Shown here: positions 1 to 64,000 of the stretch, piece by piece
Position numbering within the stretch: the stretch's first letter is position 1
Layout: each line of letters starts with the position of its first letter
From: a virus
Lineage: Duplodnaviria > Caudoviricetes
IMG/VR virus record: IMGVR_UViG_3300029305_002366
Span: 1-64,000 of that record
DNA length: 64,000 bases
Reading direction: 5' to 3' (one strand)
Made by a program: the position numbers and the translations under genes
Notes under the pieces: model-generated
Databases searched by the model: none
What the model saw: the letters and a program-made list of their open reading frames with translations, nothing else
Told to the model about the DNA's origin: nothing

Positions 1-1
1 T

Positions 2-178
2 CTTACAAGAGCAAAAGAAAAGTGTTTATTACTTGCTGAACCTTCTGCTTTTAAGAAATGTATCAACACAAATAAAACTGTTGCAAGACAAACATGGACA
101 AAAAATATTTTAGAAAATTTTAAAAAACGCTTGACAAAGAGTGGATTGTATGTTATAATATTATTGTGGTTGAAATGA
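2..178 (+). CDS. 3' end of a RecD-like SF1 helicase (partial)
   Basis: Frame 2 reads LTRAKEKCLLLAEPSAFKKCI...ARQTW, matching SF1 helicase motif VI (TRAK) and a RecD2-like tail; truncated by the window edge. Confidence 0.6.
   Translation, partial: LTRAKEKCLLLAEPSAFKKCINTNKTVARQTWTKNILENFKKRLTKSGLYVIILLWLK
131..159 (+). promoter_or_regulatory. sigma-A/sigma70 promoter
   Basis: TTGACA(131-136)-N17-TATAAT(154-159) with extended -10 TGn. Confidence 0.85.
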
Positions 179-213
179 TAGCCACATATTATTTATGATT
201 AACAAAGAGCAAA

Positions 214-885
214 ATGTATATTTGGAGAGTGATATTTATTATTCGTTTTAAATCATTAAGCTGTGCTATATTAACGATAGCAACATTAACATCGTGTACA
301 AAATGTCCCAAAGCAATAAGGAGTGAAAAGGAATGTCAGTCAAATTCACAAGTAAGTATGTCCCAAAGTGTTACAGTTGGCGAAGCTACTACGACTACTA
401 CGACAGTAGGGGTTACTATACCACAGTTTGCAAAGAACCATACGACAACGAATACGACAACTATTACGGATGCGATAGCTACGAAGATGAACACAACAAC
501 GACTCAGATGATGAGTACATTGACTGATTCAATCATAGAGTCAATTGTATATCCAACAGAAACGGAAGTAGTCACAAAAACAGAGCCTTTAAGTGGGTAT
601 TGGGATTGCACATATTATGCCGCTACATCAATGGGTTACACATATCATCCTTGTGGCGCAAGTGGCAATCAGTTAATCTCAGGCTATTCGGTAGCCAGTG
701 ATTACTTTCCTTTTGGTACATTACTTTACATTGAATCTGATTATATGAATGGTACATTTCGTGTAGATGATTGCGGTGTAGGTAGTTATAATACAATTGA
801 TTTTTATTTTTATGATAATTCAGAAATACCAGAGGGATTCTTAAATGCAGGTAGAGTTCCGATAACAATAACAGTAATTGAATAA
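214..885 (+). CDS. 3D-domain cell-wall protein, probable lipoprotein with Thr-rich linker
   Basis: Hydrophobic N-terminus ending LTSC (lipobox-like), Thr-rich middle, C-terminal VASDYFPFGT...RVDDCG...IDFY three-Asp pattern; exact start uncertain. Confidence 0.75.
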   Translation: MYIWRVIFIIRFKSLSCAILTIATLTSCTKCPKAIRSEKECQSNSQVSMSQSVTVGEATTTTTTVGVTIPQFAKNHTTTNTTTITDAIATKMNTTTTQMMSTLTDSIIESIVYPTETEVVTKTEPLSGYWDCTYYAATSMGYTYHPCGASGNQLISGYSVASDYFPFGTLLYIESDYMNGTFRVDDCGVGSYNTIDFYFYDNSEIPEGFLNAGRVPITITVIE

Positions 886-910
886 AAGGAAGGGAGGGTA
901 AAATTGATTT

Positions 911-1096
911 ATGCCAACAGCAGTTAATTCAGCATCACTTTGGAAAGCACGATTTATAGAAGAAATGACAAGAAGTGTTGAACGTGCGGAAGAAATAAAT
1001 AAGAACGCAGAAGTTAAAACAAGACAGCTTACAGAAGAAGAAATGGAAAAGATATTTGGGAATGACCCAAATTATATAAAGGAGATAAAAATATGA
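911..1096 (+). CDS. hypothetical protein
   Basis: ORF with GGAGG RBS, overlaps next start. Confidence 0.6.
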   Translation: MPTAVNSASLWKARFIEEMTRSVERAEEINKNAEVKTRQLTEEEMEKIFGNDPNYIKEIKI

Positions 1097-1344
1097 GAAG
1101 AATTACAAGACCAATCCTAATTGACACAGTTGACAAGGTTAAGGATTTTGTTAAGCAGACAAATAAGTTCCTGAGAGAAGTTGATGTAAGTTCAAGCGGT
1201 AAGTATGTAGTTGATGGACGTAGCCTACTTGGAATCCTCAGTCTTGATACAAGTAAGCCTGTTGTAGTTAACTACTCAGAAGAAGATGAGGAACTTGCCG
1301 AAATCTTTATCAGTAAGTATTTTGTAAGGGGAGTAAACATATGA
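1093..1344 (+). CDS. HPr-family protein lacking the His15 motif
   Basis: KDFV...GKYVVDGRSLLGILSLD matches the HPr fold around Ser46; GLHARP motif absent. Confidence 0.75.
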   Translation: MRRITRPILIDTVDKVKDFVKQTNKFLREVDVSSSGKYVVDGRSLLGILSLDTSKPVVVNYSEEDEELAEIFISKYFVRGVNI

Positions 1345-2036
1345 AAGTTGAATTAATCTCATGGACTAAAGACCCAATAGGGACTTGCGCTATTGCCGCT
1401 TCGATGTGTTATGCCAGTGAGCCAAGTAGAAAGATAGTAAAAGGATGTATTAAAAGTGGTCACACTTCAATACTTGAACACGCTTCTTTTACATTTAAAA
1501 TTACAGGTGTATCACGTAGTTTTCTTGCACAGATAACAAGACACAGACACGCAAGCCCATCCGTTGAATCACAAAGATACGTTGAATATGATAATCTTTC
1601 ATGGGTACTACCAACTGACTTAATGCCATACACAGATGACACTATGTATCTTGAAGATGAAATGAAAAATAGTTGCAATGAATCTTTGAGAACATATAAA
1701 AAATTACTCAGTCTTGGTTGTGTTCCTGATGAAGCACGTTCAGTTCTTCCTAATGCAACACCTACAAATATGGTTGAAACGATGAACATAAGAGCATTAA
1801 TGAACTTTTTTGGTTTGAGACTTTGTCAAAGAGCAAGCAGAGAAATAAGAGAAGTAGCGAAAGCTATGAAGAAAGCAATTCTAACCTGCCCTGACCTTAC
1901 AGACGAAGATAAGGATATTCTTGACAAGCTGTTTGTTCCCAAGTGTGAAAGTTTTGAAATTCCATACTGTTCTGAGTATAAGGGATGTGGTAGACATAAG
2001 CCATTAAAGGATATTGTAAAGGAGGAATACAAGTAA
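1341..2036 (+). CDS. thyX: FAD-dependent thymidylate synthase
   Basis: GHTSILEHASFTF, QITRHRHASPSVESQRY (RHRx7SxR), EARSVLPNA. Confidence 0.95.
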   Translation: MKVELISWTKDPIGTCAIAASMCYASEPSRKIVKGCIKSGHTSILEHASFTFKITGVSRSFLAQITRHRHASPSVESQRYVEYDNLSWVLPTDLMPYTDDTMYLEDEMKNSCNESLRTYKKLLSLGCVPDEARSVLPNATPTNMVETMNIRALMNFFGLRLCQRASREIREVAKAMKKAILTCPDLTDEDKDILDKLFVPKCESFEIPYCSEYKGCGRHKPLKDIVKEEYK

Positions 2037-2605
2037 TGAAGCCTATAATTTGTATTATTGGAGTAAGTGGCTCAGGCAAATCAACAATAGTAAATAGACT
2101 TGAACGTAAATATGGATATAAGTCTGTACGTTCTTATACTACAAGACCTATTCGTGAGAATGACGATAAAGATATTTACACTCACACATTTATATCCAGT
2201 GAGGAAGTTGAGAACTACAAGGATAATATAGTTGCTTACAATAAATACAATGGTTATGAATACTTTGCCACACAACAGCAGATTGATGAAGCAGACTTGT
2301 ATGTAACAGATATCGTTGGACTTTGTGAACTTAAAGAAAAGTATCAGGGATGCAAGACTATCCTTTCTTTCTTTATTGATTGTGATAGTTCAATAGTCGC
2401 AAAGCGTATGGCAGACAGAGGGGATTCAGATGAACAGATAATGAAGCGACTTGATTACGATTCAAAGGCTTTCAAGGATGGCAAGCATATATGTGATTTT
2501 ATATTTGCTAACGAGAATCGAAATCAGATGAATGATATTGTAGATTATATTGCACTAACATTGGAGCATTATAATTCAAGAATATATGGCACTATGGAGA
2601 TATAA
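2036..2605 (+). CDS. gmk: guanylate kinase-like protein
   Basis: P-loop GVSGSGKST and YTTRPIRENE-type motif. Confidence 0.85.
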   Translation: MKPIICIIGVSGSGKSTIVNRLERKYGYKSVRSYTTRPIRENDDKDIYTHTFISSEEVENYKDNIVAYNKYNGYEYFATQQQIDEADLYVTDIVGLCELKEKYQGCKTILSFFIDCDSSIVAKRMADRGDSDEQIMKRLDYDSKAFKDGKHICDFIFANENRNQMNDIVDYIALTLEHYNSRIYGTMEI

Positions 2606-2606
2606 C

Positions 2607-2747
2607 ATGATTGCTCTTATATTAACTTGTACAGCTATAAATGCTCTCTGCATTTTCTGTTGCTGTAAGTCAGCAGGTAATGCGGAGAGACATATAGAAA
2701 AAATAAATTTAAGAAAGGGTGATAACGATGATAACACTTTACAGTAA
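2607..2747 (+). CDS. small membrane protein (46 aa, not in ORF track)
   Basis: GGAG RBS; MIALILTCTAINALCIFCCCKSAGNAERHIEK...; hydrophobic N-terminus. Confidence 0.55.
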   Translation: MIALILTCTAINALCIFCCCKSAGNAERHIEKINLRKGDNDDNTLQ

Positions 2748-2946
2748 TGGTTGTCCTATGTGTAATTTACTCAAATTGAAACTCAAAGAAGCAAAAGTTG
2801 AATTTGATATTTGTAGTGACGTTGATGTAATGACAAACATGGGTATGACAAAAGTTCCTATGCTAAAAGTAAATGACAAACTTTTTGATTTGGACGAAGC
2901 ACTTGAATGGTTAAAGAAGCAGATAGGAGAGGATGACAATGTATAA
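2728..2946 (+). CDS. nrdH: NrdH/glutaredoxin-like redoxin
   Basis: CPMC active site, KVPML cis-Pro motif; directly upstream of nrdD. Confidence 0.85.
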   Translation: MITLYSNGCPMCNLLKLKLKEAKVEFDICSDVDVMTNMGMTKVPMLKVNDKLFDLDEALEWLKKQIGEDDNV

Positions 2947-4783
2947 AGAGAAGTATGAAAAATTTCGCAAGAATGTTGATTTTATTAACAGTTACAGAAC
3001 AGCCAGTAATGCCGCAACAGGTAGTAAGTATGACAGTAACGCTAACGTAGAGTTCAAGAATATTTGTACCTGTGCAGGTGAACTTGTTAAGGGTGACAAG
3101 ATAGGTACAAACAGACTGCTTATGATTGATATGATTACTAAACTGTTTGATGCTGACCTTGCGGAAGAATATATTAGACAGCTTGAATCACATGAAATTT
3201 ATAAGCACGATGAAACATCATTGAATCCTTATTGTGTTGCACTTACTATGTACCCATTCCTTCTTCATGGTCTTTCAGAAATTGGTGGTATCAGTTCTGC
3301 ACCACAGCATCTTGATTCATATGTAGGTTCGTTTATCAATCTTGTATTTGCCGTAGCCGCACAGTTTGCAGGTGCAGTAGCCACACCTGAGTTTATTCTT
3401 TACTTTGATTACTTCCTCAGAAAAGATTATGGTAATGATTATCTTGAACATCTTGACGAAGTATTATCTCCTGATTGGGTAATCCGTAAGAGAACCCTCA
3501 GACAGAAGATACACGATTACTTTGAACAGGTAACATATAGTGTTAACCAACCTGCCGCCGCAAGAGATTATCAGTCTTGTTTCTGGAACGTAGCATACTT
3601 TGATAATTCATTCTTTGAGGGAATGTTTGGTGATTTCAGATTCCCTGATACAACTAAGCCTATATGGGAAACATTTGATTGGTTACAGAGAGAATACATC
3701 GAATGGATTAACAAGGAGAGAGATAAGAAGATAATCACATTCCCTGTTGAAACAGTTAATCTTCTTGAAGATGGTGAAAAGTTTGTTAATGAAGATTGGG
3801 CTGATTATACTGCTGAAATGTATAGCAAGGGTTCACAGTTCTTTACCTATCACAGCAACAGTGTTGATAGTCTTAGTTCTTGTTGTAGACTTGCTAATCA
3901 GATGGTTGATAATACATTCTCATACACTCTTGGTGCAGGTGGTGTATCAACAGGTTCAAAGGGAGTTATTACAATCAATATCAATCGTCTTGTTCAGAAC
4001 GCTGTGCGTGACGGTAAGTCTATTGAGGATGCCGTTAAGGAACAGATTGACAAGGTACACAAGTATCTGATTGCTTTCAATGAAATTATCATGGATAATC
4101 TGAGAGCCAATATGCTTAGTATCTACAATGCAGGATTCATTGATATGGACAAGCAGTATCTTACTATTGGTATTAACGGTTTTGTCGAGGGTGCTGAGTT
4201 CTTGGGAATTAAGATATCACCTAATGAAGATTATTTTAAGTATGGTGAATCCATTCTGAAACCTATCTATGAAGCTAATCGTAACGCAAAGACAAAGCAC
4301 ATCATGTTCAATTGCGAATTTGTACCTGCTGAGAATCTTGGAGTTAAAAACGCTAAATGGGATAAGGAAGATGGATATGTTGTTCCAAGAGATTGCTACA
4401 ATAGTTACTTCTTTATCGTAGAGGATGAGACTTGCAGTATCGTTGATAAGTATATTCTTCATGGTAATAAACTTACACAGTATCTTGATGGTGGTTCTGC
4501 ACAGCATAATAACTTTGCTGAATATCCCACTAAGGAGCAGTACCGTAAGATGCTTGACCTCTCAATCAAGACTGGTTCAAAGTATGTAACATCTAATGTA
4601 AAGAATACTGTTTGCGATAAGTGCGGTTATATCTCAAAGCATACACTTGATGTTTGCCCTCATTGTGGTAATAAAGACCTTGATTACACTACAAGAATCA
4701 TAGGTTACACTAAGAGAATATCTTCATTCTCAGAACCAAGACAGGCAGAGGAAAGCCGTAGACACTATGACAAGGCGAATTAA
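2933..4783 (+). CDS. nrdD: class III (anaerobic) ribonucleotide reductase, no ATP cone
   Basis: IYKHD, PYC, SSCCRL finger loop, CDKC/CPHC Zn site, TRIIGY glycyl-radical motif. Confidence 0.95.
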   Translation: MTMYKEKYEKFRKNVDFINSYRTASNAATGSKYDSNANVEFKNICTCAGELVKGDKIGTNRLLMIDMITKLFDADLAEEYIRQLESHEIYKHDETSLNPYCVALTMYPFLLHGLSEIGGISSAPQHLDSYVGSFINLVFAVAAQFAGAVATPEFILYFDYFLRKDYGNDYLEHLDEVLSPDWVIRKRTLRQKIHDYFEQVTYSVNQPAAARDYQSCFWNVAYFDNSFFEGMFGDFRFPDTTKPIWETFDWLQREYIEWINKERDKKIITFPVETVNLLEDGEKFVNEDWADYTAEMYSKGSQFFTYHSNSVDSLSSCCRLANQMVDNTFSYTLGAGGVSTGSKGVITININRLVQNAVRDGKSIEDAVKEQIDKVHKYLIAFNEIIMDNLRANMLSIYNAGFIDMDKQYLTIGINGFVEGAEFLGIKISPNEDYFKYGESILKPIYEANRNAKTKHIMFNCEFVPAENLGVKNAKWDKEDGYVVPRDCYNSYFFIVEDETCSIVDKYILHGNKLTQYLDGGSAQHNNFAEYPTKEQYRKMLDLSIKTGSKYVTSNVKNTVCDKCGYISKHTLDVCPHCGNKDLDYTTRIIGYTKRISSFSEPRQAEESRRHYDKAN

Positions 4784-5252
4784 GTATGTTAGCACTTGTA
4801 TAGCATTACAGGAAGTTCCTGATGAAATACCTCTGATAATAAATGTAAGTGGTTGCCCTCATCATTGTGAGGGTTGCCACTCACAATACTTGTGGGAATA
4901 CACAGGTAATTATTTAACAGATGATATCGTTTCACTCATAGAAAAGAACAAGGAATATATCACTTGTGTTTGTCTTATGGGTGGTGATTATAATATTACA
5001 GAGTTAAATTTTATTATGGGTATTATATCTCAGTACGGATTAAAAACTTGTTTATACACAGGTTTAAATTATATTCCAAACGGACTGGTAATGCTTGACT
5101 ATATTAAGATAGGTGCTTATAAAAAAGAACTTGGTGGGCTTGATAAGATTACCACCAATCAAAGATTTTACAAAAATATTAATAATCAGTACGTTGATAT
5201 AACAGAGAAATTTCAAATAAAGGAGAAGTTATATGTTCAAAATAAAACCTAA
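4767..5252 (+). CDS. nrdG: class III RNR activase (radical SAM)
   Basis: GCPHHCEGCHS (CxxxCxxC), LDYIKIGAY, TNQRFY. Confidence 0.92.
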   Translation: MTRRIKYVSTCIALQEVPDEIPLIINVSGCPHHCEGCHSQYLWEYTGNYLTDDIVSLIEKNKEYITCVCLMGGDYNITELNFIMGIISQYGLKTCLYTGLNYIPNGLVMLDYIKIGAYKKELGGLDKITTNQRFYKNINNQYVDITEKFQIKEKLYVQNKT

Positions 5253-5436
5253 TCCTGATACAGAGTTTTATAATAAGATAACTCAGGCGGTCAAGAATAA
5301 CGATGGCTATTGTCCATGTATGCTTCAAAAGACAGAAAATACCAAATGTATGTGTAAGGCTTTTCGTGAACAGAAAACAGAGGGATTCTGCCATTGCAAA
5401 CGCTTTATTAAAACAGAGGTAAACAATAATGCTTGA
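5233..5436 (+). CDS. minimal ferredoxin:thioredoxin reductase catalytic-subunit-like protein
   Basis: GYCPC...CMC...GFCHC matches the FTR-c CPC/CPC/CHC cysteine pattern. Confidence 0.8.
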   Translation: MFKIKPNPDTEFYNKITQAVKNNDGYCPCMLQKTENTKCMCKAFREQKTEGFCHCKRFIKTEVNNNA

Positions 5437-5487
5437 TTCGTTCATGTAATATAGCAATTGCGAAAATAATTTAAAAAGGGTGATTTA

Positions 5488-6429
5488 ATGGGTGGAAGTA
5501 AATTTATAGATTTAACAGGAATAAAATTTAATCATTTAACGGTTATTAAGCGTGTACCTGATAGGATAGCTAAATCTGGCAGACATACTACAATGTGGGA
5601 ATGTCAATGCGACTGTGGGAATCCACACCATGTAATAGTAGATGGTTCAAAATTAAAAAATGGATTAACTAAATCATGTGGGTGTTTAAAATCTCCTGAT
5701 TTAACTGGAATGAGGTTTGGCAGATTGGTTGTTCTTGGTCAAGATGGATATTATACAACAAAAAAGGGCAATCGTGAGAAGAAATGGGTTTGTAGATGTG
5801 ATTGCGGTAATGTTAAAACTATTATCGGGGGCAATTTAAAAAGAGGTAAAACATTATCATGTGGTTGTTTGAATAGTGAACTTGCCAGTCAAAGAGCAAA
5901 GAAATATAACGATTACGAAATTCAAGAAGATTATGTAATTATGTACACCCTTAAAGGCGAACCGTTTCTTGTTGACCTTGAAGATTTTTGGAAAGTCAAA
6001 AATATTTGTTGGAGTATAAATGCACATGGATATTTAATAGGGTATATTAATCATAGAGAAGTGTTACTTCATAATTATATAATGGACTGTCCTGATGGCA
6101 TGGTAGTTGACCATAAACACGGAAGTAAAACTAAATACGACAACCGAAAAGAAAATCTTAGAATAGCAACTTATCAGGAGAATAATTTTAATGCGGCATT
6201 AAGTAAAAACAACACATCAGGTACAACAGGAGTGCATTGGAGTAAGAAAAAACAAAAATGGGTTGCAAGAATTACAATGAATTATAAAACAAAATATTTA
6301 GGTTCATTTGACAATTATGATGATGCAGTCAAAGCACGTAAAGAAGCAGAGGATAAATACTTTGGCGAATGGTCTTATGACAATAGCCAACGCACGATAA
6401 GTTGTAATCACGGAGGGGAAAATGTTTGA
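5488..6429 (+). CDS. HNH endonuclease with Cys-rich repeats and C-terminal AP2 domain
   Basis: Two CxCDCG...SCGC repeats, VVDH...DNRKENLR, NNTSGTTGV, WVARI...LGSF. Confidence 0.88.
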   Translation: MGGSKFIDLTGIKFNHLTVIKRVPDRIAKSGRHTTMWECQCDCGNPHHVIVDGSKLKNGLTKSCGCLKSPDLTGMRFGRLVVLGQDGYYTTKKGNREKKWVCRCDCGNVKTIIGGNLKRGKTLSCGCLNSELASQRAKKYNDYEIQEDYVIMYTLKGEPFLVDLEDFWKVKNICWSINAHGYLIGYINHREVLLHNYIMDCPDGMVVDHKHGSKTKYDNRKENLRIATYQENNFNAALSKNNTSGTTGVHWSKKKQKWVARITMNYKTKYLGSFDNYDDAVKARKEAEDKYFGEWSYDNSQRTISCNHGGENV

Positions 6430-6643
6430 TTCTACGGTTTGTTCAGAATTTCCTATTAACAATAATTATTATTTGTGGTTAGAATATAAATCCGAAATCG
6501 GAGAGATATATTATATAACATCAAACAAAAGTCGCAACGAATATCAATTATGGAAAGGGAATAAGAAAACAAGATATACAAGTGATAATCCAGAAGATTT
6601 ATACGAACATATTAAAGACAAAGACAAGGGGCAAATTGTATGA
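6422..6643 (+). CDS. hypothetical protein
   Basis: ORF with GGAGG RBS. Confidence 0.6.
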   Translation: MFDSTVCSEFPINNNYYLWLEYKSEIGEIYYITSNKSRNEYQLWKGNKKTRYTSDNPEDLYEHIKDKDKGQIV

Positions 6644-6644
6644 T

Positions 6645-7184
6645 ATGAATAGAATAAAAGATATTAATTTAAAATTGGAAGATAATGATTATATATACGC
6701 TTCTGATTCAAAAGGATTTTATAATATAGGGAACATAGTTAAAGTTTACGTAGACAAGGAAGATTTTCCAATTGTAAGAAGATACGGATGGTATATTTCA
6801 AATAAAGGATATGTATACACTATGATTGAAAATCATACAATTTTTATTCATAGAATGATTATGAAATGTAACGATACGAATGTTGTTATAGACCATAATG
6901 ACGGTAACAAACTTAATAATAGAAAAAGTAATCTTATCGAAATGACGAATGAAGAAAATTTGTATAAAGCATGGAAAGTACAAAATTTATACAACACCAA
7001 TAAAAAGGTTGCAATGTATGATAAATATGATAATGATTATTTAGAACCATTAAAAATTTTTAATAGTCAGAAAGAAGCCGCATTGTATTTAACAGGAGGG
7101 TGTATAGGACAAGGAAGTATATCAAACGCTTGTTCTGGAAAGCGCAAATCAGCATTAGGATATCGTTGGAGGTATATAACATGA
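6645..7184 (+). CDS. HNH endonuclease with NUMOD1-like C-terminus
   Basis: IHRMI...IDHNDGNKLNNRKSNL; FNSQKEAA...ISNACSGKRKSALGYRW. Confidence 0.85.
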   Translation: MNRIKDINLKLEDNDYIYASDSKGFYNIGNIVKVYVDKEDFPIVRRYGWYISNKGYVYTMIENHTIFIHRMIMKCNDTNVVIDHNDGNKLNNRKSNLIEMTNEENLYKAWKVQNLYNTNKKVAMYDKYDNDYLEPLKIFNSQKEAALYLTGGCIGQGSISNACSGKRKSALGYRWRYIT

Positions 7185-7966
7185 GGTACATGGGAAGTAA
7201 GTCACGCATTGTCAAATATATAGTTCCTATTATACAGCAATGTATAGATGATTCACACAGCGATACTTATATTGAACCATTTGTGGGTGGAGCAAATGTA
7301 ATTGATAAGATTAAGTGTTGGAGAAGAATCGGATATGATGAGAACCAATATCTAATTGCATTGCTTAAACACGTTCAAGCAAACGGTAAACTTCTTAATG
7401 AAGTACCAAGAGACTTATATAACACTATAAGAACTGAATATCGCAATGGTACTTGTAAGGCTTCTGATTGGCTTATAGCAAACGTAGGATTCCTTGCAAG
7501 TTATAATGGTAGATGGTTCGATGGCGGTTACGCACAGTCAGGATATGAGAAAACAAAAACAGGCGAAAGATACAGAGACTATTATCAGGAAAGCAAACGT
7601 AATCTTGAATCACAAGCACAGGACTTACAGGATATATGGTTTGATTGTAAAGATTACAGAGACATATGGACTAAAGGACAAGCATATAATTGTGTAATAT
7701 ATTGTGACCCACCTTATGCTAACACAAAACAGTTTGCTAACTCACAAGACTTTGACTATGAAGAATTTTGGGAAACAATGCGTAAATGGAGTAAAACTAA
7801 TTATGTTCTTATCAGTGAACTTGAAGCACCTAATGATTTTATTTGTATATGGCAAAAGGATGTACAGCGTAGTATGAAGTCAACAGATAATACTATGAGA
7901 GCAGTTGAAAAACTATTCGTTCATAAGAATGGTTTATATGATAATAAATTTATAAAAGGAGAATAA
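7181..7966 (+). CDS. Dam-like (D12 class) DNA adenine methyltransferase
   Basis: MRYMGSK, YIEPFVGG, IYCDPPY; start re-assigned to ATG 7181 after GGAGGT. Confidence 0.9.
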   Translation: MRYMGSKSRIVKYIVPIIQQCIDDSHSDTYIEPFVGGANVIDKIKCWRRIGYDENQYLIALLKHVQANGKLLNEVPRDLYNTIRTEYRNGTCKASDWLIANVGFLASYNGRWFDGGYAQSGYEKTKTGERYRDYYQESKRNLESQAQDLQDIWFDCKDYRDIWTKGQAYNCVIYCDPPYANTKQFANSQDFDYEEFWETMRKWSKTNYVLISELEAPNDFICIWQKDVQRSMKSTDNTMRAVEKLFVHKNGLYDNKFIKGE

Positions 7967-7971
7967 TAATT

Positions 7972-8310
7972 ATGGCTATTAACAACAAGGATATGCTTGA
8001 CAGCATCGACAAACAGATTGAAGAACTCTACGTCAAGAGAGCAGAAATCGAAAACGCAATCGAACAGGAAAAGAGAGAAGCGGAAAAGAAAAAGAAGGAA
8101 GAAAAGGAAAAAGAACTTACAGCTATTAAAAATGCTATCAAGGCATTTAATGAAAAGCATAACGAAAACTACTCACTTGTAAAGAGTATTGAAATAAAGG
8201 CTGATGATTTCCCTTGCCACAAGCATCTCCCAAGTGATTTCACTATTGAATTTAAAGGAGAACCTATTAATAAACCTTTTTCAGAATATCTTAAATCTTT
8301 ACTGGGGTGA
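7972..8310 (+). CDS. hypothetical coiled-coil protein
   Basis: AAGGAG RBS, K/E-rich helix. Confidence 0.65.
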   Translation: MAINNKDMLDSIDKQIEELYVKRAEIENAIEQEKREAEKKKKEEKEKELTAIKNAIKAFNEKHNENYSLVKSIEIKADDFPCHKHLPSDFTIEFKGEPINKPFSEYLKSLLG

Positions 8311-8891
8311 TTAATATGGGACTTACAATCGGTGTGGATATTGACAACTGCCTTAACAATTTAACTGAATCTGTCCTTAAAGTCTATAACGCAGACAGCG
8401 GAGACAATCTCTCTCTGTCTGATATTACAGCTTATCATATAGAAAACTTTGTGAAGCCTGAGTATAAGGAAACCTTTTGGCATTACTTTCTTGATAAAAG
8501 GGTTTGGAAGGGAATATCTATTATTGACGGATGCCGTGAGGTTATTGCTAAACTTCATAACGAAGGACATAAGATTATATTTGTTACAACCACAGAAGCA
8601 GAAAATCTTCCCAAGAAAAAGAATTGGTTGCAACGTAATCTTCCATTCCTTGAAATACGTAAATGTTTATATTCTTGTCCACGAAAACAGTATATGAAAT
8701 GTGATATCTTAATTGATGACTGTTTAAAGAATTTAGTAGGAGATAAAGAATACTATTCCGTATGTCTTACTTATCCGTGGAATACAACCGAATTAGAAGA
8801 ATCAGTTCCAATGTTTACCAGAGCAAAGGACTGGAATGAAATTTATAATAAGGTCAAGATGATTGAATCACTAATAAAGGAGAACGAATGA
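8307..8891 (+). CDS. 5'(3')-deoxyribonucleotidase (NT5C, HAD family)
   Basis: GVDIDNCL, DILIDD, YPWN. Confidence 0.88.
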   Translation: MINMGLTIGVDIDNCLNNLTESVLKVYNADSGDNLSLSDITAYHIENFVKPEYKETFWHYFLDKRVWKGISIIDGCREVIAKLHNEGHKIIFVTTTEAENLPKKKNWLQRNLPFLEIRKCLYSCPRKQYMKCDILIDDCLKNLVGDKEYYSVCLTYPWNTTELEESVPMFTRAKDWNEIYNKVKMIESLIKENE

Positions 8892-9637
8892 TGAGTTTAT
8901 TTAATATGTTTAAAAAGAAAGAGTCTACAGAAATTAAATCAGCTAACATACCTGTGGACTTAACTAAAAAGATTAGTCTTGCAAAAGAAGAAGTTACAAA
9001 AGTCTGTTTAACAAAGAAGCCTTTACAGAACCTTATTGCAAACGTAGCTGTTGCTCTTGATTACTCAGGTAGCATGGACGTATTATATTCTAATAAAACA
9101 GTACAGAACACACTTGAAAAACTTTTGCCTATCGCAATGACATTTGATGATAATGAAACTATGGAAGTTTGGCGATTTGACAATGGTTGCAAAAGACTAT
9201 CTAATTTAACAATGAACAATGTCCATAACTATCTGGTAAATGAGAACAGCAATTGCCCTACTGGGGGAACTAATTATGCTCCTGTTATGAAAGACATTGT
9301 TAAAACATATAAGAAAAATAAGATTCCAGCTTACATCATTTTTATTACAGACGGAGACAATTTCGATAAAGAAGAAACAACAAGGATTATTAAAGAATCA
9401 TCTAAATATCCTATCTTCTGGCAGTTTGTAGGTGTAGGCAATGCAAGTTTTAATTTCTTACAGACTCTTGATGATATGGCTGATAGATATGTTGACAATG
9501 CTGATTTCTTCCAAGTAAAAAATATGAATGATATTACCTATGAAAATCTGCTCAACGAGTTTCCAAATTGGCTTGAAAATCCAAAAGTAAAGGATATGCT
9601 ACCGAAAGAACCTGTAGGAGAAATCATCTATATGTAA
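8888..9637 (+). CDS. VWA-domain protein (TerF-like VWA)
   Basis: MIDAS DYSGS, GGTNY, FITDG, PIFWQFVGVG, VDNADFF. Confidence 0.82.
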   Translation: MMSLFNMFKKKESTEIKSANIPVDLTKKISLAKEEVTKVCLTKKPLQNLIANVAVALDYSGSMDVLYSNKTVQNTLEKLLPIAMTFDDNETMEVWRFDNGCKRLSNLTMNNVHNYLVNENSNCPTGGTNYAPVMKDIVKTYKKNKIPAYIIFITDGDNFDKEETTRIIKESSKYPIFWQFVGVGNASFNFLQTLDDMADRYVDNADFFQVKNMNDITYENLLNEFPNWLENPKVKDMLPKEPVGEIIYM

Positions 9638-9738
9638 ACCAAGCAATTTAGTACAAGGAGTTTATTAGATGAGGTTGGATATCTTGTTAGTGGAATCACG
9701 ACAAGAGTAAAACAATTAAGAAGTGTTAACAAAGGAGA

Positions 9739-10056
9739 ATGAACATGAAACCTAATGAAGCATTTTGCAAAATGATGGGTAATCGTAGAGAGCATATGCC
9801 AAGTGGTATCTATATTGAAATTCACAATGCTCCATCTGATGCAAAGTTTCTTGTGTCAGATGAACTTGGCACTAAAATGGGATTTACGCTACATCATAAG
9901 GAAGTCACATTAGAATCTAATGTATCAATATATAGACTAATAGGCTATTCTGCGGAAACAAAATATGTTGCACCAGAGGACGTAATCAAATATGACTATC
10001 GCAATGCAACAGAGGAAGAAATAAAAACAATAAACCATTATGCTTGTTTAACTTGA
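9739..10056 (+). CDS. hypothetical protein
   Basis: AAGGAG RBS. Confidence 0.6.
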   Translation: MNMKPNEAFCKMMGNRREHMPSGIYIEIHNAPSDAKFLVSDELGTKMGFTLHHKEVTLESNVSIYRLIGYSAETKYVAPEDVIKYDYRNATEEEIKTINHYACLT

Positions 10057-10071
10057 AAAGGAGAATAAAAG

Positions 10072-10500
10072 ATGAATATAAAGGTAAAGTATTTTGATAA
10101 AGAAATAGACAAAATTGAACACATGGATAAGGGAGACTGGGTTGACCTTAGAGCCGCAGAGACAGTTGAACTTAAAGCAGGTGAATTTAAACTGATTCCA
10201 CTTGGAGTAGGAATGATATTACCGAATGGCTACGAAGCTAATATTGTTCCGAGGTCAAGTACATTTAAAAACTATGGAATTATTCAAACTAACTGCTTTG
10301 CAGTTATAGATAATAGTTATTCAGGTGACAATGATGAATGGAAATACCCTGTATATGCCACAAGAGATATCACAATAAACAAGAACGACCGTATATGTCA
10401 GTTCCGAATTAATAAAATACAGCCACGATTTAATATAGAAGAAGTTGAACATTTGAACGATACAAGCCGAAATGGATTTGGTAGTACAGGAGTAAAGTAA
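10072..10500 (+). CDS. dut: trimeric dUTPase
   Basis: All five motifs: GDWVDL, PRSS, VIDNSYSG, DRICQ, RNGFGSTG. Confidence 0.93.
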   Translation: MNIKVKYFDKEIDKIEHMDKGDWVDLRAAETVELKAGEFKLIPLGVGMILPNGYEANIVPRSSTFKNYGIIQTNCFAVIDNSYSGDNDEWKYPVYATRDITINKNDRICQFRINKIQPRFNIEEVEHLNDTSRNGFGSTGVK

Positions 10501-11519
10501 TGAGCAACAAGTTTAAGCCTAATGATATGATAGGCAACTGGCTATTATTAAAGGAAGTTGAACGTCCAAAAGAAATGAAAACAAAAGGGGTCTATTGGCA
10601 ATGTCAATGCCAATGTGAAAACAAAACCATATCTGTGATTTTTGAAGGAAGATTATCAAGTGGTAGAACAAAATCCTGCGGTTGTAGTAGAATTAAAGAT
10701 TTAACAAACCAACTGATAGGCAAATTAATTCCTCAATACTATTACAAAAAAGATGGTGAAACTTATTGGCACTGTAACTGTCAGTGTGGAAATACTTGTG
10801 AAGTTCCTGTTAGCAAACTTACAGGAAAGGTAAAAAAATTATCTTGTGGTTGTTTACGTCTTGAAAGAATAAAAGAAAGTTGCCATAAAACAAATTCATT
10901 TCGGTATGAAAACAACATTGCTTATGGCACAATGTCCAATGGAATAGAATTTATAGTCGATGCAGAAGATGTGCCAAAAATACAAAATATTTGTTGGTAT
11001 CTTAACAAACAGGGCTATGTTGTTTCTGGCGATAAAAGACTTAATCGTATAATTACAGGATGCGAAAACGATAAATTCGTAGTAGACCACTGGAATCGAA
11101 ATCCATTGGATAACAGAAAATCAAATCTGAGAATCGTAACACAGCATTGTAATGTTTTAAATTCATCAAAAAGAAACGATAACACATCTGGAATGACAGG
11201 AGTATGGTTCGATAAGAAAAACAATAAATGGTGTGCCGAAATCAAACTAAATGATAAAAAATATTTTATAGGTAGATATGGTTCTAAAATAGAAGCAATT
11301 CAAAAAAGATTTGAATATGAATGTTTATTGTTTGATATCTATTCACCTTATTACCAAAAGAATGATACTTTTATTTGTGAAGCCTGTGGTTATAAACTTA
11401 CACTTTCTCGTAAAACATTAAAGCCAATTAAAACAGAAGTCAAAGAGATTTCCTTTGAGGATTTAAAGAATATAAAGTCTGAGCGTAGTGACGGAGCATT
11501 AGGTTCTTCTCTAAAGTAA
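10500..11519 (+). CDS. HNH-AP2 endonuclease with dUTPase-like C-terminal tail
   Basis: CQCQC/SCGC repeats, VVDHWNRNPLDNRKSNLR, NTSGMTGV; ends SERSDGALGSSLK. Confidence 0.85.
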   Translation: MSNKFKPNDMIGNWLLLKEVERPKEMKTKGVYWQCQCQCENKTISVIFEGRLSSGRTKSCGCSRIKDLTNQLIGKLIPQYYYKKDGETYWHCNCQCGNTCEVPVSKLTGKVKKLSCGCLRLERIKESCHKTNSFRYENNIAYGTMSNGIEFIVDAEDVPKIQNICWYLNKQGYVVSGDKRLNRIITGCENDKFVVDHWNRNPLDNRKSNLRIVTQHCNVLNSSKRNDNTSGMTGVWFDKKNNKWCAEIKLNDKKYFIGRYGSKIEAIQKRFEYECLLFDIYSPYYQKNDTFICEACGYKLTLSRKTLKPIKTEVKEISFEDLKNIKSERSDGALGSSLK

Positions 11520-11540
11520 ATCACTTCTAACGACCCTACA

Positions 11541-11611
11541 ATGCGTTATAAGCCACGTTGTTACAGGTAATATAATTACACTTAAAAGCGTACAGCGTGG
11601 CAAATACGCAT
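11541..11611 (+). repeat. imperfect inverted repeat / stem-loop
   Basis: ATGCGT/ACGCAT and GCCACGTTGT/ACAGCGTGGC arms around GTAAT-ATA-ATTAC. Confidence 0.65.
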
Positions 11612-11653
11612 AAACACGAAGCAATATGCCTATAATTATTATGAGGTGATAGT

Positions 11654-11764
11654 ATGGATAAGAAAGCATGGATGGAAATGATAGCAAAGATTCTTTTAAT
11701 AAGAAACGTAATCACAAAAGAAGAATATAAAAATGTATCTAAAGAGATAAGAGGATTAAGGTAG
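11654..11764 (+). CDS. 36-aa SHOCT-like protein, candidate recombination directionality factor (not in ORF track)
   Basis: GAGGTGA RBS; MDKKAWMEMIAKILLIRNVITKEEYKNVSKEIRGLR; convergent with and 3 bp from the integrase. Confidence 0.6.
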   Translation: MDKKAWMEMIAKILLIRNVITKEEYKNVSKEIRGLR

Positions 11765-11767
11765 TAT

Positions 11768-13516
11768 TTAGTTACTACCCTTTTCTATTGCTATCGAAAT
11801 ATAATATACATATGTTTGTATTGATTTTTCTCTACCTAATACTCTAATAATATTTGTACGTAGTTCTGGTGTCATTTTACAGAAGATGTGTCCAGAACCA
11901 CGTTTGAAATTGTATTTAACATTATCTGTTTTTAAGATAATGTTAATCTCTAACGTCTTATCCTCAATTGCCGTAACCTCAATTCTTTCCAGATACATAC
12001 CAACAATAGAATCAACTTCGTCCTGAGACAATCTTTTATTATCTCTTTTAATATCATCTATCGCCTGTTTAATTTTCACAAGTCTATGTTCAATATCTCT
12101 ACTTGAACTTTGATTATCTTCAAGACTTTGCTGTTTAGTAATGATATCTTCAAGAGAAGATGACAACTTGTCGTTTCGCTTTTTGAAATCTTCTTTATTG
12201 ATATCACCATTCATATATAAATCTAAAAGCATTTCTTTCTTATGCTCTATATTATTTCTTTCAGTAGCCAATCTATCAATAGATTCTTGCGAATTGTTTT
12301 CTTCTATAATCTTCTTACATATCTTTATAAATTCAACAGTATACTCATCTATACTATCAAGTAATCGTGTAAAACAATCGGACAGAATATCATAAATTTC
12401 AGATTCATAAATTGCAAAAGTAGGACAAGTCTTTGCTCCATGTGTTTTCTTTTCACGGCAAATAAACTGATAGATATTATTTCCTTTGTGTAATCTATGG
12501 CTATATGACGTTCTCCAAAATGGAGCATTACAATGCGTACAAAATATTTTACCTGACAATACAGAAGTAGTTTTATTTCCCTTGCATTGATTCTTTACGT
12601 CCTCGCTTCTTTGTTTATATATTTGATTGGCACGATTCCATAAATCTTCATCCACAATAGCAGGTACAATATCTCCTGTTTCATCTTTGTACATTACCCA
12701 TTCTTTTTCTGGCAAAAATATCTGTTCTTTTGTACGATAGTCAGCTATCTTAACTTTATTGCCACAATAATAACCTTTGTACTTTGGGTTCGTAATAATA
12801 CCGCATATGGTTGTATGACTTATTTCCTTACCACTTCTTGACCTATACCCTTTATCGTACAACTGTCTTTGTATTGCACGTATGGCAAACATACCACTTG
12901 CATATTGTTCAAAAATAAATCTCACCATTTCAGCTTCACGCTCATTGATAATAAGTTTGCCATTCAATTTTTCATAACCATATATCCTACTATTACCCAT
13001 AACTGTACCATTTTTAATAGCTTGCTTGTGTCCAAACTTAATACGCTCTGACATTTTACGAACTTCATCTTGTGCGATACTTGCCATTATGGTAAGTCGA
13101 AACTCGGCATCACTATCAACAGTACAAATGTTATCGTTCTGAAAGAATACTCCTATTCCATTCCTGAGTAATTCCCTTGTATATGTTAAACTATCAATTG
13201 TATTACGTGCGAAACGTGATACCTCTTTAGTGAGTATTAAATCAAACTTACCATTCTTGCCATCTTCAATCATTTGCAAGAAAGCCTTACGGTTAGCTGT
13301 CGATTCACCACGCACCCTATCTACATACCCTTTCACATAAGTCCAGTTTGTATGCTCAGATATCATCTTTTCAAAATGCGCTATTTGATGTTCAACAGAA
13401 CTGTCCTGTTCTTCTTTGAGTGTGGATACACGTACATAATAAGTTACTTTGATATTTAAGCCGAAGATTGTTTTATGGTTTGTTTTCATATAGTTTACTG
13501 TGCTATAAATATCCAT
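11768..13516 (-). CDS. large serine recombinase (integrase)
   Basis: YVRVST catalytic Ser, TKEVSRFARN, recombinase domain, CTHC...C...C Zn ribbon, coiled coil. Confidence 0.95.
   Translation of the reverse strand: MDIYSTVNYMKTNHKTIFGLNIKVTYYVRVSTLKEEQDSSVEHQIAHFEKMISEHTNWTYVKGYVDRVRGESTANRKAFLQMIEDGKNGKFDLILTKEVSRFARNTIDSLTYTRELLRNGIGVFFQNDNICTVDSDAEFRLTIMASIAQDEVRKMSERIKFGHKQAIKNGTVMGNSRIYGYEKLNGKLIINEREAEMVRFIFEQYASGMFAIRAIQRQLYDKGYRSRSGKEISHTTICGIITNPKYKGYYCGNKVKIADYRTKEQIFLPEKEWVMYKDETGDIVPAIVDEDLWNRANQIYKQRSEDVKNQCKGNKTTSVLSGKIFCTHCNAPFWRTSYSHRLHKGNNIYQFICREKKTHGAKTCPTFAIYESEIYDILSDCFTRLLDSIDEYTVEFIKICKKIIEENNSQESIDRLATERNNIEHKKEMLLDLYMNGDINKEDFKKRNDKLSSSLEDIITKQQSLEDNQSSSRDIEHRLVKIKQAIDDIKRDNKRLSQDEVDSIVGMYLERIEVTAIEDKTLEINIILKTDNVKYNFKRGSGHIFCKMTPELRTNIIRVLGREKSIQTYVYYISIAIEKGSN
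11858..11903. other. candidate attP inside the integrase 3' end
   Basis: ACGTAGTTCTGGTGTCATTTT-ACAG-AAGATGTGTCCAGAACCACGT: 16 of 21 arm positions complementary around central CA (11880-11881). Confidence 0.55.
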
Positions 13517-13591
13517 AACATCACCTTCCTTTTACTTAATTATATCATATTTATTATAGCGAAATCAAGCAAAACGAAAGTGTAACATAAC

Positions 13592-13633
13592 AAAAAAATA
13601 GGGGATAGCAAGTATTAAACTCACTATCCCCTA
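13592..13633 (-). terminator. rho-independent terminator of the late/lysis operon
   Basis: TAGGGGATAG/CTATCCCCTA stem followed by T7 on the - strand. Confidence 0.85.
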
Positions 13634-13641
13634 AAGAATAA

Positions 13642-13782
13642 TTATATTCCAAAAACTTTATATATAAAGTCTCTTATCTTCTGTTTGAATGTTCTCTTTT
13701 CATTTGGCGATTGAAATAACATTGTTCTTGTTGCTTTCTTTCTCCAATATCTTTTCTTCTTCTCCGTGTACTTTTGTCCCAT
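13642..13782 (-). CDS. 46-aa basic peptide overlapping the upstream gene (not in ORF track)
   Basis: GAGGTGA RBS; MGQKYTEKKKRYWRKKATRTMLFQSPNEKRTFKQKIRDFIYKVFGI. Confidence 0.4.
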   Translation of the reverse strand: MGQKYTEKKKRYWRKKATRTMLFQSPNEKRTFKQKIRDFIYKVFGI

Positions 13783-14062
13783 CTGTTTTCACCTCATCTC
13801 CATTTGGTAACATAACAACATTATGTCCATTACAATCTTGTTCAATTTGTATTTCGGTTTCTTCTACGTATTCAAATTCATTAATAAATCTTTGTGTCCT
13901 TATTACCATACAAGCGGTGACAAAAAGACATAGTATCATCACGGTAAACATGATAACAAATCCGATTGTTAATCCCACTAATACCTTATCAAATCTTTTT
14001 TGCGCTGTTAAGTAATGCTCTTTCCACTTTTGGTTCTCACACGCTTTACAATCGGTAGACAT
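13700..14062 (-). CDS. single-pass membrane protein
   Basis: Long hydrophobic segment VLVGLTIGFVIMFTVMILCLFVTACMVI; last gene of lysis block. Confidence 0.7.
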   Translation of the reverse strand: MSTDCKACENQKWKEHYLTAQKRFDKVLVGLTIGFVIMFTVMILCLFVTACMVIRTQRFINEFEYVEETEIQIEQDCNGHNVVMLPNGDEVKTDGTKVHGEEEKILEKESNKNNVISIAK

Positions 14063-14073
14063 TTGTTATCACC

Positions 14074-14295
14074 TCAATTCAGTATTAATTTCATAATTGC
14101 CGCTATGATTGCTGTACCCACAGCACCTAACTCAGCGGCATTAATCTTAATAAGCATACCTAACTGAGTATTAATTTTGGTTTGAGAAATAGTAAGTTCA
14201 CTTATCTCTCTTGCCGTATCTGCGTGACGGTCATTACAATCATCTTTGCGTACATAGATATTATCAAGCTGTGCGAAATCTTCCTGAGTAAGCAT
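14074..14295 (-). CDS. XhlA/holin-like protein
   Basis: Coiled-coil N-terminus and C-terminal TM helix next to endolysin. Confidence 0.55.
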   Translation of the reverse strand: MLTQEDFAQLDNIYVRKDDCNDRHADTAREISELTISQTKINTQLGMLIKINAAELGAVGTAIIAAIMKLILN

Positions 14296-14298
14296 ATA

Positions 14299-15066
14299 TT
14301 ACACCTGACCTTTCTGTAAAAGCACACCCCAGTCTCCACCAGATAAAATTCCTTCACCAAGATTGTTGTCTTTCTGAAATTTATGAATAGCGTTCATGGT
14401 TTTTTCGTCAGCAGTTCCATTCACATCTACATCATAGCCACGAACCTTTAATAACTCCTGTGTCCATTTAGTAAGTTCACCGCTATCATTAGGTTCAATT
14501 GTATAATCTCTCAGGTCAGTGAGTGTGATATTACCAATTATTCCATCAACATCTAAGTTATAACCCTTGTTATTAAGTATCTTCTGTAATTTGATTTCAA
14601 GTGTATCATCAGTTGTCTCTGAAATCTTATTATTATCTCCATAGAATATTGTACCACGTTGGAATGTAGTATAATTTTCACCTGTCATTTCATTACCAAA
14701 CCAAAAGTCATAAACGAATGGTTCGTGTCCTCTTGTGTCAAGATGAACATATGTGTTATCTATAATACCTATACCTCTGAATCCTAAACGCTCTGCTACC
14801 TCTGCAATATCCCATGAGGAATAAAAACTTCCGTCCTGTTTCTGTACACAAAGGTCAGCCGCCATAGCTTTTCTATGTGCATCATTCTTATATCCCCACG
14901 GATTATTTTCACAGCGATAACCACTACTAATTATAATAGCTTTTGCGTTCATGTAAGCATAAACCTTTTCGAGCATTGTTATAAGTAATGTTGACATAGG
15001 TTTATATCCACCACAACAAGAGCATAAAAATTCTGACGAATCAAAATGTTCAGATAAGTTTCCCAT
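14299..15066 (-). CDS. endolysin, peptidase M15A plus peptidoglycan-binding repeats
   Basis: ISSGYRC, HRKAMAAD, YVHLDTR; LQKIL...VDGIIG PG-binding motifs; start at MGNLSEHF after AAGGAG. Confidence 0.88.
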   Translation of the reverse strand: MGNLSEHFDSSEFLCSCCGGYKPMSTLLITMLEKVYAYMNAKAIIISSGYRCENNPWGYKNDAHRKAMAADLCVQKQDGSFYSSWDIAEVAERLGFRGIGIIDNTYVHLDTRGHEPFVYDFWFGNEMTGENYTTFQRGTIFYGDNNKISETTDDTLEIKLQKILNNKGYNLDVDGIIGNITLTDLRDYTIEPNDSGELTKWTQELLKVRGYDVDVNGTADEKTMNAIHKFQKDNNLGEGILSGGDWGVLLQKGQV

Positions 15067-15067
15067 A

Positions 15068-15262
15068 CTATTCTCCTTTCTCATTGTTCTTTTTAGCGTT
15101 CTGATAACCGAAAAAGAAAGTTAACCCAGTCATACATACAGTGATATAATCCTTTACATCTACCTTACCCATAAGAAAGGCAATAGATAGACATACAGAA
15201 AACATAAGGGTTATCAGACTTTTTACTTCAATTAATTTTGCAAGTCTATCTTTAATTTTCAT
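15068..15262 (-). CDS. holin
   Basis: Two TM helices, FFFG, charged C-terminus; upstream of endolysin. Confidence 0.75.
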   Translation of the reverse strand: MKIKDRLAKLIEVKSLITLMFSVCLSIAFLMGKVDVKDYITVCMTGLTFFFGYQNAKKNNEKGE

Positions 15263-15276
15263 AATACCACCTCGGT

Positions 15277-15310
15277 AAAATATAAAAGAGGGTAGAACAA
15301 ACTACCCTCT
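15277..15310 (-). terminator. probable terminator/hairpin
   Basis: AGAGGGTAG/CTACCCTCT stem with T-rich tail on the - strand. Confidence 0.6.
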
Positions 15311-15335
15311 GTGAATTGATTATTTATAACCGCAT

Positions 15336-16241
15336 TTAAGCAAAATCTCTACGGTTCATATATACGCTAAGTGTGCCAATACCACCGTGACTATATCTAT
15401 AAGTTCCTGCTTTTAAGGGAACAAGAAATGTCTGCCTAAAAGTGCCACTCTTATCATAATGCGCTCTCATTATAGTATGAACGTCACCTTGACTATCAAA
15501 GTCTCTAAGAGTAAAGGTGTGGAGAGCATCAGTATTATTGGTTAGCGTGTAGTCTATAGAATACCAACCATCTCTATCAATCGTAATATCTTGGTTGTCA
15601 TCCGCAGTTTCCACAGTTCTTTCGTGTGACCAAGGATAAAGGTTATAGTTGGTTTCTTGTCCTAAATAGCCTATTAAAGAGTCTGTGAAATCAGTAGGAA
15701 CAGGTGTATGTTTGGCTTTGATGATGTAGTTGACACCTACTGCTTTTACTTCGGTAGTAGAGCCAATTCTTGGTGTGCCGTAGTCGGCACTGTATTGTTC
15801 TGGAAGGGTTGAATGTATTGAATTACCATGTCTTCCGTCTCCTCGCTCCGCAGAGCCTACGGATGAACCATCAAATCCATTAGGAATACTATGTCTATGT
15901 CCTTGTAATCTATCATCAATAAACTCACCAAGAGCAACACCATCGCTATCATAGTGATTATTGCTCTTTCCACTTAAACCTACACCCTTTGTTGTGGCTT
16001 CTCGTAAATCAGGCACATTGAAAGTCGTACTTTCATTACCTTTACCAAATGCTGTTCCGATTACAGCAAATAGTTCTGAATATTCTATTCTACTTACCGC
16101 TTGTCCATTACAGAGCAAATATCCGTTTGGGATAACTGAACCACCGAAAGGACTAATAGTACCTATTGGGGTATCTGCATATAATGTTCCACCTGCGACT
16201 CTCAAAAGAGAGCCATCATTATTTACTATATTTACACTCAT
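15336..16241 (-). CDS. tail fibre protein with tail-collar domain
   Basis: PIGTISPFGG...GYLLCNGQAVSR...LFAVIGT...TTFNVPDLR and VNYIIKA. Confidence 0.85.
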   Translation of the reverse strand: MSVNIVNNDGSLLRVAGGTLYADTPIGTISPFGGSVIPNGYLLCNGQAVSRIEYSELFAVIGTAFGKGNESTTFNVPDLREATTKGVGLSGKSNNHYDSDGVALGEFIDDRLQGHRHSIPNGFDGSSVGSAERGDGRHGNSIHSTLPEQYSADYGTPRIGSTTEVKAVGVNYIIKAKHTPVPTDFTDSLIGYLGQETNYNLYPWSHERTVETADDNQDITIDRDGWYSIDYTLTNNTDALHTFTLRDFDSQGDVHTIMRAHYDKSGTFRQTFLVPLKAGTYRYSHGGIGTLSVYMNRRDFA

Positions 16242-16259
16242 TTCTTAGCCCTCCTTTAA

Positions 16260-17777
16260 TTATACTGTGTATATTCCATATACTGTACCTGTAATATAAG
16301 AATTAGCTGGGAATTGGTCACTACCCCAAATACCTGTAGTTCCATCTGTTTTATACATTCTTGCAGGTGTCCAAAATTGATTTGTAACCGAAGCCATAGC
16401 ACCAAAGCCCATAAGGTCAACTAAAACAGCACCAGTTGCAGCAAAAAATTGCAAATTAGAATAGTTACCTATCGGAGTTATACTTGGTAAATCAGGTATT
16501 AAAGTATGTAATAAATCTCTATTTAAACCCCAATTAAAAGTAGATGAGCCATTATTGTCCTGTATTCTGGCTGAAAAATTTATTTCAGCTATCCCATTTT
16601 TTAAAGTGACTATTATGTGTCCATATCCCCCAATTTCACCGTTATTACTATTAATTATGAAACCATAACCTTCATAAGTTTGAGATTGAATCTTTTTAAA
16701 TTCATCATATACTGCATTACTTGTAACAGCGTGCATATCACCGTCAATAACAGCATCCACTACAACACTTGGGTCGCTCTCATCATCAGTAATATTTACT
16801 TGTCTATAAGTAAGTTTTTTATCAGTTGTTAATGCGTCCCATTCTGCCTGTGTGCCTGTGAATGTTTTCTTTAGATTTTCAACATTATGAAAAACGACAT
16901 TTGCACCTGTGTACCCACCCGAAGCATCAGCTAATCTAAAGTCTATCTTCTTTCCACCAATTTGCATTAAGCTTATAGTGGTATCTTGCTGTCTCCAACT
17001 ACGAGGAAGAATGAAAAAGATATATTTTTGAGTATCATTATAAACAAATTTAGGTATCTTTTCAATCATATTGTTATTATCTTCAATAGCTATAGCTTTA
17101 ACTCCATAACCAAGGTAATCATCGTAAGTGGTCTGTAAAATAATGGAAATAGAATTATTCACATTATTAATTAAAGTCAATAAATATGAATTTATTTCTT
17201 TAGACGTAGAATCTGTGACATCTATAAAATTTCTAATCAGAAAGCCTGCATCTAAACCAGAAGAACCACCTGCTGGATTTCGGCTTATTGTTTTATATGT
17301 CCTACTTACCTCAGTTTCTTCCCACGAATAAACAGGGGTACTTCCTCCATTGCTCACACATTTATAAAAATATCCATTGGTAAATGAAGCAGTAGTTTCA
17401 CCAATATATTGATAAATATTATCAACTTCTTCTTCGCTTGCAACAGGAAGGGATTCTTTTTGAATACTATCTCCTGCACTAATTACCGCTTTCCAAGAGT
17501 AAGTAGGAGAAGGTTTACCATCACTTACGCACTCATAAAAATACCCTTTAGTATATGTTCCTGTTTCACCTACATACTGATAAATATTTCCTAATTCGTC
17601 AGCACTTGCAAGAGGAAGTTCCTCTTTCTGAATACTCTGTCCGTCAAATGTTTTTTCACTCAGTCTTGTTCCGTCTGCAAACCATACATCTTCTGCATAA
17701 GCAACAGGGAATGTACCCAAATGTTCTGCATCGACATAGTTATTAGGTCTTGCTGTATCTGCTAATTTAACTGCCAT
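16260..17777 (-). CDS. tail fibre / receptor-binding protein
   Basis: Two ~55-aa internal repeats, FTGTQAEWDAL motif, position in fibre block. Confidence 0.65.
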   Translation of the reverse strand: MAVKLADTARPNNYVDAEHLGTFPVAYAEDVWFADGTRLSEKTFDGQSIQKEELPLASADELGNIYQYVGETGTYTKGYFYECVSDGKPSPTYSWKAVISAGDSIQKESLPVASEEEVDNIYQYIGETTASFTNGYFYKCVSNGGSTPVYSWEETEVSRTYKTISRNPAGGSSGLDAGFLIRNFIDVTDSTSKEINSYLLTLINNVNNSISIILQTTYDDYLGYGVKAIAIEDNNNMIEKIPKFVYNDTQKYIFFILPRSWRQQDTTISLMQIGGKKIDFRLADASGGYTGANVVFHNVENLKKTFTGTQAEWDALTTDKKLTYRQVNITDDESDPSVVVDAVIDGDMHAVTSNAVYDEFKKIQSQTYEGYGFIINSNNGEIGGYGHIIVTLKNGIAEINFSARIQDNNGSSTFNWGLNRDLLHTLIPDLPSITPIGNYSNLQFFAATGAVLVDLMGFGAMASVTNQFWTPARMYKTDGTTGIWGSDQFPANSYITGTVYGIYTV

Positions 17778-17796
17778 TTATTTCTCACCTCTCTTA

Positions 17797-19365
17797 TCAA
17801 CTTACAACAGCAGTCAGTGTTCCTAAACTTGGCTGATGAAGTCTTACTATCTTATAAGTCGTTGTATATCCACTTGCATTTGTAAATGAACGTGAAGCAA
17901 CAACAGTATCAACATCTGTGTCAAATCCATTTACCTTTACGCTTATAGACATTCCAGTAGGAATAGCCCAATAACAATACTGTCCTGTACCTGCGGTAAA
18001 GTTATATGAACCCTTTGCGTTTGTAGCAAGTTTACTTCCACTAAGTCCAAGAATCCATGCATCTGTATAATTGTCTTGGTCTGCACTTACACCCCAATAA
18101 ACCTTATTCATAAACTGGAATGAAATAGATTTAGTTGCTGTCTTTTCTCCATCACCACAAGTAAGAGTAAATGTCTTATTAGCAGAAATGTCATTAGCGT
18201 AAGTAGCTGTTCTTACTGTCTCATCAGCAAGTGTGCAATCTGTAAGTGTCTGACTTGTCATATCCTTGTTGTAAGTCCAGTTGAATACAACACCACCTGT
18301 AATGACAGCACCATTTTCATAAGTGAGAGTTGAAGGTGTAGATGTGAAAGAAGAAATCTGAGGGTCAACATAATACAGCTTTGCAAAGATAGCATCAAGT
18401 GCAAGGTCTACATTGGTATAAGTAGGGAAGTCTGTATTGGTATAAGTTACATTTTCTGCATCGTTACCAAGAGTTGACAATGGAGCGAGTATTATATCTC
18501 CGTTTTCGTCTGTAATAACTGCTTTGTTTGCATTGGTTGAACCCTGTGATGTACTTACCTTACCATCTATCTCTGTTTCAATAAGTGTCTGTAATGCTTT
18601 CATAGCGGCAAGGTCAGGCACTTTATTTGTAATAACTTCTTCACCAGTATATGTGCTTACTACATCAGTAGTCTTTGAAACATATTCTGAGAAATCTGTC
18701 GCACCTGCACTAACAATAGTTGTCCATTCTCCATCAATAAGAATAGACTGCATAAGTTTGTCACTATCTTCATAATAGAACCATATAGAATCAGCATCAA
18801 TTGTGTGACTTGTACCACCCTTGACATAAGTAATCTTATCTGTTGTACTGTCATAAGTAGGCATAGCATCACACTTAATTGCTTCATCTACATTAAGCAA
18901 AGCTATCTGTTCGTCAGTATAAGTATTTGCATCAGAAACTCCCTGTGCTACTTTACTATCAACAGAACCAGTAACAGTTGAATCACTATTGAGAGTTGCT
19001 ATATCTTCTTTATTCTGTTGTACCTGTGCTTTCTCTGTATCATCGTAATCATTGGTTGAAAGACCTTTACCAGTTTCCTTTTCAACGTACAGTTCTAAAA
19101 GAGTATTGATTTCTGACTTAGTGTAATAATTCAGAAGGTCAGCAGAACCACCGCTTAATACTCTCCACTTGCCTGTTTCATCATCAACTGTGTTTGCCTT
19201 ATTAAAGAGATAAGGTAATCCAGTTTCAACACACGTTGCTATAAAAAGGCTTGGTAAGTAGTTTTCGTTAAAGTCTTTCATATCAGCGAGAGTTTCAAAC
19301 ATATCTCTCTTGACATTAGGAGAAGATTTTCTAATGTCAAAGTTATCTAACATACTAACAGCCAT
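17797..19365 (-). CDS. tail fibre-associated structural protein
   Basis: KETGKGLSTNDY and YYTKSEI fibre motifs; Thr-rich Ig-like C-terminus. Confidence 0.65.
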   Translation of the reverse strand: MAVSMLDNFDIRKSSPNVKRDMFETLADMKDFNENYLPSLFIATCVETGLPYLFNKANTVDDETGKWRVLSGGSADLLNYYTKSEINTLLELYVEKETGKGLSTNDYDDTEKAQVQQNKEDIATLNSDSTVTGSVDSKVAQGVSDANTYTDEQIALLNVDEAIKCDAMPTYDSTTDKITYVKGGTSHTIDADSIWFYYEDSDKLMQSILIDGEWTTIVSAGATDFSEYVSKTTDVVSTYTGEEVITNKVPDLAAMKALQTLIETEIDGKVSTSQGSTNANKAVITDENGDIILAPLSTLGNDAENVTYTNTDFPTYTNVDLALDAIFAKLYYVDPQISSFTSTPSTLTYENGAVITGGVVFNWTYNKDMTSQTLTDCTLADETVRTATYANDISANKTFTLTCGDGEKTATKSISFQFMNKVYWGVSADQDNYTDAWILGLSGSKLATNAKGSYNFTAGTGQYCYWAIPTGMSISVKVNGFDTDVDTVVASRSFTNASGYTTTYKIVRLHQPSLGTLTAVVS

Positions 19366-19380
19366 TTATAAATCCCTCCT

Positions 19381-20406
19381 TTATCTAAACGAAATTTGAT
19401 TATTCTCTGATGCTGTAGGTTCGATTAATGTATAGCAATAATAAGTTATACCATCAACTGAAACCTCGGAGCGTTGAAAACTTTCCCAGTAGTTAATATT
19501 GTTGATTTCATCCTTGATACTTGTTAATGCACCAAATGACTTAGGATAAGCATAGAATACTTTACCCCAGTTAGTAGTAATTCCACTATAAGTATAAGTC
19601 TTTGTATCTTTCAGTGTATTTGAACCACTCTTAATTGTAGTCTCGTCAGGGTCACTTACACTTGCATCACAAATGCCATAATAAGATTTACCAACAAACT
19701 TAATTGTTACAGAAGAATTAGTTGATTGCTGTCCATCAGTTGTTGTTGCTTTAAATGTAACGTCTGACCTGATAGGTGTAGCAGGTGTATACTGATACTG
19801 GAAGTTACCACCATCAGCAACACCAGTTGTTACTTCATTAAGTAAAGTGTCACCTACATAGAATGACACCTTTGTAACAGGCTTGCTCTTTTTAGTTACT
19901 GCGCCTTTGAGAAGAATAGTAGATATACTATCGTTCACAATATCATACAACTTTGTAGCAGGTGTTGTGCTAAGTGATATAGTAGGTGGCTGATACTTTA
20001 CAAGTATATCTTTTATAATATTTTCAAGATTAGTTCCAGTAGGATATGTCTTACCACTTGTTACACTACCTATATTCTCTGTTGCTGTAATAGCACTTGT
20101 AGTTTTAGCCGTAACGGTTATTGCACCTGCATCAATAGTTGTTCCGTTTGAGAGTGTAAATATTAAATGTCCTGATGTATTAATAGTAGCATTGGTAACA
20201 GATATACCTTCACCGCCATTTCTTACAAGCATTGTACTTGTACGCTTTGTAACACCATCAGTTGCAGTCCATTCAAATGTAACAACATTTCCTTCGTCTG
20301 TTTCAACAATTGATTTTATTGTAGCACTTGCGCCCTTTAAAGCACCAAGCCCAATAAGACTTGCTTTAACATATGCCTGACACAATACGTATGTGCTTGC
20401 ATCCAT
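19381..20406 (-). CDS. tail-associated structural protein
   Basis: Thr-rich beta protein; C-terminus resembles that of 17797-19365. Confidence 0.6.
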   Translation of the reverse strand: MDASTYVLCQAYVKASLIGLGALKGASATIKSIVETDEGNVVTFEWTATDGVTKRTSTMLVRNGGEGISVTNATINTSGHLIFTLSNGTTIDAGAITVTAKTTSAITATENIGSVTSGKTYPTGTNLENIIKDILVKYQPPTISLSTTPATKLYDIVNDSISTILLKGAVTKKSKPVTKVSFYVGDTLLNEVTTGVADGGNFQYQYTPATPIRSDVTFKATTTDGQQSTNSSVTIKFVGKSYYGICDASVSDPDETTIKSGSNTLKDTKTYTYSGITTNWGKVFYAYPKSFGALTSIKDEINNINYWESFQRSEVSVDGITYYCYTLIEPTASENNQISFR

Positions 20407-20425
20407 AAATTAATCACTCCCTTTC

Positions 20426-20620
20426 TTACGTTGCTATCCAAGTATGAGTTTCCTCGTCAAAGAAATACGCATCACCAGTGTCCATTTCAATAAATATACT
20501 TCCGTTAATAACCTGTACACCATTTACAAAGTCAACAGGTTTTATATCACTTGACTTACCATAAAGTTCAAGAATACGACTGTTTGTATTCTGTCCTATT
20601 TTTGTCATTGTTACTGCCAT
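20426..20620 (-). CDS. small tail-associated protein
   Basis: GKSSDIKP...NGSIFIEMDTGDAYFFD motif typical of Firmicutes phage tail modules. Confidence 0.6.
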   Translation of the reverse strand: MAVTMTKIGQNTNSRILELYGKSSDIKPVDFVNGVQVINGSIFIEMDTGDAYFFDEETHTWIAT

Positions 20621-20635
20621 AATTATTCTCCTTTC

Positions 20636-21742
20636 TTAATTGTAATAGTTTATAATACATCTTGGGGGAAATGAAGTTTCTGAATAATGACAATCACTTG
20701 ATATTGTTGCCGCTGTCAAAGCAGTTTTGGCAAAACCATATTCACCAATCTCTGCGACAGTTGTAGGTATTACAATAGTTCTTAATTTTTTGCAATTACC
20801 AAAAGCACCTAATACATTTATTTCGTTACCCCCAAGAGTAGGATATCCTTGATTTTCTTCTGGCTTCATAGTCCACATAAAAAATGGCATAGGTTTAACC
20901 AATAAATCAAAGTCAAAAGCTTCAACATCTCTCTTATAAGGATATCCGTTATTCTTATCTGCTTTCATTTTCCAATCAAACTTTCTAAGATTAAAAGAAA
21001 CAGCATTACAAGGTTCGGGTTCTCTACCTCTTGAAGAATAAGTGTATGTCAATGCTCCTGATGACGAATAGCCTGTCCAAAATCGAGTATACTGCGTTTG
21101 TTGTGTTTGTATTATTAGTGCTCTAAATACACCTTCTTCTTCTGGTTTAAAGTTTTCTGCCATTATAATATTAAGGTCAATATGTGTTGATTCACCCGTT
21201 TCTAAATTATAGTTAAGGGTTTTTCTACTATTAGTAGTTGTTAAATCACCCCATATAACATAGTAGGGATAATTAGGGTCTGTTGGATAATCCCCACCTC
21301 TTACTACAATACCTACCCATGCATAGACTACATAATAATCCTCAAAAGGCAAGCCAATCTTGGTAGTTGAAGTTGGAGTAGCAGGTTCAAAATATGTGTT
21401 TTTGAAATTGTTTTGTTCTTCGGTAGTCATGGCGTTCCATTCTTCCGCTGTAGGTATTGTACATCCACTGTAGGTTTGACCTGCTGTAACTGTAGGAAGG
21501 TCTGTTCTTAATGTATCGTTGTATATTTCTAATATTCCACCGTATACCCAATCCTCTGTGGCATCTGAACCTGAGACTGGGGGTGTACTCTGATTAAATA
21601 CAATAATGTCAGTTCCCCTTGTGTAAATGGCTGAATTGGGTCTAACATAATGAGGGTTGCCATCTCGTTGTTCCCAAGCATCTTTGTTAGCAGAAAAACC
21701 GCTACCTAAAATATCCCAATACTTTTCATCAAAATTATACAT
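20636..21742 (-). CDS. tail protein with C-terminal BspA-type LRR fragment
   Basis: GAFGNCKKLRTIVIPTTVAEIGEYGFAKTAL. Confidence 0.65.
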   Translation of the reverse strand: MYNFDEKYWDILGSGFSANKDAWEQRDGNPHYVRPNSAIYTRGTDIIVFNQSTPPVSGSDATEDWVYGGILEIYNDTLRTDLPTVTAGQTYSGCTIPTAEEWNAMTTEEQNNFKNTYFEPATPTSTTKIGLPFEDYYVVYAWVGIVVRGGDYPTDPNYPYYVIWGDLTTTNSRKTLNYNLETGESTHIDLNIIMAENFKPEEEGVFRALIIQTQQTQYTRFWTGYSSSGALTYTYSSRGREPEPCNAVSFNLRKFDWKMKADKNNGYPYKRDVEAFDFDLLVKPMPFFMWTMKPEENQGYPTLGGNEINVLGAFGNCKKLRTIVIPTTVAEIGEYGFAKTALTAATISSDCHYSETSFPPRCIINYYN

Positions 21743-22647
21743 TACCCACCACTTCCTTCTTCGTTAGGAACTACAGGGAATATATCTTTTAGATAATCAT
21801 AGTCTTTTAACTGGCTGTCGGTAACTTCAATCATGGCAGATGTAGTACCACCTAATGTTATACCTTCGTCAACCTTATCACTATTTATCAAACACATAGT
21901 TGCACTACCACCTGCTGTTATGGTACATCCAGTATAATCTCCTGCAACAATGTTGGCATTTAAAATACTACATAAACTATTGCCGAAAGCAAAGGCAGGT
22001 TGATTGTTAGTCGAGGCTCTAAAAGTTCCTTCTATATAAGTATTAACAAAACTTCCACCATTATTAATCCATCTTCTATTAATATCAAAACGTACCCAAC
22101 AAGAATCGAATATTGGATAATGATGACTAACATAACCATTACCAGTAAACGTGTATTTAGTATTCCATACACAATCGAAAAAACGTGCTATATATGATAT
22201 GGGTTCATAATTGGAAATATTGGTTGTAAACACAACACCTTTAAATGTTGAATGTGCTATAAGCTTATTAGCACTTGTAGTACCACGACCACGTATAAAA
22301 GGTTGTGTACCTACATTAACATAGAAATTTACAAAATTAAAATTTGATACAGTATTGCAAGTGGTGGCAAGTTCTAAAACACTTGTATTACCTGTACGAA
22401 CATTTAGATTATATGCGTTTCTTATAATAATACCATTGCCATCAAATTCCTTACAGGCAAAATTAAGTAGTGGTTGTGCGCTTGAATAAGGTATTCCTTC
22501 TGGATATATCTTAGTTAAATCTATATCAACATTATCTGCCACAGTTACATATGCTTCTGTGTCAGCTATCTTTTCTATTAAACTATCCCAATCGTCTACT
22601 ACGTATGGGTCATCTTGTGTACCTGTACCTGTATATGCCATAATCAA
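21742..22647 (-). CDS. putative beta-helical tail/receptor-binding protein
   Basis: N-terminal GTGTQDDPYVV and FDGNG motifs. Confidence 0.55.
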   Translation of the reverse strand: MIMAYTGTGTQDDPYVVDDWDSLIEKIADTEAYVTVADNVDIDLTKIYPEGIPYSSAQPLLNFACKEFDGNGIIIRNAYNLNVRTGNTSVLELATTCNTVSNFNFVNFYVNVGTQPFIRGRGTTSANKLIAHSTFKGVVFTTNISNYEPISYIARFFDCVWNTKYTFTGNGYVSHHYPIFDSCWVRFDINRRWINNGGSFVNTYIEGTFRASTNNQPAFAFGNSLCSILNANIVAGDYTGCTITAGGSATMCLINSDKVDEGITLGGTTSAMIEVTDSQLKDYDYLKDIFPVVPNEEGSGG

Positions 22648-22653
22648 TCCTCC

Positions 22654-23490
22654 TTATCTTATAATAGTTACACCCTCTGGTATCTTTACTGCTTCGACCT
22701 TAGTATCATTAAAGGCTGTCAATTCTAATTCGTTAACAGGAACACCGTCAAGTGTAGTTGGAATTTCTGGACGTTTACTACTACCAATGTAATAAAGAAT
22801 CGTTCCACCTGTATAAATATAATCGTTCTCATTTGTGGGGTCAAATGCATTTGACTCATCTCTTAATCCCTGACCAAATACAAATCCGTAAATATCAGTA
22901 TAGTCACCACAACCCATTGCTTTAATTTCAACAACGTGTTTACCAACACTTGCTTCAAAGGGTAATAAAAAATTCTGTATATAACATTGGTTTTCGTTTA
23001 ATGTCATTTTAGGTTGAAACTCATGGAGTGTTTCATCCATGTAAATGTACAATGTATTAATGCCTGTTGTATTTCCAGTTACATTTGCATTAAAAGAGAT
23101 AAAGACATTCTGCTTTTGAACAGATTCCCATTCAATTTGACAAATAGTAAACTGAGTGTTTCCAACCACTCCTAACGAATTACTACCAACCACGTACTTA
23201 ATTTTATTTCGATTCGCACCCTCTGGTTTAAATAAAGAAGCCCCAATGTATGCGGTTCTTTCAGACAGCGTATTGCCTTTATAAAATAACTGAACGTTAT
23301 CACCAACGTCAAGTTCTGTTCCTGACCAGTTAGGGACAATAAGTTGTGTATCATTAGCTAATACGTTCACTACATACATACCATTAGATAATGGTTCTTT
23401 TACTTTTGCAGGAATAGCCATGAGGTAATCGCTATTCTGCATTTTTTTATCTACACTATGCTCTATTAATTCAATTAAAGCATCTGCCAA
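22654..23490 (-). CDS. tail/baseplate protein ending in the start of a BspA-type LRR
   Basis: C-terminal YIGSSKRPEIPTTLDGVPV...AFNDTKVEAVKIPEGVTII. Confidence 0.6.
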   Translation of the reverse strand: MADALIELIEHSVDKKMQNSDYLMAIPAKVKEPLSNGMYVVNVLANDTQLIVPNWSGTELDVGDNVQLFYKGNTLSERTAYIGASLFKPEGANRNKIKYVVGSNSLGVVGNTQFTICQIEWESVQKQNVFISFNANVTGNTTGINTLYIYMDETLHEFQPKMTLNENQCYIQNFLLPFEASVGKHVVEIKAMGCGDYTDIYGFVFGQGLRDESNAFDPTNENDYIYTGGTILYYIGSSKRPEIPTTLDGVPVNELELTAFNDTKVEAVKIPEGVTIIR

Positions 23491-24825
23491 TTACCCCACC
23501 CCCATTCCTTCAATATTAGTTTCTGATGGCAACCAATTTATATTAGTTGCTGAAATTTGCATAGCACCTGCGCCCAATGGTATTGTAATAGATTGTATTA
23601 CAAATAGTTCATTATTTATTTTTTGATATTCGTCTGTGATTCTGATTGTTTTATTTACGTCAAGATGCGGTATAATAGGACTATTAAAATTTAATGTAGC
23701 ACCTATCATTGTTTGTTTATGCAACAACATAACCGCATACTGCTGACACCTTGCAATCATATCACTTTCCGTGGTATCAATATAATCAATCTCCTGAGAT
23801 TCCATTCTTCTCAAACCTACTGCGCCTACTCTGATAGGAGATAATGGATTTACATTATATGCAGTATAAGACAAATTAGGTGCTTGAATATCTTCATCTT
23901 CAATTACTTTATCTGTATCATCAGATTGAGTTTTACTTTCTTCTTGTGCGTTAACAAGTGCTTGTGTATCGACACTTAGGTTTGTATAAACCGTAACCGC
24001 ATTTAGTCCATCAAAATTATACTGGCAATTTGCTTCTGACAAGTTAGTATATTCCCATTGAGGTGCTACGTATTTATAACCATCTACAAAGAATATATCT
24101 GTAAGTGCATTAAAGCGAAAATGACCATCGTTATCATAGTATATATCAGCACCATATCCATCACCCAATGATGTAAATATGTTACCAAGATAATTATTTG
24201 CATCTATCGAAATGTCTGCCTTTATCTTTTGTTCATTGTATCGCAAATCAATCAATGGTTGCACTGGGTCTATTGGCATATTTGCACCACCATAAGCAAT
24301 GCTATTTGACATTTTTATATTGTTACCAAGATTTAAAGCAAGCGTATCTCTTACTATATCGGCAATCGTACTACCTGCTTTAACAATATACTGAACCTCT
24401 GCGATATTAATTTTCAGCGTTCCGTCAAGCGCACCACCTTTATCAATGGCTTCTATTGAAACAGTATGTGCATTAGCTGTGGCACTGGTAATATAATATA
24501 CTCCCTGTGACCACCACCAAACGTTATCTTGATTATCTTGAATACCTATCCATAATTTAAACTTACGCAAGTACCATATAGGTGAATTTGGACTTGGTAA
24601 ATATTTATCTGGGATATTTGCCAATGTTAAACTACAGCTTCTACGAACAAGCTGTTTGTAGTTTATGTTTATTTGTCCTTGTGCATCAAGAGATAAGTCC
24701 TTGGTAATTTCTCCAATTGTATGTTCATGATAGGATAGTAATTCAAGACGAAGAAAGTACCTTGTGACCAGATTCCTTTTTAGGACAGTGAGATATTGTG
24801 AATTATTTTTATTAAAATATTCCAT
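23491..24825 (-). CDS. baseplate hub-like tail protein
   Basis: Second gene after tape measure; RRSCSLTL, IYYDNDGHFRF, PHLDVNKTI. Confidence 0.55.
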   Translation of the reverse strand: MEYFNKNNSQYLTVLKRNLVTRYFLRLELLSYHEHTIGEITKDLSLDAQGQININYKQLVRRSCSLTLANIPDKYLPSPNSPIWYLRKFKLWIGIQDNQDNVWWWSQGVYYITSATANAHTVSIEAIDKGGALDGTLKINIAEVQYIVKAGSTIADIVRDTLALNLGNNIKMSNSIAYGGANMPIDPVQPLIDLRYNEQKIKADISIDANNYLGNIFTSLGDGYGADIYYDNDGHFRFNALTDIFFVDGYKYVAPQWEYTNLSEANCQYNFDGLNAVTVYTNLSVDTQALVNAQEESKTQSDDTDKVIEDEDIQAPNLSYTAYNVNPLSPIRVGAVGLRRMESQEIDYIDTTESDMIARCQQYAVMLLHKQTMIGATLNFNSPIIPHLDVNKTIRITDEYQKINNELFVIQSITIPLGAGAMQISATNINWLPSETNIEGMGVG

Positions 24826-24855
24826 ATTATCACCCCGTTTCTATATCATAAGGGT

Positions 24856-26688
24856 CTAAATATCATTAGTGCTGTGCGGTTCGTAGTAAATTTCTATATC
24901 ATTTACATCACAACACTCAACCCAATCAAAGGTAAATGTTGTGGGAATTTCCTTTAAGTTTTCTTGATATGTTGTTGCAGGAGATTCCGTAATATTAACA
25001 ATCCATACATCACCCTTTTGAGACTTTAACATATAAATGCATGGTCTTGTAATAAAATCTCTCCATGCTCTTATAATATCAATATCATCCACATATTGTT
25101 TTGTAGTACAATTTACATATCCACTCATTGCAGACAATGTACCACTCATATATTTGGTGTTTGTGCGTGTAAGAGATGGATAAGTCCCATAATTAATGTG
25201 CAAATATTTGTCCATATTTTGAGTAACAGTTGTGTCCTGTATGTCACCAACAAATTTCCACTGGTCTCCAATATGATACCTTGGCTTAGTTCCCCATTGG
25301 TAATTATCTCCCATGAGTTTCAGTTCGGTAATGGTATAACCCCTCATGGTTACATCTATATCAGCATAACCAATAGCATCAAGATAAAATTTACCAGTAG
25401 TTCTATCTTGTGGAACAACATAGTATCTGAACTTACCCTTGGTTGGAACGGTTAAATCTATTTCATCATGAACTGTAACGACTTCACCTGTACGCATATT
25501 TACACGATATCGTCTGTAAAAGGTATCAGGGATAGGGTTGCCTGTGGATGAGTGCCATTTGGATTCAACTCCGTGTTTTACCATATTAGCCGTATCTTTA
25601 TAAAACGTGTCAGCTTTATCTTCGTCCCATAGTGCAAAATCCACTGTCGTTGTTATAGAGGTGGACAAACTGTCCATGTGTAAAATATTACTCTCGTTTT
25701 TAATGGTCATTCCGTCAACAGTAACTATTTTAATAATCGCTTTATAATATACATCAGTCCATACGTGAAATTCAACTGGTGCTATTGAGTGCGAGCCTAA
25801 CACAAAATCATCATAAAAATTAAATTCTATTTTTTGAGAATATATTTTTTCTGTCTCATCTATCTTTGTCCACGGTGTACCTGTTTCTGTTCTTGCATAA
25901 AGTAATTCTATACTATAATAGTTTATCAGCGAGTTCTGTTCCTGAGAGTAATTTCCGTCTACTTTGAAACCCCAATAAGTATTTGTAATATGGTCATACG
26001 ACAATTGAAGGTCAACAGTAGGTGTTTGTCTGCATTTAAAGAAATATAATGGACTTACCTTGTAATTACAATATATCTGATATTTTGTGCCAGCAGGTAT
26101 ATTACTTGGTAAAGCAGAAGATAAAACCGCCTTGCCTGTTGTTTCCTGATAGGCAACAATATGTCTCCTTTCTTCTCCTATAACAAGTTCACATGATGTG
26201 ACAACAACACCTGCCCACACAGAATTATTTCTCCATCCTTCTGATGTTGTTTGCTCCCATTCATATATCGAAGATATTTTATCTTCAATTGTAATTGTAG
26301 TATCGTCTGTTGTTAAATAGTTTTCTTGTGTCTGACCTCTTAAAACAAACATATCACATAATGGAGCAGTACCATCACTTTGCCATTGTAATACCATGAT
26401 TTGCATAGCATAATCCTTGCCATTGTCCAAGTCGTTTAAGAAACCATCTGCCATTTTTAACTCTTGTCCATTATAAACAATGGGTGTTCTTAATTGGTAA
26501 ACATGACCCTTTGTTAAAACCAATTCACCAGTATTGTAATCAAACACATGATATAATGCACCAGTTAAAATATCACCATTGAATTTAAACGAAATAGTAT
26601 TATTGGAATCAAGAACTGTTGAGTCAAAAGCAATGTTCTCAGGATATACATTTGTTGGATATTGTAACATTAATTCACCTACTTTCAT
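24856..26688 (-). CDS. distal tail-like protein
   Basis: Directly after tape measure; C-terminal LKSQKGDVWIV...FDWVE. Confidence 0.5.
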   Translation of the reverse strand: MKVGELMLQYPTNVYPENIAFDSTVLDSNNTISFKFNGDILTGALYHVFDYNTGELVLTKGHVYQLRTPIVYNGQELKMADGFLNDLDNGKDYAMQIMVLQWQSDGTAPLCDMFVLRGQTQENYLTTDDTTITIEDKISSIYEWEQTTSEGWRNNSVWAGVVVTSCELVIGEERRHIVAYQETTGKAVLSSALPSNIPAGTKYQIYCNYKVSPLYFFKCRQTPTVDLQLSYDHITNTYWGFKVDGNYSQEQNSLINYYSIELLYARTETGTPWTKIDETEKIYSQKIEFNFYDDFVLGSHSIAPVEFHVWTDVYYKAIIKIVTVDGMTIKNESNILHMDSLSTSITTTVDFALWDEDKADTFYKDTANMVKHGVESKWHSSTGNPIPDTFYRRYRVNMRTGEVVTVHDEIDLTVPTKGKFRYYVVPQDRTTGKFYLDAIGYADIDVTMRGYTITELKLMGDNYQWGTKPRYHIGDQWKFVGDIQDTTVTQNMDKYLHINYGTYPSLTRTNTKYMSGTLSAMSGYVNCTTKQYVDDIDIIRAWRDFITRPCIYMLKSQKGDVWIVNITESPATTYQENLKEIPTTFTFDWVECCDVNDIEIYYEPHSTNDI

Positions 26689-26731
26689 AAATAATAATTC
26701 TCCCCTACTTTATTGTAGGGGAGTGTATAAA

Positions 26732-29700
26732 TTATTGAGTATAACTTTGTGTTAACTTACGTTTAAAATAAGAATCAAGATGAGGGTCAAGGTTTCTTAC
26801 GAAATCTTGTGGATTGTTTGCAACCACTTGACCTATATTGACATTAACAGTATTTGTGTTTGCACCATTGTTATTAATAACATTAGAGGGATTGAATCCA
26901 GAAAGTTGAACAGCCTGTTTAATAATTGAAGCCATAACACTTGGAGTTTCATGAACTGCTTCATAGAGTTTCTTTGAATCGTTAGCATTGAAAATAGTTT
27001 CTGATTTTTGTTTAGTACCATGAAGCATAGCAAGCCCAGTGCTTGCATTTACACCACCATCAGCATATCTTTTGACACCCTTTGCAAGGTCTGCATCCCA
27101 CTGACTATTTACAATACCATAACCAGTAGAACTATTAGCTAAACGCTTCTGCATTGATTCATATGCATCAGCCCATTCTGTAAGCCATTGTACAGCTTTA
27201 TTTTTATTATTAAAGATATTGTTTTCTGTGTCATTCATCCACTGTTGTATTTTACTAAGATTCTCCCATACACCATGCTCCATATCACTTGCGGCACTAA
27301 TCACATCATTCTTTGCACTATCCATGCTATTCTTGTAATTTTCCAGTGCGCTCTTGGCATCATTGAGATTACTTTGCACAGCGGTCTTATAGTTATTATA
27401 GGCAGTTATTTCATCACCTATCTTATCAATCTCGTTCTCTTTTGCCTTAATACTTGCTTCAATATTCTTGATTTCAATTTTGGTTAATCGTTCAAGTTCG
27501 TTTGAAAAATTGCTGTACTCACGCTTGTAAGCACGTAACAGACCTTCGTCCTTCTTTTCAATTTTCTCTCTCCAATCAGAACCAAGTAACTGTTCAGCAA
27601 GAAGTTCGCCATCTTTATCTTCGATTTCCTCAGTAAGAATATCGTACTGTTTTACATATTCATCATATGCCTTAATCTGATGGTCTAAAGCTTTCTCCTG
27701 TTTTTCAAGAGGTTTAATCTTTTCATCTCTTTCTTTTTCAAGAGCCTTAATTTGTTCTTCATTTAAAACATCGTCCAGATTCTTTTGTGCTTCAACAACC
27801 TTTTCCTTAGATGCTCCGTACTCCCAACCTCTTGCAGATGAATATGTTCTGACCTGCTGTTGTTTTGCCTTATTCAAATCGAGTAAAGCTTTTTCCTTTT
27901 TGTAAGCAAGGTCACGTTCTTCGTTTTCGTCCTTTAAAACTTTTATACGTTCTTCATATTCATCTTTGATATCGTCTTGCTGTTGCTTTAACGAATCAAG
28001 CTGAGACTTTAATGAATCTTCATAACGCTTCATGTAATCGGTTACAGCCTTTTGGAATGACTTCTGCTGTTCTTCGATAACTTTCTTTTGTTCATTAAGA
28101 ATATCAAGTTGTTCCTGTAATTCTTTCTTTTCAGATTCAAGAACATCCTTACGATTATTTAAAGAATCTATTGTATCGTCCACAGCCTTTACTTCATTTT
28201 CAAGAGCCTTGACAGCGTTATTTAACTCGGTTTCCATACCAACAGAAATAGTACGTGTTGTACCAAGATTTTGATTAAGTTCAGTAACAAGGAAATTATC
28301 ACGGTCAATAGCTTTAGCATAATCCAACATTGATTCTTCCATTTGTTGAATAGCAAATTTGGTTTCAGCTATCTCATCATGATATGTTTTATAATCAGAT
28401 TCAGAATTAATTTGTCTCATTTTAACTTTTAAATCAAATTCTTTTTGTAACGAATAAAGATTTTGCATCCTTGTCTTAATCTCTGCTTGTAGATTTTTTA
28501 TTGCAACTTCGCCCTCATGAATATTTTCCCTTATAGTTTCCTGAGACTTTTTTATCTGTGCATCCTTAAAGGCAGTTAATTCCTGTTCAGAAAATACGTA
28601 TTCACCATTAACAAGTTTAATGGTTTGTAAGTAACCATCCGCATCCTGTTCAAGAAGTTTCCAAGCATCAGTGTGGGATAATCCCTTTCCTTCACCAAGT
28701 TTAGATATAGCTTCTTGTACGGTTGTTACTGTTTCAGCGGTTGATTTAAAATTCTCGTCTAACTCCGTTTTCCATTTCTGCACAAAATTATCAAGACCAT
28801 CACCATTCTCAGCAACACCCTGTTTGAAACCATTGAACAAGTCAGCGACTTTTTGTTTTGCTTCTTCACTATTACCTGCCATCTTGTATAATGAAGTTTC
28901 TAAAACTCCAACTTCATTATAAAGTGTTTGGTATTCGTCCAAAGACAAATCATCAGGATTAGCAAGCTGTTGAAGTTTAGCTTGTGCTTCATCAAGTTTG
29001 TTGTAGAATGGAGTTAAAGATATTTCATTAAATGCAGAATTAATTTTATCAGAAAAACCTCCAAGCACAGAACCAAACGCACCACTGGGAGAGTTGTTGT
29101 TTAATTCATCAGGCGCAAATTTCTTTATATTTTCGATAATAGTATTAAATTGAATAAGTCGTTCTTCAAGTCTTTTTAAAGTTTCATCTTCATAATCTGG
29201 AACTCTTTCATATACTTCAATAAGTTTTACAAGCTGATTACGTGCATCCTCAATTGTACCACTAAGATATAAACCTTGTGGGTCAAATGCTCCATCCAGT
29301 GTTCGATATACACCCTCAATATCTTCGCCAAGCTGTATAGCTTTAAGGTCTAAATCTTCAAGAGTGTAAAGCATATTATCACCTTTTTTATCTTTCGGTC
29401 GAACGTACATATCAACACCTGCTGAATTTGCACCTGCTTTATTTGGCGCAGAAATATCTAAGTTCGCATATCGCTTTGCTTGATTTATTTCAACAGCGTG
29501 TTCTAACTCAAAGTTCTCCTTTTCCTTTTTTGCAATCTCATCAAGTTTCTTTAACTGTTCAGAGTATTTACCATTAACTAAATCAACACCATCTGCTTCG
29601 TCTTTATATGAGGTCACTAAATCATTTTGAACTTCCTGCAATTTTGTTTTTCTTTCAGAAACATCTGTAACCGTAGTTGCGATTTTAGAATATGACTGTG

Positions 29701-32650
29701 CTATAGAATCAAGTTTCTGTTCAGATTGTTTTAAGTCATCTACCGCTTTGCCTAAATCCACCATATCATTTGTTGCAGACGTAATAGCTTCTTCCATTTC
29801 TTTATTGGTAGTAATCAGTGTATCAACGAACTGTGACAATTTGTTGATGAGAAATCCTATTACAACACCAATACCTAATGATAATAATGAATTTCCAATT
29901 GTTTTAAATGCGGCTAACGCTTTACTTGCGCTATCAGCATTAGTTTTTATAATACCAAGCCACTGACCAATTCCCTTTAATGCTCCAATGAAATTAACTT
30001 TTGTAGTTGCACTTATGGTAGCAAGTAATACACCAAAGACAACACTTAATGAACCTGCCTGTTTGAATATGAATGTAAGTATATCAGTAATGCGTTTACC
30101 ACTATCAATAAAGAAGTTGATAGTTTCCTTATTCAAAATAGTATTAGATAATTCTTGAAACGAACCTTTAAGAGCATTGCTATGCGATTCAATTCCGTCC
30201 ATCATTTTCTCATACTCAGCGGTAGCTGTACCTGCTGATTTAACGCTGTCTTTATAAGCTTTCTGAATCGTGCCTGATTGAAATGCTTGAATAATAGCAA
30301 GACCAATGTTTGCTCTGTTTTTACCAAAAAGAATTTCGGTAAGAGAAGCACGATTAGTGGAACTTAAAGAATCCCATACCTCGGCAACATCTTCCATTAT
30401 GTCATAGATATCTCTAAAGTCCTTAGTTTTGCTATCGAAAATGTCTACTTGGTTTCCAGTAAGATTAAGAATCTGTGTCTGAACCTTGCTGACTTCCATA
30501 AGGTCATCAGTAGGTTCGTTTAATTCTTCTAACGCACCTTTCATATTACGTAATCTAAGCGAGAGAACCTTTACCGCATTACCTGTATTTTCAAGATTCT
30601 GAGTTATTTCACCTGCACCAGTTAACAATGCCAATGATTTATCTAATGATGTTCCTGTCATTGCCAAAGTAGAAGCAGAACGTTCAAGACCTTCACCAAG
30701 ACCTGCGGCACTTACGGCATAACGGTTATTAAGATTATCCATCTTATCTACAATATCCATTACGTTCTTGGCTTCAATACCATATGCCTTTAATATTGTA
30801 ATAAGGTTATTTAACGATTGTTCTTGACTAACATCTGCAACCTTAGAAAATATAGTAGATGCTCTTGATAATTCCAAAGCATCGTTCAAGTCGTAACCTA
30901 ACTTAGCCCATTGATAGGTTTGTTCAACAAGGTCACTTGTCACAACCTTTAAATCTTGTGCTTGCTTATTAGCCTTTTCAAGAAAAGCAAGATAACCACT
31001 ATCTGTTTCATCTGTAACTCTCCGTAAGTTTATCATTGCTTCATCAAGAGCCTTGACATTATCAACCATCTTACGAATATAACCAATTACTGCATAAAGT
31101 GAAATATATCTATTGAGAACCATTTTTAATTGGCTACCCATGCTTGTAAAGAATTGGCTTGTAGTTAAACCTGCTGAACGAGCCTGTCCGTTTAAATCTC
31201 TAAAAGCAATTGCAAGTTTCTCAATTTCAGCGGCATTGCCCTGTAAATTTCCAGAATATAAAGTTCTTACAATAGTTTCCCAATTATCTTTAAAGGTCTG
31301 ACCATTGCTCATTTTAAGAGTTGATTCTGTAGCTTTCTTATTTACAGAAGCAAATGTCTCAATTTGATTCTTTAAGGTATTAAACTTATTTGTTACCTGA
31401 CGAGTAATCCTATCATCTTTTAAGGACTGGTTTAAATTATCACTATCCTTTTTGGCTGTTTCTAAAGAGGGAATAAGTTTATCAAGTTCCTGTTTAGCCT
31501 GTGCGATATTAGCCGCAGAACTATTCTTACCATTACTTAATAAAGCTGATATTGACTCTATTTGCTGTAACAAACTTTTGTTCGCACTAAGCTGTTTCAT
31601 AACATCACCATTAGCACTATTCTGCTTGATGATATTAGAATTATTAAAACCGCCTAATGAGTTCTTATACTTGTTTAATGTTGAGACAATTTGATTGTAA
31701 GTTTCTTGTTGTGCTTTTGCTTCTTTAGTTTGTTGTTTAGCCGCATTTGCATCCGCTATATTTGCGGCTTGCATATCAAGTTTTGATTGAAGTTCTTGTC
31801 TTGCGATATCAAGTTTCTTTTGTTCTTCTTCTGTAAGCTTGCCACCAACTGACAGAGAAGATAAGTATATTTCCAATTCTCGTTCTTTGGTTTTAACTAT
31901 ACCTTGTTGAACTTCATATTGAGTCTGTGCTTCAACAAGGGTTGCGCTACCAACATTTGGTTTAGACATTGTAGCAGATAAACCTTGCATTTTGGCATAT
32001 GCTTTTGTAATGTCATCAATATACTTACCAACGATATTAGAACGCTCTTTCTCAATTTGAAGAATACCTCTATCAGAACCGTTAGAACCAAGTAGGCTAA
32101 CTTTGCCACCTTCCTCAACAGCGTAATTAAATTTCTGTAAGTCACCAGTTGCTTGCTTTGCAGAAATACTAAAACTCTTTAATGCTCCTTCTGCGTTCCT
32201 TTCCCATGTTGTCCATATCTCAGTAGTTTGACCCAGTGTGTTCTTTGTTTCTTCAAGCAAGCCTTTAAGAACCGCATCAGCTTCTCCTTTTAAATTGCTA
32301 CGCAATAACTTACCAAGTTCTTCTACCTGAGACTGAGCAGACATTTTATCTATCTTAACCGTTGAAGTTGTTGCACTATTATCTGACTGTGTTTTAGAAG
32401 CCACCGTAGAAGCAATAGATTTAGCATCAACTCCTATATTAAGTTTGAGTTTGCTTGCCAACGTATTCAGTTCGCCTTGTAATTTATTTACAGCTTCACT
32501 ACTTGTGTCTATATGACATTGAATATTTAAGCCATTGTCTTTTAAGCCATTCAGTTCACCAGATATTACCTTTAAATCTTCTTTTATTTGTGACTTAGAT
32601 TTATTCTTATTAAGTCTTGCAATCAAGTCTATAAAAGCATTTTTACTCAA
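26732..32650 (-). CDS. tape measure protein (TP901 family core)
   Basis: 1972 aa, helical; LDEAMINLRRVTD, AGEITQN...GNAVKVLSLRLR, YADGG...MLHGT. Confidence 0.92.
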   Translation of the reverse strand: MSKNAFIDLIARLNKNKSKSQIKEDLKVISGELNGLKDNGLNIQCHIDTSSEAVNKLQGELNTLASKLKLNIGVDAKSIASTVASKTQSDNSATTSTVKIDKMSAQSQVEELGKLLRSNLKGEADAVLKGLLEETKNTLGQTTEIWTTWERNAEGALKSFSISAKQATGDLQKFNYAVEEGGKVSLLGSNGSDRGILQIEKERSNIVGKYIDDITKAYAKMQGLSATMSKPNVGSATLVEAQTQYEVQQGIVKTKERELEIYLSSLSVGGKLTEEEQKKLDIARQELQSKLDMQAANIADANAAKQQTKEAKAQQETYNQIVSTLNKYKNSLGGFNNSNIIKQNSANGDVMKQLSANKSLLQQIESISALLSNGKNSSAANIAQAKQELDKLIPSLETAKKDSDNLNQSLKDDRITRQVTNKFNTLKNQIETFASVNKKATESTLKMSNGQTFKDNWETIVRTLYSGNLQGNAAEIEKLAIAFRDLNGQARSAGLTTSQFFTSMGSQLKMVLNRYISLYAVIGYIRKMVDNVKALDEAMINLRRVTDETDSGYLAFLEKANKQAQDLKVVTSDLVEQTYQWAKLGYDLNDALELSRASTIFSKVADVSQEQSLNNLITILKAYGIEAKNVMDIVDKMDNLNNRYAVSAAGLGEGLERSASTLAMTGTSLDKSLALLTGAGEITQNLENTGNAVKVLSLRLRNMKGALEELNEPTDDLMEVSKVQTQILNLTGNQVDIFDSKTKDFRDIYDIMEDVAEVWDSLSSTNRASLTEILFGKNRANIGLAIIQAFQSGTIQKAYKDSVKSAGTATAEYEKMMDGIESHSNALKGSFQELSNTILNKETINFFIDSGKRITDILTFIFKQAGSLSVVFGVLLATISATTKVNFIGALKGIGQWLGIIKTNADSASKALAAFKTIGNSLLSLGIGVVIGFLINKLSQFVDTLITTNKEMEEAITSATNDMVDLGKAVDDLKQSEQKLDSIAQSYSKIATTVTDVSERKTKLQEVQNDLVTSYKDEADGVDLVNGKYSEQLKKLDEIAKKEKENFELEHAVEINQAKRYANLDISAPNKAGANSAGVDMYVRPKDKKGDNMLYTLEDLDLKAIQLGEDIEGVYRTLDGAFDPQGLYLSGTIEDARNQLVKLIEVYERVPDYEDETLKRLEERLIQFNTIIENIKKFAPDELNNNSPSGAFGSVLGGFSDKINSAFNEISLTPFYNKLDEAQAKLQQLANPDDLSLDEYQTLYNEVGVLETSLYKMAGNSEEAKQKVADLFNGFKQGVAENGDGLDNFVQKWKTELDENFKSTAETVTTVQEAISKLGEGKGLSHTDAWKLLEQDADGYLQTIKLVNGEYVFSEQELTAFKDAQIKKSQETIRENIHEGEVAIKNLQAEIKTRMQNLYSLQKEFDLKVKMRQINSESDYKTYHDEIAETKFAIQQMEESMLDYAKAIDRDNFLVTELNQNLGTTRTISVGMETELNNAVKALENEVKAVDDTIDSLNNRKDVLESEKKELQEQLDILNEQKKVIEEQQKSFQKAVTDYMKRYEDSLKSQLDSLKQQQDDIKDEYEERIKVLKDENEERDLAYKKEKALLDLNKAKQQQVRTYSSARGWEYGASKEKVVEAQKNLDDVLNEEQIKALEKERDEKIKPLEKQEKALDHQIKAYDEYVKQYDILTEEIEDKDGELLAEQLLGSDWREKIEKKDEGLLRAYKREYSNFSNELERLTKIEIKNIEASIKAKENEIDKIGDEITAYNNYKTAVQSNLNDAKSALENYKNSMDSAKNDVISAASDMEHGVWENLSKIQQWMNDTENNIFNNKNKAVQWLTEWADAYESMQKRLANSSTGYGIVNSQWDADLAKGVKRYADGGVNASTGLAMLHGTKQKSETIFNANDSKKLYEAVHETPSVMASIIKQAVQLSGFNPSNVINNNGANTNTVNVNIGQVVANNPQDFVRNLDPHLDSYFKRKLTQSYTQ

Positions 32651-32664
32651 ACATTTTCACCACC

Positions 32665-33234
32665 TTATCTATATAAATTCCTTGAACGTAATTTATCAAA
32701 TTTAATTTTAATTCCAAACTTATTCGTTTGATTCCATTCTGCAATACCATCTTCGATAAAGCCTACACCACTAAAATGAGTTAACCCATCTACTCTACGT
32801 CCTATTAACCATTCTAACTTAGGGGCATACCAACCATAGTTCATTGTAAGCAATGTTGATGTTTCGTGTTCGTCTTTGATAGGAATTATTCTATCCTCCA
32901 ACCAATATCCGTTGTATTCATGAATATCAGTCCAACGAACTTCACTAAGATTTTTATGATAATCTAAATCATCATGAACGCAAACCGATAAAGTAAGAGT
33001 TTTTTTATCAACTCTTATGTCTGCTAAATCCTCTGCATAGAGCGCACCTTGCAAACGATAAGTACGCTCATATACCTGTGGATTATATTTGTCATACCAT
33101 GCATCTATATATTTTTGAATACAGCGATATAACCTATTGACTTCATCTTTGAGAACTTCTGCAATAGTTCTACCATCATCAACCTTTGCGTATTGTAATG
33201 AAATCATATTGAGTTGTTCTTCAATAGAAGCCAT
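32665..33234 (-). CDS. hypothetical tail-module protein
   Basis: ORF with RBS; YNPQVYERTY motif. Confidence 0.6.
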   Translation of the reverse strand: MASIEEQLNMISLQYAKVDDGRTIAEVLKDEVNRLYRCIQKYIDAWYDKYNPQVYERTYRLQGALYAEDLADIRVDKKTLTLSVCVHDDLDYHKNLSEVRWTDIHEYNGYWLEDRIIPIKDEHETSTLLTMNYGWYAPKLEWLIGRRVDGLTHFSGVGFIEDGIAEWNQTNKFGIKIKFDKLRSRNLYR

Positions 33235-33240
33235 TACTTA

Positions 33241-33753
33241 TCACTCCTTTTCAATTATTGCTTCTGCAACTTTCTTGTCATCAAGTCCTTCAAGTCTTGT
33301 TGCAAGTTTCTCGAATACACTTGTGTCTCCCATTCTAAAGGCAAAGTCACTAAGAGTATCGCACAGATAATCAAATGAATTTTTCTGTGTGCGAATCTTG
33401 TATTCCAGTCCGTCATTTACTGCATTAATAATTTCATGATATATAGGTAATTCTGCAACCTTGTTCTCAATGATGTTATACCAATCTGACTGAGATACCT
33501 TAAATACTTCCTCAATAGGCATATCTCCCAAATCAATATCAGTAAACGTTGTCAATATCATATATCTTGTTGCAACATCTTTAAACTCAGGCACGTATTT
33601 GTCATTAGGAAAACAGCCATCAATAACCATATTAACCGCTTCTGAAAACTCATCTACTGAAAGAAAGTTTTTTATCTGTACTATTGCCTTTCCAATTTTT
33701 ACCTTTGAATGAGAAAGTGGATATTTGTCTGTAAGCTTATTAATATTAATCAT
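33241..33753 (-). CDS. hypothetical protein, possible tail assembly chaperone
   Basis: Position upstream of tape measure. Confidence 0.5.
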   Translation of the reverse strand: MININKLTDKYPLSHSKVKIGKAIVQIKNFLSVDEFSEAVNMVIDGCFPNDKYVPEFKDVATRYMILTTFTDIDLGDMPIEEVFKVSQSDWYNIIENKVAELPIYHEIINAVNDGLEYKIRTQKNSFDYLCDTLSDFAFRMGDTSVFEKLATRLEGLDDKKVAEAIIEKE

Positions 33754-33755
33754 AA

Positions 33756-34328
33756 TTATTCTCCTTTAGTTTTAGATTCTTCAATTGATACAGCGTATCT
33801 TCCAATGGCAATGGCATCACTTACGTCATTGACGGTTAATGATAAATCATACCATTCGTTTACTTTACGCATAATATCCTTTTTGCGTTCTGGTCTTTTT
33901 ATTTTCTTATCGTATTTACCCCAATAGTTTATCCATGTATTTTCAGCAACAATCTTAATAGGGATTACTTTCTTATGACAGATGTGCAAGACAAATCCTT
34001 GTAGTCTTGCAAGATTAAATTCACTCTTAACATTTTGACTTGAAAATATATCTTCCATATAAATCATATCAGGTCTATATTTGTCAATAAGATATTCAAT
34101 TCTATCCGAAACAATACAGATACGATTAAGAATATTCTTGTATATAATTTCTGGCATGGTTACTTGATAAAGGTGTTCTTCTTCTTTAAGAACCATATCA
34201 GTTATTTTCTTGCTTGTAGTTTTTTTCATTTCAATAAGTTCGTAGTAAACAAGTTCTCCATTATCAAAAACACTTAGTCCTGTTGAAGAACTACTCTGGT
34301 CTGTTGAGAGTATAATCACTCTTGTCAT
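33756..34328 (-). CDS. RuvC-like Holliday junction resolvase
   Basis: STDQSSSSTG, IYMED, DVSDAIAIG acidic motifs. Confidence 0.8.
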   Translation of the reverse strand: MTRVIILSTDQSSSSTGLSVFDNGELVYYELIEMKKTTSKKITDMVLKEEEHLYQVTMPEIIYKNILNRICIVSDRIEYLIDKYRPDMIYMEDIFSSQNVKSEFNLARLQGFVLHICHKKVIPIKIVAENTWINYWGKYDKKIKRPERKKDIMRKVNEWYDLSLTVNDVSDAIAIGRYAVSIEESKTKGE

Positions 34329-34339
34329 TCCTCCTTGTT

Positions 34340-34379
34340 AAAAAAATAGGGGCAAGCCAATCGTAATTAACTTGCCCCT
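34340..34379 (-). terminator. rho-independent terminator
   Basis: AGGGGCAAG/CTTGCCCCT stem plus T7. Confidence 0.8.
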
Positions 34380-34384
34380 TTCTT

Positions 34385-34702
34385 TTATTCATCGTCAACG
34401 TCTTTATCGACTGACTTGCTTTTTGGTTTAGGTACGCTCTTAGGAGTGCCTTTTGCTATAATAGCCTTGATATCTGTTGTTATAGCTTCAAGCAGATTTA
34501 ACTCAGTATCAGCTTTGATATCAAGATGCTCAAACATTTCTGTAGCTTCTTTGGGATTTATGATGCCCTCTCTGTACTCTGAAAGAATCTGGTGAATCTG
34601 ATAATGTTCTTCCGAACAGGTGAATCTTTTCCAACCATTTGTTTTATTGCAGTTCAGACAAGCATCGTATTCCTTGCCACAAATCCAACAGTTATTCTTC
34701 AA
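34385..34702 (-). CDS. Cys-rich hypothetical protein
   Basis: CWICG...CLNC...CSEEH. Confidence 0.65.
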   Translation of the reverse strand: MKNNCWICGKEYDACLNCNKTNGWKRFTCSEEHYQIHQILSEYREGIINPKEATEMFEHLDIKADTELNLLEAITTDIKAIIAKGTPKSVPKPKSKSVDKDVDDE

Positions 34703-34716
34703 ATCAAATCACCCCA

Positions 34717-35547
34717 TTAAACAGTAGGAAGATTTGGGAATACCTGTCTGAAAAGCTGTTTCTCATCGTCACAATAATCCTGCTGTGCTGAGAATGAGAA
34801 TGGGAACGTATCTGTTCTACCAAATGAAGCAGTAGTAGAAGCTGAAAGCTGTGCTTTAGGGAATACTGTATAACCTGCCTGTGCGTTACCGCAAGCATCC
34901 TTAAACAGACCCTCTACAACAATCTCAATATCTTCGGGGAACTTATCAGCAGAGTCAATAACAGCCACACAGTCCTCGGAATTGAAGTCATACTCAACAA
35001 ACAGCTTATCACCAATTGCGATATCGCCCTCGGCAAATGTCAGTGTATGTGATTCAGCAGTATAAGTAAATACACCAGCACTTGTTGCATCACCCTGTCT
35101 AAATCTCTTGTTTACACTACCGTCCTTATTAAGTGTACAAACAGAAATCTTATATGCAGGTGTAGCAGTTGAACTAACATTTGCCGCACTGTACTTCATT
35201 ACATATGTAGTAAGAGTATCACCGTCAGCATATGTTTTAATAGGGTCAGAAATAGGAACGATAACACCGTTACCAGTTGTACCAATTGTCTTACCTTCAC
35301 CATTGAGTTGCTGTGCATAAAGGTCAAGATTCCAGAATGTTTCATCACCTGTAAACTCTGCTGTCTTAGCGTTCATCCATCTTGCGAGTGTTGAACCTTC
35401 TGCATCTGTCTTTACTTCTTCCTGTGCATCGGTTGCAAGAGAACCATTTGCTACCTTACCTGTAATGAAAAGAATTTCGGCAGTAAGACGATTTCTACCA
35501 ACAATACGCTGAATTATATCTGGAATTACACTATTAACTGTTGCCAT
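34717..35547 (-). CDS. major tail tube protein
   Basis: Size, composition, position and a terminator shortly downstream. Confidence 0.65.
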   Translation of the reverse strand: MATVNSVIPDIIQRIVGRNRLTAEILFITGKVANGSLATDAQEEVKTDAEGSTLARWMNAKTAEFTGDETFWNLDLYAQQLNGEGKTIGTTGNGVIVPISDPIKTYADGDTLTTYVMKYSAANVSSTATPAYKISVCTLNKDGSVNKRFRQGDATSAGVFTYTAESHTLTFAEGDIAIGDKLFVEYDFNSEDCVAVIDSADKFPEDIEIVVEGLFKDACGNAQAGYTVFPKAQLSASTTASFGRTDTFPFSFSAQQDYCDDEKQLFRQVFPNLPTV

Positions 35548-35565
35548 ATAATCACTTTCCTTTCT

Positions 35566-36306
35566 TTAATCCTTGACTTCTCTGAGCCAATTAAAATTAT
35601 TCTTGTTTATTTTACTCAAATCTAACTTACCTGAGTATACACCCATACTTAATTGATTTGAGCTTTCAACTATATTAATACTTTTTATAGCATCATAGAA
35701 AGCATAAACTTTCATGTCCCATACTTCATTTAATTTATATTTAAAATAAGGGTGGTTAGTCGCTCTTGATATCATAGTCCTTAAACTTGATTTCGGTGTA
35801 CTTCGTTTTGCAAACTCTAATTCATCATAGGCATATTCAATCATCTTCTGCTTTGTATATTCGTCTGCCACACCCTTAAACTGAGGTGGGGGAATTGAAT
35901 GAATAGTACGAATAGTGTCAGCAATTTGTTTATAAGTTCTTTCAGTGATAGTAATATTTTTATTTCTTAATTCAACTTGCTTCTTTTCTTCATTTATAAA
36001 AACCCTAAAGGAAGAAAAGTCTAAATCCCCAAAAAGAATCTTAGTATCATCTTTGTTTAAATTCTGACACAACGCACAGAACAATTGAAAGTCTGTTATC
36101 TCAGTAAAGTCATATCCCTCTTTGTCAAGTTGTGCAATCATATCAAATGGGGAGCATACAAAGTTTGAAATCATAGACATATATTTAAACTCATCATGTT
36201 CCTCAATTTCACCTAACGATGGCTGACGAATATAAATGTCATCATTTATTTTTATATCCTTACCACGCAAAAGACTTAAACCTTGAATCATTGGATAACC
36301 TCGCAC
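35566..36306 (-). CDS. virion morphogenesis protein (hypothetical)
   Basis: Position between neck and tail tube genes. Confidence 0.55.
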   Translation of the reverse strand: MRGYPMIQGLSLLRGKDIKINDDIYIRQPSLGEIEEHDEFKYMSMISNFVCSPFDMIAQLDKEGYDFTEITDFQLFCALCQNLNKDDTKILFGDLDFSSFRVFINEEKKQVELRNKNITITERTYKQIADTIRTIHSIPPPQFKGVADEYTKQKMIEYAYDELEFAKRSTPKSSLRTMISRATNHPYFKYKLNEVWDMKVYAFYDAIKSINIVESSNQLSMGVYSGKLDLSKINKNNFNWLREVKD

Positions 36307-36824
36307 ATATTATCATTGAAATCAACTGCTTGAAATACAATTTGTCTATAACGATGTACATTGTCTTTAAGGCTATAAGGTTCGTTACTTATTCGCTGTA
36401 ACGTGCCTATGCCAAATTCATTAGAACCATTAAACTTTTCATCAATCAAAACCGAAAGGTAGTCTGGACGAATTGCTGATACACCTGCCTTATTCATATA
36501 TAAATCGTCCTGATGGGACAATACATATATGGTTATTGTAGCTATATCATATGTTTTAGGCGCAACGCTTGAAGTAAACCTTCTTTCAATTGCCGTAACA
36601 CCTGCTTCAATACAGATATACGTCTTGGCAATATCTTGTGTTTTTGGCACAAACCAATGAGGAAATAATCTTTTTTTTGATAAAGCATCTTTATCACTAT
36701 CTGCAATCAGATTGTCGATATCCTCATCATCATGTATACCAAGTGCTTCTATAATTCTGTCATCATTTTGAAGTGCTACAAGCATATCGTTCTTTGCCTG
36801 TATTACCAGAGAACTATTTGGCAT
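36288..36824 (-). CDS. putative tail terminator / neck protein
   Basis: Position; RPDYLSVLIDEKFNG motif. Confidence 0.5.
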   Translation of the reverse strand: MPNSSLVIQAKNDMLVALQNDDRIIEALGIHDDEDIDNLIADSDKDALSKKRLFPHWFVPKTQDIAKTYICIEAGVTAIERRFTSSVAPKTYDIATITIYVLSHQDDLYMNKAGVSAIRPDYLSVLIDEKFNGSNEFGIGTLQRISNEPYSLKDNVHRYRQIVFQAVDFNDNMCEVIQ

Positions 36825-37858
36825 TATATCACTCCCTTTATTGTTATTAATAGTTCTGCTTGTCCATCATTAGTAGTTGCAATTAATTTAAAATGACTGC
36901 CAACTATATTTACATCGTTAACACATCTAATGACACACTGATTATCAGTTTGTTCTAAACTAACTTTATTCACAAGTGAAGTGTCATGCAATAAACTGAA
37001 AACAACAGAAGTTTCATTTTCAATCTTAAATGTCTTACGTCCACCAATCTTAATCTCTGGATTTCCCTTATAAGATATTACAATTGGAATAGTTGGTTGA
37101 GGTATATCATTGGGGTCAACATAATCACACAAACCTAATTCTAAATCGTCTACATCAGGATTATATACATCCTCTGTAAACAACAAGCGTATAATGCGCC
37201 TATCATTATAAGAATAAGGTACTTTTGATGTTGAAGTTATTTTATAAACTTCTGGTGGATATGCAGTAGTATAATCAATAAACATACGTCTATCACGTTT
37301 AAGACCAATTGTATTATCATCAAACGATATCCAACACATAAGCTGATTATAAGGTGTTCTGATTACACTATTTACATCATTAACACCACTATTATATTGA
37401 GAAGCATCTTCTATAAAACAAGGATAATTGTAAACAATTCCTTGTTTATTTTGCCAACGCAATGTGTAATTACACTCATGTATGACAGACTTAGTATAAA
37501 TATGATTCTGGTCTGGCATTGTCATAATAAGATATATTTGCCAATCACCTTTAGTATCTTTTACCTTTACATACTTATAATTGACAAGTATATCTGAAAT
37601 GCGTGTAAGTATCTGTCGTTTCCAACCCTGAGTATAAGCATCGGGAGTTACATTCTGAATAACCGCCTGTGTTTCAAATTCGGTTTCAAACAAACCAGTT
37701 TCGATATCATATAAACCATTACAAAGAAAAACAGTTTGCCCTAACTTAGTTTCAGTTAAAACTTCATCAAAGGCATCTGTAACATAATTGTCCCATTCGT
37801 CATTTTCATATCCGCTATTCATTGTAGGTTGCGGTTGTATAACATACCATGATTCCAT
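36824..37858 (-). CDS. putative head-closure/neck protein
   Basis: Position after head-tail adaptor. Confidence 0.5.
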   Translation of the reverse strand: MESWYVIQPQPTMNSGYENDEWDNYVTDAFDEVLTETKLGQTVFLCNGLYDIETGLFETEFETQAVIQNVTPDAYTQGWKRQILTRISDILVNYKYVKVKDTKGDWQIYLIMTMPDQNHIYTKSVIHECNYTLRWQNKQGIVYNYPCFIEDASQYNSGVNDVNSVIRTPYNQLMCWISFDDNTIGLKRDRRMFIDYTTAYPPEVYKITSTSKVPYSYNDRRIIRLLFTEDVYNPDVDDLELGLCDYVDPNDIPQPTIPIVISYKGNPEIKIGGRKTFKIENETSVVFSLLHDTSLVNKVSLEQTDNQCVIRCVNDVNIVGSHFKLIATTNDGQAELLITIKGVI

Positions 37859-37869
37859 ACCGCATCACC

Positions 37870-38265
37870 TCAATTATATCCATGCCTTTTCTGTTTATGA
37901 AGATACTCATTACATCTTTGAAGTTCAAGTTCTAAGTCTGCCTTAGTGGTTCGTTTGCTTTCGTCACTTCCTGTTAACTGAATATCTTTGCCATGAAAAC
38001 CTTGTAATTTTTCAATCCTACTTAGTTCTCTTGTAAGATATTCAGTATACATTATCATGCCTAAAGTATATACCACCGTTCTATTATGCTTTGAATCAAA
38101 CTTGCTTTCGTCCTCGTTATAATCAAGATGGTCTATTTCAAGTTCGTAGTAAGCAAGGGCTGACTCAAAGAACGCATTTTCTAATCCAGTAGGTAATGGT
38201 TGTTTTTCTTGAAGATGAGTATGAAAACTATTCAACACATCTTCAAAAGTTGTTGTGTCAGCCAT
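37870..38265 (-). CDS. putative head-tail adaptor
   Basis: Helical 131 aa, position after capsid genes. Confidence 0.5.
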   Translation of the reverse strand: MADTTTFEDVLNSFHTHLQEKQPLPTGLENAFFESALAYYELEIDHLDYNEDESKFDSKHNRTVVYTLGMIMYTEYLTRELSRIEKLQGFHGKDIQLTGSDESKRTTKADLELELQRCNEYLHKQKRHGYN

Positions 38266-38282
38266 AGTCTCACCACCTTATC

Positions 38283-38744
38283 TTATTCGTCAATCTTCAT
38301 TTCTGTATACTTTTCAACAAATTTAATCTTGTTATGGTCGTTGATACCAAGTTTCTTAATTGTTTCAATAAGCATTTTCTTTTCAGCTAAAGTTACAACT
38401 GTTTCGGTAATAGCCTTTTCAAAAGACTTCTGTGTTTTAATCTCAAAAATCTTTTTAATCTTATCTTCATTAATAATATCCTGTGGCTTTTCCTCTGTCT
38501 CAAATCCAACAAACACCCTTGTTTCCTTATCGTCAACATAAATATATGGATGCGAGGAATCATAATTCTCTCCGCAGAATAAAATACTCTGTGACTGAAT
38601 CTGAGAAATAACTTCTGCCCTATCAATAAGAACTGATGTATTGGGTGGAAGGTTCACCTCTCCATTACCATTAATTCTTTTAAAACCCACAGGGAAGTTT
38701 GTAAGGTTCTTTATTGATATATTTTCATTCATATTAAGATTCAT
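38283..38744 (-). CDS. hypothetical head-module protein
   Basis: AAGGAGG RBS; follows major capsid gene. Confidence 0.6.
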   Translation of the reverse strand: MNLNMNENISIKNLTNFPVGFKRINGNGEVNLPPNTSVLIDRAEVISQIQSQSILFCGENYDSSHPYIYVDDKETRVFVGFETEEKPQDIINEDKIKKIFEIKTQKSFEKAITETVVTLAEKKMLIETIKKLGINDHNKIKFVEKYTEMKIDE

Positions 38745-38768
38745 TAAAAAATCCTCCTTGATTAATTA

Positions 38769-38800
38769 GTGGGGCAGTTTACACTACCCCACCTTTTTTT
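38769..38800. terminator. hairpin after major capsid gene
   Basis: GTGGGGCAGT/ACTACCCCAC stem (G-U pair on - strand; T7 on + side). Confidence 0.55.
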
Positions 38801-38807
38801 AATTCAA

Positions 38808-39896
38808 TTATGATACAGTGTCAATAAGACCAATCTTGTATTCCTCGCCCTTTGCTACATCAGCGGCTACTTCAAGGTCATATCTTGTAAGCAGTCTACC
38901 AGTTGTAATATCAGTGCCAGTCATGGATGTAAGACCGCCCCTTGTCCAAAGCTGAACAGGTGAAGTAACACCAGTAGGAACTACATAAATATATCTGTCA
39001 TCTGCAACCTTATCAAACCATGTACCTGCGGCATTAAGCTTGCTAACGTCATAAGCATTATCCATACCGTAGATTGTTGCACCCATAATATTTGAAACAT
39101 ATGCGTTCTTAGCAATCTCATTCATAGCGTCCTGAGAAATGTTAATGTAAGGTGTAGCCTGTGAATCTGCATATGTAGCGATATCATTAAGCTTGATAAC
39201 AGCAGAAGTATCACCAACGAGAGTTACCTTACCAAAAGGACGAGCCTTATTAATAACTGTCTGAACGTTTGCTCTTGTAACACCTGCAACAACGTTCTTA
39301 ATTGTAGCGTTACTTACTGCATTAATTACCTTGTCGAACGCATAAGAAGCCGCCTTGTTTCTCATATCTGTCTTGATGTTTTCAATAAGAATGTTTTCAG
39401 CGGACATATCGCCAAACTGTGCCTTACGATAATCTACCTCATAACCTGCACCAAGAGATGTAGAGGGAACAGTATACTTATCAGCATAATTGAAGCTGAA
39501 AGGTACGTCACCATTAAGAGCCTGTCCTCTTGTGTTTACACTCTGCTTGATAATCTTACGCTCAATTGTTTCATCATAGCCAAGATTCTCGTAACCACCA
39601 AAGAAGCCAAGCAGTTTGAGTTCTTCAAGAAGCAGAGGGTTTACCACATAACTTCTAATAGTGTTAATCTCGGAAATAGCAGAAACATCACCTGATTCTG
39701 CTCTTGCGTTAAGTTCCTTAATAGCTGTTACGCATCTATCGCCACACTTAACACCGTTGGTGTCCTTGATATTCTCAATGGACTCACCCTTGACAAGCGC
39801 AGAAAAAGTCTCTACGATGGGAGATGTTGAGTGAAGATTCTTGTTTACTGAATCTCTACGGCAATTTGTCATTTCATTTATTTCAAATGTTTTCAT
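38808..39896 (-). CDS. major capsid protein
   Basis: 362 aa, after scaffold and decoration genes, followed by a hairpin; SPbeta yonB position. Confidence 0.75.
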   Translation of the reverse strand: MKTFEINEMTNCRRDSVNKNLHSTSPIVETFSALVKGESIENIKDTNGVKCGDRCVTAIKELNARAESGDVSAISEINTIRSYVVNPLLLEELKLLGFFGGYENLGYDETIERKIIKQSVNTRGQALNGDVPFSFNYADKYTVPSTSLGAGYEVDYRKAQFGDMSAENILIENIKTDMRNKAASYAFDKVINAVSNATIKNVVAGVTRANVQTVINKARPFGKVTLVGDTSAVIKLNDIATYADSQATPYINISQDAMNEIAKNAYVSNIMGATIYGMDNAYDVSKLNAAGTWFDKVADDRYIYVVPTGVTSPVQLWTRGGLTSMTGTDITTGRLLTRYDLEVAADVAKGEEYKIGLIDTVS

Positions 39897-39923
39897 ATTT
39901 TATTACCTTCCTTTCCTCTTTGA

Positions 39924-40373
39924 TTAAGCGGCAATCTTAATAAGCACTCTTACACCAATAGGAGTAATTGCAAGTACCTCAAATGCAATGTCGCCAGCAG
40001 TAGCAGTATCTTCCTTAAACTTAAAAGTTGTAGCATCGAATGTAAGAGTATCACCTACTGCAATATCAGCGAATGTACCTACGATATTTTCCTTTGTTAC
40101 AGTAAGTTCCTTACCAACCCAATTTGAAAGCTTAAAGAGATTTACATATTCGCCCTGTGCGATTGTGTATTCAAGGTCATACTCATTGTCTCCCTCCTGT
40201 GTATTAAGAACAATATAAAGTTCCTCACCAGTTGCAGGGGCTTTTGTTGTCTGAGTTGTACCTGTGTAAGTAAGACCTACAAGCGCACCGTTAGGCAGGT
40301 CTGCGTGTGCAGTTACATTAGGTGTGCTGTGTGCTGAGTGTTCAATCATTTCAACTGTAAAAACCTTTACCAT
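39924..40373 (-). CDS. capsid decoration/cement protein
   Basis: 149 aa beta-rich protein between scaffold and capsid genes. Confidence 0.55.
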   Translation of the reverse strand: MVKVFTVEMIEHSAHSTPNVTAHADLPNGALVGLTYTGTTQTTKAPATGEELYIVLNTQEGDNEYDLEYTIAQGEYVNLFKLSNWVGKELTVTKENIVGTFADIAVGDTLTFDATTFKFKEDTATAGDIAFEVLAITPIGVRVLIKIAA

Positions 40374-40396
40374 AATAAAACCATCCTTTCTTGTAA

Positions 40397-41578
40397 TTAA
40401 TAAATAGAACCTTCTACGGGCTGATTAGCCTGAGATGTAGGGTGAATTACCTCACCATAAATATCTGCTGAATTAACTTCAACTACAGGCTCATCCTTCT
40501 TTTCCATTGACTGCTTACCGATACCACGATAAATAGCATCGAGTACAGTATTAATCTCTACGTTAGTAGGGTCTGCATTGAACTTTTCGATTTCATCCTT
40601 TGCGTAGTTCTTCTGCTCATCAGAGAAATCCTTAATAGCTTCATTGAGTTCGCCAAGTCTTTCCTTTGCCATTGCTTCACCAAGAGCCTTTTCAAGAGCC
40701 GCCTTTTCTTCCCATGCCGCATTAAGTTCAGTTTCCTTCTTAGCCATCTCAGCCTTTACGGTTTCAATAGCAGCCTGAATTTCTGCAACAGAAGCATTAA
40801 GTTCATTAATCTTAGCATCCTTATCAGTAATAATCTGATTAAGTTCTGCAATCTTTGTTTCATATTCTGCGTTCTTAGAATTAGTTTCTGAGATTGTATT
40901 CTTTACTGAATCACAAATCAGAGCAAGTGTCTTTTCATCCATTACATTGTCCTCACTTTCTTTATTTTTGTTTTTATTTAAAGAAGCGGCTTCTAATACA
41001 ATTGCATTTTCGTCAGCTTCTTTTACACTTAAAATTGCACTACCGCTAAAGTCAAATTCTTTAGGGACACGATGTTCCTCAGTTACTTCGCCATCGTAAA
41101 TAATATGACCTTTGTTTTCCTCTGTGCCAACTATTTCAATAGAGGATTTAATAGAACTTTCAGCCATATTATCTTTAAGCCATCTTACAAAATTAGGATA
41201 TCTTTGATTGTATAAATATCCTTCTCCTACAAGAACACGCTTTTCTTCGTTGTCGATAACTATGTTTTCAATCTGTGCTGTTTCTATAACACCTACTGTT
41301 TCAGAGTTTTCAAAAAGAGGAATTTGATTTCCATTCTCATCAGTCATTTGGTCAGTATATCCATGTCCTAAAGGAACTGTCTTTGTTTCGTCTGTAAATT
41401 CACAACATAACGGCATACCTTTTGCGCTTTCGATATTATTAAGTACATATTGTTCTCGCCAATTAATGCCGTTTAAATTGGTATCTTCTTCATTTTCATG
41501 AATGGTGAGAAGTGCTAATTTGATATATCGTCTACCACCTTTGGTTTTCTTACTTCCCATTTCGAGAATTGTGTTCAT
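40397..41578 (-). CDS. prohead protease/scaffold fusion
   Basis: NLNG, GHG, SSIEI, FSGSAIL N-terminal domain plus C-terminal coiled coil. Confidence 0.7.
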   Translation of the reverse strand: MNTILEMGSKKTKGGRRYIKLALLTIHENEEDTNLNGINWREQYVLNNIESAKGMPLCCEFTDETKTVPLGHGYTDQMTDENGNQIPLFENSETVGVIETAQIENIVIDNEEKRVLVGEGYLYNQRYPNFVRWLKDNMAESSIKSSIEIVGTEENKGHIIYDGEVTEEHRVPKEFDFSGSAILSVKEADENAIVLEAASLNKNKNKESEDNVMDEKTLALICDSVKNTISETNSKNAEYETKIAELNQIITDKDAKINELNASVAEIQAAIETVKAEMAKKETELNAAWEEKAALEKALGEAMAKERLGELNEAIKDFSDEQKNYAKDEIEKFNADPTNVEINTVLDAIYRGIGKQSMEKKDEPVVEVNSADIYGEVIHPTSQANQPVEGSIY

Positions 41579-41612
41579 TTAGTCTCACCACCTTTCAATG
41601 AAATAATAATAT

Positions 41613-41645
41613 AAAAAGAACCGCTAATGTTTTAGCGATTCTTTT
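41613..41645 (-). terminator. probable terminator after portal
   Basis: AAAAGAATCGCTAA/TTAGCGGTTCTTTT hairpin with T tail on the - strand. Confidence 0.55.
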
Positions 41646-43239
41646 ACACATTTGGTTTGGGCTGACCATTTGAATTATTAGCTTGACTTTTAACAGTGTT
41701 GTCATTGGTAGGATTATCTTCCGTTGGTCTACCGCCCTTATCATCTTCTGTATTATTTACATCATTACCAGAGGTGTTATAAGAAGTTGCATTAACAGGA
41801 TATTTGTCCATGACTCCTTCTTCTAACTGTTCATCCAACATGGCGAAATATACTTCCTTTGATAAACCTGCACAATTAGCAAGATAAGCAAGCGAACCTC
41901 TACCGATTGTAAATAATTCTTTTGCGATATTAAAATATTTTTCCCTATTAAGATTGGTAATAGGAAGATAGTTAATTTCAACGTCAATATAATTAAGACC
42001 AAGTACATTATAATTAATAACTTTATTCAGTTCGGTTACAATTATATCAACCCATTCAAACACCTTTGCTGTAATCAATTCAAGATTTGTTTGTTGTGAT
42101 GCATAGTTAGCACCGTTACCATTCAATAAGGATATGGCGATACCTAAATCTGAACCAACATTTAGGTCAAGATTTGTTTCGTAGTCACTATCAAACAAAT
42201 CTGTATTAACATCTATACTTCCTATTTTTGTACCTGCGGCAACGGAAAAGAAAGTTGTTCCATTTCCCTTTCTTGTCTGCACAGCTTCTTTAACAGCATT
42301 ATGTTGCTGTTTCTGTTGTTCATTGCTCAAAGCCGAAGTACCTGCGGTCTTGCCCTCTGGAAATGTTTCGTAAATAATTTTATTATTTACCTTATCAAGT
42401 ACATTCCTTTTAGTATTTATAAAATCATCAGAGTAAAGAATATCCTTGATAGCCGAAAGCACAAGTGGTCTACCCCACGGTTCATCAAGATTAGAAGATA
42501 TTTTATGAACAATTGTTTTTGTATTGTCCAATATAAACATCTGGTTGGTATCTTTGTTTCCCTGTTTCCACTTGTTGTATGCTTGTGTAAACTCAGAAGG
42601 ATATCTTCTTAATCTGCTTTCTGCACTTTCATTGCCAAGATTAAAATAACTTAAATCAAACGCAACGACATAAGAATTATTTTTAGTTCCAATTATTCTA
42701 CAATAATCAGTAGGCAATGACTTAATAGACACGTTTAATTTAGCCAACTTTGGTTTTAACGCATTGACCTCTGATATACTATCGGCTTGGAATTGACTTA
42801 TAAACTTCTTTCTATCTTCTTTAGTTTTACCAGTATCAAGATAGTAAAAAGCCACACCGTCAATACATCCCTTTAGAATAGCATCTCTAACAAATTGTTT
42901 GTGTCTTATCTTCTTCATTGCATATCTAACAACTTCTTTGTTAATTTTAGAAGCTTTGTCATTGGCATAGCTTGTTACAATATAATCCAAAGTTGGAAGA
43001 ACCTTAATATAATCAAGAGCATTACGAACAATACCATCACTTGAATAGAATCTTCTTGATATCTTTCTTATAAGTTCATTATTGCTATCTATCATTGGCT
43101 CTTGAATCATACCAATAAGCTGTTCAATTTTATAATCGTATAGAATATTAAAATATGTAGCGGTAGTTACATCGTTATGATACCAATAGCTACACGCTTC
43201 ATAGTTTTTATTATCATAATTCTTTTGTATCTTAGCCAT
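41644..43239 (-). CDS. portal protein
   Basis: After TerL; EPWGRP and C-terminal GGRP motifs. Confidence 0.8.
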   Translation of the reverse strand: MAKIQKNYDNKNYEACSYWYHNDVTTATYFNILYDYKIEQLIGMIQEPMIDSNNELIRKISRRFYSSDGIVRNALDYIKVLPTLDYIVTSYANDKASKINKEVVRYAMKKIRHKQFVRDAILKGCIDGVAFYYLDTGKTKEDRKKFISQFQADSISEVNALKPKLAKLNVSIKSLPTDYCRIIGTKNNSYVVAFDLSYFNLGNESAESRLRRYPSEFTQAYNKWKQGNKDTNQMFILDNTKTIVHKISSNLDEPWGRPLVLSAIKDILYSDDFINTKRNVLDKVNNKIIYETFPEGKTAGTSALSNEQQKQQHNAVKEAVQTRKGNGTTFFSVAAGTKIGSIDVNTDLFDSDYETNLDLNVGSDLGIAISLLNGNGANYASQQTNLELITAKVFEWVDIIVTELNKVINYNVLGLNYIDVEINYLPITNLNREKYFNIAKELFTIGRGSLAYLANCAGLSKEVYFAMLDEQLEEGVMDKYPVNATSYNTSGNDVNNTEDDKGGRPTEDNPTNDNTVKSQANNSNGQPKPNV

Positions 43240-43258
43240 TTCGCCCTCCTTTCTTTGT

Positions 43259-45061
43259 TTAGTTTACAAGCGCAACAACTTCATATTGTGTATTAATTGA
43301 CATTAAATCTTGTTCTAATAAATCTGCAAAATAATTTGAATACGAAACAGAAGTATATCTATCCTTACGGTTAGCACCTCTCTCGCTTATAACAAGAACA
43401 CCTGTTTGTTCCTTCCTTTCACAAAGCAATCCATTTGTTTCTGCAATAAATTCCTGAGTTTCAAGATATGGCTTTTCGTAAAACAATTGGTCATCAAGTT
43501 CAATCGCCTGATTGTATTCGTCAATCTTAGGTAACTGTTCTTCAAGAGCCTTATTATACGATATAAGTAAATCAATCTTATTATCCTGTAATGCCGTTTT
43601 CAAAGCCATTGCTATATCACTGTTCATCTTTTGTGAAGCTGTGATAACAAATATACATGGATTTGCGTTTGGTGTTTTAACTCTGTTTGCTATGCTATCA
43701 TCGTTCATACAGGTTAATGGCGAATATTCTATTTGTCTTTCTTCGTCATACATAACTTTTGCAAGACGGTCATAAACTGCAATACCTGCATTTCTTAGGT
43801 CAAGTACAATATAATCGGCATTAAAGTCCTCATACAATTGCCTAATACGAATTGCTTGCATATCAATGTCTCCACCTTGTACACTTTCAAGATAAGGGAA
43901 TTGTCTACGATATCCGTTATTAATTTCAATACTTTTATCAGCCAATGTGTGAGTTGTACTTTCTGGCAGTAACCTTGTGCAAGAGAAAATAGAATTATCA
44001 TTCTTCTCATTTTCTACAAAAGCCATATCACAAGCGACAACTCTAATTTCACCTTCTTGTTTTGGGATGGCAAATGGATTCTTTTTTCCCGATAAAACAT
44101 CTATTGTTTTTCTTGGATAGAAAGGTCTTACCAACCTTTGCTGTCTTGCAAGTTCCTGATAATTAAAAAACGCACCAGTATTTTCCTTAACTCTTTCATT
44201 AAGGTACTCAATGCGCCATGATAGGTTATCCAGTTTTCTCTTTTCTCTCCTAAGATAATTAAGAGTTTTAAGTTTATGTTCTATAACAACACTTAGGTCA
44301 AAAGCAAGAAGAATTTGTTTTCCATGTTTCATCATTTGACTAAAGGCTTCGTCTGCTATTTCCCACATCCAATGTCCATTGTCTAACCAAGAAGAAGTTA
44401 TATAAACATCTTTGGGTTCTTCAATGCATCCTTGTATATTAGTATAGAAAGCGTTTTTCATGTACTCAACATTTCTTACGTGTTGGAAAGGGGAGAATAC
44501 CGAATCATCTATTTCCTTTTTAATCATACGACTTTCTTCTCTAATGAGAAGTGTGCTTCGTTCACCTCTGGAATTACCTATCTTAATGGTACTTCCATTA
44601 TTAAAGAATACACAAAGGTTTCCATCAACTCGTCTAACTGCTTTTATTTCAGCACGTAACTGAGGGGAACTACGCATCAATTCACCTTGAATTTTCTTAG
44701 TTATAATTAATTCAGCTTGCTTGACAGTTGCACTAACTATAACAATCTCACTATGAGGATAGAGGATTGCGTGACAACATGAATACAGACCAATGATAAA
44801 TGACTTTGCTATACATCTTGAACCTACCGTATTAAATAAATCACATATACCAAGTAAATACATCATTAATGCTTGGTAAGGATATAATTTGATACCGAGA
44901 TAATCAATAGCACATCTATGCATATTTCTTCTAAAGAATGTTATCCATGCAATAGTATTCAAAACTCTTTTAGGACTACTAAGAAAATGAGTGGAAGGAA
45001 ACTGTTTGTATAATTGCATTTGGTTCTTATCGGCATAATCACTCAGTTTCATTTGCATCAC
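43259..45061 (-). CDS. terL: terminase large subunit
   Basis: LYPYQ, SRCIAKS (deviant Walker A), LIREE (Walker B), VACDMA and RKDRYTS nuclease motifs. Confidence 0.88.
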   Translation of the reverse strand: MMQMKLSDYADKNQMQLYKQFPSTHFLSSPKRVLNTIAWITFFRRNMHRCAIDYLGIKLYPYQALMMYLLGICDLFNTVGSRCIAKSFIIGLYSCCHAILYPHSEIVIVSATVKQAELIITKKIQGELMRSSPQLRAEIKAVRRVDGNLCVFFNNGSTIKIGNSRGERSTLLIREESRMIKKEIDDSVFSPFQHVRNVEYMKNAFYTNIQGCIEEPKDVYITSSWLDNGHWMWEIADEAFSQMMKHGKQILLAFDLSVVIEHKLKTLNYLRREKRKLDNLSWRIEYLNERVKENTGAFFNYQELARQQRLVRPFYPRKTIDVLSGKKNPFAIPKQEGEIRVVACDMAFVENEKNDNSIFSCTRLLPESTTHTLADKSIEINNGYRRQFPYLESVQGGDIDMQAIRIRQLYEDFNADYIVLDLRNAGIAVYDRLAKVMYDEERQIEYSPLTCMNDDSIANRVKTPNANPCIFVITASQKMNSDIAMALKTALQDNKIDLLISYNKALEEQLPKIDEYNQAIELDDQLFYEKPYLETQEFIAETNGLLCERKEQTGVLVISERGANRKDRYTSVSYSNYFADLLEQDLMSINTQYEVVALVN

Positions 45062-46058
45062 CTATTTCATATACCTTATTAGCATGGAACATAAGATTCT
45101 CCAAAGGTCTTTCTACGTGTGTAGCAAAGTATTCGCCAAGCCCATCATAATCTTCATAAAGTTTTTTATCTTTATAAAATTCTTCTGGTGTATACTGGGA
45201 AATAATTTCGGCATTAACACCTAAAGGATTCTGTACACTTGTATCTTCTTCCTGTACAGTTTGCAAACCTGCCTGTTTAAATGTTTCCCTATACATCTTG
45301 ATACACTTTTCAAATGCGGCAATATCACTTTTCTTCTGTGCTTTAACTTGCATTAATTGAATTATACATAACTGTTTAATGAATATTTCCTGATTGTTGT
45401 CAGCGTTAGGATTTGTTCGTTTTAACATCTTGTAATGTTCTTCCAAGAAAATAATATCTTCTGGTGTATTACCTTGCCAACGTTCAAACATAACCTTACT
45501 GATTCTGCTACCATCATTATAATTGTCAAGGTCATCGTAAGAATCAATTCCACCTTGCTCACTTATTTCAGAAAGGTAAGTATCATAAGTTTTACCTGCG
45601 TTCTGTTGAAGGTTCAACTTACTTATATAGTTTGATATTCGTGAAGTATTTTCATCCTTCTTTACTGATTGTTCACAAGTGGATTCACTAAAGTAAATAT
45701 CAAACTTCATACAGATTCGCTTTATTGCGGCATCCTGTGAACCAAGCAATGCTGTATACTGGTCTAATAGAGAATCGACACAAGACTTGCAAACAGTTAC
45801 GTAATGATTATTACCATTATGAAGTACGCTTTCTGAGTGCATAAAATTTCCCTGTTGTTTCTTAAATCTCCTTCCGCAACAAGTACACTGATATGGGGCT
45901 TCAAGCATCCTTATTTCACTATCAGAAGCATTTATTTCCCTAAGTTTCTTTACTGTTTCCTCATCAAACTTCAACTCTTTAAGACCTGATTTGTTTAACT
46001 TTGTAAAAGTACCTTTGGCTTTAGTGCCACCACTTCCTTTAGGTCTACCTCTTGGCAT
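45039..46058 (-). CDS. putative terminase small subunit with AT-hook and Zn site
   Basis: Immediately upstream of TerL; PRGRP, CTCCG...CKSC. Confidence 0.55.
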   Translation of the reverse strand: MPRGRPKGSGGTKAKGTFTKLNKSGLKELKFDEETVKKLREINASDSEIRMLEAPYQCTCCGRRFKKQQGNFMHSESVLHNGNNHYVTVCKSCVDSLLDQYTALLGSQDAAIKRICMKFDIYFSESTCEQSVKKDENTSRISNYISKLNLQQNAGKTYDTYLSEISEQGGIDSYDDLDNYNDGSRISKVMFERWQGNTPEDIIFLEEHYKMLKRTNPNADNNQEIFIKQLCIIQLMQVKAQKKSDIAAFEKCIKMYRETFKQAGLQTVQEEDTSVQNPLGVNAEIISQYTPEEFYKDKKLYEDYDGLGEYFATHVERPLENLMFHANKVYEIGDANETE

Positions 46059-46070
46059 ATTATTCCTCCT

Positions 46071-46259
46071 TTAACTGGAAGTCTTGCCATAAAATCCACT
46101 ACATTTAACAACATAGTTTCCATTACAGTAGTTGACTTCCATATCTCTGTTTGATTCCTCACCACATTTGGGACAAATTTCATGAGGATTATATTCAGAT
46201 ATTTTCTTTTCAACCATAAATCTATTTTTACACTTAGGACATTTATAATAATATTCCAT
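46071..46259 (-). CDS. FmdB-family zinc-ribbon protein
   Basis: YYYKCPKC...CPKCG...SGFY. Confidence 0.8.
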   Translation of the reverse strand: MEYYYKCPKCKNRFMVEKKISEYNPHEICPKCGEESNRDMEVNYCNGNYVVKCSGFYGKTSS

Positions 46260-46369
46260 TTTATTTCCCCTTATATTTTATTTGGTGCTGTCTTGTGTAT
46301 CGTTGCAACACTTAACGGCATAGCCCTCCAAGAGGGCAAGGAGGAAATATATTAATTTAGTAGTTGTCT

Positions 46370-46522
46370 TTAAATATATTTATAAATTTGTTTTTCACAT
46401 TTACGGCATTTGTAACATATTACCTTACCCATGCCACCATTAATCATGTGAGAATAATAAAATTGATATTCATGGTTACACTTAATCCTTGATAACCACG
46501 TTCTGAAATTTCTTATAAGCAT
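46370..46522 (-). CDS. small Cys/His protein
   Basis: CNHEY...YKCRKCEK; start uncertain (only the 3' part of track ORF 46370-46681 is plausible). Confidence 0.4.
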   Translation of the reverse strand: MLIRNFRTWLSRIKCNHEYQFYYSHMINGGMGKVICYKCRKCEKQIYKYI

Positions 46523-46730
46523 CAAGATACCATTCCTTCTTGTCACCGTTGTATGTAAGTTCATAGTACATTCCGTCAGGCAATGTGCTTGAAAGCAGAT
46601 ACTTCCAGTTCTGTAATGCCTTACACTTCCATACTGTGTATACCTCAAAACTTGCATTTGCTGTATAATCTGTAATATCAAGATGTTCTATAATATAATC
46701 TCTGACAATCTGTAATGCTCTTTCGTCCAT
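46482..46730 (-). CDS. conserved phage protein (DUF6275-like)
   Basis: VWKCKALQNWKYLLSSTLPDGMYYELTYNGDKKEWYLDAYKK. Confidence 0.75.
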   Translation of the reverse strand: MDERALQIVRDYIIEHLDITDYTANASFEVYTVWKCKALQNWKYLLSSTLPDGMYYELTYNGDKKEWYLDAYKKFQNVVIKD

Positions 46731-46758
46731 TAATTAAAATCTCCTTTATACTTATTGT

Positions 46759-46832
46759 TGGTTGCAGACCTACGAATCGAACGTAGAACAAAAGGGTATG
46801 AACCTTATATGATGCCATTTCACCAATCTGCC
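46759..46832 (-). tRNA. tRNA with CAT anticodon (Met/fMet or Ile2)
   Basis: GGCAGAT...TAAGG-TTCATAC-CCTTT...CTACG-TTCGATT-CGTAG-GTCTGCA-A-CCA cloverleaf with encoded CCA and 1:72 mismatch. Confidence 0.85.
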
Positions 46833-47047
46833 ATTTTGCTCCACAAAATTGCTTTTAATACAATAAAGTGGAGAAAATCGGTGTTATGATTCCCACACCG
46901 TAGGTAATTTGTAACTGCGGTTTTACGTTCCGCAAAACTCTTAGCTTGTGATTTTGCAGGACTTGTCCTGAGTATCTAACTACTGCAAGTGTACAGCGGT
47001 GAGAGGTTTTCATCTCACGTAATCTCCTAAAAGATTACCCTCTATTC

Positions 47048-47124
47048 TGGTGAGCGTAGGGAGATTTGAACTCGCCATTGCAACCTTGAAAGGGTTGTGT
47101 CCTTACCTATTAGACGATACACCC
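47048..47124 (-). tRNA. tRNA-Glu (TTC)
   Basis: GGGTGTA...CAACC-CTTTCAA-GGTTG...GAG-TTCAAAT-CTC...TACGCTC-A-CCA. Confidence 0.88.
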
Positions 47125-47128
47125 ATAA

Positions 47129-47420
47129 TGCGCACCTTTACATTGTACTGTAAAGGGTATAATGCGCAAGTATTGTAAGCACGAAAATCAAAGCGATACC
47201 TGTGCGCACAGACAACGCAATGCAAGAGATGCTTGCAAACTCTTTAGCTTGAAAGTTGACTGCAAAGAAACTAAGCGCAACGTAAACATTATGCTTACAA
47301 AGAAGCAGTCTAATTCTTTTATACTGGTGTAGATTACAACATCATTGCAGTTGCTCTCTGCATATGGGGCATCATCAAGCCCCATCTCATCTTTTATTAC
47401 TCGTTATGATTTGCAACGAG
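47129..47420 (-). ncRNA. candidate structured ncRNA(s) with pseudoknot
   Basis: Dense stems including 47173-47181/47292-47300 and a crossing 47258-47263/47305-47310 pairing. Confidence 0.5.
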
Positions 47421-47434
47421 AACTATATAAACGG

Positions 47435-47869
47435 TTATACCGTTATAGTCTTTTTCTCAATTTTAAATGGTACAATATTCTTCTTGGGGATAGCATATCC
47501 CATAGCCTTTTCAATAGCATCTTCTTCAATGAAATATGCACTATCAATAAAACTATTTGCCTTGTCTGAATATATAACAGGTTCGCCAACAATAATAGAA
47601 TTATTATTATAAACTGTTATCATCATGTTTCCATCATGGTCTATCGCTGTCTTGATATCATCATCAAAATATTCTGCTGTCTCAATATCAGTAGCAAGCG
47701 ACTTGCCATTCAGAACTTTACCATTAAGATTTTCAATCACGCCTTGATAGTCTTTATAGTTAACTACAATGATTGCATGACCATTGTCCATTACAGTGAA
47801 AAGAAATTCTTCAATAAATTTGTCATAGGACTCATACTTTCGATAATTAGCATCAATCATTTGACTCAC
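47435..47869 (-). CDS. hypothetical protein
   Basis: ORF with RBS, overlaps upstream gene. Confidence 0.65.
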   Translation of the reverse strand: MSQMIDANYRKYESYDKFIEEFLFTVMDNGHAIIVVNYKDYQGVIENLNGKVLNGKSLATDIETAEYFDDDIKTAIDHDGNMMITVYNNNSIIVGEPVIYSDKANSFIDSAYFIEEDAIEKAMGYAIPKKNIVPFKIEKKTITV

Positions 47870-48224
47870 CGCCTACAAGAATTATTTTATTGATTCCTTC
47901 ATTTTCAACAAGAAATTCCTCTGGTCTATGTGTGCCTATTGAGTTTTTATCAATAACATAAACACCTATTCCTCTGGCAATTCTTCCATCATCAAAATAA
48001 GCTTTCTGAATCCAGATAGTATTATCCTCGTCAAACGTAAGAAGAAATGCACCCTCATACCCATCCCACTCAGGGGATTCCAAATGTACACCTTCTATAA
48101 TAGTATCAGGCAACGCTATAAGCATCTTAGCAACTTCTCTTACATTTTCAAAATTTGACACATAAGTTACAACGTTATCATTATGTGACTTAATCATCTT
48201 CTTGAATATTTTCTTTGCTTTCAT
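47853..48224 (-). CDS. hypothetical protein
   Basis: AAGGAG RBS; ESPEWDGY motif. Confidence 0.65.
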   Translation of the reverse strand: MKAKKIFKKMIKSHNDNVVTYVSNFENVREVAKMLIALPDTIIEGVHLESPEWDGYEGAFLLTFDEDNTIWIQKAYFDDGRIARGIGVYVIDKNSIGTHRPEEFLVENEGINKIILVGGESND

Positions 48225-48537
48225 AATTGAAAGTCTCCTTTACAGCTTTAGTTAATTCCTTACCTGCCACAAAAACAGGACAGATTGTTGGTGGTTTAAT
48301 TACCTTTTCGCCACGCTTACTTGGGTTTGCGTATGCTTTTGAATTACGATGTTTTATTTTAAAAGTTCCAAAGCCACGAATATTTACGTCATTACCGCTG
48401 ACAAGAACATTTGTTATTGCTGTTGCAAAAACATCTATTAAAATTCCACATACTCTTTTATTTAAAAATTCACCATCTGTCACTTCTGCAAAGGCTTTCT
48501 GCATTTCATCAATCAATTGTTTTCTTTGCAGTTTCAT
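48190..48537 (-). CDS. hup: HU-family DNA-binding protein
   Basis: IRGFGTFKIKHRNSKAYANP...PVFVAGKELTKAV; start re-assigned to MKLQRK. Confidence 0.85.
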   Translation of the reverse strand: MKLQRKQLIDEMQKAFAEVTDGEFLNKRVCGILIDVFATAITNVLVSGNDVNIRGFGTFKIKHRNSKAYANPSKRGEKVIKPPTICPVFVAGKELTKAVKETFNYESKENIQEDD

Positions 48538-48547
48538 AATATCATCC

Positions 48548-49729
48548 TTAATGTAATGTAACAGGATATATACATTCAATACCCTCATGGTTACATATAG
48601 CAACTGTCTGTGAGGGTTTACCTGTTAATCTCTTTTCAATAGTGTAATCATCTCCACTACCGCCAAAAGAACCTGACCTTATAAATTTAATATCAGAGAT
48701 ATCGTCCATAGCCGCAGAGTGCATATGACCACAGAATACTCCTGATGGTTTATACCCCATAGCAAGAACAAGATTTGCTAATCCCTGTTTATTGAATGGG
48801 TCATAGTCTCCATGTACCACCCAATACTTTTGACCACAAACATCAACTTCACCAAGACTTGTATCTTTGTTTTCTATATATTCAAAGTTGTCAAGATGGG
48901 AAAGTGATTTATTAACATACCAACCGATAAGTTTATCAAGACGTTCATCTTTAAGAGCGTCATCTTTCTTATCAATTCTTGAATGATTTCCAGACACATT
49001 AACAAATCTAACAGAAAAATTCTTACATAGTTCTCCTATAAACTCTGAAATATATTCAGAAGCAAGAATAATCTGTTCGATAACAGTTTCCCTATTTGTG
49101 ACCTGTATAGACTTATGGATAGAACCACTTATCAAATCACCAATTCCAAGAACCACGACATTATTAACGTTATGTCTTTTTCCAATAGACTTTACTTCCG
49201 AACAATACTCCGCAAGTCTACGTTCTGCAATATCAGAATTATATTTACCCCACATACTATTGTATTCTGCGCCAATATGTAGGTCACTCAGACATACTAC
49301 CATTGTTTCATTACCATTTAATACAAAAGGGGAGTAGTTAGGATTAAACTTACGTCTACCTGTTTCTTCAATAACCTGTTCAAGATAATCAAGTTTCTGT
49401 TCAATTCTTGCATCGGCATAATTTTGTCTTTGCCATGCGTTACGTTCGTCACGAAACTGAATCTTTGCACGTTCAAGTTCACGCTTCTGAACATCAACCT
49501 CAGTTGTATCACCTGTGAAATCAGGGTCTATGTCTTTACAAGCTAACTTCATATCACAATATGACTGATATTTCTTTCGATACGTTGACTCATTATAATC
49601 TTTTTTTAGCCTTGTATTTAATATGTCTCTGATTTTATTCCAATCTCCCGTAAGGTCTTTACGAGAACATACATCAAATATTTCTCGCAATTCGGATTGA
49701 GTAAACTTTTTGTTAGCCGAGATTCCCAA
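48548..49729 (-). CDS. metallophosphoesterase (SPbeta YonJ-like position)
   Basis: SDLHIG, GDLISG, GNH, VHGD, GHMH. Confidence 0.85.
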   Translation of the reverse strand: MGISANKKFTQSELREIFDVCSRKDLTGDWNKIRDILNTRLKKDYNESTYRKKYQSYCDMKLACKDIDPDFTGDTTEVDVQKRELERAKIQFRDERNAWQRQNYADARIEQKLDYLEQVIEETGRRKFNPNYSPFVLNGNETMVVCLSDLHIGAEYNSMWGKYNSDIAERRLAEYCSEVKSIGKRHNVNNVVVLGIGDLISGSIHKSIQVTNRETVIEQIILASEYISEFIGELCKNFSVRFVNVSGNHSRIDKKDDALKDERLDKLIGWYVNKSLSHLDNFEYIENKDTSLGEVDVCGQKYWVVHGDYDPFNKQGLANLVLAMGYKPSGVFCGHMHSAAMDDISDIKFIRSGSFGGSGDDYTIEKRLTGKPSQTVAICNHEGIECIYPVTLH

Positions 49730-49741
49730 TCATATTCCTCC

Positions 49742-50062
49742 TTATGCAAGGTCAATACTTTCGTTAACAGAAAGACTTACTTCACAATTATTAAATGCTT
49801 CAAGATACTCCGAAATAGGTGTTGCTTCACCATCTTCATTTACAATATAAATAATCTTCTCATCGGCATCAATATTAAGAACACCTTTGAGACTAACTGT
49901 TGTTTTCTTTGTTGCCATACTTGACTTACTCATAGTTATATCCTCCAAATTTATTCCTTGTTTTAGTAATTCTGCGTTAATGTCAATGTGACCATACTTT
50001 CTTTTTAATTTGATGTTTTGTCCAATGAAAGGTTTATCATTTGGTATAGCATAAACAGCCAT
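49742..50062 (-). CDS. YonK-like protein with two in-frame starts
   Basis: C-terminal VSLKGVL...LEAFNNCEVSLSV; RBS+ATG at 50062 and 49933; yonK position. Confidence 0.6.
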   Translation of the reverse strand: MAVYAIPNDKPFIGQNIKLKRKYGHIDINAELLKQGINLEDITMSKSSMATKKTTVSLKGVLNIDADEKIIYIVNEDGEATPISEYLEAFNNCEVSLSVNESIDLA

Positions 50063-50131
50063 ATAATCACCTACATATCGCATTATTTATTTTAATAGAT
50101 TTCTGCAAAATTAAATTAGTGCAGAATAATA

Positions 50132-51571
50132 TTAGAATGTTATTTTATCACCCATAACAGGTGTGTGAACCTTTGAAGTTTTATTTGCTGAACTCAATTC
50201 TTTACGAAGCAATTCTGCAAATTCTTTCTTGCCATCACTCTCGCTATGAACAAGATATATTTTGTTATAATTCATTGAAGTGTATCTTTCAAGCAACTCG
50301 CTTCTACAAGCGTGACTTGAAAATGAAACTAATTGCATTACATTGGCTCTACTTCTTATTTGTTCTCCGTCAATGTTTACGTATTTCTTACTGTGCTGAA
50401 TTTGATACGCAACGCTATCTTTGTCACCTGCATAGCCACATAACATAACTCTCGCATTTTCATTCGGTAATATAGATTTGAGCCATGAAACAATACGTCC
50501 ATTCTTTAAGAAATTGCTTGTACTAATTACTACTTGCGAGGTTTTTAACTTCTGCCATTCCTGAGAATTTTCAAAGCTATCAACCCATACAATGTTTTTC
50601 CAATTAATAACTCTTTTCCAAAGGTCATTATCCTTTTCAATTAACTTGTCCCATATGTCAGATACCTTTTTACCAAGTGGGGCATCAATAACAATTGGTG
50701 TCGCAAATGATTCATCATCACCGTATATCTTGTATAATGTAGTTAATATATCTTGTAAACGATTCAAAGAGAATGAACCAAACAAAACCTTTTGTGTATC
50801 ATATTGGCAACATTGGTCAACAACACATTTTATTTTTTCAATATCCTTATCTCTGTCTTTTTGTTTATGTGTCTTATGACTACCACCATAAGTACATTCA
50901 GCCAAGACAATATCAGAGTAGGGAAGTGGCTCATATGATAAGATATAATCTTTATCAATATCAGAACCAATATCTCCTGTGTATGATAATGTCTTTATAG
51001 TTTCACCAACCTTAAATGTCAAATGAATCTGTGCGGCATTTACAATATGACTGGCATGATAATATTTCAAAATCAAATCATCAAACAGAACAATATTTTC
51101 ACCGAATGGTAGTTCAACCAAATGCTCCATTGCAACTTCTATATCCTCTTGTGTATATAATGGAGTAGCTTTCATATCGTAACGCTTTTCTAATTTTACA
51201 CAATCACTTTCAAATATCTTCAAACTATCTTCCCACATAATTCGTGCAAGATATTTATTTCCTTTTGGAATATAAATATTACCCTTGTAACCTCTTGCAA
51301 AAAGATAAGGTACAATTCCTATGTGGTCTATGTGAGCGTGACTAATTATCACAGCATCAAGGTCAGCAAATGGGACTTTATAATTCCTATGATTGACCTT
51401 ATATTGTTTAAGGATATCATCAGACGAGGTTTGATAAAGACCTGTATCGAGAAGTATTTGTTTATCGTTGAATGTGACGAAGTACATACTTCCTGTTACT
51501 CCGTCACCACTCTTGCCAACTATTTCAATTTTAATCTTATCCTTGCTTTTAGCCATGAGGACATACCTCAC
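50132..51571 (-). CDS. metallo-beta-lactamase beta-CASP nuclease
   Basis: VTGS, LDTG, SHAHIDHIG, YTGD, ECTYG, FSSHA. Confidence 0.88.
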   Translation of the reverse strand: MRYVLMAKSKDKIKIEIVGKSGDGVTGSMYFVTFNDKQILLDTGLYQTSSDDILKQYKVNHRNYKVPFADLDAVIISHAHIDHIGIVPYLFARGYKGNIYIPKGNKYLARIMWEDSLKIFESDCVKLEKRYDMKATPLYTQEDIEVAMEHLVELPFGENIVLFDDLILKYYHASHIVNAAQIHLTFKVGETIKTLSYTGDIGSDIDKDYILSYEPLPYSDIVLAECTYGGSHKTHKQKDRDKDIEKIKCVVDQCCQYDTQKVLFGSFSLNRLQDILTTLYKIYGDDESFATPIVIDAPLGKKVSDIWDKLIEKDNDLWKRVINWKNIVWVDSFENSQEWQKLKTSQVVISTSNFLKNGRIVSWLKSILPNENARVMLCGYAGDKDSVAYQIQHSKKYVNIDGEQIRSRANVMQLVSFSSHACRSELLERYTSMNYNKIYLVHSESDGKKEFAELLRKELSSANKTSKVHTPVMGDKITF

Positions 51572-52326
51572 TTTTCAGAACATTCATGTTCATTACAACA
51601 GTCACAAGACATATCACTCATAAAAGAAAATATTTCTTCCATTTCAATATCCTTGCCAATGATACCATCGACCATCCCCATATCCACAAGGTCATCTGCA
51701 AAGAACCAACAATCATGCGGAGACATATCTTCAAGTTCCTTTACCGTAAATTTAGTTCTTGCCGCAATAGCCTTATTATATCTATTAGTCAGACGAGGGG
51801 AGAATTTAGCCCAATCCTGTGCCTTTGTTGTCGTAGATATAGGATTGTATTCATAACCATCATGTACCATAAATGTTGCATCTGCAACAGACAGCCTTGT
51901 ATGGCAAACCGCAAATACTCCAAAAGCCATGCTTGCACACATACCAAGACATACACCAATTACAGGAGTAATAGAACTCTGAATAGCGTTCACTAATGCC
52001 ATACCTATAATTGCATTGCCACCAGAACTATTTATTACTAAAGTAATAGGCACTCTCTCGTCCCTTGACTTACCAGAATCTTCTCCGTTTATCTTGCATA
52101 TTTGTAGAATAAGCGTATGGAGAACATCATCGTCTACTTCTCCATCAAGATAAAGAATCCTATCTGCCCTATCTTCAAGGTAAAGTCTTTCAGCCAGTCC
52201 GATGCTCATTATGGTTTGCATACCACTCTGCATTTCTACAAGTTGCTCAGGTGTGATTTCTACATATCCCTCTGGAATATTAGTTGTTTCTTCAATCTTT
52301 GTTTCTGGTTTCTTTTTGTTAGCCAT
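51568..52326 (-). CDS. clpP: ClpP-like protease
   Basis: INSSGG, GMCASMA (Ser), FMVH (His), DCWF (Asp), GMVDGI. Confidence 0.85.
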   Translation of the reverse strand: MANKKKPETKIEETTNIPEGYVEITPEQLVEMQSGMQTIMSIGLAERLYLEDRADRILYLDGEVDDDVLHTLILQICKINGEDSGKSRDERVPITLVINSSGGNAIIGMALVNAIQSSITPVIGVCLGMCASMAFGVFAVCHTRLSVADATFMVHDGYEYNPISTTTKAQDWAKFSPRLTNRYNKAIAARTKFTVKELEDMSPHDCWFFADDLVDMGMVDGIIGKDIEMEEIFSFMSDMSCDCCNEHECSEK

Positions 52327-52395
52327 TAATATTTCCTCAATTCATTTAAGTTACTATCATTAAAGATAGCCCTCTGTGTATAACAGGGGATATTA

Positions 52396-52587
52396 TTACT
52401 TACTATTATTGCTAAACTTTTCTGCCTGTTCCTTGCGATACTGTTCAAGTTTTCTGATAGCATCTGCTTCATTAGGACAGAAATACTTGCCACGCTTACT
52501 ACCATCTCTTTTAAGTCTGCAAGTCTTTGGACAATGAATACCCTGAGACATAAGTGCCTGTGCTTCATCACGGTTAATCTGAATCAT
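52396..52587 (-). CDS. hypothetical protein
   Basis: First small ORF after the RNA polymerase intergenic region. Confidence 0.6.
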   Translation of the reverse strand: MIQINRDEAQALMSQGIHCPKTCRLKRDGSKRGKYFCPNEADAIRKLEQYRKEQAEKFSNNSK

Positions 52588-52625
52588 TAATTATTTCACT
52601 ACTTTCAATTTATTTATCATACCTC

Positions 52626-52654
52626 TTGACTTTTTAACTTTGATATGGTATGAT
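52626..52654 (+). promoter_or_regulatory. sigma-A promoter, antisense to the late operon
   Basis: TTGACT-N17-TATGAT with TGn extended -10. Confidence 0.7.
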
Positions 52655-52659
52655 ATATT

Positions 52660-52778
52660 GGGAGATTGTACGTATAAAAAGATAAGAGGAACACAAGTTC
52701 TATCTTATGTTCCTCATCACTTTAAGAGTTGCTTGTAACTTATGCGGTTGTACTTTCTCCATATAGCCCCAGTTTTTT
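52660..52778 (+). ncRNA. candidate structured small RNA
   Basis: Starts at the expected +1; GGAGA/TCTCC, CGTATAA/TTATGCG and GAGGAACA/TGTTCCTC stems with G-U pairs on the + strand. Confidence 0.5.
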
Positions 52779-52818
52779 GTTACGACACCCTTAACAAATG
52801 GCTATTTATAGGCGAATA

Positions 52819-55455
52819 TCAAACATTTTCGGTGCGTGACATACTTCTTTGTTTACGTTTTCTTAATGTTGCTAATATTGTTTTTTGTTTCTTCTGACAT
52901 TCTTCACATCTGCATTTACCGTTTACTCTCTTTATCTCAGCACCACAATCAATACAAGTGTAGCCGTATTTAGTTTTGTTGGCTACAATGTTTTCATAAA
53001 CAATATCACCATATATCGTAAAGAAGAACTCTTTATATCTAATGTCCTTAAACACCGTATGTTCCTTAAACATATCCTTGACAAGCATATCACATATTTC
53101 GTATTGAGCATAATCAAATTTCTGCATTTCTGAAATAATATCATTAATAACTATTGCATTGGTTTCTTCTTCTTTATGTTTCTTTAATTTAGCAGTTGAT
53201 ACCATGTCACTATATGTTCTAAGTACATTCTCGTCTACTTCTATGTTAGGATTGTTCATAAGCATACGATAATCAAATCTTTTTTTATCTTCAAACGAAA
53301 GTTTAAATTCATTTTCTGGATATAGTGTAAAGATTCTATTTACAATACAATCATTAAGAGATTCTACCTGTGTTTCTTTCTTGTCCTTTGCGTAAGTAAA
53401 GAAAGCAGGTAATTTCTTATTGACATACTTTGATATTGTTTCCTTAATTTGCTTTGGCGGTGTACTCTTATATAAAGTCTTGGCAAAGTCAATTACTTCG
53501 TTATTTACCATACAAAGATATTTCAAACAGTCAATGGCTTCTTGTCTTGTCTCAGGTGTTCTGATTTCCTGACTGTTTTTTATCTTACTGATATTATTTG
53601 ACACTACTCCAATATTGCCACCTGTAAAGGCAGTTGATAGTCCTCTGTATCTGCTTTCGCTTGTAACCTGTTCTTTTGCCGCCTTACGCATATTATAGTA
53701 CAAGGGAACAACACCCATTTGATTTCTTTTTGCAACGCTAATAATATTATCATCCTGTAATATCAACGTCTTGTCTCCGTCTACATCGAATTGGAGAACC
53801 TTACTAATAACATCATGTGTACTTGTATAGCAAGCATTAGTTGTAAACCATTTCTGAATTTTAGAATTAACAACATTATTCCTTATAGCGTGTTCAAAAT
53901 ATAAATGAGGGCTTCTTAAACAATCAACTTCCTTATTAAATTCATGAAGATTACAATATACATCACCGTTTGCAAGCAAACCATTTGGTATTTGATTACC
54001 CTCAAATAACCATTCACAAAAAGCATATAGGTCTGGCAAAAGGAAAGTGTAATATCCATTGACTCTAAACTTAGCCGAATATAAATCTTTGATAAGTTTC
54101 TTTCTGGAATCACGCAGTTTCTCTCTAAAAAAGTTATCCTTGATTAGTCCGTTATATTCAATAAGACATTTCTGCATACCATTGTACTTGTTATAAGATT
54201 TACCATCCCTAATACCAAACTGTTCAAGCTGAACTTGTTTATCAGTGCAAATGCCATTAATTAAACTCACGCTGTCAGCGCACATCTTCTTTAATTCAGA
54301 ATCCTTATAATCAATAAAACTCTGAATCATCTGATAATTGATACTTGCTTTCTTGTAATAGTTTTCTTCAACATTACATTTACCTGCATGGCAATTATAT
54401 TTTTTAAACCTATTCTTATAATCTTCCCAACTGTCATAATAGGCATACATTTTAAGCTGAGATTTAGTAAGAATGATTTGAATATTATCTTCAATAATAT
54501 CCCATTCCTTGCCCCAAATATCTTTTACTATGGACGAACACTTGTTTTCAATAATAAATCTTTTGAAGTCAAATACCCCAAGTAATCCTTTGACCCACGG
54601 CATCCTGACCATAAAGTTTTTACTACTCAGTTCTGGACTTATCATTCCGCATCCATCGGTATGAGGAATTGGCACAGGCATAGTTTGACGAGTAATACTA
54701 TAATCTCTATCGTCAACATAATCAACCTCAGTGATAACATTAGTTTCAAAATCATCAACAACAATACAACGGTCAATATCAAAGTCAGTCCATTCCTCTG
54801 TTGCTGAATTACAAAGAGCAAGATACGCATTGTATTTATTAAGATTCATACCACCCTTTTGATTAACTTCTTCGATTGAAAGACCGCATGATAGTCTATT
54901 CCAATTTAGGTTAAGCAAATCTTCTCTAACGAAAACAGCCTTCTTTGTTCGTATCTGACCTGCACTACTTGCAAAATACACATACTTATTTCCATTATAA
55001 CCGAATCCACTATGAATCATATTTTCAAGAACTTCAAAATAAAATACCGATATTACCATAATCTGCTCATTGACAGTTGTGTTTTCAACTGTCTGTCTTA
55101 CATTAAGGTTTAAAGGTATCATACCAAAACAACGAGTTAGTTCACTGTCGAATATAGATATTCTATTGCGAGGATTTAACTTTAAAGGATTAATGTATCT
55201 ATAACGATTCATATTCCCTCTCATCATTGACAAGAGAATTTCTTTTAAAGTTGAAAGTTGTCTTGATACTTCCTTGTATTTTTTTTCCAAAACAAATCTT
55301 ACGGCATCACAAATATTTTTATCTTCAAGCAATGTTTTATATTGATTCTTCTGTTCTCTTATTTTATACATTTTCTGCTCTACGTTTCTTTCATCGTCAA
55401 AGTAAAATGCAGAGGTATCTATACCATAAATACAATACTGTTTATCTAATGCCAT
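52819..55455 (-). CDS. yonO: YonO-type single-subunit DNA-dependent RNA polymerase
   Basis: SSAGQIRTKK, HTDGCG, RMPWVKG, LRSPHL, QFDVDGD catalytic motif, C-terminal Zn ribbon; SPbeta synteny. Confidence 0.9.
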   Translation of the reverse strand: MALDKQYCIYGIDTSAFYFDDERNVEQKMYKIREQKNQYKTLLEDKNICDAVRFVLEKKYKEVSRQLSTLKEILLSMMRGNMNRYRYINPLKLNPRNRISIFDSELTRCFGMIPLNLNVRQTVENTTVNEQIMVISVFYFEVLENMIHSGFGYNGNKYVYFASSAGQIRTKKAVFVREDLLNLNWNRLSCGLSIEEVNQKGGMNLNKYNAYLALCNSATEEWTDFDIDRCIVVDDFETNVITEVDYVDDRDYSITRQTMPVPIPHTDGCGMISPELSSKNFMVRMPWVKGLLGVFDFKRFIIENKCSSIVKDIWGKEWDIIEDNIQIILTKSQLKMYAYYDSWEDYKNRFKKYNCHAGKCNVEENYYKKASINYQMIQSFIDYKDSELKKMCADSVSLINGICTDKQVQLEQFGIRDGKSYNKYNGMQKCLIEYNGLIKDNFFREKLRDSRKKLIKDLYSAKFRVNGYYTFLLPDLYAFCEWLFEGNQIPNGLLANGDVYCNLHEFNKEVDCLRSPHLYFEHAIRNNVVNSKIQKWFTTNACYTSTHDVISKVLQFDVDGDKTLILQDDNIISVAKRNQMGVVPLYYNMRKAAKEQVTSESRYRGLSTAFTGGNIGVVSNNISKIKNSQEIRTPETRQEAIDCLKYLCMVNNEVIDFAKTLYKSTPPKQIKETISKYVNKKLPAFFTYAKDKKETQVESLNDCIVNRIFTLYPENEFKLSFEDKKRFDYRMLMNNPNIEVDENVLRTYSDMVSTAKLKKHKEEETNAIVINDIISEMQKFDYAQYEICDMLVKDMFKEHTVFKDIRYKEFFFTIYGDIVYENIVANKTKYGYTCIDCGAEIKRVNGKCRCEECQKKQKTILATLRKRKQRSMSRTENV

Positions 55456-56350
55456 TTCCCTGTTCCTTCACTTTCTCCACAATTTTTTCAAATAGCCTTT
55501 CATCTTCTACAAACTGCCTATTGTATTTCGCCCACCACTGGGCTACAATATCACTTGGCTCAGTTTTTAATTCTCGTTCAAGATTCATATATCTTAATCT
55601 ACATATTAACTTTCTATCTTCAACGGACAACTTATAATAACCATGGTTTAATATCTCATAGTTTAATGTTCTTGCACACGATGCCTGCTCTATTGTAATC
55701 TTCCTCCAATATTCATTCCATTTATCTTCATTTTCAAACCAACGCTGTTTATATTCACCATGCATCCCCTCAGTAAAACCTACAAGAACAGCCGTATCTT
55801 TATAAGGTGATATTGTTTTGTATTCTTCTTTGCGATTCTTATTCCAGTTTATATTGCACCCTATATAATAATAACCATCTGTATCTTTCCATACTGTATA
55901 TCCGTAAACTTTGCAAATAGCTTTACCGCACAGCTTCTTAACTTCTTTCAAAGAGAATAACCAACCACACTTCTTATCAGGAACAGGTTTTAAATACATA
56001 TCAACAAACTCATGCGCTGTACAAGTAGACCATAAGGCAGGTGCTATAAGTCTACCACCATTAATACGATATTGAACTAAGTCATAATATCTTCCGTCCG
56101 TTTCATCTTTACTGATTCTGTAAGTACAATAATTACAACCAATATTAACCTCTCTGTATTCTCTACCTTTATTGTCTCTGTGGACTATTGGTAATTCCGT
56201 AAGCCTATCAAACAATTCTTGTGGATAGGGGAGAGGTATAATATCACTTCCATTATCAATTGTACTTGAATATTTCTGTCTTACTTCTTCTGCCGTACTG
56301 CCATACAACATGAATGGTTTACCTAAGTATGTTACCTGCCAACGCTTCAA
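55442..56350 (-). CDS. hypothetical protein
   Basis: 302 aa, AAGGAG RBS, overlaps yonO start. Confidence 0.7.
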   Translation of the reverse strand: MKRWQVTYLGKPFMLYGSTAEEVRQKYSSTIDNGSDIIPLPYPQELFDRLTELPIVHRDNKGREYREVNIGCNYCTYRISKDETDGRYYDLVQYRINGGRLIAPALWSTCTAHEFVDMYLKPVPDKKCGWLFSLKEVKKLCGKAICKVYGYTVWKDTDGYYYIGCNINWNKNRKEEYKTISPYKDTAVLVGFTEGMHGEYKQRWFENEDKWNEYWRKITIEQASCARTLNYEILNHGYYKLSVEDRKLICRLRYMNLERELKTEPSDIVAQWWAKYNRQFVEDERLFEKIVEKVKEQGNGIR

Positions 56351-56383
56351 TACAATTCACTCCTTGTATACAATTTACTCTTT

Positions 56384-56698
56384 CTACATATTTCCTCTCA
56401 ATGTTATTATTTCTTTTCTTAGCAAATCATTTTCTTCTTGAATTAATTTAATCTGAGATTTTAATTCTGATATCTGTTCTCTCATTAAATTTGAATATTC
56501 TCCAAGAAATGATTCAACTGTTTTATGAGCATCCGTGTTTTTAGAAGCCCAATTGCGCTTATTCATTTTCCTTCGGTAAGCCGCACACTCAGGGCAGTAT
56601 TTAATTCTTATATGACTCATCCAATCCGTATTGGGGTCATTGATATCACTTATTTTTTTTCCACACATTTCACAAAACTTTACATCAGGACAATTCAT
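56384..56698 (-). CDS. Zn-finger/coiled-coil protein
   Basis: CEMC...CPEC then basic region and leucine-zipper-like tail. Confidence 0.65.
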   Translation of the reverse strand: MNCPDVKFCEMCGKKISDINDPNTDWMSHIRIKYCPECAAYRRKMNKRNWASKNTDAHKTVESFLGEYSNLMREQISELKSQIKLIQEENDLLRKEIITLRGNM

Positions 56699-56791
56699 AT
56701 ACCCTCCCCTTTCGTCAATAGTAGTTAAAAATTTATAGATTAATCTACCTCAAAGGTAAAAATACTTCTTTAGTTTCGGTAGGGGAGTGGC

Positions 56792-57280
56792 TTAAAAATA
56801 TACTTTTGTATCATCACCCAAAGTCTCAATATCTCTTGTTGGCTTTTCTGCTACATACTCATCATCTGTTTTAAACTCTGTTCCTACCAAGTTGCTTCTT
56901 AACTTCAACTTGTATATACCTGTTTTAATATCAGGCGCAAGGTTAGTCAACTCGATGTTCGCTAATTCAGTCAGGGCATTTGCATTAGCTGATTTCTTAT
57001 CAGTGATATAAATATCGTAAGCATATATTTGACCGTCCATTTCTGATTTCCAAGATAAATTAAATACCTTGTAGTTTTCATTCTTTTTATCACATATGTT
57101 TACATCAGTAAGTAATCGGTGTAATGTCATTGCCCTATCTCGTTTTAACATTAAGTCTGAAACTTCTTGGTCAAACCTTACCACATCAAGCTGAGATTTT
57201 TTTAACTTGATGTATTTATAAAGTTTGAAGCTACCCACTCCCACACCGATGTAGGTAAGAAGTAATAACAAATCGCCCAT
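56792..57280 (-). CDS. N-terminally membrane-anchored protein
   Basis: GGGGGTGA RBS; LLLLLTYIGVGVGSF followed by basic residues. Confidence 0.65.
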   Translation of the reverse strand: MGDLLLLLTYIGVGVGSFKLYKYIKLKKSQLDVVRFDQEVSDLMLKRDRAMTLHRLLTDVNICDKKNENYKVFNLSWKSEMDGQIYAYDIYITDKKSANANALTELANIELTNLAPDIKTGIYKLKLRSNLVGTEFKTDDEYVAEKPTRDIETLGDDTKVYF

Positions 57281-57777
57281 ATCATCACCCCCATTAAAAC
57301 ATACAAGAATAATCGCACTACATAATTATATTGAGCCGCTATAAGAATATGTGGCATCCATCTTCTCATAAATACCAAACGTTTCCTGACCCATCGTCTG
57401 TAACGTTTGTATCTTTTGAACCGCCCTTCAAAGTTTCCATTAAGGGCAAATGATTTTAACATACTGCCAGTATCTTCCGTATTATATAACTCATCTGTCA
57501 TTCTCATATAATATGCTTCTCTGAGAAACAACATTAATATTAATTTATCTCTATTAACAAAATAGTTTGTAAATAGAAATATTTCTTTTATACGAAACTT
57601 AAAACAAATCGAAGGTGTTTTGCTCCATGCTTTTTGTAAAGCCTTGCAATGATGCTTATGGGTTTCAAGGTCATGTTTGTGTTCTGCGAACCTTTTGGCA
57701 ATCGAAACTGATTCCCCTATATACCTTTTGCCATTAATTCGATTTATTATTTGATAAACACCAACTATTTCAAACAC
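57202..57777 (-). CDS. GIY-YIG nuclease with hydrophobic C-terminus
   Basis: GVY...YIG, RFAEH, REAYY, LYN. Confidence 0.8.
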   Translation of the reverse strand: MFEIVGVYQIINRINGKRYIGESVSIAKRFAEHKHDLETHKHHCKALQKAWSKTPSICFKFRIKEIFLFTNYFVNRDKLILMLFLREAYYMRMTDELYNTEDTGSMLKSFALNGNFEGRFKRYKRYRRWVRKRLVFMRRWMPHILIAAQYNYVVRLFLYVLMGVMIWAICYYFLPTSVWEWVASNFINTSS

Positions 57778-58687
57778 CTCTTTTCATAGATGCGTCATAA
57801 CTGAAAACACCAAAGTATTTTTGCTCCGCTTCTTTTCTTGCAGATATAGCTTCATCAAGTGAAGCAAAACTTCCCAAGTGTATTCCCTTGTTTCTTATTC
57901 TTATTTGAGCCACCCACCTGTTTGACCCATTCGGTTTATACACACCTACAACACCTGATGTGTTATTACTCTGCAATTTTCTGTTCATGTTGTTTTGTCT
58001 TACAGTTGCAATTCTCAGATTACTTTTACGGTTATCAGTTATATCATGATTGATATGGTCAACTACCATATCGTCAGGACAATTCATTATTAATCTGTGC
58101 AATAAAATTGGATTACCATTATCTTGACTTTTTAAATATCCATCTCCGTCCTTTCTCCAACAATAATCTTTTACTTTCCAAAAATCATCTAAATCCACAT
58201 CAAATGGCTCGTTTTTCAGTGTATACATAGTTACATAATTTCCACAAAATTCATAACGATTATACCTTCTACGATGTTCCGCTGAAAGACATCCACACGA
58301 TTTAGAATTTCCACTTTTAAGACTTCTTTCCAATACTTCAACTTCGTTACCACAATCACAAATACATTTCCACTTAGAGTAATGGTGTCCCTTACTATTA
58401 ATATAATCCTCTGCCCTCGACAAAACCCTAAGTTTACCAAATTTCTCACCTTCCAAATTGCTAAACTTTCTACGAGATTTGCTTAGGTCTGCTGAAAGGC
58501 ATCCGCATGATTTGGTCTTGCCAGATTTTAAATCTTTAACCTGAGTGGTTTTTTCACCACCGCACTCGCACAAGCACTTACATCTTTTTCTATGCGTACC
58601 ATTAGGTTCTACGTAATCTTCTGCGTATTCAATAACTGTAAGCCTTCCAAATGTCATGCCTATTAAATCTTCTCTTGCTTTAACCAT
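57770..58687 (-). CDS. HNH-AP2 endonuclease
   Basis: Two CxCxCG/SCGC repeats, VVDHINHDITDNRKSNLR, NNTSGVVGV. Confidence 0.88.
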   Translation of the reverse strand: MVKAREDLIGMTFGRLTVIEYAEDYVEPNGTHRKRCKCLCECGGEKTTQVKDLKSGKTKSCGCLSADLSKSRRKFSNLEGEKFGKLRVLSRAEDYINSKGHHYSKWKCICDCGNEVEVLERSLKSGNSKSCGCLSAEHRRRYNRYEFCGNYVTMYTLKNEPFDVDLDDFWKVKDYCWRKDGDGYLKSQDNGNPILLHRLIMNCPDDMVVDHINHDITDNRKSNLRIATVRQNNMNRKLQSNNTSGVVGVYKPNGSNRWVAQIRIRNKGIHLGSFASLDEAISARKEAEQKYFGVFSYDASMKRGV

Positions 58688-58690
58688 TTA

Positions 58691-58813
58691 TTATCTCCTA
58701 TGACATTCATTGCACATCCATCCATATTCATCTTTGTGGCAGAAACAATTTTTCTTGGAACACCACTTGTAATCCGCACTATCACAAACTATTGAATACT
58801 TATCAAATATCAT
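58691..58813 (-). CDS. 40-aa Cys-rich protein (not in ORF track)
   Basis: MIFDKYSIVCDSADYKWCSKKNCFCHKDEYGWMCNECHRR; fills the gap between neighbours. Confidence 0.5.
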   Translation of the reverse strand: MIFDKYSIVCDSADYKWCSKKNCFCHKDEYGWMCNECHRR

Positions 58814-59135
58814 TTCTTATTTCCTTCTTTCTTGTTTTTCTTACAATTACTCCATGTTTCTTTCGTGCCAATCTATATATACCCCATGTAAATGCTTCAA
58901 CTCTGTATTCAAACGTCCAGAGCATATAACACAAGCATATAATATTAATTATTGGTATCAAGCCAATTATTAATATTGACACAAGTCTATCAAATTGATA
59001 ATCACTATCAAACTTTGCAACACCCTTGCCATATAAAATATCTATTGCGATTATATCTACAATGTGATAAACTACAACAAGCATTATTGCGACAAATATA
59101 TCAAGTAATAAATCAAATAGAATAATTCTTATCAA
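58803..59135 (-). CDS. membrane protein
   Basis: Two hydrophobic helices, IPIIN motif. Confidence 0.65.
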   Translation of the reverse strand: MIRIILFDLLLDIFVAIMLVVVYHIVDIIAIDILYGKGVAKFDSDYQFDRLVSILIIGLIPIINIICLCYMLWTFEYRVEAFTWGIYRLARKKHGVIVRKTRKKEIRNDI

Positions 59136-59323
59136 ACCTTTACCTCACCACTTTCAAGCATTGCAAGAAATTCTAATGCGGCAGTCTCAGGAATATTTTC
59201 AAGGTCATTAACTCCATACCAATCCATAAGTATTGTTAAAGTCTCATGCCTATCGGTCTTACTAAATGAAGCTATCTTTTTAGTAGTTGCTGAACACATT
59301 ATTATCACTTCCTTTCCAACCAA
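59132..59323 (-). CDS. hypothetical protein
   Basis: ORF coupled to neighbours. Confidence 0.55.
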   Translation of the reverse strand: MVGKEVIIMCSATTKKIASFSKTDRHETLTILMDWYGVNDLENIPETAALEFLAMLESGEVKV

Positions 59324-59958
59324 CTCTTAGCCATATCTTCTGTAATCTTGGTAAGGTCTTTGTTTTCTATATGGTAGTAGTCAAGTATCTCATTGAAAGC
59401 TGACCCGTGCTTATCACCTTTATTAAGAACCTTCCTTAAAGTTTCAAATGTCAACTGCAATAACCCCCTGTCATATAACTTACATAATTCCTGTGTTAGT
59501 TTTAGTCCATCAGGTGTTTCATAAACTGTGCGATATTTTGAACAACTCTTTCTATCTGGAACTGAATAACATTTATGTCTCCATTTAAGAGAACCATCTT
59601 CGTTGATAAAAGTATTATTATAAAAATCTGAGCCTAACACACAATACATTACATCTGTGTTTCCGTCAACATTAAGTCCAACACAAGCTAATTCTCCGCA
59701 AGGTATAATTTGCTCTTTGACCTCATCCCAATGATTATACAGCCACGGCACTTTCTTTTCATCTGGTTCAAAGTCAGCACAGGTGGTTATATCAAAACAT
59801 CCACAATCGTAGGATTTGAAAATCTTTTTGGCAAATCTTAAATGCTTATGGTCTAATCTCTTACAGGTAGATTCAACACCGTCCATATCAGCATTAACTT
59901 TAAACCATTTACAATGACCACATTCAATTCTGCACCATTCTTCACAGTTAGTATTCAT
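59305..59958 (-). CDS. Cys-rich hypothetical protein
   Basis: GAGGT RBS; CGHCKWF...C...C. Confidence 0.65.
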   Translation of the reverse strand: MNTNCEEWCRIECGHCKWFKVNADMDGVESTCKRLDHKHLRFAKKIFKSYDCGCFDITTCADFEPDEKKVPWLYNHWDEVKEQIIPCGELACVGLNVDGNTDVMYCVLGSDFYNNTFINEDGSLKWRHKCYSVPDRKSCSKYRTVYETPDGLKLTQELCKLYDRGLLQLTFETLRKVLNKGDKHGSAFNEILDYYHIENKDLTKITEDMAKSWLERK

Positions 59959-59964
59959 ATTACG

Positions 59965-60168
59965 TTACCTCGCAAAGAATTTGGCTAAACTCATACCTGC
60001 CAACATCAGTGACCAAATAGCCATAGTCATAATAAAATCAAACTTGCCCTTACTATTGGTATGTCTACTAATGATAGTAGAACCTATTACAGATAACGTA
60101 ACCGCTGATAATAAATTAATCATTTTCAAATCTCTCCTTTTCATTTTTATAAATCTCATAAGCATCAC
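59965..60168 (-). CDS. small membrane protein
   Basis: Two hydrophobic segments; real start probably at MINLL. Confidence 0.5.
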   Translation of the reverse strand: MMLMRFIKMKRRDLKMINLLSAVTLSVIGSTIISRHTNSKGKFDFIMTMAIWSLMLAGMSLAKFFAR

Positions 60169-60373
60169 GATAATTCATGCAGGTAAATACTTGTTTATCA
60201 TTTATCCAAATATGATATATGGGTGAAGTCCAATTGTAGCATGGAACTCCATTACCTATTTTCTTCTTTGTCATATATAGTCCTGTTATATCTGATTCAT
60301 GTTCAAGTCTCCATACTTCTATACCGTCTTGCTGACAGCGTTCAGCCCACTCATTTAATTCGTTCATACTCAT
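60116..60373 (-). CDS. hypothetical protein
   Basis: Translationally coupled ORF. Confidence 0.55.
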   Translation of the reverse strand: MSMNELNEWAERCQQDGIEVWRLEHESDITGLYMTKKKIGNGVPCYNWTSPIYHIWINDKQVFTCMNYRDAYEIYKNEKERFEND

Positions 60374-60831
60374 TCTTCACGCTCTCTTTCGATTTCTCTC
60401 ATTATTGTATCAACTTTAGTAATAGTTTCTGAAATTCCTCTGGAAGAACTAATTGTATATCTTACAAACTCAGGCACATCAATTTCTGATGTATAACACC
60501 ATTCAAGAAGGTCATGTTTCTCTTTATCGGTATACTTTCCTGATTCATTGCATATGTCTGTTACAATTTCGGTAAGCATAGTATATACAGCATAAACATC
60601 TTCAACGTAGTTTATGTTATAACACCAATCCTTAAATATCATATCAAATGCTCGGTTTGCTATTCTTACTTCAAGTGGAAACGAACAAGTCTTAATCCTT
60701 TTTGCAAGAGGATTTAATAAATTCAAATCATCCTTTATCGCATGAATCTCAGTCCAGTAATTTGTTGCTCCTTTAAATTCCCATGCTCTCTGTTTAATAT
60801 CATTTATATCCATATTATCTCTCCTTATCAT
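60370..60831 (-). CDS. hypothetical protein
   Basis: Translationally coupled ORF. Confidence 0.6.
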   Translation of the reverse strand: MIRRDNMDINDIKQRAWEFKGATNYWTEIHAIKDDLNLLNPLAKRIKTCSFPLEVRIANRAFDMIFKDWCYNINYVEDVYAVYTMLTEIVTDICNESGKYTDKEKHDLLEWCYTSEIDVPEFVRYTISSSRGISETITKVDTIMREIEREREE

Positions 60832-61100
60832 TCTTCCTCATCTTCTTGTGCAAAGAAATCATATAAATCCCAATGGTCAAATTCAAAAGCAAGTTCTGGT
60901 ATTTGTTGTAATCTATCGTCAGTAAGTTCATCTAATTTCCATTTATGGGGATAACCTAATAAGCATGGTTCATGCATATAGATATTCTTTTTAAACTTAC
61001 AATGACTGCAATTATGTTTACTACAATCATCTTGAATCATTTTTAATAATCGTAGTAATACCACTGATAGTTTCATTTGTTTCTCTCCTCGTTTAACCAA
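60828..61100 (-). CDS. Cys-rich hypothetical protein
   Basis: CSKHNCSHCKF...CLL. Confidence 0.55.
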   Translation of the reverse strand: MVKRGEKQMKLSVVLLRLLKMIQDDCSKHNCSHCKFKKNIYMHEPCLLGYPHKWKLDELTDDRLQQIPELAFEFDHWDLYDFFAQEDEEE

Positions 61101-61282
61101 TCACACATACAATGATAGCAAGTATCAGTCATATCAGGGTCATTAATCTGTGAATACTTATCACATCTTGCAGACGAATAATGTTTTCCGAATAAATATA
61201 ATGGACAACCGTCTGTATGCTTTAATAGAATAAGTAGCTTATCTATCAATGCCATATTATTAAGCCACTGTCTGTTTGTCAT
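61073..61282 (-). CDS. hypothetical protein (MTN...C...WL family)
   Basis: MTNRQWL...CP...C...CYHCMCDWL. Confidence 0.6.
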   Translation of the reverse strand: MTNRQWLNNMALIDKLLILLKHTDGCPLYLFGKHYSSARCDKYSQINDPDMTDTCYHCMCDWLNEERNK

Positions 61283-61511
61283 TGCTCTTTTCCTCTTGTA
61301 GAATATATCTTGTGTAAGTTACCTTTTCGCCCCATCTGTTTACGTTCGTTTCATTAGTTGAAATAATATCAACACCTTTCTTCCTGAGAAGAAATACTGT
61401 AGCGGCTAATCTTGTATCTCCAAGTTCCGAAATAGCATCCATTGAAGTAATACTACCAAACTCATGCAGGTATCTCATTAATCTTGTTTCTTTATTACTC
61501 ATATAATTCAT
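61260..61511 (-). CDS. winged helix-turn-helix protein
   Basis: YLHEFGSITSMDAISELGDTRLAATVFLLRKKG. Confidence 0.75.
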   Translation of the reverse strand: MNYMSNKETRLMRYLHEFGSITSMDAISELGDTRLAATVFLLRKKGVDIISTNETNVNRWGEKVTYTRYILQEEKSNDKQTVA

Positions 61512-61804
61512 TCCTCACAATCAGGATGCCACAGCTTACGCTCATCCTTTATCCACTGATATATTTCGTCAAGGTGTTCTCTTGCCAAATCTACAATCTG
61601 TTTTGATGAAGCGTATGAACGCATATCTTCTTTTCTGGCACACGTAATCAGTTCATATATAATATGTCTGTTAAACTCAGTCCAGTCTTTCAGATGTTCA
61701 TATCGTTCATTATCTACATTTGTTTCTGCAATAGGACGAAAACATCCTAATACTTTATAACATAACTCTTGTACACTGAATAATTTCATATTAACTCCTT
61801 TCAA
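61508..61804 (-). CDS. hypothetical protein
   Basis: ORF with AAGGAG RBS before MKLF. Confidence 0.6.
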   Translation of the reverse strand: MKGVNMKLFSVQELCYKVLGCFRPIAETNVDNERYEHLKDWTEFNRHIIYELITCARKEDMRSYASSKQIVDLAREHLDEIYQWIKDERKLWHPDCEE

Positions 61805-62001
61805 TATTTTCCATCGTCAATCAACCAAAACGATATTGTTGTCATATCATGACAAGTGTCGTTACATGGACAATCACACGGTATAGTTTCATAGAAATCA
61901 TTTAGGCATCTATCAACCATATTGCAGTTATGACATTTATAGCAAATATCCCTACAACAATATTGCATGACTTCAATTAACAAATCCCCTTTGGTCATCA
62001 T
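61801..62001 (-). CDS. Cys-rich hypothetical protein
   Basis: 66 aa with about 10 Cys. Confidence 0.5.
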   Translation of the reverse strand: MMTKGDLLIEVMQYCCRDICYKCHNCNMVDRCLNDFYETIPCDCPCNDTCHDMTTISFWLIDDGKY

Positions 62002-62064
62002 TCTTCTTCATCATCCTCGTCGCTATCTTCCTGACCGCACAAAGCATTAAATCTATTATTCATT

Positions 62065-62442
62065 TCATTCTCCTATTAACTTCATTGCTTCTTCTTTAAA
62101 CTTCCATGTACATCTCTTATGTTTACCATTTCCAAGAGGACAAGAGTTACACGCATCATAAGGATTAGCATACTTCATAGCGTAGTCGCATACAATACAT
62201 CTCTGTTCAAAACCTACTACTGTGTCAAGCAGTTTATCAAAACTTTCAACTGCAATCTTCAATAATCTCTTGGCTTCTGTAAGTTCTTCTTCGTAATGAG
62301 CAATCTGTCTACATTCATTCCAATGCTTATCCTGTAAATCAGAAATAGTTCTATCTGAATCAGAGATAGCTTCTTTTAACTGCTTGATATAAGCTGACAA
62401 CTCAGGTTCTTCGTACCATTTGTTTTCAATCCATATTCCCAT
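62065..62442 (-). CDS. coiled-coil/Cys protein
   Basis: AAGGAG RBS. Confidence 0.6.
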   Translation of the reverse strand: MGIWIENKWYEEPELSAYIKQLKEAISDSDRTISDLQDKHWNECRQIAHYEEELTEAKRLLKIAVESFDKLLDTVVGFEQRCIVCDYAMKYANPYDACNSCPLGNGKHKRCTWKFKEEAMKLIGE

Positions 62443-62465
62443 AATATATTTTTCTCCTTTTATTT

Positions 62466-63185
62466 TTAATTTGTTTGACTGTTATCATAACTAAACTCTC
62501 CAAAGTATTTATTTTCTGCTTCTTTTCGAGCCTTGACCGCATCATCAAAATTAGTGAAATGTCCAAGAAAAATTGTTTTAGAATTTACACCTATCTGTAC
62601 CTCCCACTTTTTTCTACCTTTATTCCAGTATACCCCAGTAACTCCCGATGTATTATTGTCCTGTAACCCTCTATTCATGCTATTCTGACTTCTTGTAGCT
62701 ATCCTAAGATTTGATTTACGATTGTCCGATTTATCATGATTAATGTGGTCTACGTCCATACTATCAGGACAGTTCATAATAAATCTATGCAGTCCAACGT
62801 CTTTGCCATTTGTCCATCCTATTACATATCCATTGAGGTCTATGTGCCAACATATATCTTTAACCTTATCAAAGTCCTCTAAATCAATATAGAATGATTT
62901 ACCATTTAAATCATGCATGATAACACAATCTTCTTGAACTTCGTAGTCATTATATTTTTTATTTTGCCGAATAATCTTTTCTGAGTTAAAACATCCACAA
63001 GAATAAGTAGACCCGTTTTTTAAATTATTTTCCATTACTGTAACATATTTATCATCACAACAAGTACACTTACACAAATATTTAGCACGATGCTTACCTT
63101 TAGGACTTACATAATCCTCAACCTATTCAATAACAGTCAGCCTACCAAACTGCTTGCCAACTAAACTTTCTTTTACTTTGACCAT
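62466..63185 (-). pseudogene. HNH-AP2 endonuclease interrupted by an in-frame TAG
   Basis: AGGAGG RBS, ATG 63185, MVKVKESLVGKQFGRLTVIE*VEDY...; TAG at 63123-63125; rest intact. Confidence 0.8.
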
Positions 63186-63230
63186 ATCATTACCTCCTAT
63201 TCCTTTAATGTTTATGAGATTTGCAGTAGT

Positions 63231-63377
63231 TCAACACCAATTTGTATAGTAATCGTACCATGACCCGCATCCCTGATAGGTGTCATAGCAGTCATAATCG
63301 TTCTGTTGGTCATCTGTGTAATCACTCTCTGTGTTAGAGTTTAATACAGTCTGTAAGTAGTCAATCCAGTCTTTCAA
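63231..63377 (-). CDS. 48-aa acidic Tyr/Trp-rich protein (not in ORF track)
   Basis: AAGGTGGTGA RBS, TTG start; MKDWIDYLQTVLNSNTESDYTDDQQNDYDCYDTYQGCGSWYDYYTNWC. Confidence 0.55.
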   Translation of the reverse strand: MKDWIDYLQTVLNSNTESDYTDDQQNDYDCYDTYQGCGSWYDYYTNWC

Positions 63378-63449
63378 TAAGTTCACCACCTTTCTATTAT
63401 ACAATTTACTCTATGAGGGTTAAAATATAAATCGTTTACCTCTATATAT

Positions 63450-63478
63450 ATTATACTATAAAATTCGCTCTTTGTCAA
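63450..63478 (-). promoter_or_regulatory. sigma-A/sigma70 promoter
   Basis: TTGACA-N17-TATAAT on the - strand. Confidence 0.85.
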
Positions 63479-63505
63479 GAGGGAAATGAAATTTTATATT
63501 TTTAA

Positions 63506-63883
63506 CTATTCTAAGTCATCAAAATCTATTCCCTTATAATAAACTCTATTGCAATTCAAATTATAATCACGTTGTTTTAACATATCCCCTTCTGAACGAA
63601 CAATTATTTTCTTACCCTTATCTATTTTCTTATTTTCATTAAATTCATCCCAATTAATATAAGGGAAATCCCCAATCATTAATCCTACATTCTTACAAGA
63701 TATATTACCATCTTTGTCATAAAGGTTAATATCTTCACAGTTATTATTCTCGTTATAAAGGGTTACGTATACAGTGAGATTCTTTATAGTACAATTATTG
63801 TTTTTCAAAAACCTCCATACTCCCTTACAAATATTAATAAATTCTCTGAATGTCTTAAACTCGTCATACACTTTTATTTTCAT
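63506..63883 (-). CDS. hypothetical protein
   Basis: AAGGAG RBS. Confidence 0.6.
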   Translation of the reverse strand: MKIKVYDEFKTFREFINICKGVWRFLKNNNCTIKNLTVYVTLYNENNNCEDINLYDKDGNISCKNVGLMIGDFPYINWDEFNENKKIDKGKKIIVRSEGDMLKQRDYNLNCNRVYYKGIDFDDLE

Positions 63884-64000
63884 AATAGTTCTCCTTTAGG
63901 TTAATATTTAATGCTTTATTTTCTTTTATACACTTGTCAGCGATTATTGGTGCTATGTCCTCATTACAATAATAACCTGAGTAAAATTGAGGATTAATTG

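Follow-up and report, generated by a model that had tools for sequence, protein, structure and literature searches.

A probable attP site inside the large serine integrase gene of a tailed phage, in an integrase family that inserts into spore protein genes

Several elements of spore-forming bacteria interrupt sporulation genes of their hosts. The published accounts include SPbeta (SprA/SprB, in spsM), skin (in sigK) and gin (in gerE) (PMC4191935, PMC5595907, PMC5499854, PMC5025042). As far as those accounts describe them, they share with the locus presented here a large serine integrase with a small partner, and an attB that lies inside a sporulation-related coding region and is split by the element. 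The present elements differ from them in their target, which is the gene of an alpha/beta-type small acid-soluble spore protein (SASP) in the relatives that we studied and is predicted to be so for our phage. They differ also in that the putative attP lies inside the integrase reading frame, so that integrase and SASP would both change tails, and in that the family inserts in both orientations and has its hosts among the Oscillospiraceae, Clostridia of gut and rumen. Expression of alpha/beta SASP genes takes place in the forespore and is not known from the mother cell. The sequence data analysed here contained no evidence for developmentally timed excision of the present elements.

A second point of comparison is the integration-dependent immunity of mycobacteriophages and Gordonia phages, in which attP is reported to lie inside the repressor reading frame and tyrosine integrases carry out the recombination (PMC3694055). 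In both cases attP falls within a phage reading frame, integration changes the C-terminus of the product, and the free and integrated proteins differ. The part that is removed from the repressor is described in that source as a degradation tag with a demonstrated regulatory role, whereas in the present case the frame that holds attP is that of the integrase, an enzyme of the serine type, and a role for its tail is putative. The archaeal tyrosine integrases of the SSV1 type are likewise described as having the attachment site within the integrase gene (PMC8371274). The serine integrase studied here would exchange its last 36 codons only, and its catalytic and DNA-binding domains would stay intact. 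Integration of the SSV1 type, in contrast, splits the integrase gene into two parts.

The phage is represented by the IMG/VR record IMGVR_UViG_3300029305_002366 (111,317 bp, linear, CheckV completeness 100), and "the window" is the stretch that we analysed, the first 64 kb of that record, with a G+C content of about 34%. Terminase, portal, endolysin and dUTPase genes identify a tailed phage. A near-identity search of GenBank phages gave no near-identical match, the best protein match among them was 43% identical and came from unannotated faecal records, and neither search revealed any sequence kinship with SPbeta. We found no SASP gene of the phage's own in the record. The integrase gene has the dUTPase and an HNH endonuclease gene on one side and the endolysin, portal and terminase genes on the other, and its stop codon is 3 bp from the end of a 36-aa open reading frame; an earlier note, made from the letters of this DNA, had claimed both the phage surroundings and the 3-bp gap, and the ORF list and annotation agree with it. 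A 108.6-kb record, L091, is syntenic with the window on both flanks of the integrase gene, which argues that the free arrangement is real and not an assembly artefact, and Logan contigs from three of four further runs bridge the intact site. The features of the locus, in window coordinates, are as follows.

11654..11764, plus strand: gene for a 36-aa protein, convergent with the integrase gene, candidate recombination directionality factor (from conservation and complex prediction)
11768..13516, minus strand: gene for a large serine integrase of 582 aa (from Pfam domains and a coiled-coil model)
11768..11878, minus strand: putative exchangeable tail of the integrase, K547-N582 plus stop (a homologous tail is lost by integrated relatives and reappears fused to the SASP 5' part)
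11858..11903, no strand assigned: inferred attP, a 46-bp imperfect inverted repeat covering codons R539-T554 (from the repeat and the break point between free and integrated homologues)
11863..11869, no strand assigned: half-site heptamer GTTCTGG, the outer motif of the tail-side arm (conserved in relatives)
11880..11881, no strand assigned: inferred crossover dinucleotide, CA on the plus strand and TG on the integrase strand (from the repeat centre)
11880..12026, plus strand: frame antisense to the integrase gene, predicted to be fused to the SASP 5' part on antiparallel insertion at a CA core; it contains the listed ORF 11886..12026
11892..11898, no strand assigned: half-site heptamer CCAGAAC, which is GTTCTGG on the integrase strand and encodes Ser-Gly there (conserved in relatives)

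The integrase has the domain order of the large serine recombinases, with a resolvase-type catalytic domain (PF00239 Resolvase, 2.5e-27) followed by a recombinase domain (PF07508 Recombinase, 4.1e-17) and a zinc ribbon (PF13408 Zn_ribbon_recom, 2.1e-07), all matched above the Pfam cut-offs. The long coiled-coil insertion in the zinc ribbon that is characteristic of this group is also present. In an AlphaFold model built from a 60-row alignment (mean pLDDT 77.5) it is formed by helices at 371-406, 410-435 and 441-491, and the pLDDT of this block is mostly 69-90.

The earlier note had described a 46-bp imperfect inverted repeat centred on CA, and a repeat search recovered it. Its arms, at 11858-11878 and 11883-11903, are 21 nt each and 76% complementary (16/21), with ACAG as a 4-nt spacer, and these positions put the centre of the site at the CA of 11880-11881. 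The repeat encodes R539-T554 of the integrase, and the centre falls in the codon for Cys546, 36 codons before the end. The inferred crossover dinucleotide occupies nt 11-12 of the 22-nt spacer between the two heptamers. This is the format of a serine-integrase attP, which is an imperfect inverted repeat of about 50 bp with a 2-bp centre, close to the integrase gene. The repeat by itself is a weak case and within reach of chance: a scan of the window for arms with at least 16 of 21 positions paired and a spacer of 0-6 gave 8 hits at 4 places, against 2.0 +/- 1.6 in 50 first-order Markov simulations of the window. It is the relatives that lift it above chance. What all six free-type relatives keep of it is the pair of heptamers GTTCTGG/CCAGAAC, the 22 nt between them and the central dinucleotide. 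In our assessment the repeat is probably the attP on which the large serine integrase of this phage acts, situated inside the frame of that enzyme and directed at a SASP gene. For the integrase family this reading is solid; for the window phage it is well supported but indirect.

One view of the break point comes from two related loci. L098, a free form on a 126-kb viral contig, and L099, an integrated form, carry near-identical integrases, whose genes differ at 38 positions in their first 1,667 bases. All similarity then ends, a few bases beyond the centre of a repeat whose 14-bp arms match perfectly. Beyond the break L098 continues into the phage tail and L099 into ..MIDAYKMQ. Ruminococcus flavefaciens ATCC 19208 (G001:C4) has both junctions on one contig and on the same strand, with the cores 58,754 bp apart: the core on the integrase side is at 201,328, with host genes after the integrase, and the core at the SASP 5' part is at 260,082. 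The split SASP of this genome (PF00269, 70 bits) reads ..GSIGGNMV and then runs into a 33-residue tail of the PEQQ type, similar to the one on the window integrase. This SASP/PEQQ-type chimera occurs in five further genomes (G002, G003, G004, G073 and G146), and the split genes of all six match PF00269 with 70-108 bits. For these relatives, comparison of the L098/L099 pair and of the G001 junctions shows that recombination takes place at the central dinucleotide. Precise rebuilding of the SASP gene would be compatible with the sequences of attB, attL and attR in the relatives. In the R. flavefaciens family 107 of 151 genomes have a SASP match, in 105 of the 107 exactly one, and the chimera typical of the integrase family is found in three genomes (G001, G073 and G146). 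One more genome (G089) has its SASP gene interrupted in a slightly shifted register, by something other than an element of this family.

We classified 149 related integrase loci (80 from genomes, 11 from viral and 58 from metagenome collections, which overlap) by the reading frame that follows the ..SG.I.. motif. These integrases are mostly 49-54% identical to that of the window and come from Ruminococcus and other Oscillospiraceae. The window phage has almost no genes in common with the 80 genome loci besides the integrase, and these elements are thus not related phages but share only the integrase module. At 119 loci the frame runs on as an alpha/beta SASP C-terminus (..KKMI[DE]xY..) and stops within 8-15 codons; these junctions comprise 59 distinct 32-mers. 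At six loci it is the antisense of a SASP 5' part (..LTI and stop, or ..LTICPPIEPA), which corresponds to the opposite orientation, and the antisense reading of ..AGSIGGQMV was taken directly from the DNA of L006, L071, L100 and L105. Six loci retain a long phage-type tail (..KM.PEQQ..), seven are cut by the contig end, four lack the C-terminal part, and seven are classed as "other". The family does sometimes sit at non-SASP sequences, as these seven "other" loci illustrate. Intact SASPs in at least 30 related genomes end in ..GS[IV]GGQMVKKMI[DE]xY[EK].., and the integrated integrases have identical tails after ..SGHISK; the variant SASP ends ..KMQ, ..KTGMKS and ..ENSMK recur on integrated integrases as well.

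At the family level these comparisons uphold what the earlier note had proposed from one sequence: that attP is inside the 3' end of the integrase gene (similarity among homologues breaks at the repeat centre), that integration swaps the integrase C-terminus (free and integrated tails differ across the 149 loci), and that attB is an ssp gene, that is, an alpha/beta SASP gene (integrated tails match intact SASP ends). The note had also named an outcome that would count against it, namely that integrated homologues keep the TPELRT tail, and the 119 of 149 loci that read on as SASP leave the proposal standing.

The geometry of these sites is uniform. On the integrase strand it consists of GTTCNGG, 10 nt, the core dinucleotide, a further 10 nt and, in free forms, CCNGAAC. 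GTTCNGG is found 17 nt before the first SASP codon in all 119 forward loci (104 exact, 14 with one mismatch and one with two), and the attL sites have the same spacing to CC[ACG]GAAC. The core is AA in 87 of the 105 forward loci holding an exact heptamer, a count that took the first motif in the region, so that the other 18 values probably stem from an earlier chance motif. In the reverse loci it is TT in six of six. With AA in the parallel loci and TT in the antiparallel ones, orientation follows the core dinucleotide as read on the integrase strand, as expected for serine integrases.

As the comparison of relatives shows for the family, the integrase cuts at the central dinucleotide and joins attP to an attB located at the V-K-K-M codons, in the 3' part of the host's single alpha/beta-type SASP gene, which is thereby split. 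The integrase loses its last ~35 phage-encoded residues in doing so. After parallel insertion it gains the last 8-15 SASP residues, and the phage-encoded tail becomes the new C-terminus of the truncated SASP; after antiparallel insertion it gains a few antisense codons and a stop. In the window phage the exchangeable tail would remain at the far end of the prophage.

The window phage has close company in three clade records that keep GTTCTGG, 22 nt, CCAGAAC and the TG core, with differing codons in between. The clade records are about 70% identical in the integrase gene; L090, L091 and L101 have the same sequence, and that of L102 is different. When the window is compared with L091, DNA similarity spans the site and stops a little past it, at 11824. 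If the integrase strand has TG as its core, the SASP strand must have CA, which means that the first Lys codon is replaced by one for Gln (or His). The predicted target of the window phage is accordingly a SASP allele in which that codon reads Gln (CAR; ..MVQKM..), and the insertion would be antiparallel. The earlier note had suggested an in-frame join to the ssp gene, and this describes the forward loci of the family; for the window phage the core dinucleotide predicts antiparallel insertion, and truncation of its integrase would be a likelier outcome than an in-frame SASP tail. The prophage form would stop one codon past the crossover (at ~545 aa) or read briefly into antisense SASP, and the 5' part of the SASP gene would be fused in frame to the plus-strand frame at 11880-12026.

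SASP alleles of this kind do exist. When 401 Oscillospirales genomes were searched with a pattern for CA-core alleles, there were 7 hits, and a control pattern produced 1. Four of the 401 genomes have a SASP with ..GGRMVQKMINIAKNS, and these four CA-core genes, among the 7 pattern hits, end in ..GSVGGRMVQKMINIAKNS. Starting at the core, 9 of their bases are the same as on the plus strand of the window. In all four genomes the gene is G+C-rich, and none of five genomes searched in the family of the MVQKM-SASP genomes had a related integrase. These two observations speak against the reading for the window phage, whose link to the four genomes is hypothetical. Evidence from proteins alone comes from two integrases of similar distance. 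The end of P0024 (64% identical), ..ILQKMINSYKMQ, is the one that parallel insertion at a CA core should produce. P0019 (66% identical) ends in ..SSGCIF, which could be a contig end and which would fit antiparallel insertion at a TG core if the preceding host codon ended in T or A. P0025 and P0028, of the 61-66% clade, end in ..LTI, the antisense-SASP type.

These tails bear on the strongest competing explanation, namely that the site is a true attP and the TG-core clade targets a gene other than SASP. Its appeal lies in the four loci L020, L041, L064 and L117, family members at non-SASP sequences, in the difference between TG and the AA/TT of the documented SASP insertions, and in the result that scans of genomes, viruses and metagenomes gave no junction DNA for any relative above 71% identity. 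It has to contend with the sister-clade protein P0024, whose SASP-like tail follows a Gln codon, with the antisense-SASP tails of P0025 and P0028, and with the 9 bases that the window shares with real MVQKM SASP genes from the core onward. We regard a non-SASP target as unlikely.

A second alternative is that the site is a relic, kept as part of the integrase frame in a phage that is lytic or episomal. An integrated copy of the window phage, or of a clade member at 80% identity or more, was not found in the genome, viral and metagenome scans, the Logan contigs or the protein clusters, which also counts against our main reading, and only free forms were seen: all 13 members of the 90% protein cluster of the window integrase have 582 aa, the clusters at about 80% identity contain only 582-aa members and two fragments, and the Logan contigs of four runs had only the intact site, with no loose end at its centre among the rows listed. 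The contigs say little about lysogens, since they drop rare variants, and metagenome assemblies favour the abundant free form in any case. A search of IMG/VR for a TG-core junction pattern gave 0 hits, and the corresponding TT-core control was itself low-yield, with one true junction among 15 hits, the other 14 being one unrelated repeated gene. A relic would also have to explain why clade members of about 70% identity all keep the heptamers at their fixed distance, together with the core, when the codons in between vary, and why the integrase is intact; moreover, neither ParB_N nor the ParA-type AAA_31 is matched anywhere in the 111-kb record. We consider this alternative quite improbable. 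That the repeat is a chance or protein-driven palindrome, with the real attP in intergenic DNA near the integrase gene, is hardly credible, for although such repeats arise about twice per random window, the break point in homologues is exact, the geometry holds in every one of the forward junctions, and the DNA similarity between window and L091 extends across the site and ends just past it.

Elements with serine integrases that split sporulation genes were known before; a SASP gene as the target and an attP within the integrase gene appear to be new. The literature that we searched contained no paper that connects SASP genes with an attB and none that describes a serine-integrase attP inside the integrase gene. 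The main text of a survey of large serine recombinases (PMC10083194) does not mention SASP, and its supplementary tables may list such targets. The list of split sporulation genes would thereby gain a widespread member, the single alpha/beta SASP gene of the Oscillospiraceae; among the 107 sampled species genomes that have a SASP, at least 3-4 have it split. Given the forespore expression of SASP genes, excision in the forespore would leave a cured spore, in contrast to the model for skin and SPbeta, which is set in the mother cell. The family also offers a natural case of a serine integrase that rewrites its own C-terminus by recombining, and its use of one scaffold with four natural core dinucleotides (AA, TT, CA and TG) and both orientations could be useful for orthogonal integrase tools.

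The tail may matter as protein. Free-type tails are conserved far past the 8 codons that the att arm needs, in the pattern ..R..G[RK].....Y.[VI].I.., which suggests selection on the protein. In the model of the window integrase, residues 542-552 form a disordered linker with pLDDT below 50, and they are followed by strands 553-560 and 563-570, which make a hairpin (553-570) at pLDDT 58-65, and by residues 572-582, again below 50. We also considered packing of the tail on the C-terminal sheet, for which the model, at pLDDT 58-65 in the strands and <50 around them, is too uncertain. Whether the change of tail alters integrase activity or stability is speculative. So are the elements of a fuller scheme, in which the exchange would be a working switch between the free-phage and prophage forms of the integrase, tied to sporulation. 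The C-terminal hairpin of ~35 residues in the free-phage integrase might favour or license integration, and the prophage enzyme, shortened or SASP-tailed, might differ in stability or directionality. The strong forespore promoter of the split SASP gene might then read into the phage tail after parallel insertion, to give a chimeric SASP, or, as predicted for the window phage, antisense into the integrase gene after antiparallel insertion. If this were true, prophage control and the protection of spore DNA would both be tied to sporulation, in the germ-line cell rather than the mother cell. We hold a working switch to be a tentative idea, with the balance of probability clearly against it.

The convergent 36-aa gene is kept beside the integrase gene in L091 and L102 despite the divergence of their DNA, and in L098/L099, L105 and L060 the integrase gene is directly preceded by a similar small ORF that has a ribosome-binding site, so that the adjacency is documented by six examples. 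Integration in the window clade would probably move this gene to the prophage end opposite the integrase. The 36-aa protein has no match in PHROGs and a sub-threshold Pfam match to SHOCT_2 only. The earlier note had put it forward as the candidate directionality factor, a proposal that gained support from complex prediction: with residues 310-582 of the integrase it scored 0.73, against 0.02 for the best of three controls. This passes a mark that 58 of 80 solved complexes attain, as do 2 of 110 mismatched pairs; both counts are rough here, since the prediction used an alignment of our own. Agreement between runs is at least 93% of contacts, and the partner has pLDDT of at least 85. The existence of a solved complex of the SPbeta integrase with its directionality factor means that likeness to it may add to the score. 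The predicted interface involves integrase residues 382-407 and 481-508, in the coiled coil proximal to the zinc ribbon (DBD2), and published work describes directionality factors as binding the zinc-ribbon-proximal coiled coil of the integrase (PMC12286644). The prediction supports binding, and we regard the 36-aa protein as a credible, and very small, candidate directionality factor.

Exactly one gene for the alpha/beta spore DNA-protection protein (SASP) was found in 105 of the 107 SASP-bearing genomes among 151 genomes from the family of Ruminococcus flavefaciens ATCC 19208, so that insertion into this gene means the loss of the only copy in nearly all SASP-bearing genomes. One split SASP gene was broken at a slightly different place:

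G089:C26:13500-15200: split SASP gene (L189), broken after ..QMVKKM, a few bases further 3'

The L189 SASP is fused to a different tail (..NTVRTSSFQRDN..) and, together with the more 3' break, this suggests that a second kind of element uses the same SASP gene.

Integrases of the same family at four other loci (L020 in R. albus AR67, L041, L064 and L117) join at the usual AA position, and the joined sequence contains no recognisable SASP tail. These sequences may be secondary or pseudo-attB sites. R. albus AR67 still has an intact SASP gene (L082) besides the L020 integrase.

Besides the inferred attP repeat in the integrase gene and the neighbouring small ORF, a candidate directionality factor gene, the window has the following features:

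10500-11519: HNH_3/AP2-type endonuclease gene (domain match), between the dUTPase gene and the small ORF
11916-11927 and 11935-11946: inverted repeat in the integrase gene, its two 12-bp arms pairing perfectly across a 7-nt spacer (repeat search)
34340-34387, 52677-52724 and 57543-57584: inverted repeats with 16-17 of 21 positions paired (chance-control scan)

The perfect repeat lies 13 bp past the att repeat. As a chance control, the window yielded the three further inverted repeats listed, which equal the att repeat in quality. Positions 11858 and 11889, within the att repeat, are altered in variant strains (sequencing runs X6 and X7), the change at 11889 producing His543Arg, as in integrase P0001.

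The small-ORF region also differs among strains, since one run, X7, contains contigs with loose ends at 11650, 11714 and 11746. The endonuclease gene looks like an inserted homing endonuclease, because in the syntenic relative L091 the small ORF directly adjoins the dUTPase gene, with no endonuclease gene between. Other relatives have small ORFs (38-52 aa) on the integrase strand, directly upstream of the integrase gene:

L098/L099 (matched free and integrated pair), 5682-5825
L105, 3765-3878
L060, 9734-9892

All are preceded by ribosome-binding sites and have in common a W...L..[GN].I[ST].[ED][EQ]Y-like motif, whereas the counterpart in the window's clade lies downstream of the integrase gene and is convergent with it.
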